DNA of 64,000 bases from Mantamonas sphyraenae STR306 (taxonomy: Eukaryota > Protista > CRuMs): contig JAPMXV010000012.1 in assembly GCA_026936335.1 (NCBI GenBank), forward strand, positions 1 to 64,000. The letters are read 5' to 3'. The translations under genes and the position numbers were made by a program. The notes under the pieces were generated by a model. The model did not search any database and was not told where the DNA came from. It saw nothing but the letters and a program-made list of their open reading frames with translations. Shown piece by piece: positions 1-64,000 of the stretch (within the stretch, counting starts at the first letter, position 1; each line of letters opens with the position of its first letter).

Positions 1-178
1 AACCCTAACCCTAACCCTAACCCTAACCCTAACCCTAACCCTAACCCTAACCCTAACCCTAACCCTAACCCTAACCCTAACCCTAACCCTAACCCTAACC
101 CTAACCCTAACCCTAACCCTAACCCTAACCCTAACCCTAACCCTAACCCTAACCCTAACCCTAACCCTAACCCTAACC
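1..178 (-). repeat. Telomeric repeat (TTAGGG)n, read as (CCCTAA)n on the + strand; left chromosome end
   Basis: Perfect CCCTAA hexamer array from base 1 to about 178, then unique sequence. Confidence 0.99.
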
Positions 179-843
179 ATATTGCTGAATGATGATCTAT
201 CGTATATGATGCGTCCGGTCTATGTGATGTGAGTTATGCTTGTGTTTGCTGGCGCGGTAGCTGAATTGGGTGGTGACATAGGGCAGTGGGCAATGGGTGG
301 GAGTGGAAATGTTGCTGGTGAGTGTCCGTCGTCCTGCAACGCTGCGCAGTCAGCACTGCCCGTCCGCCTTCAACCACAATATCACCAACACCCACAACAC
401 CCGCCAACTGTCCAACCCAATCCACATACACTGCAGAACCACCACCACCATGGACAACGACTACTCAAGCACTCCGAAGCAACAACACACACCCAACACC
501 TCCCCAGCGTGCGTTCTGCCTTCCACTCCGTTTCCTGACTGCCCGCTTCTCCCGCTTCCTTGCCTCCTCCGTGCCTCCGTCGCTTCCCTGCACTCCTCCT
601 CTGCATCTCCACTTCCCCATCACCACGGCTGCTACCTTCACCGCTCTTCTCCGATCCCCTCTCCCCTGTCACTGCCCTCCCCGTTGCCAGTTTCCCCGTC
701 TGCCAATCTCCTTCGTTTTCCCCTCTTTGCTCGTTCCAGCCTCCCTTCACCCCCGCTTCTGCTCTGACGGCGTCCATTCCGCCCTCCACTCACCGTTGCC
801 ACCCCGCGTTGCCCCTCCCCGTCTTCCACACAGCTACGCGTAC

Positions 844-3800
844 ATGGTCCCTCCCATGGCTGCCCAGCCGTTTCCGAACATGCTGCCCGTTTCTGGCGTA
901 CAAAACCCGTACCAGCACCCACAACCACCCATCATCTGGGTCCCTGTCAACACCCACCCCCAGCAGCACCACGCATATGCTCACCAGGGCCAACCATACT
1001 ACGCCTACCCTCCTCCGCCGCCTCCTCAGCCCCGACAAACCGCCCAGATGCATTACGCTCAGCCTCCGTTGCACCCTCCGCCTGCTCAACCCACCACAAA
1101 CCACAACCGCGTCCCCAAACGCATCAGCCCTGCCTTTGTCGGCATCACACGGACCACATCCACCACTACATCGTCGTCGTCCTCCCACCAGGCCACACGG
1201 CAGACTGGAGACAGCGACGACGACGACGCGGACCAGGACACACACATACTTGACACCGGCGACGTGGAGGACCTGATGTTTGTGAACTTCGGCCACCGTG
1301 AACCACGGTCACCCTCCAGCAACTCAGAGTGGATGACCAGCTCATGGATGGAGGCGTACGAAGAAGACGGCGAGGCGAACCACGCAACCCAGCAGCATGT
1401 GGACGACGAGTTGGAAACTCAGGGCGCACTCAGCTTCGCAGACACTGGTGATGCCATGGATGAGGAGTACATGCCGCAAGAAGTCGACAACGATGACACA
1501 GACGGCATGGAGCAGGAGGACATGGACGAATGGCAGCCGAGACACACAAGTGGAGGCCGCACACAACAACGCAGAGGCCACATCGACCGTCGTACTGGTC
1601 CACAAAAGATGAAAGGCAGTGGACAGCGCAGGCTCAGGGTCACGGCTGGCAGCGGCACAGAGACAGGAACGTCGAGCACACGGGCAGGGAGTGCAAAGTA
1701 CGGAGACAACGGCGCACGCAAGAAATCAAGCGTGGACAAAACGAACAAGTTTCCAGATGGTGTTGTGCGCAAAGGGTGGACACCGGGACGCAGTGAAGAG
1801 CGCAGCCACGGCAACAAGAAGGAGCACACGGCACTGCTGAACCACATGCACACTCTGGCCAATGAGCATCCTATCGACAACATCCCCGACCTCATGACCA
1901 TGCAGGCCCGTGTTGTGGTCTGCCATGGCACTACGACCACGCTTGTCCGACAGATTCAGCTCGCTTTGGGCAACATTCCCCTCTCCCAGGGCGACATGGC
2001 CTTCTGTCTCATCCTTCTGGGCCATGATGTGGATCAACAGGCGTGCAGTGATGCCATCCGTGTCGCTGGTCTGGCCATGGGTGTGACAGAGGCTGGGTTG
2101 AAGGTGTGCTGGCTGGAGGACCCACACGACCACGGCGACCCCAACTACGCCCTCCTCCACCTGCTTATGGCAGAGATGGACACTCTTGGCAACAGAAACG
2201 ATCCCACCACCTGGGAGGAGCAGGAGCAGACCCAGCTGTGGCTGCAGAAAGCACGACGCCCTGCTGACAACGACAGCGACCTTCACTGGACACAATGCGA
2301 CTACGACCACCACCTCACCACAACCAAGGTGGGTATGTGGCATCCTGAGTCTGTGCGCACTGGCTGGAGCAAGACCGCAGACGAGCGTGGCAGCTGCACG
2401 GCGCGGGAGTTCCAGACGCTGCTGGCACACATGAAGGCACGCGCAGCCAAGCACCCTCGCCATCAGCACGCACACGAACACCAGGCACTGCGTGAGCTGA
2501 TCAACAACGGCAGTGTGAAGTCCCTGCTGCGACACATCATCTTGGCTCTGGGCAACGTTGGCGTGCCGCCTGTCGACCTGGCCTTCTTTGTCCGCCTCCT
2601 CAGGCCACACCTCACCTACCAGCAGGTTCAAGGTGCCATCAGCGTCACCCTCACCCGCGGGTGCACTTCCCTCTCCCTCAAGATCGCCTGGCTCGACAAC
2701 CCCAAACCCAGCGACGTCACACTGCACACCCTCCTCCACACCCTCATCGACCGCATCACACCCCACATCACCACACGCCCCACCACCGTCGACTCCGTCA
2801 ACGCCCTCGATTTCCCCGAGCTTGTTCTTCCAGAGCCCACCAAGGAGGAATTGATGGCCGTGGAGGATGGACTGCCAGATGGCGTCGTGCGCAGTGGCTG
2901 GACAAAGTGGCGCAAGAGCGAGCGCATGCACAGCAACAAGAAGGAGCACACGGCACTGCTGAACCACATGCACACCCTGGCCAACGAGCATCCCATCGAC
3001 GACATCCCAGACCTCATGACCCTGCAAGCGCGTGTTGTGGTCTGTCATGGCACCCTGTTGACGCTGGTCCGTCAGATTCAGCTCGCTCTGGGCAACATTC
3101 CCCTCTCCCAGGGCGACATGGCCTTCTGCCTCACCCTTCTCGGCCGTGACATGGATCAACAGGCGTGCAGCCTTGCCATCCCTCACGCTGGTCTGGCCAC
3201 GGGTGTGACAAAGGCTGGGTTGAAGGTGTGCTGGCTGGAGGAGCCACACGACCACGGCGACCCCAACTACGCCCTCCGCCACCTCATCATGACAGAAATG
3301 GACACCCTCGGCGACAGGCCCCATCCCACCACCTGGAAGGAGCACAAGCAGACCCAGCTGTGGCTGCACGAGGCACGACGCCCTGCTGACAACGACAGCG
3401 ACCCACACTGGACACAATGCGACTACGACCACCATCTCGCTACCACCGAGGTGGAAAAGTGGCATCCTGAGTCTGTGCGGAGTGGCTGGACCAACGGTCT
3501 CGGCGACGAGCGTGGTAGCTGCACGGCGCGGGAGTTCCAGACGCTGCTGGCACACATGAAGGCACGCGCAGCCAAGCACCCTCGCCATCAGCACGCAAAT
3601 GAGAACCAGGCACTGCGTGAGTTGATCAACAACGGCAACCTGCTGTCCCTTGTGCGACACATCAACCTGGCGCTGGGCAACGTTGGCGTGCCGCCTGTCG
3701 ACCTGGCCTTCTTTGTCCGCCTCCTCAGACCACGACTCACCAGCCTGCAGGTGCAAAGTGCCATCAGCAAATCCCTCACCCGTGGCGTCACCTCACTCTC

Positions 3801-4029
3801 CCTCCAGATCGCCTGGCTTGACAACCCCAAACCCAGCGACGCCACACTGCACACCCTCCTCCACACCCTCATCAACCGCATCACACCCCACATCACCACC
3901 CGACCCACCACCATCGCACTCGTCAACGCCCACCCCATCCCCTCCTTCACCCTGCCCAAGCGCAAAGACCCTTCCTCCTCCTCCTCCTCCTCCTCCTCCT
4001 CCTCCTCCAAACGCCAACGCCTCGAATGA
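844..4029 (+). CDS. Subtelomeric protein of unknown function: Pro/Gln-rich and acidic N-terminus, two ~374-aa direct repeats, poly-Ser and KRQR C-terminus
   Basis: Long ORF 322..4029; first in-frame ATG at 844. PDGVVRKGWT at ~1753 recurs as PDGVVRSGWT at ~2875 with high identity. Confidence 0.8.
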   Translation: MVPPMAAQPFPNMLPVSGVQNPYQHPQPPIIWVPVNTHPQQHHAYAHQGQPYYAYPPPPPPQPRQTAQMHYAQPPLHPPPAQPTTNHNRVPKRISPAFVGITRTTSTTTSSSSSHQATRQTGDSDDDDADQDTHILDTGDVEDLMFVNFGHREPRSPSSNSEWMTSSWMEAYEEDGEANHATQQHVDDELETQGALSFADTGDAMDEEYMPQEVDNDDTDGMEQEDMDEWQPRHTSGGRTQQRRGHIDRRTGPQKMKGSGQRRLRVTAGSGTETGTSSTRAGSAKYGDNGARKKSSVDKTNKFPDGVVRKGWTPGRSEERSHGNKKEHTALLNHMHTLANEHPIDNIPDLMTMQARVVVCHGTTTTLVRQIQLALGNIPLSQGDMAFCLILLGHDVDQQACSDAIRVAGLAMGVTEAGLKVCWLEDPHDHGDPNYALLHLLMAEMDTLGNRNDPTTWEEQEQTQLWLQKARRPADNDSDLHWTQCDYDHHLTTTKVGMWHPESVRTGWSKTADERGSCTAREFQTLLAHMKARAAKHPRHQHAHEHQALRELINNGSVKSLLRHIILALGNVGVPPVDLAFFVRLLRPHLTYQQVQGAISVTLTRGCTSLSLKIAWLDNPKPSDVTLHTLLHTLIDRITPHITTRPTTVDSVNALDFPELVLPEPTKEELMAVEDGLPDGVVRSGWTKWRKSERMHSNKKEHTALLNHMHTLANEHPIDDIPDLMTLQARVVVCHGTLLTLVRQIQLALGNIPLSQGDMAFCLTLLGRDMDQQACSLAIPHAGLATGVTKAGLKVCWLEEPHDHGDPNYALRHLIMTEMDTLGDRPHPTTWKEHKQTQLWLHEARRPADNDSDPHWTQCDYDHHLATTEVEKWHPESVRSGWTNGLGDERGSCTAREFQTLLAHMKARAAKHPRHQHANENQALRELINNGNLLSLVRHINLALGNVGVPPVDLAFFVRLLRPRLTSLQVQSAISKSLTRGVTSLSLQIAWLDNPKPSDATLHTLLHTLINRITPHITTRPTTIALVNAHPIPSFTLPKRKDPSSSSSSSSSSSSKRQRLE
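1750..3930 (+). repeat. Intragenic tandem duplication, unit ~1122 nt, 2 copies
   Basis: Near-identical blocks 1750-2810 and 2872-3930, e.g. AAGAAGGAGCACACGGCACTGCTGAACCACATGCACAC in both. Confidence 0.95.
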
Positions 4030-4079
4030 ACTGACCCCCGTTTGCCGCACGTTTGCACTTGCTCGTCCACCACATCACC

Positions 4080-4505
4080 ATGTCCACCACCCCACCCACC
4101 CCGTCCATGACCATGAAACTCCAGGTCGTGATGCTCCCTGTTGCCGACGTTGACGCCTCCATCCGCTTCTACCGCGACTCCGTCGGGTTCAATCTTGACC
4201 ACGACGTCAACAACGAGGAAACAGGTTTCCGCGTCACCCAACTCACCCCTCCAGGTTCGGACTGCAGCATTGTGATGGGCACAGGCATGCCTGAGCTCGA
4301 CAAGATGACCCCTGGCGGAATCCGTGGACTCCACCTTGTGGTCGACGATATTGTCGAAGCCCGAACTGCTCTCCTTGCCAACGACGTCACCGTGGACGAC
4401 ATAGTCGACATGCATGGGGTCAAGTTTGCCGCTTTTGCTGATCCTGACGGAAACTCTTGGGTTCTCCAACAGCTCCCTCCCAGAATGGGAGGCAAAAGCG
4501 CGTGA
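4080..4505 (+). CDS. VOC-family (glyoxalase/bleomycin-resistance/dioxygenase) protein, bacterial type, intronless
   Basis: Motifs LPVADVDASIRFY..VGF, VTQLTPPGSDCSI, GLHLVVDDI, FADPDGNSWVLQQ. Confidence 0.92.
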   Translation: MSTTPPTPSMTMKLQVVMLPVADVDASIRFYRDSVGFNLDHDVNNEETGFRVTQLTPPGSDCSIVMGTGMPELDKMTPGGIRGLHLVVDDIVEARTALLANDVTVDDIVDMHGVKFAAFADPDGNSWVLQQLPPRMGGKSA

Positions 4506-4998
4506 GTGCAGAGAGATCCCTGGCTTCCACCGCTTGAGCCACACACCCTTATACAACACACGAACAAGCTTCCAAATCCAAGAACACTCCCCTCCCCCCT
4601 TCCTCCCCCTTCTGTTCCTCCCCAAACCCAACCCAACCTCCACGAACCCAAAAATCCATTCCCTCTTCCCTCTCTCCCTACCCCACCTTGTTTTCGTCCA
4701 AGAACAACTCGGGCAGCTCCTTGTTCTCCACTACCAATCCCTCACTCAAGCTCGTCCTCCAAATCCTCCATGCAAGCAGCCCACACGCGAGGATCAGCAC
4801 CAGCAGAAATCGCCAATCCCCTAGCCTCTCCTGCAGGGCCGCCCACAGCACTTCGCTCTCCTCCATGTCTCCCTCACGTCGTGCTTCCCACTCCAACACC
4901 CCCTCCTCTTCATTTTGCCCTTGGCTGCCCCGCCTTTGCCTCATCTCACAGCACCAAAACTTGACTGGTCCAAACGGCGCTCCATTCCATTCCCACAC

Positions 4999-7279
4999 CT
5001 AACGCAGCCTTTCCATGTCTTCCACCAGTTCCTGTGGCAGTGTCTCCAAGACCCCGGCTTCGGCCAGTGCGTCACGCTGGCCCGCGCAGAACGAGGCACA
5101 AAAGTTCTTGAGCCGCCCGCTGGACACCTCCTTGTATGCCACATGCCCAATCGATGCCACGCTGTCCAGATTCACATAGTTGCACAGCTGTGACACGCAC
5201 CTGTTTGTCAGCACCTCCAGTCCCATGTGCATCCCGGCCTGCAGCAGCGCCGTAAGCTCCTCCACAATCAACTCCATGTTCGATTTGGTCCACGGCCTGC
5301 GGAACACTGTGCATGACCCAGACACAAGAAACTCCACCACAGACTTGAGCGTTGCGTGGTTCACCTGAGGGCTCATCGCCACCTTGCCCTCCGAGAGCCC
5401 CTCCCCGATCAGCGTTGCCAGAAACGCAGACCGTGCCATCAGGAATGTTCGTGGCGCCACCAGCCTCTCCTGTGCATGTGCCGAGTCGCTGCATACCAGC
5501 TCCACCTGCTCCTCCACCGGCAGCGACTCCAGGTCCTGCAGCAGCCGCTCTGCCAGTTCAAAGCTGGATGAGCTTTTCGATGCCAACGCCTGCTCCAGCG
5601 ATGTGCATCCCCATGCCTCGGCAACCTTGCTCAGCGCCGCCCGTCCGTCCTTGTCGTCCACGGGCGGCAGTTCGGCGGCGTACGCAAAACGCAGCGCCGC
5701 CAGCAGCGTGCCCACGTGCTCGTCCTCCACCACTCCCACATTGTCGCTGTCCAGTATGTCGTACAAGCCGGGCAAACGTCCATGCAGCACGTCCTTGTGT
5801 ACTGCGACACAAACTTTCCCGTCTCCGCTCACCAGCGTTGCATCGGCCTGTCCACTGCTGTTGTCCACCATGGCCCGCATGTCGTTCAGCAGCTCCACAT
5901 CTGTGTGTGAATTCCGTCAGCACGTGTCAGTGATCCCAGCCGCTTGGGGCGCGTGCCAACCCTGATCTCCACTGCACAATTCTCCCCTCCCCTCCCAAAC
6001 GCCCCACTCGCCCCGTCTGCAACTCACGTGGAAAGGTAAACCGGTACAAATCATCGTGGAACGAAATGCCTCCGCCTCGGCCACCGTGCATGTACACGGA
6101 ATTGTCCTGTGCCAGCACCGTCAGCGCGCTGTAGCGTGTGTTCGGCACGTCGCCCACGAGCTGCACGGCCGTCCACGTGCACGACGTCACGTTGAAGAAT
6201 GAGCACTCGTTGCGAAAGTACCCGTGCAGCACAAACAGGTTGTCGTCGAGCAGCACCGACTGGTGTGCGCTGCGGCCCACGGCAGCCGAGCTCCCGTTTG
6301 CCACGCCCAGCAATTCCCAAACGCGTGTTTCCAGATCCAGCGCGTACACGTCACTGCTGTCCCCGGCCTCCGTCTGCCCGCCAAACACAAGCATCTGGTT
6401 GTGCGCCGCGTAGATGTGTGCACTGTGGTTGAATCGTGCGCTCGGTCGGTGGCCCTTGGTCACGGCGTCCTCCCACTCCCACATTTTCCGCTCGTCTTCC
6501 TTGCCCTGCTGCTCCAGCGACAGTACAAACAACTGGTTGTCCACTCCGTGCCCACCAAACACATACATCTTGCCCTCGTGCACCACTGCCGTGTGCCCGT
6601 ACCGCGGTTCTGGAGCGTCGTGCAGCACCTTGTGCTTCTCCCACTCCAGCGTGCGCAGATTCAGGAATTTCGGCTTGTTGTCCGAGTCGGTGTTTCCGTG
6701 CAACAGACCGCCAAACTTGACCAGATACGGTTCCACGTAGCACAGAGTCCCATTACGACTCTCCTGCGGCAGCACTCCCGTACAACGAAGCTTGCGCCAC
6801 GTGTACTGTGGTCCACGCGTCCGCGCCGCCTCCAGAGCCGCCTTCTTCTGCGCCGTCCCTGTGGCCGACGACGATGACGACGACGATGATGACGACGACG
6901 ACGACGATGATGATGATGATGATGACGACGACGACTTGCCAGCCAGCGACCGGGTTGCAAACGGCCGGTAGTTGTCCCAGTCGTCCAAAGCTGCGCCGAG
7001 CACGCTCGAGTGCGCCTCCTCCGCCTCATTGGGCGCCAGGTTCACTGCGTACAGGTCGTTCATGCACTTAAAGTCTTTCTGCTTGGGCTTCGAGTCGTCA
7101 AACCACAAGCCGCCAAACACAAACAGGTCGTTGCCGACGACGCAGCCCATCTGCTCGCCCCTGGCCGACGGTACGTCGCCCGTGGTCGGCAGGAAGCACG
7201 ACGGCATGGTGTAGCTCGGGTCCGTGTACCCTGTGTCTCGCGTGCGGCTCGATGTTGTAAATGACGACGACGATGACAT
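4999..7279 (-). CDS. Kelch-repeat plus tandem BTB/POZ protein (LZTR1-like Cullin-3 adaptor); intron 5901..6027
   Basis: Kelch repeats (PRYGHTAVV..MYVFGG, SARFNHSA..LVFGG) join in frame through a phase-1 GTGAG..CACAG intron to two BTB-like domains (VAVHKDVL; RTFLMARSAFL). Confidence 0.85.
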
Positions 7280-7364
7280 GTGGCTGCGATGCCTGCGCCT
7301 GCGCAAACACACAACTGCAGTCCCAGGCACATCCACACCGCTGAACACACCATAGCTACCTGTC

Positions 7365-9462
7365 ATGTCAGCGGTCACACAAACCGACGACGTGGTCATC
7401 TCTGTCGATGACCCGCCGCCTGGGGACCCTGTGCCGCCTCCGCCCTCTGCCACGCCGCCCTCGCCTCCTTCGTCCGACAGCGATGAAGACGACGACGGCG
7501 ACGAGGAAGAGGACGAGGATATGGAAGAACCCGTGTATGTGCGTGACCTCCCGGCGCCCATTCCGGAGCCAGTCATCCAGTATGTCCTCCTCGGCCCAAA
7601 GCCAAAGTCCAAGTCCAAGAAGAAGCTCAAGAGGCTATTCAAGAAGAAGGCAAGCGAGGAGATCGAAATCAGTGTGGAGCACAGCGTAGTGGAGCGATTT
7701 TGGCGCGAGACCCCCAAGGACATCCGTGCTGCCCTTGGCTCTGCCTCTGCCAGCGATGCGTCCTCCTCCTCCTCCTCCTCCTCCTCGCAGACGGTGCCCA
7801 AGTGGAAGCGGCTGTTCACAAAGTCATCGTCTTCCTCATCATCATCATCTACCCCGCCAGCCACACCTGGTGACGACACTGCCGGCGACGACCAGGCTGA
7901 CGCCAGCGCAGAGAGCCCGGACAGCGAGTAGGTTTTGGCCAAATTCGAAGAGCCTGGCTGCCCTCCCAATTGCACGCTGACACTGCTTTCGCCGCCCCTC
8001 ACACTGCCCCTGCCATCCTCGCCCGCAGCCTCTACCTCGTGGCCGAGTATGTGACAGAGGTGCGCGCCGTCAAACCCGCCCTCGTCAAGTTTGACTACCT
8101 CAAGCAGCGGTATCCCGGCCGCGAAAAGAGAGGGTACGTGTCCCCGATTTCGAATCCACGACCCACCCCTTGTGCGCACGTGCCACATGCTAACATCCGG
8201 CGGCCCGCCCCACAGCATCCAAATTAACAGCAAGGTCCAGGTGGTCGACTCGCCCACACAGCCAGGTGACGAGCGCTCCGTCAAGGTCCGGGAGATTCCC
8301 AGCGACGAGTGGACCCTGGAAGCCGAGGACTTTCGCCGCCGCTGGCGTGAGGCAGAGCGCCAAGAGCTGCTAGAACGCAAGAGAGCACTCCTTGCACGCG
8401 TATGTGTTGCACCCTCTTTTCTTCCCGTTCCCACGCCCCGTCCCGAGAAGAATGCCAAAGCCAGCACCGCTGACATTCGCCGCGCCTCCACAGCAACGAG
8501 AAAACGCACGCAAGAACAAAGCCAAGCTGCGCGCCAAGTACGGCCTTCCGCCCAGTCCCAGCGAAAGCGACGAAGAAAGCGACGAAGCGGATGGCGGAGG
8601 CGAGGCACCGCCTCCCCCTCCCGAAACAGAAGATATCAGCAGCGACGACGAAAGCAGCGACGAAGAGGAACCGGCAGCCGACGGCAACGACAACGTGCAA
8701 TCCGAAGGAGAGCAAAAGGACGACGCGCAGGCGTCCAGTTCCTCCAAGCCGCGCAAGAAGATCAAGCTCGTCAAGAAAGGCCCGCTCAGCCACGTCGACA
8801 GCATGCGAATTCGTGATTCGAGCGTCCTCGAGGACATTGACGCTGCACTGGCAGCCGAAGAGGCCGAGGTGGCCACCGCTGAGGCTGAAGACCTTCGCGT
8901 GGCCAAGGGCGGGCGCCGCTACCGTGACAGCGTTGCTCTCACGGGCATCGAAACGCACGCTCTGCAGGCTCTGTTGGACCAACAGCATGCAGACGAGCCA
9001 GAAGGGTTTGATGAGCCCGTCCAAGCAGGCGGTGTGATGCCTGAAGAGGAGGACGAAGGCGAAGACATAGAGGACGACGTCGAGGAAGGTGACGAAGAAG
9101 ATGAGGAGCAGGAAGAGCAGGAGGAGCAGGAGGAGCGAGAGGAGCAGGAGGAGCGAGAGGAGCAGGAGGAGCAGGAAGAGCAGGAGCAGCAACAAGAACA
9201 GGAGCAGCAACAAGAACAGGAAGAGCAGGAAGAACAGGAGCAGCAGGAAGAACAGGAGCAGCAACAAGAGCAGGAGCAGCAACAAGTGCAAGGCACTCAG
9301 GGTGAGCAGGGTGAGCAACAGCAGGAAGGGGCAGAAGTCGAGGACCTCGGGGAACAGGGCCCGAGTCAACCAGAAGCCTCTGCAGACGACGAAACCACCC
9401 TCTCTCCCGAGCAGGCCCAAGATCTACCCACCAAAGACAACGAGCCCAACCCCGACACATAA
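7365..9462 (+). CDS. Acidic, largely disordered protein of unknown function with an E/Q repeat tail; introns 7928..8028, 8134..8215, 8400..8493
   Basis: Three GT..AG introns join four ORF fragments in frame. Confidence 0.7.
9103..9290 (+). repeat. Coding E/Q low-complexity repeat (EEQ, QEQQQE units)
   Basis: Repeated GAGGAGCAG / CAGCAACAAGAA units. Confidence 0.9.
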
Positions 9463-9484
9463 ACCATTGCATTCATTCTCTCCT

Positions 9485-10895
9485 CTATCCACCCTTCTTC
9501 TTCTTCTTCTTCTTCTTCCCTCCTGCCCCGGTCTTGCGATCATTCTCCGCCTGCAGCCGATCTGCAAACTTTCTCCGCTCCTGCGCACGCTTCAACCCAA
9601 AGTTCTTGACGTGCATGCGCTGCAAATCGCCCAACAGCAGTTCGTGCATCAACTCATCCCCCGTGATGGCCGTGCAGAACCCTTCAAACGTCACTGCGTT
9701 TGTGTTTACCCGCTTCGCTGCCTGCTCCTCCAGCAGACCTGCCAGATGTTCAATGTATGCTGGCTTGGGAGCTGTTCCCTCTGTAAATTGCTCTCTCTGG
9801 ACACTCAGCTGCATCAGCGCCGTCACAAACACGTTGCGGTTGATTGTGCTGCGCGACGTCAGCGTGCTTCCATGCCCTGTCGATTCAAACAGCCGCTTTG
9901 CATACACCAGAAACTCTTGGTACACAAAGTACACCTTGAAGTATGCTAGGTACTGCGTCAGGGACAAGATTGGCGTCCCATCTTCCCCAGCTTCGTGACA
10001 AAACCACTCCACCATGTCTTGTACAAACTCCAGTGGCAGGTCGGTGCACAACGTACACAGCAGCTGATGAAAGTCTTGCAGGGAGATCGCAGAAGAGTCT
10101 GTGTGCGTCTATCTTGCGTCAGTACCGTCGTTGCAGCTGTTCGCCTGCTCCCAAAAGCACACACACACACACACACCACTCTCTCGAAGTCATGTGCGTC
10201 CTAACCACCCTCCTACACCCGCTTCCACAACACACACCAACATCTCGCACACTCTGCTTCCGTGCTCAGCCTGCATCAACACCACCACACAACGCACCCT
10301 CGTACGACTGCAAAGAGTCCAGCGCCGTGCGCACATGGTGCACAAACGACCGCCTGTTCCATGTTGTCATTCTCACATACGCAAACTCTCGCCTCACGAC
10401 ATGCTGCCCAAGCTGCACCTGTGTGAAACTTTACGCGCGCTCCCCCTTCCGTCAGTTGTCTGGGCCCTCCCGCTCCCCCCGGGGCTGCCATGCGCTGCTC
10501 CTCCCGTCTCCTCCCGTACTGTCCCTTTGCCTGCTCACCACATACTATGCGCTCAGGTACTGCATCGGGTTCGGATGCCTACTCGCCAACATTAGATTCG
10601 TCGCGTCCTTCAGGTACAACGCCACCGCGCTCTGCTCCAGATACTCCTCTGACGACAGGTCGAAACGCGCCACTCGCTCATTCTGCCTCTGCTTCAGCTT
10701 AAACAGCCGTCCCTGCTTGCTTTCTGCCCCGTCTCCGTGTTTCAGGTCGTATTGATCAACCAGCGACGACGTCCCTCCCTCGTTGGTCCGGCTGCTGCTG
10801 CTACTGCTGCTGCTACTACTGCTATGGTTGTTCAAAGACGATCCCAGCACGTGTGTCGACGACGATCCAGACACGAAAAAGGTCCCTTTGTGCAT
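9485..10895 (-). CDS. CSTPP1: CSTPP1/C11orf49-like tubulin polyglutamylase complex regulator, multi-exon
   Basis: EEYLEQSAVALYLKDA..YF..V..GQHVVRREFAY..NRRSFV..LCTDLPLE..FVYQEFL matches the recalled C11orf49 pattern (EYL..MEDA, THILFREFSF..NRVSF, LCPDFPLE, FYYSEFL). Confidence 0.75.
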
Positions 10896-10917
10896 TTTCC
10901 TTGCCTACCTACGCGCC

Positions 10918-11759
10918 TCAGTCGTCTTTGCCCACACGAGCATGTGAAAGCTGCATCCCACCACGGTTGCCACCTGTCGGGTCTGGCAGACGCATACCGA
11001 AGCCCATGTCATCGTCGTCGCTTCGCTGTGCGCCCATGTCCACTTCGTCTTCGTCGCTAAAGTTGTCGACGACCACAAGCTCGTTTACGGCCGGCGCCAC
11101 TGCCGACGCCCGATGATCCCGCTGCAGTGTTGGCAAATCCATGCCCACACCACCCTGTGCCTCCATCTGCTCTCGTCGTTTCTTCAGGAGCACCAAGCCC
11201 ATCACACCCACCACGGCCCCCAGTGCCAAAAAGTACGTTTTGCTCGAGCTGCGCGACTTGTCCACATCCACCTTGTTTCCTGCGTTGTCCACCGACGCCA
11301 AATCTGTTTCTTCATCCTCCTCTCGCACTTGCACTTGTGGGCGTGGTTTGTGCTTCTGGTCAGCAGTTGGCCTTGCGGTAGGCTCCGGGGTCGGCGTCGG
11401 CGTCGGTTCGGGCGTTGGGTCCGGTGTCGGTTCCGGTGTCGGTTCCGGTGTCGGTTTGAACGCAGGTACCACCGCAATCGTCTCGCGGTTCGACGCCTCT
11501 TCGTTTCCTGCATTCACCAGCTCCAGCTCCAGCATCTTGCCCGCCGAAAGCAGAATCAAGGGATGCGGGCAATTGACCTGACCCAGCAACGACGGATCAA
11601 TTTCTGCGTCCACCTCTGTCTTCTGCTGCTGGTGCCAAAACACGCACTTGACCCCCTTTGGATTCAAGTTTTGTGCATAGACCACGAAATCGACACGCTT
11701 GTTCTCCTCCAGCGTGTCCGGCACCACCTTTTCCACCACAGGCACCGGCACCATCTCTG

Positions 11760-11792
<33 letters not shown>

Positions 11793-14016
11793 TCGGCGTC
11801 GGCGTCGGCGTTGCTGTCGGTGACGGCGTCGGTGTTGGCGTGTCTGTTGGCGTTTCGGACGACGTTTCTGTCGGATCCTGGGACGCAGAGTTGGATTGTT
11901 GCTTCACAATGATCACCACATCCTTCGTTACGACCTCAAACTTCGTGGATTCGCACACGACGGTCTTGCCATGGAACTTTGACGCCGGCCCCAGTTGTCC
12001 CCCAATCTCGCAATCGACTTTCGCGTCTTTGGGCAACTCCTTGTCAAGCTCAATGTTCCACAGATCACCGTGATCATATTGCACAGCAACAACCTTGTAC
12101 GTTCCCGACGCACCGCCTGTGCCCCCTGCCCCTCCCTCGGCAACAGAAGCACCCCCGCGCTGCCCACGACCCTGGTTCCCTGCTTCCTGCACTTCAACAA
12201 CAATCACGTCCTCCTTTGTCAGTTCCGGAATCCTCGACGTGCAGAGCAACAGAGTTTCGTCCACTGCAATCGTCTGCACCGGGTTCCCATGAATCAAACA
12301 CGCAACATGTGTGTGCGGCGGCAACTCCTTGCCCAGGGTCACACGCCACATGTCATCCTGTTGAAGGTCCCTCTCCACCTTAATCACTTTGTACGTCCCT
12401 GACGCACCTGTGCCCTTTGCCCTTCCCTTCTCCTCTGTCCCTTTCTTCTTCGGCTCATGCTCCTCCATCCCCTTCTCCTCTGTCCCCTTCTTCTTCGTCC
12501 CCTCCTCCTCTGTCCCCTTCTTCTTCGTCCCCTCCTCCTCTGTCCCCTTCTTCTTCGTCCCCTCCTCCTCTGTCCCTTTCTTCTTCGGCTCATGCTCCTC
12601 CATCCCCTTCTCCTCCATCCCCTTCTCCTCTGTCCCCTTCTTCTTCGTCCCCTCCTCCTCTGTCCCCTCCTCCTCTGTCCCTTTCTTCTTCGGCTCATGC
12701 TCCTCCATCCCCTTCTCCTCTGTCCCCTTCTTCTTCGTCCCCTCCTCCTCTGTCCCCTTCTTCTTCGTCCCCTCCTCCTCTGTCCCCTTCTTCTTCGTCC
12801 CCTCCTCCTCTGTCCCTTTCTTCTTCGGCTCATGCTCCTCCATCCCCTTCTCCTCCATCTCCTTCTCCTCTGTCCCCTTCTTCTTCGTCCCCTCCTCTTC
12901 TGTCCCCTTCTCCTCTGTCCCTTTCTTCTTCGGCTCATGCTCCTCCATCCCCTTCTCCTCCATCTCCTTCTCCCCTGTCCCCTTCTTCTTCGTCCCCTCC
13001 ACCCCCTGCTCATTGTTCCCCTCTTCACTACGCGTTTGCGCATCAGAAGCATGACGTTGTGGGGTCTCCGCTTCATCGTGACGCACCTCACGCAACACAA
13101 GCAATTCTTCGTCCGGATTAAACTCATCTTCCAGCTCACAGATCACTGTCCGCATTCCAGCAGATGTCTCAATCAAGGCCCGACCATTGACCTTCTTGTT
13201 GTACACACATTCGTACTCCGTACCCTCCTTCACCGCCTCCTCCGTGTGCACGATCCACTTGTTGCCCGACTTGTGTACCAGACCGCCTTCCTTAACCTCC
13301 AGCTCCATGGGCGCTGCTTCCAACCACAGCTCGCCCACTGCCACTTTGTCCGCCACGTCCACACGGCAGGCCGCCAGCTGTACTCCTCCTTCGGGCGTAC
13401 TTGTATCAGACTTCACCATTGCCTTCCCCAAACGCTTCCCCTTGTACACACACACGTACGCCCCTCTAGGCAATCCATTGCCACTGAGCTTCAGCTTCCA
13501 CCAGTGCTTCTTCTCCTTCTGCTTGACCATCAGCGGCTCCACCGAGTCCACACCCTTGCTCGCCGCACCGCTTCCGCTCCCTGCCGCACTCGCTGCAACT
13601 GGCTTTGGTTCCTGTTCATGCACTTCCACCTCCTCCGTCTTTGGTTCTCCATCGAACATGCATAGCAGCGTGTGTTTCGGCTGCACCGTCGCAGCGCCGC
13701 GCCTTCCCTTCACCACACACTCGTATTGTTGCTCTGTCGACACCTCCTCCTCCACAACAACCTTAAACTCGTTCCCCTTCACCTTTTCCACACTCTCCAC
13801 CGTCAGCGCTCCCGCTGTCCAACATCCGCCCGTGCCAGGTCAGCAAACCTTCAAAAAATGCACACCTCTCCTCATCCCCCCCCCCCCGAAACTCCTGGCT
13901 CCCCGTCACACCGCTCGCCACTCACCATTGCCGTTACCCATCACCACAGCAACCATCATTGTCAACAAAATACCCGTAGCCACCGCGGCTGTTGGACTGC
14001 CTCGCATCCTTGGCAT
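10918..14016 (-). CDS. Type I membrane/surface protein: signal peptide, several Cys-pair IPT/TIG-like beta domains, K/E repeat block, PT stalks, one TM helix; intron 13815..13925
   Basis: Exon 1 MPRMRGSPTAAVATGILLTMMVAVVMG splices in phase 1 to the 960-aa ORF; (PT)n and (PEPT)n linkers; TM segment YFLALGAVVGVMGLVLL followed by KKRR. Confidence 0.8.
12420..13000 (-). repeat. Coding minisatellite of 15/30-nt units encoding EEEGTKKKGT, EEKGM and EEHEPKKKGT
   Basis: Repeated CTCTGTCCCCTTCTTCTTCGTCCCCTCCTC on the + strand. Confidence 0.95.
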
Positions 14017-14078
14017 TGACCTGACCACGACTTGTTTCCCCCAACTGCGCAGCCCGTGCGAACCCACCGCAACCACTC

Positions 14079-15053
14079 ATGTTTGCTCGTGCCACATCCA
14101 CCACCGTCGTAGCCCGCCCCGCCGCGGCTGCCGTCCTCCAAGCTTCCTCCTTTGCCACCTCCACCGTTTCGGCCGCAGACGACGCCGTCGAAAAAGTCGC
14201 CGTCATTGGCGCTGGCCTTATGGGCCGAGGCATCGCACAGGTTGCTGCCAACGAAGCTTCCAAGCAGGTCACCCTCATGGACACCAACCAGGCTCAGCTT
14301 GACGCTGCTCGCAACGTCATCGAGAAGCTCCTCGCCAAGGACGTCAAGAAGGGCAAGCTCGACCAGGACGCCGCAGACGCTGCTCTCGCACGCCTTACCA
14401 CCACCACAGACATTACCCAGGCCGTCCAGGGAGCCCAGGCTGTAATTGAGGCTGCTACTGAGGATCTGGGCATCAAGGAAAAGGTCCTCGCCTCCGTGTT
14501 TGACGCCCCCGACCTTCCGGAAAACGCAATCGTCGCCACAAACACCTCGTCGCTGCCCATCACCCGCGTCGCCGGATCCGTGCCATCGGACCGAGCCCAC
14601 CAGGTTGTAGGCATGCACTTTTTCAACCCTGTGCCCGTCATGCCCCTCGTCGAGGTCATCCCGGCTCTCCAAACCTCGGAGGACACCCTTGCACGCACCC
14701 TCGCTCTCGGCAAAGCCATGGGCAAGCAGGTCGTTCCTGTCGTCGACTCTCCCGGCTTTGTCGTCAACCGTATCCTCTGCCCTTACATCAACGAGGCCAT
14801 CAACGTCCTCGCTGAAGGCATTGCCACTGTCGAGGACATTGACAAGACCATGCGCCTCGGCACAAACGTGCCCATGGGCCCGCTCACTCTCGCCGACTTT
14901 GTGGGTCTCGACACCATGCTCTCCGTCATGCGCGTCTTCCACCGCGAGTTTGGCGACGACAAGTACCGCCCCAGCCCACTTCTCGTCAAGATGGTTGACG
15001 CCGGCTACTACGGCGTCAAGAGCGGCAAGGGCTTCTACGACCACGCCAAGTGA
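14079..15053 (+). CDS. HADH: 3-hydroxyacyl-/3-hydroxybutyryl-CoA dehydrogenase, mitochondrial precursor
   Basis: VIGAGLMGRGIAQ, IEAATE, ATNTSSL, GMHFFNPVPVM, DSPGFVVNR, PMGPLTLADFVGLD; N-terminus rich in Ala/Ser/Arg. Confidence 0.93.
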   Translation: MFARATSTTVVARPAAAAVLQASSFATSTVSAADDAVEKVAVIGAGLMGRGIAQVAANEASKQVTLMDTNQAQLDAARNVIEKLLAKDVKKGKLDQDAADAALARLTTTTDITQAVQGAQAVIEAATEDLGIKEKVLASVFDAPDLPENAIVATNTSSLPITRVAGSVPSDRAHQVVGMHFFNPVPVMPLVEVIPALQTSEDTLARTLALGKAMGKQVVPVVDSPGFVVNRILCPYINEAINVLAEGIATVEDIDKTMRLGTNVPMGPLTLADFVGLDTMLSVMRVFHREFGDDKYRPSPLLVKMVDAGYYGVKSGKGFYDHAK

Positions 15054-15115
15054 TCACCAAACCACAAAGATGCAATGCAACCTCACCTTTTTGTCCACCG
15101 GCGCATCCACACCAA

Positions 15116-15601
15116 ATGTCCACTGCCTCCTCTTCCTCCTCTTCTTCCACCTCGTCACGGCCAGTCGAGGGACTGCTCATTCAGGACATCCTGGACGACT
15201 TTCTCGCTGCCAACACCAAAGATGGCACAGGGCAATATGTAGACGAACTTGTGGAGCGCCTGCAGCCCGAGCAGCCTGTCCATTGCCTTCGGTACAAAAC
15301 CTCAAAGCAGATGGTCACCGCCATCGAAGCCGGCTACGTGCTCGTGACCTTTAGCGAGACCGATGGCGGTACAGAGCTGGGCATTCGAGTGGGGGACCGC
15401 GATGCACGCGTGGCCAACCCGCAGCAGGCCGACTTTGACACAAAGGAAGGCCACGTGCTTCTCACGGGCTACTGCAACCTCAACTTTACGCCCATCTGCG
15501 TGCAAGCCGACATCGATTTGGACACACAGAAGGGCACGGGCTATGTCAATGTCATGCAAGAGGACGCCTACACACAGGCAATGGGCTGGAAAGCGAAATG
15601 A
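15116..15601 (+). CDS. CBF-beta-like protein (resembles the bacterial standalone proteins often annotated 'MbtH domain protein')
   Basis: DELVERL..GYVLVTFSETDGGTELGIRV..ADFD...GHVLLTG...LNF......ADIDLDT.KGTG; intronless. Confidence 0.7.
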   Translation: MSTASSSSSSSTSSRPVEGLLIQDILDDFLAANTKDGTGQYVDELVERLQPEQPVHCLRYKTSKQMVTAIEAGYVLVTFSETDGGTELGIRVGDRDARVANPQQADFDTKEGHVLLTGYCNLNFTPICVQADIDLDTQKGTGYVNVMQEDAYTQAMGWKAK

Positions 15602-15652
15602 ACACCGACTGGGAATCTCGTCTTCCATTCTGGACACAGGCGTCTCCAAAAT

Positions 15653-18302
15653 TTACCAGCCGCTGGAACCGCGCGAGGACGAGCGGCTGCTGCTAGAGCG
15701 GCTGCTGCTGCGCGAGAAGCTGCTGCTAGAGCGGCTGCTGCGGCTGCTGCTGCTGCGCGAGAAGCTGCGGCTGAAGGACTTGCCGATGCTGGAGGCAGCA
15801 CGGCCCAGCGAGGTGCGCGAGGCATACGAGCCAATGCGGCTGGCAGTACGGCCAAGGCTGGTGCGCGAAGCGTACGAGCCAAGGCTGGATGCGGCACGCG
15901 ACAGAGAGCGCGTGAACGACGACGACGAGCGGCTGCTGCTGCTGCGGGAGGTGCTTGCGCGAGAGCTGTACGAGCGGTAGCTGCGGGTCGACGAGTAGGA
16001 CGACGAGCGCGAGCTGCGGGTCGGCGAGTAAGACGACGACGAGCGGCTGCTACGGCTGAACGAGCGCGTGAGGCTGGATGCAGCACGGCCCAGCGAGGTG
16101 CGCGAGGCATACGAGCCAAGGCTGGACGCAGCACGGCCCAGCGAGGTGCGCGAGGCATACGAGCCAAAGCGGCTCACGGAGCGGGTCAGGCTACGGGTCA
16201 GGCTGCCAGTGCGGACCGAGCTGAGGCTTCGGGTCAGGCTCGAGGCGCTGCGGCTGAAGCGGCTGGTCAGGCTCGAGGCGCTGCGGCCAAAGCTTCGGGT
16301 CAGGCTAGAGGCGGTGCGGCCGAAGCTTCGGGTCAGGCTAGAGGCGGTGCGGCCGAAGCTTCGGGTCAGGCTAGATGCGGTGCGGCTGAAGCGGCTGGTC
16401 AGGCTAGAGGCGGTACGGCCGAGACGTGTGCGCGAAGCGTACGAGCCGATGCGGCTGATGCTGCGGGCAGTGAAGCTGTCCAGCGGGTTCTTGATGCGCG
16501 ACTGCAGACCAAACGACTGATCCAGCGAGTTGGCCAGACCACGCACGGTGCTGCGAGAAAAGACGCTGGACACAGTGCGGCCCACACGGGTGCTGCGCAG
16601 AGACGACAGACCGCGGCTGACGGTCGAACCGATGGAACGGCCGATGCTCGAGGTGGCCACGCGCGAGATCACGCTGCGGCCGAGGGTCGTACCTGCGATA
16701 CCACGCACGGCAAGGCCACCCAGCTTGGTCACACGACCAAACGGGTTCACCAGACCGGTGGCACCGGCAATGGCGGCGTTGCGCACGCTTCCGGTCTTCA
16801 GGTACGAACCGGCAGCGGCACCGAGGCTACCACCAATGTAGGCACCAGCGGGACCACCGATGAGACCACCGATCGTACCACCTGCAATACCACCGTAGGT
16901 GGCGGCGTTCTTGGCCACATGGCGGCCGGCGGCACGCAGGCCCGAGGCGGCGTACGAGGCACCGGAACGGACAGCCGAAGCGGCCGAGTTGTAAGCACTG
17001 CTGGCCGTGCGCGAGACCCACGAGCGGAAGCCCTGGTCCATGTCCATGATCTCACCGTCGGCCTCAGCCTTCTCCGAGACGTACGACTTGACGTCGTCCA
17101 GGGCCTTGATGGCCTTGCCGACCTCAGCACCCATGGTCTCCAGCGGGGATGCCTTGACAAACAGGGCACCACGCGCCGTGAACGTGTGCGACAGACCGCG
17201 CACGCCGTTCTTGGCAATCGCACGCCACATCTTGATGGCCTTGTCTGCCTTCTTGATGCGTCCGCCCGCGCGCTTCAGCAGCACACGCATGCCGCTGTTC
17301 TTCGAGTTCTTGTACTCCCTCTTGAGCAGGTCGTAGCGACGGCGCATGCCGTGGCAGACAACCTTCCACTTGCGACGAGCATCCTCGGTCTGTGCTGCCA
17401 TGCGCTCGTACGAGTGCAGACGGGCACGGGGGATGCGCACCAGATGGCGCTCACGAACGATATGACCCCTGCAAGTGTGTGTTTGACGCTGTGTCAGTGT
17501 CCACTCTGGCCTCCTTGCAGAATCCTGCTCCCAAGCGCCGGTCCCAAACGCGGCCTTGGGAGGGTGTTTTTGCCCCAATTTCCTTCCGCCCCGCGCTCGT
17601 TTCCCGTACCCGCGTTGTTTCCGCACGCCACGCCCACTGAGCCAAATGCCCGCACCGTGGGATACTGCCAACACGCGCGGTCGCGAAAGGCAGCACACAG
17701 GTGTGCATCAGACGTTGCAGCAAGTTGGCGTGCGGGCGAGCGGGAAAACACGTTTGGACAAAGCGGTGGCGAGAAAAAAAGGGTCTCCACGCAAATTGCG
17801 TTTCGCAAACTTACAGCACCTTGCGGCGAGCCTTGAGGTCCTGGCTGTCAATCTTGACCAGACGGCCGCGAATGAAGACGCTGTCCTCATCAGAGACGTC
17901 GTCGCTGCTGCTGGAGGCTGCGCTTTCGCTGTCCTCCAGTTCGTCGTTCGAGTCTGCCGAATCGGTGGACTCGTTGGAGGAAACCTCCTGCTGCTGCTCC
18001 TGCTCTTCGTCGCTGGAGCTGCTGTCGCTGCTGGCCAGCAGCTGCTGGGCAACGGCAACCTCGTCCTCGGGCAGAGCGTCGGGGACGGCGGTGGCCTCGT
18101 CAAACAGCTGGGCGGTGCGGTCCGCAGCCTCATCGGCGGCGGTCTGCTCCGGAGTCTGCTCGGTTGCCACCTCGGCCGTGGCCGCCACCTCGGTCACAGC
18201 AGGGGCGGACACGACAGAGCGCTGCTCAGCCACGTTCTCGACTGACACAGCCGACACGGACGCAATGAGCAAGCATGCAATTGCGAAGAGAACGAAACGC
18301 AT
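15653..18302 (-). CDS. Secreted precursor A (767 aa): signal peptide, acidic pro-region, basic domain, Gly-zipper, Ser/Arg repeat tail; intron 17469..17814
   Basis: Signal MRFVLFAIACLLIASVSA; a phase-2 GTAAGT..TGCAG intron joins ORF 17811..18302 to ORF 15653..17698; paralog of precursor B. Confidence 0.85.
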
Positions 18303-18420
18303 GTTCAGAAAAGGGAAAAAGTGGGGATTGTGTGGCGAAGCAGGCGCTCGGCCTGGCGAGGCGATTTTTTTTCTCCTGGCTCATCGTGTGTTGTGCTTTC
18401 TGCTTCACGCCGCTAGCGAA

Positions 18421-21043
18421 TTACCAGCGGCCACCACGGCGGCCGCTGCTGCGTCGGCTGTACGAGCGAGTGCGGCGGGGGCGGTACGAACGCACACGAC
18501 GGGTCGGGCGACGGTACGTACGGCGGGGACGGTAGGTGCGCACACGACGCACACGACGGGTCGGGCGACGGTACGTACGGCGGGGACGGTAGGTGCGCAC
18601 ACGACGCACACGACGGGTCGGGCGACGGTACGTACGGCGGGGACGGTAGGTGCGCACACGACGCACACGACGGGTCGGGCGACGGTACGTGCGACGAGTC
18701 GGGCGGCGGTAGGTGCGCACACGACGCACACGACGGGTCGGGCGACGGTACGTACGGCGGGGACGGTAGGTGCGCACACGACGCACACGGCGGGTCGGGC
18801 GACGGTACGTGCGACGAGTCGGGCGGCGGTAGCGGTACGTGCGCACACGACGCACACGGCGGGTCGGGCGACGGTACGTGCGACGAGTCGGGCGGCGGTA
18901 GCGGTAGGTGCGCACACGACGCACACGGCGGGTCGGGCGACGAGTCACACGACGGCTCGGGCGGCGGTAGCGGTACGTGCGCACACGACGCACACGGCGG
19001 GTCGGGCGACGAGTCACACGACGGCTCGGGCGGCGGTAGCGGTACGTGCGCACACGACGCACACGACGGGTCGGGCGACGAGTCACACGACGGCTTGTGC
19101 GGCGCGACATCCTGCGAGCATAGCGCCTAGCAGTGGCACCGGTACGGCGAGTCGGGCGACGAGTCACACGACGGCTTGTGCGGCGCGACATCCTGCGCGC
19201 ATAGCGCCTGGCAGTGGCGTTCGAACGGCGAGTCGTCGACGTGCGCCTCACAAGGCTGCGGCGCGACATCCTGCGCGCATAGCGCTTGGCGGTCGCGGTC
19301 GACGATCTCCTGTTGGAGTAACGGCTGGCGAAGCGACGCAGGTTCTTGGCCGCACGCACGGTCGTCTTGCCCGCCCAGTTGCCAAAGCGCTTGGACAGAC
19401 GGTCGTAGCCGCTCAGCTTGCTGGCCGTGCTCCATGCATGTCCCTGAGCCTGCTTCACGGCAAACTTGCCTGCAGCGCGAGCAAGCTTGCTCAGGCGCGT
19501 GCGGCTAGAAATGTACTTGCTTGCGCTGCGGTACAGACCAGTGGCCCGGGTCACAGCACGGCGCACAAGAGCAGAGCGAGACGCGTACTTGCCGATCGAG
19601 CTCTTCTGCAACGAGCGCAGAGCACGTCCACCATAGCGATCAATCGTGCCTCGGATACCTCCGTTGGACTCCACAGCACGCACCACGCTCTTCACAGCAG
19701 AGTGGCCCAGCGCACGCGACACAACGCGCGTAATCGCAGCCTTGCCCCACGACGTCTTGGCTGCAATCTTGCCCACGGCGCCCACGCCGCGCAGCACACG
19801 GTCAAACGGGATAGCTCCCACCACGCCTGCAGTCACAGCCCTGGACGCACGCCTCGTGGTCAGGTAATCACCGGCAGCGCTGCCCAGAGCACCTCCAATG
19901 GCTGCTCCTGCGGGGCCAGCCACAAGACCACCGATAGCACCGCCTGCGATGCCACCGATCGTCGATGCGTTCTTGTACGCCACCTTGCCGGCCCAACGAG
20001 CACCACGTGCAGCATAGCTGCCTGCAGTCCTCACTGCGCTCGACGCCGCGTTGTACGCGCTGCTTGCCTTCGACGACACCCAGCTCCTAAAGCCGGCATC
20101 CTCCACCTCGTCAAACTTCCTCGAGCGGTACTGACGCAGAGCAGACAGGCCAGAAATGGCCTCGCCCACCTCGGCGTTCACCTCCTTCAGCGGGTTGTAG
20201 CGGACAAACAGCGACCCGCGCGAGCTCACGCGGTGGCTCAGACCACGCACGCCAGCCTTGGCAAAGCCACGCCACAGACCAATGGCGTTGTTGGCACGCT
20301 GCAGGCGCTTCGACACCAGACGCAGCATGCGGCGGTAAGAAGAGCTGGAGCGTCCGCGTGCGGAGGAAAGTTCCGAATCCAGACCCTTGCGCTCCTTGTG
20401 GAAGATGCCCACCAGATCCTTGTAGCGGCGGCGTGCCTTCTGCATACGGTACGCAACGTGCTCATACGACACCAGGCGCTCCGGCGCAACACGACGCAGA
20501 TGGCGTCGCCTCACGCACGTGCCACTGCAGGCGTGTGTGCACGTGTTAGCCTTTCGGAGTGCACGCAAGCACAAAAAAAGGGCGTTTCGTGAAAAAAAAA
20601 GGGGTTTCCGCCCACGCCGCTCAACCACCCCCTGTCGCATACCGGCAATCCCAAATCGCCCAAACTTACAACAGCTTCCTGCGCACACGCTTCGGCGGGA
20701 TGACGCCAATAAGGCGGGGCTTCACACGGATCGGCATCGAGCGGGCGTCCTCGACATCCTCGTCGCTGCTGCTGCTGCCTTCCTCTGAAGCATCCTCTGC
20801 CTCCACCTCGTCATCGCTGCTGCTGCTGTCGCTCTCCTCGACATCTGCCTCGTCGTTCTCGTTGTCCGAGTTGGACGACGACGAGGCGTTGTCCTGAGCC
20901 TCCTGCACCTCATCATCCGAAGACGACGAGTCAGACGACTGCATGAGCGTGTTCACGACCTCGCTCTCGCTTTCGCTGTCGGCATGCACTGCGGCCACGC
21001 ACGCGACCAGCATCATAGCCACCAAGACCAGGGTCACTCTCAT
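18421..21043 (-). CDS. Secreted precursor B (825 aa): signal peptide, acidic pro-region, basic domain, Gly-zipper, protamine-like Arg repeat tail; intron 20525..20669
   Basis: Signal MRVTLVLVAMMLVACVAAVHA; phase-2 GTAAGT..TGCAG intron at the position equivalent to A; shared GVRGLSH, RG.LFV, AEVG.AI and GFRSWVS motifs. Confidence 0.85.
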
Positions 21044-21132
21044 GGTGGGTAGTTTTTGGGTTTTGGGGGGGTTATTTGTGTGCCTCCACACGCGCGGTGC
21101 AGCCGCAGCCGCCTCCTCTCTCACCTCCTCGC

Positions 21133-22602
21133 TCACCTCCTCGCTCGTTGCACCAACAGCAACCCCACAACCACCACCACCAACTCGGCCACCCACGGCC
21201 CAATTTCCCCTCCCAACCATTCCTCCACCAGCGCTTTCCACTGTCGCCATGCTTCCCGCCCCACAAACCGCACCATCAGCGCCATGATCGCAGGCAACGC
21301 CCACGCCAGCGTCCACACAAGTCCTACTGCCCACGCAGACAACAACACCCCGGCAAAGACCATCGCCGCTTCCCACCCCAGCGCTTGCCACTGTACTTCT
21401 CGCAGCCCTTCCCGCTCACCCACATCTCTCTGGTGAGCCCTCCCGTCCGCCCCACCACGCCCAATCCACATGTCTGCGCCCGCAACTGTGTTTCCTTCCT
21501 CCTGCCTGTCCAACCCCGCCTCTGCATCCACTCCGACTTCCACACGCTCCTCTTCCTCCCCCGGCCCGCCCACACACACCACCTCCACCCGCCCCGCCTC
21601 ACCCACCTCCACGGCCACTTTCAACACCCTATCTTCCTCTTCCTCCCCTCCATGCACGTCCAGCAGCTCCACCACTCCTCCGGCAACCGCATCTGCTGCT
21701 CGTTGCAGCGAACGCGCTCCTTCGCTCTCCACATAATGCTGAGCCACCAGTGCCCGTTCTGCCTTCTCGCCCCAATGCAGCTCCACCCCGTACGCACTCC
21801 GAAGCCGTCTCTGCAACGCGTCCAGCTTTGCTCGCATCAAGGCCACCAGCTCTCCTCTCGTAAACGGCAGAAACACCACTGTCCGGTCCACACGAGCCAC
21901 AAACTCCTTCTTACGGAAGGGATTCCGCCCTTTCGCGAATGTCTGTCCGTCTCCGTACAGTGCCAGCACACGTGCCACCAGGGCCTCGTACCCTGCGCGA
22001 TCCACCTGTCCGCCTGCCTCTGCCACCCACTGGCTAATCTGTGCTGCTCCGAGGTTCGTCGTCATCACAAACACTGCTCCGGAGCAGTTCACCACGCCGT
22101 GTTGCTGGTCCCTCAGATGGCCCTCATCAAACACAGGCAGCATCAAGTCCGGCACCGCGTCCGCGTGTCCCTTTTCCATCTCATCCAGCAGCACCAGACG
22201 CCGTGGCTGCTTCTGTAGAAGCTGTGTCAATCTTCCCCGCTGTCCCGCTTCTCCATATCCCATGGCCGGTCCTACAAGGCTTGCAATAGCGTGCCGCGCT
22301 TTGTAGTTCCCCATGTCGATCGGAAACGGTTCCGCCACGTCGTCCAGACCCACGTCTGTTCGCCACGCTGCCACACGTCGGGCCAGCTCTCCTTTCCCTA
22401 CACCTGATGGGCCCACAAACAGCAATACCAACGGCTTGGATGTGTCCCCCAGACCAAGCTGCCTCGCACGCACTGCGTTTGTCACCACCCGCACCGCATG
22501 TTCCTGGCCCACAAACGTCGACAGAGCAGACGGCAATGCAATGACAACCGGCAGCAACAGTGCAGCCAACAGCACGGCCACCGCCACCGCTCTGCCAACC
22601 AT
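21133..22602 (-). CDS. Single-domain ClpB/Hsp100 NBD2-type AAA+ ATPase with a signal peptide and a hydrophobic C-terminus (torsin-like topology)
   Basis: VGQEHAV, Walker A GPSGVGKG, IDMGNY, SLVGPAMGY pore loop, Walker B LLDEMEK, FDEGHLRD, VFVMTTNLGA, EFVARVD, sensor-2 GARSL. Confidence 0.85.
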   Translation of the reverse strand: MVGRAVAVAVLLAALLLPVVIALPSALSTFVGQEHAVRVVTNAVRARQLGLGDTSKPLVLLFVGPSGVGKGELARRVAAWRTDVGLDDVAEPFPIDMGNYKARHAIASLVGPAMGYGEAGQRGRLTQLLQKQPRRLVLLDEMEKGHADAVPDLMLPVFDEGHLRDQQHGVVNCSGAVFVMTTNLGAAQISQWVAEAGGQVDRAGYEALVARVLALYGDGQTFAKGRNPFRKKEFVARVDRTVVFLPFTRGELVALMRAKLDALQRRLRSAYGVELHWGEKAERALVAQHYVESEGARSLQRAADAVAGGVVELLDVHGGEEEEDRVLKVAVEVGEAGRVEVVCVGGPGEEEERVEVGVDAEAGLDRQEEGNTVAGADMWIGRGGADGRAHQRDVGEREGLREVQWQALGWEAAMVFAGVLLSAWAVGLVWTLAWALPAIMALMVRFVGREAWRQWKALVEEWLGGEIGPWVAELVVVVVGLLLVQRARR

Positions 22603-22757
22603 GCGTAGAAGCCGCTCGCTTTGCGCCGCCGAGCGCTCGCAGTCTGTCTCCCTGTGACGTCATCACTCCCAACACACACCCCAACTCATCTCGGATCAAC
22701 AAACGTTCACTCATCCATTCGTCACTCCTTCTTTCCCATCCCATCACACTCTTCTCC

Positions 22758-24110
22758 TCACAGGCGCTCAATCACCACGGCAATGCCCTGGCCACCTCCG
22801 ATGCACGCGCTGCCCACGCCATACGTAAGATCACGCTCCACCAGCTGGTGTGCCAGGTGGCCCATGATGCGCGAGCCACTTGCGGCCAGCGGGTGGCCCA
22901 GCGAAATGGCTCCACCATCCACGTTGACCTTGTCCCAGTCCACGTTGAGCTCACGACCAACAGCCAGTGCCTGCGCGGCAAACGCCTCGTTGATCTCAAT
23001 CAAATCCATGTCCTTCACCGTCATGTCGATCTTCTCAAGGGCTGCACGCACGGCCGGCACAGGCCCAATGCCCATCACAGTCGGCTCCACACCAAACACT
23101 GCGTACGACACAATGCGCGCCAGCGGCTTAAGGCCATGCTCAGCCACCATGTCGTCGTCCGCAAGCACCAGGCTTCCCGCGCCGTCGGTGATGCCCGACG
23201 CGTTGCCTGCGCTCACCGTCCCATTCTCCTTAAACAGCGCAGGCAAACGCGACAGCGCCTCCAATGTCGTCTGAGGACGCGGTCCCTCATCCGTGTCAAA
23301 GTGCACCAGACCCTTGCGTGTCTTGATGTCCATCGACTGGATCTCCGAGTTGAAGCGTCCGGCCTCGTTTGCCTCTGCCCAGCGCTGCTGCGAGCGCAGC
23401 GCAAACTCGTCGCACTCCTCCTTCGAAATGGAATACTTCTCCGCAAGGTTCTCCGCCGTAATGGCCATCGGCACCTTGGCGTGAGAGTCTGTCAGCGCTG
23501 CCCACAGCGTGTCCTCCATCGGCGGGTTCTTGCCCAGCTGCGTGCCAAAGCGCACCCCACGCACAGCGTACGGCGCCTGCGACATCGACTCCGTGCCGCC
23601 TGCAATGCCCGACTTGGCCTCCCCCAGCTGCATCTCCTTGGCGACCTGGATAATCGACTCGAAGCCGCTTCCACACAGACGGTTCACCGTCAGAGCGGGA
23701 GTCTCGATGCTCAGACCCGACTTGAGTGCCGCGTGCCGTGCCACATACGCCGTGTCTGCCGCAGTCTGCGCGTTTCCGTACCGTGGCCAGGGTGTGCCAG
23801 ACTGCGCGTTAGCGAGAGGGTTTTGCGGACATTCCGGCGACCAAAACACCAGCACAGAAAACTGCGCCCCTTGGCTTCACCCATACCCTGCCTCTGCACG
23901 CAAACGCAAACCCACCTGAGACACATTGCCCATCACCATGGTGTCGATCACCTCTGCCGGCAGACCGCTTGCCTCGATGGCTGCAGTGGTGGCCACCACT
24001 GCAAGCTGCGTCGGCGTCTTGTCCTTCACCGCACCACCAAAGTTGCCAAACGCCGTGCGCTTTGCGGCCACAATGTTGATGTTCTTTGTCAATGCGTTGC
24101 GAGTCGACAT
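22758..24110 (-). CDS. ACAA2: 3-ketoacyl-CoA thiolase (ACAA2-like); intron 23766..23915
   Basis: AAKRTAFG, TVNRLCGSG, NASGITDGA, EINEAFA, GHPLAASG, SACIGGGQG. Confidence 0.93.
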
Positions 24111-24197
24111 GTCGGATTGATTCCTTCAAACACTTGGATTTTGAGATGGTTTGCCCGCCGCACGACTCAAGCAAATCCGCATAGCACACACACCACC

Positions 24198-24710
24198 ATG
24201 TCCAGCGCCACTGATCAAGATCCAAGTGCCACCACTGTGTTGCAGCGAAAGGCTGCTGAAGCAGACCTGGACGCGGTCCTGAAGCTCCTCCGCAAGGGGT
24301 TGGATGACATCGACGTCCCCGACAGCGACGGCAAGACGCCGTTGATGCTGGCCACACGTAGCCGTGCCACAGACACAGTCAAGGCGCTCGTAGACGCTGG
24401 CGCAGACGTGAGCCTTCGTGACGACATGGGCTGGACGGCGCTGATGCTCGCCAGCTGGCAAGGTGACACAGACACTGCACAAGTGCTGTTGGACGCAGGA
24501 AGTGACGTCAACGCTGCCACTGCCAAGGGTGCCTTCACTCCTCTCATTTACGCCGCTCAGGAAGGCCACACCGAAACTGTGCTGGCTCTGCTTGCCGCGG
24601 GCGCAAACGCGTCCTCCGCCCTCGCAGACGGCAAGACCGCACTGGACATGGCCAAAGCAAACGAGCACAAAGACACTGTTGCTGCTCTCACTGATGCTCT
24701 CGACAAGTGA
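24198..24710 (+). CDS. Small ankyrin-repeat protein
   Basis: GKTPLMLA, GWTALMLA, FTPLIYAA and GKTALDMA repeats. Confidence 0.92.
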   Translation: MSSATDQDPSATTVLQRKAAEADLDAVLKLLRKGLDDIDVPDSDGKTPLMLATRSRATDTVKALVDAGADVSLRDDMGWTALMLASWQGDTDTAQVLLDAGSDVNAATAKGAFTPLIYAAQEGHTETVLALLAAGANASSALADGKTALDMAKANEHKDTVAALTDALDK

Positions 24711-24933
24711 TTCCCTTCCGCATCGAGCACAGGCGCCGCGTGACAATCCGAACAAACGTCTTTGTCCACAATCCAATCGACAGCCCCTCCTCTCCTCTCC
24801 TCACCTCACCATGGAATCATTCCTCCTCCTGCCATTCCTTCTGCTCTCCCCGTCTTGCTGCAGCTGTTCCCCCTCTCCCACCACCCCCCAGCCCACCCAA
24901 CCACTCTTCTCGGTCCTCCCTTTTGCGGCTGCC

Positions 24934-27900
24934 ATGACGTCCCATCTTGATCTCCGCTCCGCCCGATTAGTGGCTCTATTTGCATGCTTTGATCTCTTCT
25001 TTGCCATCCTCCTCATCACCGCGGCCTACAAGGAGGCCACCGACGCCACCCCCTCGCTCTCCTTGCTCAACTTTCTCTTCCCCACAGCCACGTTTTTCCA
25101 GACCTCCCTCTTTGATGTCGCCGTAAGTGTGCTCCACATGCACGTGCCCGCACCACAGCCCCACCCTCAAGCACGGCCTCTCAGCAATCGGGACCCCAAC
25201 TTGTCCACGCCACCTTGCCTTGCTACAATTTTTTTCCCGCCCATTTCCAACGCCTAATCCCTCCGTGCGCCGCCTGCATCTGCCCACCTCCCTCCAGTGT
25301 CTGGCCTTTGTGCGCTCTGCGTCCATTTTCACCTATTACTACCTCATGACGCGCTCTTCCATCCACATTTGCGCCGCTTCGGTCGCCGTGACGACCATCT
25401 ACCTTGTTGTCAAGTGCACCATGTACACAGCCTGGACCATCTGGGCCGCCAACATCATGCTGGTCACATCCTTTCTCATCCCGTGGACCGAGGCCTATCT
25501 CGTGCTGGCCAACACCCGTCCTATCCCAGTCGAATTGGCCACTCCAGGCAAAATCCAATCCACCGAGCGAACCCCGCTCATCTACGCCCACTCTGAATCG
25601 GGCCGTTCCGTACACTCCATGCACACTGTCCCAGAAGCCCAGCCGCAGGCACCTCCTCGCCAACCTCCACTGTATGCCGCCGCCCAGAACGCACACACAC
25701 ACCCGCAGTACGACGACGAGTACGATTCGGGCGATCTAGGCTACGACTATGTTGGCCCGTCTCGCCAATCGTATGCCTCCGACTCGATGTACTCCTCCGA
25801 CACGGACTCGGACGAGGACTTTAAAGATGCCAACGGGGACAATTACCACGAGCTGATGGGACAGCACGAGGTGTACCTCGCGTCAGGAGGCGGCCGCGTG
25901 CATCACCATCACCACCATCACCACCAGCACCATCAGCACCACCATCGTCCGCAAGACATGCCACCCTTTGTCATGACCCCGTGGGAGCCGCCCCGGGCCA
26001 CGCACAGGTTTGCAGACCAGCTGGACGACCTGGTCGAAAGCATTCTGATCAAGGCAGACGGCGGCAGCGAAGACGGCTGGCAGGTGCAGGGCACCACAGA
26101 TGGTATCACTGTGGCACTGAAATCCATGGACGACGGTAGCAATTGCATGCGCGGACGTGGTGTCATCCATGCGCCCGTGTGGGCGTGCATGAACTACTCG
26201 CGCGACTTTGACCACAAGCCGACCTGGGACGAGCAATTTGAAAAGGGTGAGAATGTGGAGGAGCTGGACGGCTTCTCGGTCATCGCTCGCCAATGCTTCC
26301 ACGGCCAGTTTGGGGTGAGCAAGCGCGACTTTGTGATGCTGGGCACCTGGCGGGAGGAAGACGATGGCACTGTCATCCAAGTTGGCCGCAGTGTGGAGCA
26401 TCCGGACATGCCCGAGCAGGACGGCTACACGCGTGGCCACATCTTTATTGCAGGATTTGTGTTTCGGCCCCTGGACGACCACACCACCGACGCCACGTAT
26501 GTGGTGCACATGTCGCCCGGCGGCCAGATTCCACAGTTTCTCATCAACCAGGTTAGCAAGCAGCAGCCCATGTCACTGGCGCGCATCCGCGATCAGCTCG
26601 AGTCCATGGACGAGCACGAGTACGGCACCGAGCCCTTTGACCCTGCCCACCCGCCGCGTGTGGAACGCAAGCGTCTGGCACAGGAACACGCCGCACAGCA
26701 GCAGCAGCTGCAGTTGCAGCACCAGCAACAGCAACAGCGACAGTACCAGCAGCAGGCGGCACAGAGGCAGTATCACCCTCAGCAGCAGTATCCTCCCCAG
26801 CACCAGCATCGTCGCCTCAGCCGCAGCAACAGCCGAAGCAGCATTGGCAGCCGTGACAGCAGGACCAGTCGCACCAGCCGTGCAAGTCGCACCAGCCGTG
26901 CAAGCCGTGCAAGCCGGGCCAGCGGACCCAGGCCTCCTGCCGCTGCCTCGTCCGCACAGTTGGTGGCTCGCAAGCCTCCGCGCAGACACCACGAGCACCA
27001 GCACAGACACCAGCACCGCACTATGGCGGACGGACGCGTGGTGGACCGCGTGGTGGATGTGGACCGCGTTGTGGAAGAGCAGGAGGACGACGAGCCCGAG
27101 CCGCAGTATGTGCCGCAGCAAGCTGCCCCCGCCCGCCTGCAGTCAAGCCAAACGCACCAATCGCCTCACAAACACAGCCAGCCGCAGTTTCAACCTCAAC
27201 AGCAGCCACAATCTCAGCCCCAGCAGCAGCAACAGGTGTATAGCAACCAACATCTGAATCTGCCTGCAGAGGGTGGCATCGACGACTTTTCACCCTCCAG
27301 CATGACCACCAACGTGCCCCACGAGTCGCCTCAGTATCGTCCCGGCTCCCAGCGCTCAACGTACAAGTCTGCCAGCCGACTGACCAAGGAGAACGTGGGC
27401 GCACTGGGCAGCGTCAAGCGCGCACACCACCCGTACACTGAGGAGGAGGACCAGTTCGAGGAGTTTGACGAGGAAGACGACATGTACGCCATCCACGAGG
27501 TGGACGAATTCGACGAAGACTTGACGGTGGACACCGATGGCGCAAGCACGCCGCGTGGTGCAACCGCAGCCTCGGGAGGAGCGGGGAGCAGCACGGCTGT
27601 GGCGAGACTGGACTCGTCTGCACCTGCGCTGCACACCTCCTCACCTGTCACCAGTCCCCACAAGCGCGTGCGTGAAACCGTGACGGAAGTGACCACGACG
27701 CGGGAGACACGCATTTCGTCGGCACACTCAGAAGTAAGCTACCGCAGCGAGGGGTCGCTGCCCACGGCCGAACTGTACGCACGCAAGGTGGAAGAAGCGT
27801 TTGACGACCTGGAAGGCTATGCATTTGACGAAGAGGGTTGGGAAGACTTGGGGGTCATCGACGACGTCGTGTGCCAGCGCATCGAGATGGACGACGGAAC

Positions 27901-28438
27901 ACAGGTACTGCGCGGCAGGGGCCGCATCCAGGCTCCTGCTTGGGCGGTGCTTAACTTTGCCGTGGATCCCGAGGCCAAAACACGCTGGGACAGCAACTTT
28001 GTACGCCACGAGGTGCTCGAAGAGCTGCCTGGACCGCCGTACATCCGTGTCCTGCGGCTTTGCTACAAAAAGATCTTTCCCACCACGGCGCGCGACTCGG
28101 TGGTGCTTACGTCGCAACGGTACAACCGCAAGGTCAACGCCTACCAGGGGGTGGCTACGAGCATCGAACGCACGGAAAGGCCGATCGGTTACGAAGACTA
28201 TGTGCGTTCCACCGTGCATGTGGCAGGCTGGGTGGCCATCCCCGTACAGGGGCAGGAGGATACTGCCTGCGACCTCACCTACGTCGTGCACGCCAACGCG
28301 GGAGGAGTCATCCCGTCCTGGTTGGTCAAACAGGCTGCCACGCAGCAACCCACACGCATCAACAGCATCCGCCTGAGCATCATGGGCCAGAGCGAGGACG
28401 AGTGGTTGCGCGAGCCATTTGAGGGGTTTGTGGAGTGA
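24934..28438 (+). CDS. MENTAL domain plus two START domains (STARD3/MLN64-like lipid transfer protein); intron 25123..25297
   Basis: Four-TM N-terminus LFACFDLFF..QTSLFDV..LAFVR..LVVK..SFLIPWTEA; START motifs WD..SKRDFV..GGQIP and WD..ARDSV..GGVIP. Confidence 0.85.
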
Positions 28439-28488
28439 ATGAGTGAGAGAGAGATCAACCCAACACATGTACATAACATCTCGCACGA

Positions 28489-30970
28489 TCATGCCTCTGC
28501 TTTGCCCTCTGCACGAAGCCACTCGCCCAGCCAAACGATTGGGTCAAAGTCGCGAAGCGGATCGGCGACCTCGCGCTCCACGCCTGGTCTCATCATGTCA
28601 CGGGACCAGGGCACACGCTTCTGCTGGTAGTGCTGCACGTGGCGCATCAACGCCTCCAGGCCCTGCTGCACGAGGGTGTTGACCTGCACCCGTTCGAGGT
28701 AATCGTTGTGGTCCTCGTCAGCCCACTTGAAGTCTTGCAACAGATAAAAGTCGAGAGTGCGCTGTTCGAGCAGGTCGTACACATGAAAGGCATTGTGCAG
28801 CGTGGCCGTGTCCTTGACAAGGAAGAGGTGGCCGTGTTCGTCGCGATATCCGACGTCCACGTGCTCATCACCCACCAGACCTCGCAGCATGGTCAGCACC
28901 TGGTCCACCTCGAGCGAGCGTGGGAAGCTGCCGGACACGAGAGGACCCACGGGCGTGCTGTCGACGCTACCGGACAGCACAAACGCCTCAAAGGCCACCT
29001 CTTTGCGTTGCCGCACGGCGTCGGTGACCACCACCACCTCCAAACAGCGGATGGGCTGTTCCATGTACATCTTCAGGGCTTCGTCCAGGTGAGCCTGGGT
29101 CAGCAGCACGCGTGTGCAGTCGTCGTGCATGTCTGCGTCCAGGCGCACGTCGACGTACTTGAGACGGAACGAGGATGCCATGCCATACAGCGCACCCAAG
29201 TGTTTGTAGAGAGCGTCCACGGGGGTGTCGGGCATAATCTGGCAGGCCACCTCGTGGTCGCCCAGGTAGCAGAGCAAGTTGACGGCAACGTTGGGCCCCT
29301 TGTCAGCCAGATCCATGTCGTCGTCGTCATCCACATCCTCGGGATCCACGAGCCACAGATGGCAGTAGTGTTCGCGGGACAGCATGTGATAATGGAAGGC
29401 CATCTCGAGGTCTTCGTTGTCACTGACAAGAAACTCCTCGCGTTCGTCGGCGCTGACTTGCAGCACGAGCTTGAAGAGCACCTGGGAGACGCCCAGCATG
29501 CTGCACACCTGTGCATGCAACACGTCATACTCCAGGTCCACGGGCACGCTCACATCCAGCGTGGGCAGTACGGGCTCCCCTTCCTCAAGCTCCTCCTCGT
29601 CTTGCAGATGGATGCGCAGGTGCACCTGATCCATGGCAAAGTCCTCATCCTCGTCTTCCTCGTCCTCATATTCGTCCTCGTCCTCGTCCTCGTCGTCATA
29701 CTCTGCCACCTCGCCGTCCTCGTAGGCATCCACGTCCGCATCCGCATCCGCCTCTGCATCCAACTCGGCCAGCAGGCGTGTGACTTCGTCGTGGCGTGCA
29801 CTTGGTGACATATCCTGCAACGAGTCGCTGTTGAGCAGCTGGTTCTGCGGTCGAACGGCCTGCATCACAATGACGTCGGGTGTGTCGTGGGCCTCCTTCC
29901 ATTGTTGCCACTGATCATCGCTGTGCAAGGGCGCCAGCGCACCTGATCCGCCTTCGTCGGCGTAAAGCATGCAGTCCTCCAGGCCAAAGTAGTCCGAGGC
30001 CCAGCGTTGGGCGTGGGCCAGGTCCGCGGCCGCGCTGACCATGCTTTCCATGACCTCGTCCTCAAAGACAAAGCGTACGTGGAGGGCGTTGGACAGGTCG
30101 GAGGTGTTGAGCAGGTCGAGGTGGGAGGTGTCACTGTCTGCCAGCTCCAGCTGGACCGGAAGCGAGGGCCCGGCCTCGTGTTGCCTCCACAACGCGTCGG
30201 TCCAGTGCAGATGCGACACCAGCTGCACGCGTAGGGCATTGTCCTGTGTCACATGATACAGGTTCATGTTGTTCACCTCCATGTCGTCCATCACATCCTG
30301 CTGGAACTCGCCCAGGGCTGGGATGTTGTACAAGTCCACCTCCTGCTCCAGCGAGCGCTCGCCAGCCGTGACTGCCACAGTGACAAAGTGTTTGCCCAAC
30401 AGCGGCGTGGGTCGAATGGCGGGCGGATGTGGATGTTCTGTGGTGTGTGTGCGGTGTATGGGTGCGAGTGAGAGTGTGTGAGAGGCACGCTCGGACACGG
30501 AAGGCGAGGCTGGCTCAACGTTCGGCAAATCGGCCAAAGGGCGCGTGCGGAACGCAGCCGTGTGCACACATACCGGTGGCAAAAAGGGCAAACCACAAGT
30601 CCCAACGGTTCTTGTGGTACGTGGAAAACAGGCGCGGGAGCACGGATGGTGTGTTGACCGGGCGCACGCTGCCGTTGTGGTTGTGAAAGTAAAGAACGGG
30701 GTCTTTGAGGGCCTCCTCAGCGCTGATGGCAGGCGAGGAGAGGTTGAGACGTGAACCCAGGGAGCGCAGGAGCCACTTCATCTTCTTGGAGGAGCGAGAG
30801 GACTCGAGGTCGTCGTAGGTGACGTCTTGTGGCAATTCGCCAGCGTCGAGCAGCTGCTCCAGCAGCTGCTGCCACCAGGCGGCCCCCCCGTCCTCTTGCT
30901 CGGCACTCACGGGAAACGCCTGTGTGACATGCGTCTCGTAGTGCAGGATGGGAATGTGAGTTGTCGACAT
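28489..30970 (-). CDS. Protein with several PB1-like domains and a C-terminal Dpy-30/RIIa-like docking motif; intron 30438..30606
   Basis: Repeated OPCA-like segments (VGYRDEHGHLFLV; FRLKYVD..LDEAL; VSDNEDLEMAF); C-terminal YLE..LVQQGLEALM...FDPIVWLGEWL. Confidence 0.6.
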
Positions 30971-31204
30971 GGGCCGAGCGAGAGATTTTGGTTGATGCGG
31001 TGGGTGTGTCGCCTGCGCCGCGGCAGGCAGCACAAAAACGTACAGCTGACAAATGTGAGTAGCCGTGTGTGGGCCAACGTCGATGGAATGGAAGGCGCAC
31101 CGTAGAGAGATGCTGACAACGAATGTGTGTGTGTGTGTACGTGTGGTTGTGCGCTTGTCGTACGTGGCTGTGGCGTGCGCTTTGCTTGGCGGGTTGTTTC
31201 TCAG

Positions 31205-32101
31205 ATGGCCACCAACGGAGCACTCGCATGCGCATACGCCGCCCTGATCCTGGACGACGAGGGACTTGGTGTCACCGTGAGTTTGCTCTCTGCCTGCGTG
31301 TGTTCCCCACAACCCTCTTTGTGTGTGCAGCCTGGCGTGCATGCCTCTGTATCGAGCAGGGTGTGTGCGAAAAGCGGCACGCAAGCGGCAATCAGCCCTT
31401 TTTCTCGGCAAGCCGCTTTTGCAAGCCCTCCCGCCGCCCTCGGCCCAGGTCTGCACAAGGCTGCATGTGCACACAGGGTCAAACACACAAACACAGCGCA
31501 TGTGTTTGTGTGTCTGCAATCTCCGTGTGCCTCGACATGCTTGCCTGTGCGGCCTTGGCTGTGCATGCGGTGCACATTTCGCTCCCGCGAAAACCCTCAT
31601 TGCGGCACGTACACCTTGCACGCGTCCCATCCAATCATCGGATGCTCTCCAAGCGCTGCAGCCACCCGTCGGCAATCGCCTGCAGGTGGAGATGGCCTTG
31701 GATGGATGCCTGGTCGCGTGTACGGGCCGTGGCAAGAAGGGGGGTGCTGTGTGCAAATCGTGATGTCCCTGTACCCTCCCCCCCCTTCCCCACAGCGGAA
31801 CCGCATGCTCACACCACACACGACTCACAACTGCAACCCACAGTCGGACAACATCAACAAGATTGTTGCCGCCGCTGGCCTCGACGTCGAGCCCTACTGG
31901 CCGGACCTGTTTGTGTCCATGGCTGAGAACCAGTCCATCAAGGACCTGGTGACCAGCGTTGGCACTGGTGCAGGTGCCGCCGCTGCCCCGGCCGCCGCTG
32001 GTGGTGATGCTGGTGCCGGCGCCGCCGCCGCCGACGACGACAAGGACAGCTCCAGCGAGTCCGAGTCTGACGACGACATGGGCTTCTCCCTGTTCGACTA
32101 A
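31205..32101 (+). CDS. RPLP1: 60S acidic ribosomal protein P1; intron 31277..31843
   Basis: LACAYAALILDD, VEPYWPDLF, C-terminal ESDDDMGFSLFD. Confidence 0.97.
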   Translation: MATNGALACAYAALILDDEGLGVTVSLLSACVCSPQPSLCVQPGVHASVSSRVCAKSGTQAAISPFSRQAAFASPPAALGPGLHKAACAHRVKHTNTAHVFVCLQSPCASTCLPVRPWLCMRCTFRSRENPHCGTYTLHASHPIIGCSPSAAATRRQSPAGGDGLGWMPGRVYGPWQEGGCCVQIVMSLYPPPPSPQRNRMLTPHTTHNCNPQSDNINKIVAAAGLDVEPYWPDLFVSMAENQSIKDLVTSVGTGAGAAAAPAAAGGDAGAGAAAADDDKDSSSESESDDDMGFSLFD

Positions 32102-32422
32102 GGTGTTTTGCTGGTTTTCCGGAACCACGTCTTACCTCCAAAGTAAACACAGAGAATTGTCATCGCAGTCACCACAGTCACTGCACGAGAGTGCAAGGGT
32201 CGTCTTCCCTGTGCGTCGATGTGTTCCCGTGTGTGTTCTTTCCGGGATCGGCTTCTCGCCGCCTCTCCTGGCCACCACACCGCAACACATCCCATGTCAG
32301 CATCTCCTCTGCGCCCTCACTTGCAATTCCCCGTAGCTCCCACTTCACTGCACACACGCAATCTCTGTCTCGCTCTCCTGCACCCCCAACCAAAAACCCA
32401 CTCCAAAAAAACCACCCTGCTC

Positions 32423-34376
32423 ATGTCCTACGACCCCAGTGAAGCGTCCAGCTCAAACTCAATGCCACGTGGACGTGGTGGGTCGGCACGCAGAGGAGGA
32501 GGCGGCTCTGTGCAAGCGTCGGTATGTGCCTGTGCAAGGGCTTCCGCAGGCCAACGGCCTCGTTCCCAGCCCCATCCCCCTCCAAGTCTCATCGCCCGCA
32601 ACCGGCCCTTGCTCACCCACCATCTACACAGTCATCTCTCACCTTCCTCCTCATGGAGAATGCTCTGGACAAGCTCAAGCTCCTCAACTACGAGAAGGAC
32701 TTTGCCAAGCCACGGTGAGTATTTTGGCGCCAGATCCCGCGCTCACGTGCCCGCCACCCAGCCAGCCCTTTGTACTATTTGCAACCCCTGTGAATGCACA
32801 GCCCGTGCCACCATCCACCTCTCTTTCCGCCTGCCCTGTAACCGCAACATACCTGTATGCCATCAGCACGGTGTTTCCTCGCTCACAACCGTTTCCCCCA
32901 GCAATCTGGAGCCGCTGCACCGCTTCTCCTTTGCCCAACCCCAGGAAAACACACATGAACAGTTTCTGTACTTTACACGCCTCATTGCTTGGCTCCTCAT
33001 GGAATTCAACAGCCATTTCATCCCGGAGCCCAGCCACTCGGACGATCCCAACTCGGTCGTCGCCAACATCCGTACGTAATCGACCCCGTTCTATGCACAG
33101 CAGCACAAGCCACTCACACTCCTTCCGTACCTGTTCCTATTCGCCTAAACCCAACCACAGTGATGGAGCTGAAGAAGAAAAACGTCGACACCAGCTTTCC
33201 CGCCCACCCAGCTCAAGGCAGGCTGGGGCGACGCTGTGTGCACCCTCCTCAACATGGTCCTTGACATGACTCTTACCAACACAGGCTTCACGTACCAAGA
33301 ACCCGTCCCGGTCGTCGACGAAGAGTGCGTTTTTTATGGCGCCTTTCGTCACCCCCGCACCACCCACACTCCTTGCCACTCACACCACACCACACCATCC
33401 ATTTGCATTCCCCACCCCAACCACCAGGGAGGAATTTGAAGACGTGGGCGGCGACGACTCGCTGCTGGACATGTCTGGCGCCCTGGACATCGAGGAGGAA
33501 GGGTCGGGCTTCCCCATGGGCGGCCTGGACGATGACGACGAGCTGGACGACGAGGACGACGACTTTCTGGCTATGGAATACGGCAAGGGAAAGGGCAAGG
33601 CTGGGGAAGGAGCCTCGTCGTCGTCGTCGTCGTCTTCGTCGTCATCAGCAGGCGTGGGCGGCAGTGGAGGCAGGCCTGCGAACGAACAGATTCTGGAGCC
33701 GAGCAGGAGCACAAAGGACTGGAAGTTGGAGTACGAACGGGTGCGACCCAACCTCAAGCTTCAAATCCGAAGGGACAACAAGGATTGGCGCTCGCACCAC
33801 GCGCAGCTGAAGGAGCACGAACACGCAGTGGGCAAATCGCTGGAGGAGACAAAGACGCGGCTGGACAAGTTCCGACAGCGCATCCAGGCCGACATCGACA
33901 GCATTCGCAGCAGCGAACGCATGGTAAACGACAACTGCAAGGAGATGGGAGGCGAGTATCGGGAGGCCAAGGAGAAGCTGGACCAGCGCAAAGAGGAGTA
34001 TCGGCGCACGCGTGCCAAGGTGGACGACCTCACCAACGAACTCGAAAGCTTGGCGGGTCTCCTGGCCGAGGTGAAGGAGCAGACCGAACAGAAGGAGTCC
34101 AACATGACGGACCAGTCGCCTGTGGTGCGCATCAAAAAGTCGCTCAGCAACATCAAGAAGGAGGTCCGCGACATGGAGGTGCGCATCGGTGTGCTGGAAC
34201 ACACCCTCAATGCTGCCCGTCTCAAGAAGCGTTCCCAGCTCGAGTCGAGCATCCGCGAGCCCGAAGGCGACACAGAGGCCATCCGCACCTTTCTCAACGG
34301 CGCCGGTTCGTCCGGCCAACGCGGCGGCGGCCCACAGGACGACGAAGACGAGTATGAAGCGTTTGGCGTGTTTTGA
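32423..34376 (+). CDS. IFT57: Intraflagellar transport protein 57, multi-exon, with an apparent 1-nt insertion at ~33199-33202
   Basis: LDKLKLLNYE, EQFLYF, DDPNSVVANI, LKAGWGDAVC, WKLEYERVRPNLK, DNKDWRSH, MTDQSPVVRIK..MEVRIGVLEH. Confidence 0.93.
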
Positions 34377-34456
34377 GACGCCCATTCCCCGTGTTTGTGT
34401 GTGTTTGCTCATTGCTCTTGTGTTGCTCGATCCTTGCCAACCCATTTTGCAGCAAA

Positions 34457-37138
34457 ATGTCGGTCCGGTTTGCCGAACCCGAACCACACGGCGGCGGCGG
34501 CAGTGGCGGCCGGCCACACACGTCCGGCCCTGATCCTCGTCTGATCGTGCCGAGGAGTGGCCACTATAATGGCAGCGAGGATGCAGACGCGTCTGGCTCT
34601 GCCTCCATGGGCTCCAGCGCCACTGGCAGCAGTGCAGGCTCTTCCTCGCGCGGCGCTGGCTTTGGTGACCAGCTGCGACGAATGGCCACGTCGCGCGGCG
34701 GCACCTCTCCAGAGAAGCCGCCACGAGCCATCGTCACTCACGAAGCTGTGGGATTGGACAGTCCTGCACCCAAGGCCACTCCCGGCAGCAGCAACAGGGC
34801 GAGTGGCACAAGCAAGCAGCAGCAGACGCACAACGTGCCAGAGCTTCGCATCGACGGTCCCGAGGAAGACGAACCAGAGGCCGTACGGGCCTCCACAGAC
34901 ACAGTGCGAGTCAACCGCGAAGACGTGGCTCTGGTGGCCATTGATTGGCGACAGAGTGTCGTCGAGAGCTGTCTGCAGCCGGCCATTCTTGACCAGACAC
35001 GCGAGCAAGTGCAAGCCGACTTTGATTCCCTCGAACGTACCGATGCCGACACCGTCGTCTTTCGTGACGGATACGAACGGTATGTTTGGCCATTTTGCTG
35101 TGCCATGTCTTGTTGGCCCTTCCCTCTCCTTGCCTTCCCCCCCTGACTGTGCAATGTCCGTCCTCCTCTGCCGTCGCTAACACACACGCTGGAATACTCC
35201 GCAGCGAAATCGAGCTCGACTTCAACGAGTTTGTCATCTTCAAGGCCATCTCCTCCGATCCCAAGTTTGTCTTTGTCAACCTGCGTCTGGCCTTCCAGAT
35301 CATGGACTCGACAGGCCAGGAGCAGGTGCTGCGTGCCGATTTCGTCAAGTATGCGCCGTTGCTGAACGTGTGCGACGTGATTTCCGCCGGCAAGTGCGTT
35401 TCCGTGCCCACTCGCTCTTGTCCCACCGCCCGTGTCGCCAGGCTTGCGTTTCCCACCGTGTCTCCATCCTCTGCACACGCAACCAAGTCTCCGCGACCCC
35501 ACCGCACACATCTCACACCGCCCGCCCATGCCATCCCCTCGCCATGCAGGATATTTGACTGCCTGGCCGCGAAAGAATCCCGCGACGGCGTCGAGCCCGT
35601 GCTCCTGTTTGCCGAGTTTGAAAAGTACGTGGTGGCCCTGCGCAAGGGATACCGTGTGAACAAGAAGTGGGAGGATCTCAAAGCCAAGCTGCACTTTGAT
35701 CCCGCCGAGGTACTGCTGCAGCACAGTTCGGGCGTCGCCGACCACACCGACTTTGCCCTCGGCCACCCGGGCCTCCTCTTTCTCTCCAACCAGCATGTAT
35801 ATCTGGAGAGCACCATTCTGCGCAGAGGCAAAAATCATGGATCTCGGGTCCATCGCCTCTGTCCACAAGAAGAAGATCGGCATCTTTGGCGTCGACAACG
35901 GCATCGAGGTAGGTGTGTGTGTGAGAGAGAGAGACAGAGAGAGACAGCTTTTCTGTGCACCACCCTTGTCACATGCATCCAACCACCAAGCAGGTACAAC
36001 CCACTCACACTCACACTGACACACTCACTCGCGGCTCGCGGCTGTAAAGATTGTCGGTGAGGATCCGGCGAGCAAGCACGTCATTGTCAGCTTCAACAAG
36101 GATCGTGACCGCTGGTTCAGCTATCTGGAAGAAATGGTGTTTGTACACCGAAAGGCCAGGGAGCTGGAGGAGGCCAGCATGGCGGCAGCAGACGACGGGA
36201 GCGGCAGCGGGGCCAGCTCCAGCTCCAACTCGAACAACCACAGCCACAACGCGGCCAACACCATCAATTATCTCATCGACGTGGCGACACACAACATTAT
36301 CCGGGCCAAGGCCATCCACAAGGCCACAGGCAACACAAACGTCGACTACTTCCTGTGCAAGTCGATGAACAGGGACGGGCGTTTGCAGAGTGGCGCCGGC
36401 GCTGCTGCAGACATGATGTGGAGCTACAAGCTCTTCCGTGGCTTCCTCTCCAACTTCACCGAGTCACAGGACATCGCCACGGAGGAGGAAGCCGAATCGG
36501 CGGATGAACCCTTCCAGTACAAACGGTTCATCGGCAACATCGACCGCCTCATCCTGCTCCTGGACCCTGTGTTCCAGGTGTTCTCCTACATATCCGGCGT
36601 GTTTACGTGGAAAGCCGTGTCCACCTCGCTGCTGTATCTGCTGTTGTGTCTGTACGCGGTGTACAACGACCTCTTGGGCTACGCTGGCGTGCTGCTGTGC
36701 CTGGCCAATGCTGCGCTCGTGGGCTGGTGGGGCTTTCTGGACTATTTGGAGCGCGACCAGCTGCGTGTGGCGCGGCAACCGGGAGACAAACCGCCCGAGG
36801 TGGCTGGGAAAGACAAAACGTCTGTGTTTACCATTCTACGGGTCATCCAAAATACTGTGGGAGACATCAACGTGGTGCTCATCAAGATCCGCAACCTATA
36901 CGTGTGGCAGGTGCCCTGGATGAGCAAGGTATTCTTCGGCGCCCTTTTCCTCCTCGCCCTCGTGCTCCTCTTTGTGCCCTTTCGGTACATCTTCTTCCTC
37001 GTCGTTCTCGAAGGTTTCACCCTCAACAATCTGTTCAACCGCTTCCCACGCTTCAAGGACAACTACGACGTCGTCGGCCGTTTCTGGAGTCAGATCCCGG
37101 CCACTTACGAAGAGTTGGACAGGCCAAAGCAGAGTTGA
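34457..37138 (+). CDS. GRAM/PH-like domain plus a GRAMD4/MCTP/DUF639-type membrane C-terminus, multi-exon, with an apparent 1-nt insertion at ~35830-35834
   Basis: HPGLLFLSNQHVYLE..LGSIASVHK..NGIE; C-terminal IQNTVG..KIRNLYVWQVPWMS..LLFVPFRY; degenerate EF-hand-like segment. Confidence 0.7.
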
Positions 37139-37395
37139 GTCGGTTCGTGTGTCTGCGCAATGGAATCGTGCCCGTTGTTTGTGTCATTGTGTCATTTTCC
37201 ATGCACAGCCGCCCGCTGCGCACCCCTCTTTGATCAGCGTCTCCGGACCCTGTCCATGGGTGGCCAAGAATGCCATTCACCTGGATCGAATGAAACACAG
37301 GGTGCATAGAAACGGGCAAGAGTCGACGGCAGCGTCGCTGATCTGAACTGTGAGACCGATGAGCGGCCGCGCCCCTCCAGCAACCACAAACGCAG

Positions 37396-38562
37396 ATGCA
37401 GGCCCCCGTGAGCGAGGATGACATCGAGGAGATGATCGAGCGTGCAGAAGAGGACGATCCCCTGCTCAACGTCATCAATTACATGCAACAGCGCCTGGAC
37501 ATGGCCCACATCGAGAGGCTCATCAGCAGCCTGCACACAAACACACAGTTGCAGAAGCTCTATCTGCGCAACATGCAGCTGGGAGACGAGGGAGCCATCT
37601 TTTTGGCCGAGGTGCGTTGTGTGTCCGAGTGTGCGCCTGGTTGAATGTCGTGCAGGTCCCGTCCCTGCCCTGTGGCCGAAGAGATTCCTCGTTCCTCGGC
37701 CGTGGAGGCTGCAGCCTGTGGACGACGGAAAACCTGTCTCCTTACCAGCCAGCTGACACCCCACTGTTGCCACAGATGCTCAAGAGCAACCGTTCCATCA
37801 ACGACCTGGACTTGTACGGCAACAAAATTGGCACTGTGGGTGCGGTCGCCCTGGCAGAGGCGCTGCGAGGTGAGTGAGAGACGGCTCCCCTCTCGATTGG
37901 GACGAGCGAGACGCAGCCACTCAACTGACGCGCGTGCGGGTACAGAAAACGACGTGTTGGATCAATTGAGTCTGGGCAACAATCCAGTGCAGGACGAAGG
38001 CATGCAAAGCATCATGGAAGCGTTGACGGGCGTCAACAACACACTGACGGTGCTGGCGGCCAACGCGTGTCAAGTGACGGACAAGAGTGCACCGGCGGTG
38101 GCCAAGATGCTGGCCGCCAACACGTCACTGTGCACATTGATCCTTCACAACAATCGCATGGGTGACAGCGGCGCTCAGCAGGTGCTGGAGGCACTGGACC
38201 AGAACCCGTGCACAAGTGTGTTTATGGAGACAGGCAACCGCCTCAGTGGCCAAACTGTGGTTGCCCTCAAGCTCGCTTGCTCTGTGTTGGGCTTGGAGAC
38301 ACGCAAGCGTCTGCTTTCAGGCGAATCCAGTGCGCTGGTGGCCGAGGCCGAAGACGCTGGCTTTGACGCAGACTTTGACATTGCCGCCCTGGGTGACATC
38401 CCCATTGAGGGCGAAGACATGGCGTCCAACATTCAGTATGACGATGGTGACGACGACGAGGACGCAGGAATCACATTCAGCGACGACGAAGACGAGGACG
38501 ACGGCGTGATGCTCATGACCCGCAACCTTGCCTCCACGCCCATCAACGATTCGTTCCTCTGA
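37396..38562 (+). CDS. RNI-like leucine-rich-repeat protein, 2 introns
   Basis: LQKLYLRNMQLGDEGAIFLAE, LDLYGNKIGTVGAVALAEAL, LSLGNNPVQDEG. Confidence 0.88.
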
Positions 38563-38572
38563 CTGACTGCTT

Positions 38573-38608
38573 TGATTGATGGATTGATTGATTGATTGAT
38601 TGATTGAT
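38573..38608. repeat. (GATT)n tetranucleotide microsatellite between two convergent stop codons
   Basis: About 9 imperfect GATT units. Confidence 0.9.
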
Positions 38609-38623
38609 TTGGAATGCACATCC

Positions 38624-38751
38624 TCACAGCAACAACAGCTCGGGCTTCTCCACGTTGCGTTTGAGCTCCTGCAGAAACTGCGCCCCGACGGCACCGTCAA
38701 TGACACGATGGTCACAACTGAGTGTCATGGAAATCATGTTGTCAAACACAA

Positions 38752-38790
<39 letters not shown>

Positions 38791-39900
38791 CAGTGGTCAC
38801 GGCGACCACACGCGGCACCTTTTCGAGGTTGCCCACAGCCAGGATGGCGCTCTGGGGCGGGTTGATGACGGCGGTAAACTTGCGGATGCCCATCATGCCC
38901 ATGTTGCTGATGGAAACGGTGCCTCCCTGGTACTCGTGTGGCTGCAGGCGACCATCGCGAGCCTTGGCCACCAGCTCCTTGGTCACTTTGGCAATTTGGA
39001 CGGCGCCCTTGCGATCCGCAGCATGCACAATGGGTGTGATGAGTCCCTTGGGCGAGGCAACGGCCATGGACACGTCCACTTGATTGTGCTGGCGTATGGA
39101 GTCGCCCTGCCAGGCCGAGTTGACGACGGGATGGTGGCGCAGTGTCTTGGCCATGCTCATGATCAGCATGTCGTTCATGCTGATCTTGACGTCCTCCTGC
39201 TGCGCATTCCACTTGGAGCGCAGTGCCATCAGAGCGTCCACCTGCACTCGCACTGTCAGATAGAAGTGTGGCGTGTCCCTCTTCGATTCCGTCAACCGCT
39301 TCGCAATCACTTTGCGCACATTGTCGGCCTTGATGTCTGTATACACCTGCTGGCCATGCAGCCTCCTCCTGCGTGAACCTGGCGTCCCTGGCCCGGAGCC
39401 TTCGCCACCACTTCCGCTTCCGCTTCCGCTGCTGTTGCTGCTGCTGCCGATGCCAGCGCCGGTCGACACGGCGTTGCCCTCTCTTTGCGAGGATTCCTTC
39501 CAGTTGCCGCTATCCAGAGCGCTGAGCACGTCCCCCTTCAGCAGCATGCCTTGTTTGCCTGTGCCCTTGATCGACGTCGGATCCATCCCGTGTCGCTGCA
39601 CAAGCATCGCCACAGCAGGCGACAGAAACCCTGGCCGCCATGCCTTTTCACGCCGAAAATTCGCCGCCCAACATGCCCGTTTGCCGTGTCAGCACGCCCT
39701 GTGAATGTGTCCCACTGCCATTTCCACGCCCATAGCCTAGCACTCGTGACTGTGCTGAGCATGCTGCCCACGCACTGTATTCACGATGCCAGCAATGGAG
39801 GTGGAGGCCGGTGCCAAGCACTCACCTGTGTGGCCATCGTCGCCGCGACTTTGTCGACCCCGCGTGCATGCCCTACGCTAGTTGCCCGTCGCGCAAACAT
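38624..39900 (-). CDS. Pyruvate dehydrogenase E2/E3BP-like acyltransferase (PSBD plus catalytic domain; no lipoyl domain seen); 5' exon structure uncertain
   Basis: LSPAV..GTGKQGMLLKGDVL, RKVIAKRLTESK..PHFY, GLITPIV, QGGTVSISNMGM, INPPQSAIL, LSCDHRVIDGA; probable first exon MFARRATS from 39900. Confidence 0.85.
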
Positions 39901-40057
39901 GTGTCCTCTCGTGCCTTGGGTTCTCTTGCGTGTGTGTATGTATGTGTGTGTGGCGGGTGCTGAGAGAGGCGGGAGAGCGAGAAGGAAACGAGGGTTTCGC
40001 GTGTGTGGGGTTTTGTTTTTTTTTGGGCTGCACTGGCACGTGCCATCTTGCTCTGTC

Positions 40058-40227
40058 TCACTGGATCAGGTTCAGACCCTTGATGATGTCCGGGTTGCGC
40101 AGTGCTCCCTCTTTGTACTCGGACAGGCTGATCTTGCCGTCGCTGTTCTCGTCCATCTCAGCAAACAATCGGTCCACAAAGTCGCTCGCAGACTCGTATT
40201 CCTCGCCAGACATGGTCACCAGCTTGC

Positions 40228-40265
<38 letters not shown>

Positions 40266-41155
40266 GCGTGAGCACGTGCCGTTGCGGTGCGTGCGGTGCC
40301 ACGCTGCCCCTGCCCTCGTACCATGAACGTGAAGAAGCTCTCCATGATCTTGGTCATCTCATCCTTCGAGATGAATCCGTTGCCGTCCAGGTCGTACATG
40401 TTGAAGGTGACTGTGCCAGTGTGTGCGGTGCAAAACGGCGAGCGCGTGTGAGCAAACCTGTGAAAATGGGTTGCCACCCACACAAGAAACCTACACTCCA
40501 GCTTCTCCTCGGCGTCGCCACGCGTCATCACGCTCAGTGCAATGATAAACTCGTTGAAATCGATGGTTCCGTCGCCGTTGTGGTCGAATGCCTTGAACAC
40601 AAGGTCCTGTGTGCAGCGTGTGTGTCAGCCGCCAAAAGTCCAAATCCAAAATCTGGCGGCCCTCCCTTTTTCCGTTTTCGTCACTGGCGCCTCGTCCTAT
40701 GAACACGCATGCGCGTGATTTCACAGCAGCCACCGTTCCGCTGCACACCATCACAACGCTACGCTCGCTGCGTGTCCGGCCCTGTATCCGCTGCCCTTTC
40801 TTGCGCGACCTACCTGAAGGAAGCTATCCACCACGCCGATTTTAGACCTGCCGGGAGTGCTCGTTCCGTGTCAGTTTCATTCCGTCCCAGCGCTTCAGGC
40901 TGACGCTCCACGATCACGTGCCACTGCATCCATGTCTGCATGTGCTTCTTTGTGCAAGTGGCGTTCATCTCCAGCTGCCTGCTACCCTACGACGTACATG
41001 GTCTCGCGGAACTGCTCCTCCCCGATGAAGCCGTCCTCAGCATCAAGCTGGAACTGCTTGTGGATGGCCTTGAGCTCACTCTGGTCGTAGTGTGTTTGCT
41101 CCACCAGGCTCTCCACGTCCTCCTTCTTCAATCCCGACGATTTGCTGTTGCCCAT
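40058..41155 (-). CDS. Neuronal calcium sensor/frequenin-like EF-hand protein, copy 1, 4 introns
   Basis: MGNSKS myristoylation motif; FDHNGDGTIDFNEF, YDLDGNGFISKDE, MDENSDGKISLSE; 34-nt internal exon at ~40814-40847. Confidence 0.9.
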
Positions 41156-41446
41156 TTGGCTGTTGGCGAGTGGTTTGTGTGGCCTCGTCCACGCAAGCCC
41201 ATCAGATGATGGACGCCATCCTCACCCACGACACTGACAATGAGACAATGAGTGTTCAGAGTGCTCCAAGTGTTGCAGAGTGCAGAGACCACATGGCATG
41301 GCATCTGCCCCCTAAAACGACACGCGGGACCAAATGGACTCTAGTAATACTCCAGAGTGCATTGCTTCACTGTCTCGGTTTCGCCTCTCCCACGCTGCCA
41401 CACTCCCAAACATCCCAATGTCTCCTCCTCCAACCATGCACGCCAT

Positions 41447-42172
41447 CTAGTTGAACAACTTCAGCCCCTCAACAATGTCCGGGTTGTTCAAGCTCCCTTC
41501 GCGGTACTCGTCAAAGCTGATCATGCCGTCAGTGTTTACGTCAAACTCGTTAAACACGTGATCCACAAACGACTCTGCGTTGCCAAACTCCTTGCCGCTG
41601 GCCAGTTTGAACGAGCCCACGAGCTTTGCAAACGAGCGAAAGATCGAGCCCAGCTCGTCCTTGGTGATGAATCCATTGCCGTCCAGGTCATACATGTTGA
41701 ATGCAACTACGCCACCATGCCAACAAACGATGCGAGTTGGTGTGCCCCTGCGTCAGCTGTGTGCGCCAATCTCGCGGCACCAAACGGCCGACGATTCCGC
41801 CCCGGCGTTCCGCACCCTCTCTTTTCGCCTCTGCTTACGCCTCGCCCATGGCACGCCTCCACACCACTTACAACGAAGCTTCTCGTCCGCTTCTCCACGC
41901 ATAATTACGCTCAGCGCAATCAGAAACTCGGAAAATTGGATCACATTGTCGTTGTTGGTGTCAAAGGCCCGAAACACTACGTCCTGAAGCAGCTCGTCCT
42001 TCACTCCTAGCTCCACCATTGTCCCACTAAAATCGTCTCTGTTCAGATGGCCCTCTGGTGCGTCCACCAGGAATTGCTTGTGGATGGCCAGCAGCTCGTC
42101 CGCGTCAAAGTGTGTGCACGCCTGAAGCTTCACCACATCCTCGCTGCTCAATTTGCTTTCATCGTTCCCCAT
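41447..42172 (-). CDS. Neuronal calcium sensor/frequenin-like EF-hand protein, copy 2, 1 intron
   Basis: MGNDESK; FDTNNDNVIQFSEF, YDLDGNGFITKDE, FDVNTDGMISFDE. Confidence 0.9.
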
Positions 42173-42388
42173 GTTGTCCTCTCTCTCTGTCTCTGTCTCT
42201 CTGCCCTAACTATCAAACTCTGGCGTCAACCACACTCACTCGAGAGTCCTTGTTTCCACCGGCGCCACTCGTCCCACACTGTGCAAAGTGCTTGCATTGT
42301 TCATGGCAGGTTCTCTCACACACACACTCTCTCTTTCTCCAAGGCTGCGCTGGCCCAACACAGGCCCCGCTTTGCCGTTGCCATTGCT

Positions 42389-43588
42389 TTAGAGGTCGTA
42401 ATCGTCGGCCGGGTCGTTGTACCCGCCAAAGTCGTAGCCATCTTCGCCGCGAGAGGGCAGGGCGTTCTCGTCAGCGGGCACCTCGGCGTCAAAGTACGTC
42501 TCCATGATCTTGAGCGCCTTCTCGTAGATGTCATGGTTCTCGTGCTCCTGCAGCTGGTCGATACGCTCGTCGCCGTCAAAGTCCTCAATGATCTCAACGT
42601 ACTCGTTCACGCCTCCATGCTCCATCGCCTCCACCTTGCCCACATACAGGATCTTCTCCAGTCCCTCCAGTGCCACCGTCAGGATGCGAGCGTCGTGCAC
42701 AGTAAGCAGGTCCACCATGGGCTGGATAACGCCGTAGCTCACCAACTTCTTGATCTGCTCGTTCGTGCCACCCGATGCTGCGTTGGAGATGGCCCATGCC
42801 GCTTCCTTGCGCACATCAAACTCGGCCTTGTTCAGCGTGTCGATGAGCAGCGGCACAATGTCCGAGTCCAGAACCATCTGGATTTGGCTCTTGTTGCCGG
42901 CCGTGATGTTCGACACAGCCCAGCAGGCCTCCTTGCGGATGCCCTTGCGTGTCGAGTTCATCAAATGCGCCAGACCGTCCAGCACGTTGTGCATCATCAC
43001 CTCCTGCGTCTGCGTGTCGTCGCCCGTCACGATGTTGCCCACCGTGCGCAGCGCAGGCGTCTGGATCGAGACGTTGCGGTGCGACAGCATGTCCACCACA
43101 CGGCCTGCCACATTGGCGTCCAACACCGCCTGGATTTTGTCGTTCGGTCCGTCGCTCAGGTACGACAGAGCCCACAGTGCGTCAGCAATCACCTCGTCGT
43201 CGTCCGTCCAGATCAGCGTGAACAGCGTCGGCAGAGCCTGCGACACAATCTCAAAGTTGGGCTGCGGCTTGCCACGGCAAAAGTTGCTCAGCGTCCACGT
43301 GGCGTTGCGCACCAGCGACTGACGCGTGTTATCGATGTCGTCCAGCGTGCCCAGGAGCAGAGGCAGTGCATTCTTGCTCAGCACGTAGTCACGGCACTGC
43401 CACGAGTCGCCTGCAATGTTGCCCAGCGCCCAGATGGCCTGCTCGCGCACGTCGTCCGAGTCCGACTCCAGCAGCGGGATGAACGCGTCCACAGCGCCCT
43501 CGTCCACGACTTCGCGCGTCTGGTCCGACGTACCCGACGCAATGTTTGTCAGGGCCCATGCGCACTCAAACTGGAATATGAATGTGAA

Positions 43589-43619
<31 letters not shown>

Positions 43620-44493
43620 CCAGCAGGCGTTAGTTTCCGCTCCTGCTGATTCCCGCCCATGCACATCCCCCCCTGCAGCCCATGCCACACCCGACAATCC
43701 TGTCCCCACACGCTTGCGCACTCTCTCTCGCTAGTAGCCCTTCCACACACGCGTTGCCGTCCCGTGCACACGACGCCACGCACGCGTCGGCGCACAGGTG
43801 AGCGATCCGTGATCAGGAAATCGCGAAAAAAAGCTCAGCACCACACGTCCGCCTTGTCGCTCTGCTCGCTTACCTGAAGCTGAACGTCCTTTGCGTGACG
43901 CAAAAGGTCCACCAGGTGCGGCACAACACCGCACTTGATCACCGCGTCGATCGGCGGGCTCTTTTCAATGGACAGCAGGCGTCGGAACTGCTGCACGCTT
44001 TCAAGCTGCTGCTGCGGATCCGTGCTCTCAACTCCCAGCACAAGCATCTCGATGTTGTCCAGCTCTGCACGTCCAGTCCGACACCACCGTCACCGCACAC
44101 CACGTGCGCACGCACAACACACACACAGCCAAGCGCAATCGTTCCCAACACGTGTGAGCGGAAACCAAGCACCTGTGGCGTACAAAAATTTCCACGCGCC
44201 TTTTTCCAACGGCCACTCTGCACCCTCGCTCATCATCCCCCATGGAACTCCTGCCACCGTGCACACTGCCTACACCCTACTCGCAACTCACTCTCACGGA
44301 TCTCCGAGTCCAACGCCTTGTAGTCCTGCTTCTTGGTGATCTCACGGCGGCGCTTCGTCAGGAGCTGGTCGCGCTTCTGCTTGCGGATGCTCTGCGTCTC
44401 ATTTTCGCGGTCGCGGCGTGCCGAGTTGGCATCCAGTGCCGACTTGTATTTGTCCCTGCGACGCTGCAGACGGGGGTTCATATCTTCGCTCAT
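42389..44493 (-). CDS. KPNA: Importin subunit alpha (karyopherin alpha), 2 introns
   Basis: IBB domain ([13 protein letters not shown]), [46 protein letters not shown]. Confidence 0.96.
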
Positions 44494-44606
44494 GATGATT
44501 GGTGATGGGTGTGGTTTTGTGGAAATTCCGTTGTTTTGGCTGCGCGCCCAGCTGTTTCCCCATCCCATCCCACACGCCACAAATCTCTTCCGACACTTTT
44601 CCCCGT

Positions 44607-44963
44607 TCAAAAAAACACAGCCTGCTGCGGCTTCTTCTTCTTTTTGCTCTTCTTCTTGTCTCCCGAGCTGCTGCTGCTGCTCTGGCTGCTGTTGGACGAC
44701 GAGTTGCTGTTGCTGCTGCTGCTCGATGACGTCTCTTCCCACTCGGGGAAGCACTCGCTCACAGAGCTCTTGCTGTGCTTGCTGTCGATGTGCTCCTGCA
44801 GCACGTTCTTGTTCACTGTGCACAGAAACGTCTGGCGGCACACGCTGCACTGCACATTCTCCGCCGCCTTGTTTGCTTCCAGCTGCGACTTGCCACCCGC
44901 TGCCTTGGACGCCTTGGCCAGATTCCTCTCACGCTTTTGGGCAGATCGGTTTCCGTTTCCCAT
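44607..44963 (-). CDS. 4F5/SERF plus C2H2 zinc-finger protein (ZNF706/At2g23090-like)
   Basis: MGNGNRSAQKRERN..KSQLEANKAA..QCSVCRQTF..EHIDSKH..CFP. Confidence 0.88.
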   Translation of the reverse strand: MGNGNRSAQKRERNLAKASKAAGGKSQLEANKAAENVQCSVCRQTFLCTVNKNVLQEHIDSKHSKSSVSECFPEWEETSSSSSSNSNSSSNSSQSSSSSSGDKKKSKKKKKPQQAVFF

Positions 44964-45395
44964 GATTTCTTGTTTGCTTGCCTTTGCTGTGGGTTGCCCA
45001 CACGTACGCCCTCGCCGCGTCAGCCACTCTTGCCCAGCTTCTCATGCAGGCCACCTACCCTGCCCTTCTCTCGGACATCTGACCTGTCCAAGCCCCCATG
45101 CACACCGTCCCCACCTTCTCCCATCACACTTCCCACCCTTGTGCACGCCAATGCAACCCCTCGTGCTCCTGAGCACTCCATCTGGCCTCCGTTCCCGTTT
45201 GCTGCGAATGCCCAACAGCCACATCACACCCCTTTCTCCTCTTTTGCCTCTGCGTACGTCGACGCACACACACACACGCATGCAAGTGTCCAAGTCACAC
45301 ACAGCCCAACCCTCTTGCACGCTTGTTTCCACTTCTCACCTTGCACGATTGGCCGCTGTGGCGCAGACAACGCTTCCCCTTCTCTGCTGCCGCCC

Positions 45396-47055
45396 ATGGA
45401 CAAGCTCCCCGACGACGTGGTCGAACTCAAGCGCATGGTCCTCGACCTGCAAGAGGAGCAGGCGTCCCTGCGCACAAAGGCCACCCGTGCCCAGCGCCAA
45501 GTGGACATCCTCCAAGCCGATCGGCAGGTGCGTTGCTTTCTGGTCCCTCCCATACCGCTCCACGTCTCCCACGTAGCCAGCCCGCCGTGCCATGAGCCCC
45601 GTATGTATTATGCTCACCCTGCGTATCCCTGATTGCGTGTCCACAGGTGCTTGTGAACGAGGTGGAGGCGCTGAAAGACGGCAGTCCCGAGGTGAGTTTT
45701 GCCAGCAAGCACGCAGAAATCTTGCCCCGCTCCCACAAACACTCACACACGCTTGGTGCAGGTCAAGGAAATGCTCGTGGACCTGCAAACAGAGATGGAG
45801 ATGCTGGGCAAGGAGCGCGACGAGCTGCGCGCGCGTCTCACACACCTCGAGGGCCGCAGCAAGAAGGAACAGGCTGCCGACGCAAAGCTGATCGCAAAGT
45901 TTGGCCTGCCCGATGACGAGTTTATCATCGAACGTACGTCCTCTTCAAGCACGCCTCCCGCTCCCACTCGCCCCCTTGCTGCCCGTCGCCATTATTTGCC
46001 CGCCTGTGGATCGCCCCCTGGTCCCGTATCGGCGTTGTTTGCGTGACCAAGCTCCACCGCCGCCCTCTCACACACGATTTTTGCTCCCGACGCCCCGTCC
46101 CACAGGCTTCACCTGCTCCAACGCAAAGTTCCTCCGTGGCTTCATCTACGTCACTCCCAACCACATTTGCTTCGACACCCTGCCCTTCATGCCAGGAAAC
46201 AATGCTCTTATGTTTAAGCGTTCCAACTGCGAGTACTCCCCCGTACGTCCTCCATGTGTCCTTGTCCCATCTCACCACCCTTGTCTCTGTCCTTTGCGTC
46301 CACCACTCACGCCTGTTGCTACCCTCTGTGCAGACGAAAACAGGGGGCATCCTCGACAACGGCCTCGTCATCACACACAACGGCAAGGTATGCGGTATTC
46401 CCATGCCCCCCCAAACCCTCTTTGCAAACCCTACCCCGTGCTTTTGCATCCATACATGCACAGTTCGCTTACGCGCTGGGTCCGTTCCCCGCCGCATCGA
46501 CCTCTCCACGCACAGACACACCAGTTTAACAATTTTCTCAACCGCAGCAACGCCCTGGACGTGCTCCTGGGCAGAGACGGCGACGAAGAGGGAGAAGACA
46601 GCATGGACGACTCGCCAGGCTCTCCGGGCAACTCGTCGTCGTCCTCCTCCTCCTCGTCCTCGGCCTCCGATTTCGTCGACCAGATAAGCAGCACCAGCGA
46701 CTCTGCGCCAAGTCACCCAAGTCTGACCAAAGGGGCATCCCGGCGTGGCTTTGAGCCAGACGAAGACGGTATCATCATCAAAGGGTTCATTCTCAAGCAG
46801 GGACACAAAGTCAAGAGCTGGAAGCGCCGCTGGACGGTCGTCAAGCCGGGCATCCTGTACTACTTCAAAGACAAGAGCGACCTTATGCCCGCGGGCACCG
46901 TCGAACTCGATCCGTCCACCACAGTCACGGAAGTCAAGGAGAAGAAGCCCAACGCCTTTCGTGTGGAGAACGAATCCAACTTTCTGGTCATCAGCGCTGA
47001 AGACGAGCGCACCATGCGTCGCTGGATGTCCGCCATCGAGTTTTGCTGCGAGTAG
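45396..47055 (+). CDS. Coiled-coil plus GRAM plus PH domain protein with many short exons
   Basis: FGLPDDEFII..FTCS..RGFIYVTPNHICF (GRAM); KGFILKQGHKVKSWKRRW..WMSAI (PH). Confidence 0.82.
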
Positions 47056-47163
47056 GCAACACGACACGCGACACGAAACACACACACACACACACACTGC
47101 AATGAACAGCACCCCCCGCACGCACACCCACCCCAACCCACCGCCATCCCCCAAACCGCCAGC

Positions 47164-50100
47164 ATGGACATTGACGAGGCAAAGCCCACGCCGGTTCGGT
47201 CGTTGGTGGACACAGAAGCAGCAGAAGGAGAGGAGGAGGAAGAGGACCACACACAGACGGCGTCACGCAAGCGCAAGCTTGACGACCAGCAAGACGGCGA
47301 CAGGCCCGCCGACGACGACGATGACGACGACGAAGATGACGATGACGTCGACGATACCTTGGATGGCTTTGTGGCCAACGACGACGACGACGACGCCTCG
47401 GACAACGAAGACGGCGCAGACAGCGATGACGACGACGACGAGGCATTGGTTGTCAGCAAGCGCAAGCGCAGAAAGACGGCCCTTGAGGATGAGGACGACC
47501 CTGTGCCAGGCCGCAGCACCACCTCATCCTCCTCTTCATCATCATCATCATCCTCATCCTCATCCTCCTCTTCATCTTCCTCCTCCTCCTCCTCCAGCGC
47601 CCTCGACTTTGACGACGGCCGCCGTGCAGGCTCGGGTGGACAGCGGCTGCGCAAGAAAGGCGACGCCGTGGAGGAGCAAGACAGCACATACACATCCGCC
47701 AGTGCCTCGCAACGCGATGGCTCGGCCTCGGCCTCGGCTTCCAGCAAACGTGAGTGTGTGTTCCCTTGCGCCCTCAGGCCCTGTACGCCCAGACGCACAT
47801 GCGCGCGCCATCCCTGCGTCAACCCCGATCACGTCCCTCGTTCCGCCCTCCCGCACCCGTCCTCCCGGCCACACTTCCATCCCTGCACCAATGCATGTTC
47901 CATCCAATCCACTCCCGTGCATGTCATGCCCAAGTTGCAGCCGCCCCTCCCACCGCCCCTGTGTCGTGTGTGTTCGTCCACATCTCTCTCGAGGCAACGC
48001 CGCGTGCCCTCTCTCCCCGCTCACAACGCTGTTCCCTGCCCCTGCTGGCTGTCCCCGTTCCCCTGCCACCCGCACAGCCTCCCGCACAGTGGATCAGTCC
48101 CTGTTTGGCGACGACGACGACGAAGACGACGACCTGGCCAACTTTATTGTGGACGACGAAGGCGACGACGAGGACGGAGGCGGCTACCAACGCCGCGGCA
48201 CCTCCTCCTCCTCCTCTTCCTCCTCGGGTGCCGGCCTCGACGACGACGACAACATGTACGACGGTCTCCTCGGTGGTCAGAGCATGTTTGGCGACTATTC
48301 GGCCTATCTCCAGCTCAGCAGACAGGCGGAGAAGGAGGCTGCTGCAGAGGCTGCCGGCGCCATGGACGTCGAAAGCAGCGGCGCTGCCTCGTCCTCGTCC
48401 CAGGCAGGCTTGGGCGGCCTTGGACAGTACGACAGCATGGAGAGTGCAGAGGAACGTGCGCTGAACCTGGAGCGCAAGAAGCTTCAGTTGCTGCGCAAGC
48501 AGTACGAGCCGTCGCTCCTGGAGCAGCAGATGATGACCGAGGAGGACCACGAAATCCGGGCCAAGGATTTGCCCGAACGGTACCAACTGGCCATGCGTGA
48601 CCTGGACATGCAGCTGCCTCTGGACTCGGATCCTGATTTCATGCAAGAGGCGGCATGGGTGTTTGCCCGCTTTGCCGACGAAAACAACGAGGCCGCTCGC
48701 TTCAGCACAGGCCAGCAGACCAAGCGATTGCCAGAGCTGCCGCCCTCCATGGAGGATCCCAAGTATGCAGAGATGATGACTGCGGCCACAACGGTCCTCA
48801 AGTACCTTCACGTGGAGAATTTTGAGCTCACCTTTGTTGCCCAGTACCGCCGCGAGTACTGGGAGCACGTGTTCAGCGCAGAAGAGTTGTGGGAACTCCA
48901 GCGCCTGGACTACCACTGGCTGGTCTTGCAGAAGCAAAAGATGCAATTGCAGGACCGCTTCGAGCGCTTCATCGAAGATCCCTCCGAGCGGGCAGCCTAC
49001 CAGGTGCGCCTCAAGTACGCCGACACGGAGGAGCTGGTGGCCGACGTGGCTGCTGGCTTCCAGCTGCACTATGACCAGGAGATCCTTGCGGCGCGAGCCG
49101 AGGACGGTCTGAAGCGCATGACGTCGCACAACACAAAGTACATCCGTGCCAAGCAGTCGCGCGCCGCCATGATGAACGCAGAGTATTTGATGAGTGCCGA
49201 GCACCTGGTGGCGAGTGTCATGGACACCGACGTGGTGGAACGGCCGGCAGACCCGCAGCAGATGCCCCTGGAGTTTGCGGCCGAGTATGCAAAGGACGGC
49301 CAAGAGGCCACCGATGCGCTGGAAGCCAGCAAGCTGGTGGCAGCCAAGGAGATTTCGGTCAACTCGAGCATGTGTGCGGAGATCCGGGCCACGTACAGGC
49401 AACGTGCGACCATGGCCTCGGAGCCCACGGCAAAGGGGTTGGAAATCATCAACAGTGTGCATCCGTACTACAACGTGTGCCATCTGGTGAACAAGCCCGT
49501 GGCCGAGGTGGGCAATGAGCAGTACTTGCTGCTGCTCAAGGGCCAGGCCGACGGTTTGCTCAAGGTCACCATGGGTTTGCCCCTGGAAGTGCGCCAGCAG
49601 ATGCGCGACAACCTGCTCGTGCACTACAAGAGCACCAGCACCAACCAGTACGCCAGTGCGTGGAACCAGGTGCGTGAGGACATCCTGGATCAGGCCTTGG
49701 GATATGTGCTTGCCACTCTGCACAAGGAGCTGGGCACACACATGATGCGTCGTGCCAGCCAGCACGTGCTCACCCAGTACAGCAAGCGACTGGACTCTAT
49801 GCTCAGCCGCAATGCCTTTGTGTCGCCCAGCCGTGCGGGCGAGCAAGACAAGCGCAACAAGGTCGTGGCAATCTGTGTGCCTGAGGACGCGGGTTTCGAG
49901 GCCGCCAGCTACGCCGTGGCTCTGTCGCGCGAGGGCGAACTCATTGACTATGTGACCCTGACTGCGTTGCATATGGGAGGCAAACGAGGCAGCACACGGC
50001 GCCAGGAGGACCTCAATACGCTGGGGGCGTTTGTCAAGCGTGTGATGCCCGAGCTGGTGGTGATCGGCGCCAGCAGCGTGATGGCACGTCGTGTGTTGGG

Positions 50101-52487
50101 CCAAGTGTACACGCAGTTGTTCATCAACGAACAGCTGAACCAACAGGAGGTGTATCTGACCATGGGCAACGAGGATGTGCCGCGCATCTTTGAGAGCAGC
50201 CCACGTGGCGAGAGTCAATTTCCCGACCAGTCGCCCGTGTTGCGTCGTGCCGTGTCGCTGGGTCGCAGCATGCAGGATCCGCTGGCGGAGCTGTCGCAGC
50301 TGTGGGACGATCCGAACAAGCCAAGCTTTGGGCGCCTGCACGTGTACGAATTCCAGCGCCTTGTGCCCACCAGCGACTTGCTGCGTGCTGCAGAGCAAGT
50401 GATGTGTCGCTACGTCAACTCGGTGGGTGTGGACATCAACCGGGTGCTGCTGAGCGAACACCTGGACAGCACCGTCCAATTCCTGGCGGGTCTGGGTCCT
50501 CGCAAGGCCAAGAATCTGCTGGTGGCCTTGCGTCGTGTGGGTGGCTCTGTGTCCAGCCGCGAAGACCTTGAGATTGCCCTGCCGCCAAAGGTGTACCGCA
50601 ATTGTGCGGCGTTTGTCAAGGTGCACGCGCACGGCGCGGAGCATGCCCTGGATTGCACTCGGGTGCACCCAGAGGCCTACGATATTGCCTGCAAGCTGTG
50701 CGAGGATCTGCTTGTGGTCGAGGTGGAAAACAACCGGGATATGGAGGTTGAGCAGGCCAAGGCTCGCGGCGCCGACGATTCGGCCGTGGCCCGTGTCGAG
50801 GAACGCTTCAACAAGCAGATTGACAGATTGCCCAAGAACAGTCGTGCGGTGCAAAAGGTCATGGAGAAGCCGCAGCTGCTGGACGAGGTGGACCTGCACG
50901 ACTTTGCGCAGGATCTGCAAGGGCTGGGACGCGGCAAGATGCTGTTTGCCCTGATGGACATGGTCAGGGAGATCAAAAACCCGTACGCAGAGCGCCGCAG
51001 GGCTTACGAGGAGCCCACCAACGAACTGCTGTTTGAATGGATGACTGGCGAAACCGAGCAAACGCTGTTTCCTGGGCAGGAGGTGGATGTGCGCATCACC
51101 TCGCTCAAACCGCCCAACCGCATCATGTGTGCGCTCAACTGCGGCATCACAGGCTTTATCCACATCGGCAACTTTAGCCAGAGTGTGCCTGTCAATGCCA
51201 TTGCCTCTACAAGTAAGTGGAGTGGCTTTAAACGTGATCAAGACACACACACACACGCCCGCACGCCCACACACTGACACACTGACACACTGACACACTA
51301 CTCACACACTCACTACCACGCCACACACAGACGTGGGCGAATGGACGGTGCAGGACATCCTGACATGGTTTGCAGAGATGAACCTGCACGAGTACCAGGA
51401 CGCAGTGGAAACACACCAGGTGGATGGCAAGCAGCTGCTGTCCACGCCTGCAGACAAGCTGCGCAGGCTGCTGGGCATTGAGAACGAAGACCACTACGCA
51501 CACATCTGGAAGCAAGTGGAAGATCTCAAGGTGCAGAAACGCCTGTACGATCGCGTGGGCTCGGTCTTTCACGCCCGTTTGGCGTCGCCCATCGATTACG
51601 AGCGCTTCTTGGTGGAAGTGGTGACACGCTCGGACCTGGTCAACGACGCAGACAAGTGGCGCCGCCCGGGCGAGGTGGATCCGTACAACCACCCAGAAAT
51701 CCTGCGTGACGCAGCGATGGCAGGCACACCACGACGCATGAGCAGCATGCGACGTGCGTCGAGCCCGCGTGTGCCGGGCATGGGTACGCCTACGCGAGGC
51801 ATGAGCGAGAGCGATGCGCGTACGATGTCGCGCTCGCGCTCCAAGCGATACCAGCGCGACATCGACCATCCGTTCTTTGCCAACGTTTCTGCAACAGAGG
51901 CGGACACACTGCTGGGCACCAAGGCGGTGGGTGACTACTTGGTGCGTCCGAGCAGCCAGCGCGACCGATTGGCCGTGTCGATCAAGTTGTACCGCGACCT
52001 GGTGTTGCACATCAAGGTGGTGGAGGAGGAGCGAGGCCAATTTGACAGCATTGGCAAGAAGCTGTGGATTGACCAGCGCCCCGAGGAGACGTACGAGGAG
52101 CTGGACGAGCTGTTGCAGGTGTTTGTTCTGCCGCTGATTGAAAACTTCAAGGACATGACGGAACACAGGCACTTTAAGGACTTTGACACGGACGACGCCG
52201 TGCACCAGTACCTTCAGTCACGCCTGGCCATCAACGCAAAGGTGGTTCCCTACTGCATCATCGTCTCGCATGACTACCCCGGGAAGTTTGAGCTGGTGTT
52301 CTTGTACAAGGGCAAGCTGCGCAAGCAGTTTATCAACTGCACCAACGAAGGCTTCTCCCTCTGGAAGAAGCAATTTGACGACCCCGAACGCCTGGTCAGC
52401 TACTTCAAGCAGAACCTGGCCAAGCGAACACGTGCGCAGACCTCGTCGCACAGCAAGACCCCGCGTGCAAAGGTCAGCTTCGGGTGA
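47164..52487 (+). CDS. SPT6: Transcription elongation factor SPT6 with an inserted SAM domain; introns 47750..48089 and 51213..51330
   Basis: Acidic N-terminus, YEPS..DLPERYQL, RRAVSLGRSMQDPLAE, VGVDIN, GLGPRKA, LDCTRVHPEAY, S1 domain and tandem SH2 (IDHPFF..VRPSS). Confidence 0.96.
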
Positions 52488-52573
52488 GTGCAGCGTCGCA
52501 ACAAGGGCTCCACCATTCTCATGAAGAAAACCATGCCGTTTCCTTTTGATTCAGGGACTTTACTGTCTGCATT

Positions 52574-53325
52574 TCACGCTTTGAGCAGGTCGTTGATGCC
52601 TTCCTTGTTGCGGGCAACCTCGATGCAGTAGAACTGGGCACGGGGCACTGTGTGATTTGCAATGGAGCACAAGCCGTGTCAGTGGTCCATGGCCAGGTTC
52701 TGTGAACCGCCAGGGTGCTTCTGCGACTTGGCCAAGCGCGAACGGGGGCCAATCGCCGAAAAATGCGTCGCGGTGAAATCAGTCCGTCACCTGCCGGGGC
52801 CTTGTGTGGCTCAGCAGGTGGGATTTATGTTTGGCAAGGCAGTGGAAGTGGGTCGAGAGAGCGGGTGTGTCACATGCAAAGGGAAATCCACATACCGACG
52901 GTTGTGTTCTCTTCGCTGTAGCCGTCAGCAAGGGTTGCGTCGAGACGGACGAGCGTGAGAAAGTTAAAGTCCTCGACACGTCCCTCAAAGCCCATGAGGA
53001 GGGTGCGCCACTTCTTCTTGCCCTCATCACTCTTCATGGCATCCTCGTCGAGGACCTTGACGTCGACGTCGGGAAACACGGCGCGGAACTCCTCGTAGAT
53101 GGCGTCGTCCAGTTTGGTCAGCCGCAGATCCTTGGGTGAAGGCACAGCCTGGAGCAGAGACCAGTACACATCGGCCTGCTTGCATGCCAGCACCACCCAG
53201 TTGGCTTCCACCTCTGCGTCGTTCTCCACATCCAAGCCTTTGGCATCCGCTTCGGCGAAAAGCTCTTGAGGCGTGCCCTGCAGGCCTCCGTTGTTGTTGT
53301 TCTCCGACGATGATGACGACGACAT
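52574..53325 (-). CDS. PBDC1: PBDC1/YPL225W family protein, 1 intron
   Basis: LRLTKLDDAIYEEFR..FP, KKKWR, VEDFNFLTLVRLD..YSEENT, VPRAQFYCIEVARNKEG. Confidence 0.93.
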
Positions 53326-53439
53326 TCTTGGGTGTGTGTGTGTGTGTGTGTGTGTGTGTTGCCGGGTGGGGTGGGTCTATGTACGAAAGGGAGTGGGTTT
53401 TGCTGGACGGCGCTGCGTGTGGCGACCCAGAGCAAGGCG

Positions 53440-54372
53440 ATGGTCAAGTCATACCTTCGGTACGAGGAAAAGACCTCGTTTGGAGTCATCTGTTCACCCG
53501 AGTGCAATGTGCAGTGCGATGCGGGGGCAGAGCTTGCGTTTGCTGCGGCGCTGGAGAGCGTGCTGATCTGGAATCTGAAGAAGGGCTTGCAGGTGGGACG
53601 GCTTAAACCGGCCGCTGCACAGAGCTACGGCAACACACAGAGTGGCAACCCGAGCAGTGCAGTGACATGCATTCGTTTGTCGCACAATGAGCAGCTGGTT
53701 GCGGTCGGGTACGTCTGAGTGGGGGCGAACGGATTTCTGGGCGGACGGCGACGGGTTGGGACACTTTTTTGCATGCTTGGCCAGGCACACTGACGCGGCG
53801 GCACGGGCAAATTACACATCCACAGACACGCAGACGGAGCGATCCGAGTGTGGGACCATGCCAAGGGCACTAATGTGCTGACATTCAACGGACACAAGCG
53901 AGCGGTGACGGCGCTTGCATTCGACACGCTGGACACACAGCTGGCGAGCGGCTCCAGCGACACAGACGTGATTGTGTGGGATTTGGTTGCAGAAACAGGC
54001 GTGTGTCGACTGCGGGGCCACAAGGCACAGGTCACCGACGTGTTGTTTGTGCACCTAAAGGTGGAAAAGGCTGCCGGGAGCGGAAGTGGCGACGATGCGA
54101 TGGACGAAGAGGTGCTGGACGAGGACGAGGTGGTGGACGCAGGCACGGCCGTGCTGATGAGCAGCGGCAAGGACAATGTGTTGCGTGTGTGGGACGTGAC
54201 GAGCCAGCATTGCATGCAGACGGTGGTGGGCCACCGCAACGAGGTGTGGTCCATGGATGCCCACCCTGACGGCCACAGGGTGGTCACAGGCGCCTCGGAC
54301 CAGCAGCTGCGCTTTTGGAAGCCCGCTGTGCAGCGTGGGGATGATGAGGACGAAGAGGAAGAGGAGGAGGGA

Positions 54373-54410
<38 letters not shown>

Positions 54411-56840
54411 CAAGGGCAAAAGCAAGAAGCGCACCGATGCGGACAGTGAGAACGACGAGGACGAGGACGAGGATGACGAGGAGGATGAGCCGTACGTGGC
54501 TCAGACGGATCAACTGATGGAGTTTTACGGGAGTGTGCAGAGGCAGTCGAAGGAGAGGGCGGCGCAGGTGCGGTACCATCCGAACGGAGGCTGGCTTTTC
54601 GTGCAGGCCAACGACAAGACGGTGGAAGTGTACAGAGTGTTGAGCGAGGAGCGCATCGAAAAGAAGATGGCGAGGCGACGACGCAGGCTGAAGGAAAAGG
54701 CAAAGAAGAAGGGCAAGAAGGTCAGCAAGAAGGCCAAGAAGAAGAAAGGCCGCAACGATGACGATGATGATGACGATGAGGAGGAGGAGAAGAAGAAGAA
54801 GAAGAAGAAGCACAGGAACGCAGAGCTGCAGACGAGGTGGAGCTGGTGCAGATTGTGCGCACGAGCGCACGGATCCGTGCGTTTGACGTGGGTCGGCAGG
54901 TGGCCAGTGACAAGCGGGTGCGGCTTGTGCTGAGCCTGGTGAACAACAGCCTGGAAATGTGGACGGTGTCAAAGAAGGAAGCGTCGCGTACTGCGCGTGT
55001 GGACATGCCCGGGCATCGTTCGGATGTGCGCAGTCTGTCGCTGAGCTCGGACGACAACCTGTTGCTGTCATTGAGCAACGGTCTGGCCAAGGTGTGGAAT
55101 GTGCAGTCGCAGGCAGGCATCCGTAGCATGCCCACGGGATATGCACTGTGCGGCGGGTTCGCACCGGGCAACCGTCACGTGCTTGTGGGCACCAAAGAGG
55201 GCAAGCTGGAACTGTTTGACCTCCCCTCGTCCACCCTGCTGGAGAGCGAAGAGGTGCACGACGGGGCCATCTGGTCGCTGGCCATGCGACCGGACGGCAG
55301 CGGGTTCACCACCGCCAGTGCAGACAAGTCGGTCAAGTTCTTTGAGTTTGATCTTGTGGATGACCCCGAGTTTAGCACCACAAAGAAGAGACTGACGTTT
55401 GAGCACACGCGGACGCTCAAGATGAGCGACGATGTGTTGGGTGTGGTGTACTCGCCGGACCAGCGGCTGGTGGCTGTGGCGCTGCTGGACGCAAGCGTCA
55501 AGGTGTTCTTTGATGACTCGCTCAAGTTTTTCCTGTCGCTGTACGGCCACCGTCTGCCTGTGATGTGCATGGACATCAGCAGCGACAACACACTGATTGT
55601 GACGGGTTCGGCTGACAAGAACGTAAAGATCTGGGGACTGGACTTTGGCGACGTGCACAAGTCGCTGTTTGCACATGACGACAGCGTGATGCAAGTGAAG
55701 TTTGTGCCCGAGACACACTACTTTTTCACGGCAGGCAAGGATGGCCAAATCAAGTACTGGGACGGCGACCGCTTCGAGCAGATCATGGTGCTGGAGGGAC
55801 ACCAGAGCGAGGTGTGGGCCATGTGTGTAAGCAGCATCGGCGATTTTGTGGTGACGGGCTCGCACGATCGCTCGCTGCGCATCTGGGAACAGACGCAGGA
55901 GCAGCTGTTCTTGGATGAAGAGCGGGAAAAGCAGCTGGAGGCTGTGTTTGAAGAGGACCTGGAGAATGCAGGCCGCTCGAGCGCAGCAGCCATGCAGGCG
56001 GCACAGGAGGGAGAGAGTGCGTCTGCTGGCAAGCGTACCATGAGCACCCTGCGTGCGGGAGAGCGGCTGCAGGAGGCGATCGATCTGGCGGAGGAGGAAC
56101 GGCAAAAGGTGGAGGCTCACATGCTTGAGGCGGCGGCACAGCTGCGGGCAGAGGAGAAGCAGGCGTATGTGCGTAGCCAAGTGGAGTCTGTGCAGATGAG
56201 CCAGGCAGAAAAGCTGGCACGGGAGCTGACAGAGGAGGAAGGAGGTGATGTACGGAAGCGCAAGCGCAAGCGGGAGGCGGCCGAAGAAGCAAGGCAGGTG
56301 AAGGAGGCTCTGGAGCAGTTTGAAGCCAAGGGCCTGGAGGAGTTGATGGCAGAAGTGCGAGGACCGATGGTGTCGCCTAAGCTGTATGGCAAGACCCCGA
56401 GTGGGTACCTGCTTGATGTGCTTGCAGGCATCCGACTGAGCGAGCTACAGGAGGCGCTGCTGGTGCTGCCGTTCCCCAGTGTGCTTGTGTTGCTGCAGTA
56501 TCTGCGCAGCTGGCTGCAGGGGGGACAGCGTGTGGAACTGTGCTGCAGGGTGCTGGGCCATCTGTTGCGCTTCCACCAAAACCAGCTGGTCAACACAGCC
56601 AGCATCCTTCCCGTGCTCCGGCAGCTGGAGCAGTATGCACAGTGGCGTGTCAAGCAGCAGCGCAACCAGGTGGGCTTCAACATGGCCGGGATGAAGTTTG
56701 TGCAGCGGCAGATCGAGGCGCGTGACCAGGTGTACTTTTTCGACATTGGCCAGGACTTTCAACAGGAAAGGCTGAAAAAGGAGTTGGAACGCAAGAAGCG
56801 CAAGGTGATGCGTGTGGCCGCGGTGAGCAGCGGTCTGTGA
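53440..56840 (+). CDS. WDR3: WDR3/Utp12/Dip2 SSU processome WD40 protein, 1 intron, with an apparent 1-nt deletion at ~54781-54795
   Basis: MVKSYLRY..FGVI, GHRSDVR, DSLKFFLSLYGHRLPV, WGLDFGDVHKSLFAHDDSVM, C-terminal Utp12 domain (LLVLPF..GFN.AG). Confidence 0.95.
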
Positions 56841-56849
56841 GGCAATGGA

Positions 56850-58451
56850 ATGGAAAAAATAATGTCGGACGAAGAACACGCGTTTGTGGGTGACATTCTA
56901 AACGAGTTTCTCGACACCCTGATGGACGAGGTAGACTTTGAGCACGTGTTTTACAACAAATTGTGGACCATGCACAAGCACGCATTCCCAGCAGACATGG
57001 GTGAGCTTCTGGCGCGCGAGGAAGGGGTCGGGAACAGCGAGGAGGACAAAGACGACGAGTTGGAAGGTGCTGGAGGCAGCAGTAGCAGCAGCAGCAGCGA
57101 ACACGACGAGTTTCTGGAGAGTGTGCTGTCCAGTGAGTCGACTGTGGAGGAGATGGACAACACGCCGCAGTTCCAGGTGCACGAGGTGCTTGCACGTCTG
57201 CGTCAAGACGAAGACGTCGAGAAAACACGGCCTGCTTTTGAGGACAGCGAACGGATTTGGGAAACATGGTCTGTGCGACAGGCGCAACCAAACAATTGCG
57301 GTCACCATGCATTCTTCAACGCCGTCCACGGCTGCCTCATTGCGCAGTCGCGGAGTTTGGAAGAAGCCGAATTCTGGGGCCGGCGTCTGCTCTCGCGCAC
57401 ATCGTTCTGGTTCACCTACTGGGCCAACATGCGACACGTGGGACGCAAGAGCATGCTGGAACGCACACACAGTGGCATTCTGGAGCGAACACACCTTGAC
57501 CGGATCCTGACGCTGGAACCACTCGTGCAGACACAGCTCCCGGTTGGCTGTGTGTTTGGCCTGCCCGAGGCCTCCAAGATGGCGTTGCAGGAAGGAATGA
57601 CAGCGCAGACGCACCTGAAGCAACTGGAAGGGGAGGTGAACGCGCTGCTGGAGAAGGAATCACACTGTTTTGGGTGTGTGGTGGGCACTGTGAACCATTG
57701 GGTGGCTTTGCTGGTGAACAAGGTCAAGGGCGAGCATGAGGTGGTGCTGTGGGATTCGCGTCAGTACTGGCTGTTGTCACGCGAGAAGGAATCGCTGCAG
57801 GAGCTGATTGCAGAGGTGAACGGACGCCATCCGCAATGGCTACCGTTCCAGAAGGATGTGTTTGTGCAGGGACTGCAGGACATTGGGTTTGTGTGTCGTC
57901 TGCTAGACTCTCTTGCCGTAGGCAGCATCCGTCTGTGTGAGTACTGCCTGGATCTGGAGATCGGTCGACTTGTGGATCTGCTTGCCGTCAATGTCCTCGC
58001 TGACACATGGACCCTGGGTCTCATGCACACGCAACTGCCTCATTTGGAGCCATGGAGTCGCAGTGAGGTGGAGGAAACGCCTGAGATGGACCCAAGTGAG
58101 CCTGTGATGCCTGTGGTCGACTCGGACGGTTTGCGCCTGTTTGTGCTGTGCTACACACATCCCACCTCGCTACGACGTGGCCTGCTGCCTCGCATGCATG
58201 GATTGGGCAGGGAGAACCTGGGAAAGATGGCAGAGACCCACCTGCGAGCGGCTCTGGAGCAGACGCTGGCAAAGATCGCCCCTGAGGTCGAGTTGGTGAA
58301 GCAGGTGTTGGGCGAAGCAGACGAGGTGAACGAGGACGAAGATGAGGATGCGTTGGTTGGGCTGCAAAAGGTGCTGTTCAGCATGCAAGAGTGGCTGGAT
58401 GGAAACGGCGATGGGGAAGATGCGCTGCAAGCGGCAGCTGAAGAAAGATGA
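56850..58451 (+). CDS. Uncharacterised protein with a putative papain-like (Josephin/C39-like) Cys-His-Asp triad
   Basis: 533-aa ORF; RQAQPNNCGHHAFFNA ... NHWVALLV ... VLWDS. Confidence 0.65.
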   Translation: MEKIMSDEEHAFVGDILNEFLDTLMDEVDFEHVFYNKLWTMHKHAFPADMGELLAREEGVGNSEEDKDDELEGAGGSSSSSSSEHDEFLESVLSSESTVEEMDNTPQFQVHEVLARLRQDEDVEKTRPAFEDSERIWETWSVRQAQPNNCGHHAFFNAVHGCLIAQSRSLEEAEFWGRRLLSRTSFWFTYWANMRHVGRKSMLERTHSGILERTHLDRILTLEPLVQTQLPVGCVFGLPEASKMALQEGMTAQTHLKQLEGEVNALLEKESHCFGCVVGTVNHWVALLVNKVKGEHEVVLWDSRQYWLLSREKESLQELIAEVNGRHPQWLPFQKDVFVQGLQDIGFVCRLLDSLAVGSIRLCEYCLDLEIGRLVDLLAVNVLADTWTLGLMHTQLPHLEPWSRSEVEETPEMDPSEPVMPVVDSDGLRLFVLCYTHPTSLRRGLLPRMHGLGRENLGKMAETHLRAALEQTLAKIAPEVELVKQVLGEADEVNEDEDEDALVGLQKVLFSMQEWLDGNGDGEDALQAAAEER

Positions 58452-59289
58452 CCGCTTTGTTGCCTCCCAAGGGTTGGTTCTCTCTCTCTCTCCGCACATG
58501 ACGCACCGTTCATCTGCTCACCTAAACACACACACACACACACACACACACAGGATTTGTCAACGCGGTGGAGGTGCTGAATGGCACGTCGGAGGAGGTG
58601 CTTGCGGTGATGGTAAGTTTCAAGCCCGAAACGAAAGAGGAGCTCGACGGCGAATACGATGCTATGAGCAATGGGGGTGATGCGCCAGACCTCTGACTCC
58701 ATGGGAACCTGTTGCTACATTCGCCTGTGCGCTGTGTTGTTGGTGGGGGGCGACGTGTGGGTGATGGCACACACAGGCGAGCGAGACGCTCGATTTCCTG
58801 GCGTGCAAGAGGGCCGCTTGCTCTGCGGCTCGGTACACGGAAATGGAAACAAGCCAGGGTGGCATGGCGTCGGAAGAGGATATGCAGAGCGGCATCAACG
58901 CAATGACGTTTGTATACAGGCATGCGCTGCGACAAAAGATGGACGGGGAGACGTTTGCAGGCCTGCTGAAGAGGGAAACGCGATTCAACAGCGGCGCGTG
59001 CACGGTGCTGCATGCGCAGTGGGAGGCCAAGGGCCAGGATCTGTCATCGTCGACATTGTTGGCGAATGCACTCTCTGTGGGCAAGTTTGTGTCCATGGAG
59101 TGGAAGCTGGGGGTGTCGTTTTCCTCGTCCACCTGCGACAAACTCAACAGCGCCTTTGTCGTGCTGCTCATTGCTGTCCAGAACACCGACGGACAGGTGT
59201 GCAACCACAGCGTCGAACTGACCATTCCCGAGTTTCAAAAGTTTACCAGCGACTTTGTGGACATGGCTGGCGTTCTTGGCACGCTTTGA
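58448..59289 (+). CDS. COMMD6: COMM-domain protein, COMMD6-like long form, 2 introns
   Basis: LSVGKFVSMEWKLGVSFSSSTCDKLNSAFV..ELTIPEFQKF; upstream exons MTALLPPK/GFVNAVEVLN splice in frame. Confidence 0.82.
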
Positions 59290-59313
59290 GGCGGCCACCC
59301 CCCCTACCCCTTC

Positions 59314-61533
59314 CTACATTTTCTCGCCTCCAGGCAACACAATCTCAATCTCATCCTCCTCCTCCTCTTCATCTTCGCCCTCTTCTTCGTCTTGCTGCGC
59401 ACGCCTGTGGTCGTCGTCGTCGTCGTCGTCGTCGTACACGCGTAACCTGCGGTGCACCTTGCGTGCGTACTTGACAGGGTCGACCATGCGTCCTGTGGAG
59501 AGGTACTCTGCCACGAGATGTGTGTGCACCTGGGCGGCGGTGTCCCAGTCACTGCTGTCCAAGTGAGCACGTACGTCGTTCATCCACTGCACCACTCGCG
59601 GGTACGGTTGCCACTGCGTTTCATCCCACGACAGATACTCGAGCATATGCAAATGGTGCACAATGCTCACATCTGCAAGTGTGGCCGTGTGTTCGGGTCC
59701 CAAGAGGCCGCCTGTGTCGTTCTGACTCAGATGCACTTCGAGCGTCTGCAGCGCTGCCACCAGTCGCGCGTGCCCTTGTTGCAACTGCATGTGCTGCACC
59801 ACACTGTCCTGCGGCGCATACACCTGCGGATCGATCTGTGCCCACACGTACGGTCGCAACGCAGCGTCGTCCAGATGCACCCTGCGCCAGTCCAGCCATT
59901 GGTGCACCAGGCAGCGCTTTTGGATGTCCATTGGCAGCATGGCGTCGTTTGATGGGCTGAATTTGATGCACAGGTAGCGCAGAATCGAGTCGTGGTGCTC
60001 CACACCAAACACAGAGTGCATCAGCAGCGGAACCGACGCGTGTGGATGCACACGTCGCAACAGCGCCGTGTCATCTGTATCACTGTTGTGTTGAGTGTCC
60101 CTGCTACTGCTGCTGCTGCTGCTGCTGCTGCCGTGATCTTCCACTGCCACCGCTTCTGCCTCCGTTCCGCCGTCCTCGTCGCCGATCCCGTTCCCGACAG
60201 TGGATGCCTGTGGTTGCGGTGCCATCAACTTCATGCGTGTTCGATAGTCTGCATGCACACTGGCAACGACGTATTGTACAGCAAACGTTTCGAGAAGCAG
60301 CACAATGTCGCGATGGGCCACCGAGGCCGGGTTACTGTACAATGCGACGCCCTCCAGGGCGCTCTGGCGCTCCTTGTGTCCATCCATGACAGAAGCTTCG
60401 TTTTCGTATGTTTTCGCAGCGGCGATGGCTTTGGCCAGCGGATCGCCACGGCCCGAATACTCGAGCAGGTCGCTGACCTCTTGCAGCGCCGTTCGCCAGT
60501 TGACATTGCCCACAGCACGTCGCACGTCCCCCAACCAACGTGCCACGACTGCATGACGACCCTCGCCGTCCAGCTGATTTTCGCTGGAGGCAAAGCTGAG
60601 CATGTACAGGGAAGCCGCGAGGAGCAGATCACACACCGCCGCCTTGCTTCCACCCAGAAACTTGTTGTCCATCAGGTGGGCTTCCAAGAAAGCCAATGCG
60701 TCGTGCAGCTCCATGTGTGCGCGTGCTGCGTCCCATTGTGCCAAGGCGTCGTCGTCTGCAGGCAATCCCGTGGGCCACTCGACGTGAGCGAGGAGCTGGG
60801 GCCAGATTAGGGGCGCCAGCACGCGTGCCTGCAGATCCTGTGTCCATTCCATCCATTGTTCGACCACACTCTGGTCTTCGTTCTTGCGAGGGTACCATTG
60901 TTCGGGCACGCCACGCAGCTGAGTGGCGAGGAAGCGAAGCTGCGCCCCGACATCGTCCAGTGTCAGGGTACCCAACACCATGCACGGCACATGGCCACTG
61001 CCACTGCGCTTGACAAACTTGTCGTGCTTTGTGTCGCCGTTGAGGATGCTCAGGCGTCGCCAGTGCACCGTTTCGTCCATGTCGGCTGCCAAAAGCAGCA
61101 GCCGCAGCGCCACACAGCTCGGATGCACAGGATCCACAAACAGAGTGGTCTTCCCATACTCCTTTCGTTGCTTGCCAGCCTCTTCCAGCACCTCATCCAG
61201 GGCACTCACGACCGACGCCGCGTCCTCGTTGTCGCCGCCGCCTCCGCCGCTGCCACTCTCCACCCACAACTTGTTGTCGTCCGGAGACGCATCCAGGGGC
61301 ATGTCGAACCGCCCTTCATCCAGTGTTTGCACCACACGCTTCACGTAGCGCAGAGGCATGCCACGCACGAGCGAGACGCCGGCGTCGTTCTTGCCCGAAG
61401 TTTGCGCTTGAAGTTGTTCCTCGGTCAACAACTGCTCCCCCTGCCCTTCTCCTTCCCCTTCCTCCCCGTCCTCCGTCGCATACTTTGCCCCTTTGCCCTT
61501 GGCCGATGAGTCGCCGCTCATGCAAGCGCCCAT
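59314..61533 (-). CDS. Tandem double GST-fold (theta-like) protein with an N-terminal MGAC acylation motif
   Basis: GHVPCM..LRFLA..WYP..VEQWMEW..FLGGSKAAVCDL, and a second copy SVPLL..ILRYL..VHQWLDW..TLADV..YPRVVQWM. Confidence 0.8.
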   Translation of the reverse strand: MGACMSGDSSAKGKGAKYATEDGEEGEGEGQGEQLLTEEQLQAQTSGKNDAGVSLVRGMPLRYVKRVVQTLDEGRFDMPLDASPDDNKLWVESGSGGGGGDNEDAASVVSALDEVLEEAGKQRKEYGKTTLFVDPVHPSCVALRLLLLAADMDETVHWRRLSILNGDTKHDKFVKRSGSGHVPCMVLGTLTLDDVGAQLRFLATQLRGVPEQWYPRKNEDQSVVEQWMEWTQDLQARVLAPLIWPQLLAHVEWPTGLPADDDALAQWDAARAHMELHDALAFLEAHLMDNKFLGGSKAAVCDLLLAASLYMLSFASSENQLDGEGRHAVVARWLGDVRRAVGNVNWRTALQEVSDLLEYSGRGDPLAKAIAAAKTYENEASVMDGHKERQSALEGVALYSNPASVAHRDIVLLLETFAVQYVVASVHADYRTRMKLMAPQPQASTVGNGIGDEDGGTEAEAVAVEDHGSSSSSSSSSRDTQHNSDTDDTALLRRVHPHASVPLLMHSVFGVEHHDSILRYLCIKFSPSNDAMLPMDIQKRCLVHQWLDWRRVHLDDAALRPYVWAQIDPQVYAPQDSVVQHMQLQQGHARLVAALQTLEVHLSQNDTGGLLGPEHTATLADVSIVHHLHMLEYLSWDETQWQPYPRVVQWMNDVRAHLDSSDWDTAAQVHTHLVAEYLSTGRMVDPVKYARKVHRRLRVYDDDDDDDDHRRAQQDEEEGEDEEEEEDEIEIVLPGGEKM

Positions 61534-61556
61534 GGTGAACCAAGGCTTTCCGGAAA

Positions 61557-63010
61557 ATGGTTGGTTGAGGGCGAGTGTCGTCGTGCCTCCACCTGCCCTG
61601 CTCACACACCGCCCACGTGCACACGCTCGCCTGCACCACAGAATGTCATCGAGGCAGTGAAGGAGTATGTCAACAAGATGGTGGAGAAGAAGGGGATGAA
61701 GATGCTGCTGCTGGACAAGGACACGGTGCGTTTTTGTTTGCGGGGGTGGCAATTGCCAAAGGTTGAACACAGCTCCGCTCACACACACACACACACCCTG
61801 CCCTGCTTCCTCCCGTGCCTCACTCTGCCCCCTCCCCGTTCCCCCAAACTTGTGACAGACGGGAGTGGTGTCGCTGGCGTTCACGCAGACGCAGGTGCAG
61901 CAGAAGGAGGTGTTTCTCATCGACCGCCTGGACAATGGCGAGCGCGACGAGTTGATGCACCTCAGCTGCGTGGTCTTTGTGCGCCCCACACAGGTCAACA
62001 TCAACCTCCTGCGCGAGGAGCTGGCCACCCCACGCTACGGGGAGTACCGTCTGTGTAAGTTTGTGCCTCGCTCTGTGTGTGCTCGCAGCGCGTCGTCGCG
62101 TGTGAAGATTTCGCCGTGAGAACGAGGGAGGGTTTTTCCACTTGCGTGGCCTCTGGACATCGGCACAGCTCATTAATCTATTGTTGGATGGCGCTCACAC
62201 ATGCGCATGTACTTGGGCCACAGTCTTTTCCAATGTGGTAACCGACGACCTGCTTCAGGACATTGCGGAGGCTGATGAAAAGGAGAGCGTCACCGAGGTC
62301 CAGGTGAGTTTGCGGCCCTGGCACACGCTTATCTGACGTTGCGTGGATACACACGCACACGCACACACACGCACACGCACACACGCACGCAAAGGCACAC
62401 ACGGTGCAACGGTGGGGCACACCTCACACGCACGCTGACGCACACCTCACATTGCGACACACCACGCAGGAGTTCTATGCCGACTTTTACCCTGTGAACC
62501 CAGAGCTGTTTTCGCTCAATGTGCGCTCTGTGCTGCCGCTGTACGAGTCGACACGCAACAACCCCACCTTTGAGCGTATTGTGGAGGGGCTCGCGGCTGC
62601 CCTGTTGGCTCTGAAGAAGAAGCCGCAGGTGCGCTACCAGGGCAACTCGCCCCTGTGCGAGACGTTGGCGCTGGCTGTCAATCACTTTGTGGAGAAGCAG
62701 AATGGCTTGGATGGCCTCTTTCACTTTGGCAGCAAGAGTGACGTCCAGCCGCAGCTGATCATCCTCGATCGACGCGACGACCCCGTGACCCCGCTGCTCA
62801 CTCAATGGACCTACCAGGCCATGATCCACGAGTTTCTTGGTCTCGTCAACAACCGCGTGGACATGCGTCAGGTCCCGGGCATCAGCAAGGACATGCGCGA
62901 GATTGTGTTCTCCCTCGACTTTGATCCCTTTTATGTGGACAACATGCACAACGTAGGTGGCACCCCTTTCATCGGTTCATCGGTGAAGCAGGCACAGAGA
63001 CGGGGAGAGA

Positions 63011-63046
<36 letters not shown>

Positions 63047-64000
63047 GCTGACAAAGGAGAACACACACACACACACACAGAACTTTGGCGATCTCGGAGA
63101 CAACCTGAAGCAACTGACGGACGAGTTTCAGCTCAAGTCCAACAGCAACAAGAACATCAGCACCATCGAGGACATGAAACAGTTTGTGGAAGACTATCCG
63201 GAGTTTCGCAAACTGTCGGGCAACGTGAGCAAGCACCTGATGCTCGTGGGTGAACTCATGCGCATCAACGACTTGCGCTCGATCTTTGACGTGAGCGAGC
63301 TGGAGCAGGCGCTGGCATGCAACGACGACCATGGAGCCATCAAGAACGACCTGCAAGAGATCCTGAGCAGGGACGAGAACTTGGCCAACTATGACCGGCT
63401 GCGTTTGCTGCTGCTGTATGCCCTGAAGTACGAGGGCCACTCGTCCAACATGGTCATGACGCTGATTGACATTGCACAGAGTAAGGGCATGGACGAGGAC
63501 GTGGTATCCATCCTCAAGGGACTGCTGCAGTACGCCGGCAAGGACGTGCGCGGCGTCGACCTGTTTAGCAACAAGAACATCTTTGCCAAGGGCAAGAAGT
63601 TCCTGTCCTCGGGTCTCAAGGGTGTGTCCAACATTTACACGCAGCACAAGCCCTATCTCAGCACAGTGCTGGAGAACCTGCTCAAGGGCAAGCTGACGAC
63701 ACAGGACTACCCGTTTGTCGGCCGCAAGGGCCGTGGCAACAGCAAAGAGGTGCCTCGCGACGTCATTGTGTTTTATCTTGGCGGCTGCACCTACGAGGAG
63801 GCCACCATGGTGTACAGATTTAACGAGGAAAACCCGGGCATCAACGTTGTCCTTGGCGGCTCCTTCATTCACAACAGCGCCACCTTTATCGACGAGATCA
63901 AGACCATGGTTGGCGAGTCGGGCGGGTTCGGAGGCTATGCCACTTCGTCGTCTTCCTCCTCCTCCTCCTCCTCGGGTGCAGGCGTTGGCAAGGGCAAGTC
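61557..64000 (+). CDS. VPS45: VPS45 Sec1/Munc18-family protein, multi-exon, runs off the window end; first coding exon is the ATG alone
   Basis: M|NVIEAVKEYVNKM..GMKMLLLDKDT, KEVFLIDRL, VFVRPT, QEFYADF, LDRRDDPVTPLLTQWTYQAMIHE, NIYTQH, GGCTYEE. Confidence 0.96.

Follow-up and report, generated by a model that had tools for sequence, protein, structure and literature searches.

A family of seven genes in the small bacterivorous flagellate Mantamonas sphyraenae STR306 encodes proteins in which a signal peptide and an acidic first exon precede a basic part with a glycine-zipper hairpin. Two of these genes, A and B, lie on the minus strand of the window analysed here (the 64,000 nt at positions 1 to 64,000 of contig JAPMXV010000012.1) and very probably encode genuine proteins of the secretory pathway that form part of an orphan family. 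Judged by sequence comparison, the family appears to be restricted to its lineage, with no detectable relatives outside matches to the hairpin. Mantamonas is a member of the CRuMs clade, which branches near the base of Amorphea, and to our knowledge hardly anything has been reported on its cell biology. A lineage-restricted family of secretory polycations would offer a practical way into the question of how these minute grazers deal with bacteria or surfaces.

Structure and expression of genes A and B

The features of the two genes are as follows.

17815..18302, minus strand: gene A exon 1 (162 codons, net charge −26)
~18243-18302, minus strand: gene A signal peptide (hydrophobic core, summed insertion energy ~−1.9)
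~17835-18242, minus strand: gene A acidic Ser/Asp/Glu region
17820-17828, minus strand: gene A basic RRK
17469..17814, minus strand: gene A intron (346 nt, phase 2, GTAAGT..CAG)
15653..17468, minus strand: gene A exon 2 (604 codons and stop)
~16928-17467, minus strand: gene A basic helical bundle
~16793-16912, minus strand: gene A glycine-zipper hairpin
15656-16792, minus strand: gene A Ser/Arg tail, last residue Trp
20670..21043, minus strand: gene B exon 1 (124 codons, net charge −21)
~20981-21043, minus strand: gene B signal peptide
~20693-20980, minus strand: gene B acidic region
20675-20683, minus strand: gene B RRK
20525..20669, minus strand: gene B intron (145 nt, phase 2, GTAAGT..CAG)
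18421..20524, minus strand: gene B exon 2 (700 codons and stop)
~19990-20523, minus strand: gene B basic helical bundle
~19855-19974, minus strand: gene B glycine-zipper hairpin
18424-19854, minus strand: gene B Arg-rich tail, last residue Trp

These models agree with the two minus-strand paralogs of 767 and 825 aa with a common phase-2 intron that had been described in the initial annotation. The product of gene A is made from 162 codons, one split codon and 604 codons (767 aa), that of gene B from 124, 1 and 700 codons (825 aa); both phase-2 introns split a Leu/Phe codon at the identical position of the alignment. Paralogy is evident from the exon-2 products (BLASTP E = 1e-38, 37% identity over 480 columns), and the conserved motifs quoted earlier for the pair were found in both proteins, each of which does end in Trp.

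Evidence of expression comes from the public contigs of run X3, which carry both of the proposed junctions between the signal/acidic exons and the basic exons. For gene B, an 875-nt contig joins 20524 to 20670, skipping 145 nt (CT..AC on the plus strand), and extends to 21065, giving a 5′ UTR of at least 22 nt; for gene A, loose contig ends at 17468 and 17814 continue into the letters of the other exon. The X3 word depth is 1000–3600 in the exons vs 105–270 in introns and flanks, which suggests that genes A and B are strongly expressed, with the reservation that contig depth cannot rank genes. Signal peptides were called from a hydrophobic core and a small-residue cleavage motif; with both present at the N-termini of A and B, entry into the secretory pathway is likely for the two proteins, as had been proposed. 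All sequence searches and fold models used the exon products separately, never the joined spliced protein.

A family of seven genes

The initial annotation had presented A and B as just a tandem pair, a description that does not survive a genome-wide count of paralogs: the genome (25.06 Mb, 78 contigs, 59% GC) contains seven members, A and B included. A signal peptide, an acidic exon 1 and an intron ahead of the basic part are present in all seven; the intron is in phase 2 in each of the six members (of seven) that were checked. All seven have the glycine-zipper hairpin in common, and it is the most conserved module of the family. Three weaker genome matches were considered as low-complexity noise; they have the same exon layout and are true family members. 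Identity in the helical domain is 50% between B and C, 44% between A and D and 40% between A and B, placing B nearest C and A nearest D, and the possibility that A and B are recent tandem duplicates was rejected on this ground.

Charge layout, boundary motif and tails

Exon 1 has a net charge of −26 in A, −21 in B, −28 in C and −1 in D. For A to C, the acidic part (−21 to −28) stands against a helical domain of +17 to +21, while the tails reach +70 to +187. It had been proposed that an acidic propiece masks the cationic mature region. The acidic part does roughly balance the helical domain; it does not balance the tail, and stoichiometric masking of the whole mature region therefore fails. The earlier count of acidic residues after GFRSW, 2 in 459 aa for A and 5 in 557 aa for B, was reproduced exactly.

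At the boundary between the acidic and basic parts, the motif RR[KR]xL (also RR[KR][LV]L) is conserved, and RR[KR] stands immediately before the intron in five of the seven members. Convertases of kexin/furin type are encoded in the genome: a subtilase plus P-domain convertase, as well as a second P-domain gene. Taken together, the signal/acidic exon, the phase-2 intron and the RR[KR]xL boundary suggest a general route of pro-protein sorting and processing in Mantamonas.

The low-complexity tails are unrelated between members, and six of the seven are nearly devoid of acidic residues. Their chemistries are Ser/Arg, Arg/Thr/Tyr/Pro, Ser/Tyr/Lys, Ser/Thr/Gly, RGG and Ala/Arg; the Ser/Tyr/Lys-rich tail of C has a period-2 alternation. 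Tandem arrays make up part of the tails of A (33 nt × 6, plus others) and B (69 nt × 9.4 and 81 nt × 2.8), and B is 31% Arg counted from GFRSW. We regard the tails as fast-evolving tandem repeats.

The basic helical domain

The basic domain is modelled as a generic bundle of long helices. The GFRSWVS segment, earlier described as an amphipathic helix, is modelled as a further long helix right behind the bundle helices, and fold alignments pass through it as part of one bundle; it does not have the look of a free amphipathic peptide following a cleavage site.

The statement that the family is not recognisable holds for this domain, which has no relative in Pfam or the PDB, by sequence or by fold, or in the large protein libraries. 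An exhaustive profile search of 1.84 billion representative proteins gave no match to it, in a library that does not include Mantamonas, so that absence there says little about other protists. A word-indexed search of 5.8 billion proteins with residues 1–260 of A exon 2 gave no match either; glycine-rich words probably saturated the candidates. Foldseek found nothing against the PDB at E ≤ 0.001 with the bundle model, and the ESM Atlas gave no lead for the helical domain. The wide VIA fold search returned generic bundles only, with HIP1R THATCH, talin rod and designed proteins on top. Pore formers of the ClyA/Hbl/AhlB type are alike in having a long-helix bundle beside a membrane-seeking hairpin, but the VIA Z values of AhlB (9.8) and HblL1 (8.4) sit within the helical-bundle background, which is near 13 (unrelated bundles score up to 12.9).

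The glycine-zipper hairpin

The Gly-zipper noted earlier in A and B is visible as a repeated small-xxx-small pattern, and the hairpin was confirmed. CGPGC or CGPPC is found at its turn in three of the seven members, which would fit a disulfide in an oxidising compartment. On a hydrophobicity scale, the summed insertion energy of the most hydrophobic 19-mer of the hairpin is estimated at ~+5.4 to +6.7 kcal/mol vs −0.7 to −1.9 for the signal peptides. The hairpin thus appears too polar for a co-translational anchor, and the proteins of the family are probably soluble cargo.

Outside sequence matches fall only on the glycine zippers of tape-measure-like proteins and of one crAss-phage cargo protein; these segments are membrane-penetrating parts, and the hairpin matches could reflect low complexity. 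The search of the 1.84 billion proteins gave seven weak matches, all on the hairpin and with E-values of at least 2e-6. A PDB sequence search yielded one tape-measure protein (E = 0.067), PHROGs gave weak tail or tape-measure matches, and for the core the ESM Atlas produced sub-threshold leads only (T7SS_signal/LXG clusters, 0.83–0.85). Among Pfam families, the C19orf12-like PF20721 matched the hairpin only, at 15.4 bits in A and 19.7 bits in B, below the gathering cut-off of 30 bits, and DUF456 matched the hairpin weakly, also below the cut-off. None of the Pfam glycine-zipper families (e.g. PF13488 Gly-zipper_Omp) matched A or B even at E ≤ 1.

Possible functions

We tentatively propose that these proteins are processed, membrane-active, polyanion-binding effectors against bacterial prey. 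The signal peptide would bring the chain into the ER; the hairpin would be too polar for the translocon to hold, leaving the whole chain soluble in the lumen. The acidic Ser-rich first part would hold the basic helical bundle neutral in transport, and a kexin/furin-type convertase would remove it at the RR[KR]xL boundary. The mature polycation, released extracellularly or into the food vacuole, could bind polyanionic bacterial envelopes with its acid-free tail, and the hairpin, possibly once the bundle opens, may insert into and disturb the prey membrane.

This proposal is consistent with the spliced gene models and their apparently strong expression, with the hairpin, signal peptide, acidic exon 1 and pre-basic intron found throughout the seven members, with RR[KR] before the intron in five of them and convertase genes in the genome, with outside matches limited to membrane-penetrating glycine-zipper segments, and with the CGPGC/CGPPC turn in three members and a hairpin that is polar relative to signal peptides. 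The literature documents glycine-zipper toxins able to depolarise the membranes of bacteria (PMC12744356, PMC5380434, PMC10240207), and Mantamonas is a bacterivore cultured with bacteria (PMC10492846, PMC12133344). On the other hand, mature proteins of 600–700 aa are far above the size of classical antimicrobial peptides, divergent tandem-repeat tails fit a structural or adhesive material better, the charge of the tails is too large for the acidic part to offset, and the phage and bacterial matches of the hairpin are weak and possibly due to low complexity. If membrane-active, the family would provide a new type of eukaryotic antibacterial protein and a source of modular cationic tails. A wider claim, which we consider doubtful, is that a deep-branching bacterivore invented its own family of large glycine-zipper proteins that are secreted, permeabilise membranes and carry exchangeable polycationic tails for targeting, killing prey in or before the food vacuole. 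The hairpin would then either have converged on those of bacterial contact-dependent toxins and phage ejection proteins or have been acquired from them long ago. If true, this would be a new class of eukaryotic antibacterial effector.

The tails would also suit the main alternative, an adhesive or coacervate extracellular material, in which polycationic Ser/Tyr/Lys/Arg-rich tails, possibly Ser-phosphorylated, stick to negative surfaces or condense with polyanions, the core tethers or organises the material, and the use is gliding adhesion or prey capture. They are long, tandem-repeated, nearly acid-free in six of seven members and different between paralogs, the Ser/Tyr/Lys-rich, period-2 tail of C is of a suitable kind, and Mantamonas glides on surfaces (PMC10492846). 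Such a material would be a new protist glue; we judge it unlikely, as it leaves the best-conserved part, the hairpin, without a role and the proteins have no adhesive-type domains. Alternatively, these could be membrane-resident proteins of C19orf12 type: once the signal peptide is cleaved off, the hairpin would sit in an endomembrane or the plasma membrane with lumenal or outer flanks, and the protein would form a surface coat or organelle scaffold. The conservation of the hairpin across the seven members and its weak C19orf12 and DUF456 matches point this way, but those matches are under the Pfam cut-offs (15–20 bits vs 30), the summed insertion energy is strongly unfavourable and very basic flanks on the non-cytosolic side contradict the positive-inside rule, which makes residence in the membrane quite improbable.

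The charge-segregated pre-pro layout with its conserved boundary motif, together with apparently strong expression, would also be expected of the matrix of a regulated secretory granule or extrusome, where acidic and basic parts might co-condense and proteolytic maturation trigger assembly, by analogy with the precursors of the ciliate trichocyst and mucocyst matrix. We consider this highly unlikely: the sequences do not resemble known granule lattice proteins, and no ultrastructure of Mantamonas has been published, so that no extrusomes are known for it (PMC12133344). Least probable, to the point of being remote, is a silaffin-like biomineral or polyamine-template protein. All the elements of the layout of diatom Sil1p are present (signal peptide, acidic domain, RRxL-type boundary, basic Ser-rich repeats), but a search of the genome for the silicon transporter family PF03842 found none, Mantamonas is not reported to have mineral structures, RR[KR][LV]L occurs once and not between repeat units, and silaffins have nothing that corresponds to the helical bundle or the hairpin.

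Comparison with known systems

In Sil1p, a signal sequence and an acidic N-terminal domain are combined with a C-terminal part that is basic and repetitive; the protein also has RRIL/RRNL motifs, which maturation removes (PMC4557024). The Mantamonas layout is alike in signal, acidic domain, RRxL-type motif and basic Ser-rich repeats, and differs in that no cleavage motifs flank the repeats and in that a helical bundle and a glycine zipper are added. Prepro antimicrobial peptide precursors have the same order of signal peptide, anionic propiece, basic boundary motif and cationic remainder. The family has the signal peptide followed by an anionic propiece that defines these precursors as a layout class, not a homology family; its putative mature part is a protein of 600–700 aa with a folded domain rather than a small peptide, and its propiece balances only a fraction of the mature charge. 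The C19orf12-like family (PF20721) also has a glycine-zipper hairpin, in this case with a sub-threshold profile match only; C19orf12 itself is a small membrane protein that faces the cytosol and lacks a signal peptide, acidic region and tail.

Bacterial glycine-zipper toxins (T7SS EsxX and TelE, Caulobacter CdzC/CdzD and the N-terminal motif of T6SS Tde1) and the glycine-zipper segments of phage tape-measure and crAss cargo proteins differ from the Mantamonas family in several respects. The family is eukaryotic, its hairpin follows a signal peptide and an acidic pro-region and is joined to an orphan basic bundle and to very large cationic tails, there is no secretion-system context, and the weak matches establish no homology. 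What the family has in common with the toxins and the phage segments is a helix-turn-helix hairpin of repeated small-xxx-small motifs with a central Pro.

Gene structures and splicing

Genes A and B, the neighbouring genes for predicted secretory proteins, each consist of two exons, with the intron interrupting a Leu/Phe codon.

Exons and introns of genes A and B
18302..17815, minus strand, gene A exon 1, 162 codons
17814..17469, minus strand, gene A intron, 346 nt, GTAAGT..CAG, phase 2
17468..15653, minus strand, gene A exon 2, 604 codons
21043..20670, minus strand, gene B exon 1, 124 codons
20669..20525, minus strand, gene B intron, 145 nt, GTAAGT..CAG, phase 2
20524..18421, minus strand, gene B exon 2, 700 codons

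These readings reproduce the protein lengths given in the initial annotation (A, 162 + 1 + 604 = 767 aa; B, 124 + 1 + 700 = 825 aa) and the phase-2 intron in both genes; the motifs quoted there were found in A and B. The proposed paralogy is borne out by a match between the exon-2 products at E = 1e-38; the acidic first exons can be aligned only loosely.

The stretch occurs in four public sequencing runs, all from one study. One of them, X3, labelled as guessed DNA, behaves as RNA in word depth (1000-3600 in exons versus 120-270 in introns and 105-250 in flanks) and in spliced joints. An X3 contig of 875 nt joins 20524 straight to 20670, skipping 145 nt (CT..AC on the plus strand) that are exactly the intron of B; the evidence for gene A is a pair of loose ends, at 17468 and 17814, with sequence from the end of exon 1 and from the start of exon 2, respectively. 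The splicing on which the earlier gene models depended is thus seen in both genes. With no intron-less copy of A or B found in genome searches, the spliced joint is not explained by a DNA retrocopy. The depth is only an indication that A and B are highly expressed, as contig depth cannot rank genes.

Two intergenic spacers are short, 118 nt from the B stop to the A start codon (18303-18420) and 89 nt from the stop codon of an upstream gene to the B start codon (21044-21132); therefore, UTRs and promoters must be tiny or overlapping. The product of the upstream gene (21133-22602, minus strand) is an AAA+ protein of 489 aa. Its hydrophobic N-terminus together with the AAA_2 and ClpB D2-small domains gives it a torsin-like layout. 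Run X1 has the window sequence just upstream of the B start codon (21065-21088), while X2 departs from it there at three bases and by a single 1-nt deletion; the probable cause is variation between alleles or strains in the 5′ UTR or promoter of B. Between a 3-hydroxyacyl-CoA dehydrogenase gene and gene A lies an ORF of 161 aa (15116-15598, plus strand), for which Pfam gave no match at E <= 0.001.

A family of seven genes

The genome searched comprises 25,061,354 bases in 78 contigs at about 60% GC; the published FALCON assembly of Mantamonas sphyraenae has 25.06 Mb, 78 contigs and 59.19% GC (PMC10492846). With the core of A as query we detected two further close paralogs, C and D, both on contig 54, and three weaker matches; exon 1 of B matched these weaker loci too, a little upstream of their hairpin matches. 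Read out, these loci are three more genes, E (contig 15), F (contig 57) and G (contig 19). All seven share one plan: signal peptide, acidic stretch, intron (phase 2 in A-F, the six checked), basic helical region, glycine-zipper module and low-complexity tail. A profile of the module, a glycine-zipper hairpin, matched exactly seven places in the genome, A-G; what had been described as a tandem pair is part of a larger family. Nor is the pair a recent duplicate, since the helical domain of B is nearest to that of C (50% identity) and that of A to D (44%), with A and B at 40%. The hairpin turn of E, F and G carries CGPGC or CGPPC, in keeping with a disulfide and so with an oxidising compartment outside the cytosol.

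The tails show no sequence relationship among the seven members, and those of A and B are products of independent DNA tandem arrays.

Composition of the tails
A: Ser/Arg
B: Arg/Thr/Tyr/Pro
C: Ser/Tyr/Lys
D: Ser/Thr/Gly
E: RGG
F: Ala/Arg
G: mixed-charge Lys/Arg/Glu repeats flanking the module on both sides

The tails of A-F are almost devoid of acidic residues, unlike G. Periodicity peaks at the 11/3 helical period in A, at period 2 in C and at a repeat harmonic in B; the tails are physically heterogeneous, which argues for charge rather than a specific fold as their common property. Five of the seven end in Gly/Arg-Trp or Trp-Gly: Trp is the last residue in A (15656), B (18424), C (L003 3411) and F (L012), and D ends in Trp-Gly (L004 844). 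This conserved C-terminal Trp, on tails that are otherwise unrelated, may act as a signal for sorting or processing. In E (L005 about 1970-3321, L011; contig 15 of assembly G000) the reading frame of the RGG repeats changes late in the tail, and no stop interrupts any of the three frames within the repeats; an assembly indel, a small intron or a genuine frameshift could each account for this, and the C-terminus of E is uncertain.

Fold, charge and relatives

An AlphaFold2 model built from a four-sequence alignment of exon-2 cores has long helices at 14-55, 58-92, 106-136 and 145-179, the last being the GFRSW helix that precedes the hairpin. Most of the first 135 residues have a pLDDT of 77-92; it is about 60-80 in the last helix and <50 from the hairpin onward. 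Fold alignments treat residues 1-182 as one bundle that includes the GFRSW helix; therefore, the 'acidic spacer' before GFRSW looks in the model like an inter-helix loop and not like a cleavage site.

Counted from GFRSW, acidic residues number 2 in 459 aa in A and 5 in 557 aa in B, as first reported. Net charges of exon 1, helical domain and remainder are −26, +17 and +70 in A and −21, +21 and +187 in B. The idea of an acidic propiece masking a cationic region could hold for the helical domain, whose charge in A-C is nearly cancelled by that of the acidic part; for the tails it fails, their charge being far larger than the acidic part could mask.

All searches and fold models took exon sequences as input. 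Foldseek with the core model gave no match at E <= 0.001, and a wide structural search returned generic bundles only (best Z 12.9, inside the stated helical-bundle background). Pfam matches to C19orf12 and DUF456 were below threshold and confined to the hairpin. All seven weak matches of an exhaustive profile search also lie on the hairpin module, the best being a crAss-phage cargo protein and the others resembling tape-measure glycine-zipper segments; the library lacks Mantamonas (no self-match was seen), so absence elsewhere is weak evidence of restriction. The family, unrecognised at first reading, is without detectable relatives, and its core has no fold class beyond helical bundle.

Putative processing and possible role

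On a biological hydrophobicity scale summed over 19-residue windows, all sums being approximate, the hairpin scores about +5.4 to +6.7 kcal/mol in its best window, versus −0.7 to −1.9 for the signal peptides. A hairpin with so unfavourable a sum should pass the translocon without being retained, which should make the proteins soluble cargo; that they are membrane-resident hairpin proteins we consider improbable, and a granule or extrusome matrix slightly more so.

Directly at the acid/basic boundary, A, B, C and D carry RR[KR] followed by [LV]L; in F the motif is RRRRL. Among the genes of the genome is one for a subtilase whose P domain is of the proprotein-convertase kind and which also has a membrane anchor and an SH3 tail; there is a second P-domain gene as well. 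The subtilase (L008 94-2394, plus strand, contig 45) is of kexin/furin type with an unusual build, in the order subtilase, P domain, predicted membrane span, Gly/Arg-rich stretch and C-terminal SH3 domain.

Mantamonas, which belongs to the CRuMs clade, is a small marine bacterivore that moves by gliding. The literature holds no ultrastructural data on it (PMC12133344). Our best reading, a tentative one, is a processed, secreted, membrane-disturbing polycation acting on bacterial prey. The pro-protein would be cut at the acid/basic boundary and the mature protein set free outside the cell or into the food vacuole, where the acid-free tail would bind polyanionic bacterial envelopes and the glycine-zipper hairpin would disturb membranes. 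Membrane disturbance by bacterial glycine-zipper toxins is on record (PMC12744356, PMC5380434, PMC10240207). Somewhat less probable is an adhesive or coacervate material, a reading favoured by the gliding habit and by tails that are rich in repeats and diverse in chemistry.

A silaffin-like template is very improbable; no silicon transporter was matched in the Mantamonas genome. Diatom silaffin precursors share with this family the signal, acidic, basic layout, and their RRIL/RRNL and RXL processing motifs resemble the Mantamonas boundary motif (PMC4557024). The layout unites two known ideas, the prepro cationic precursor and the glycine-zipper hairpin.
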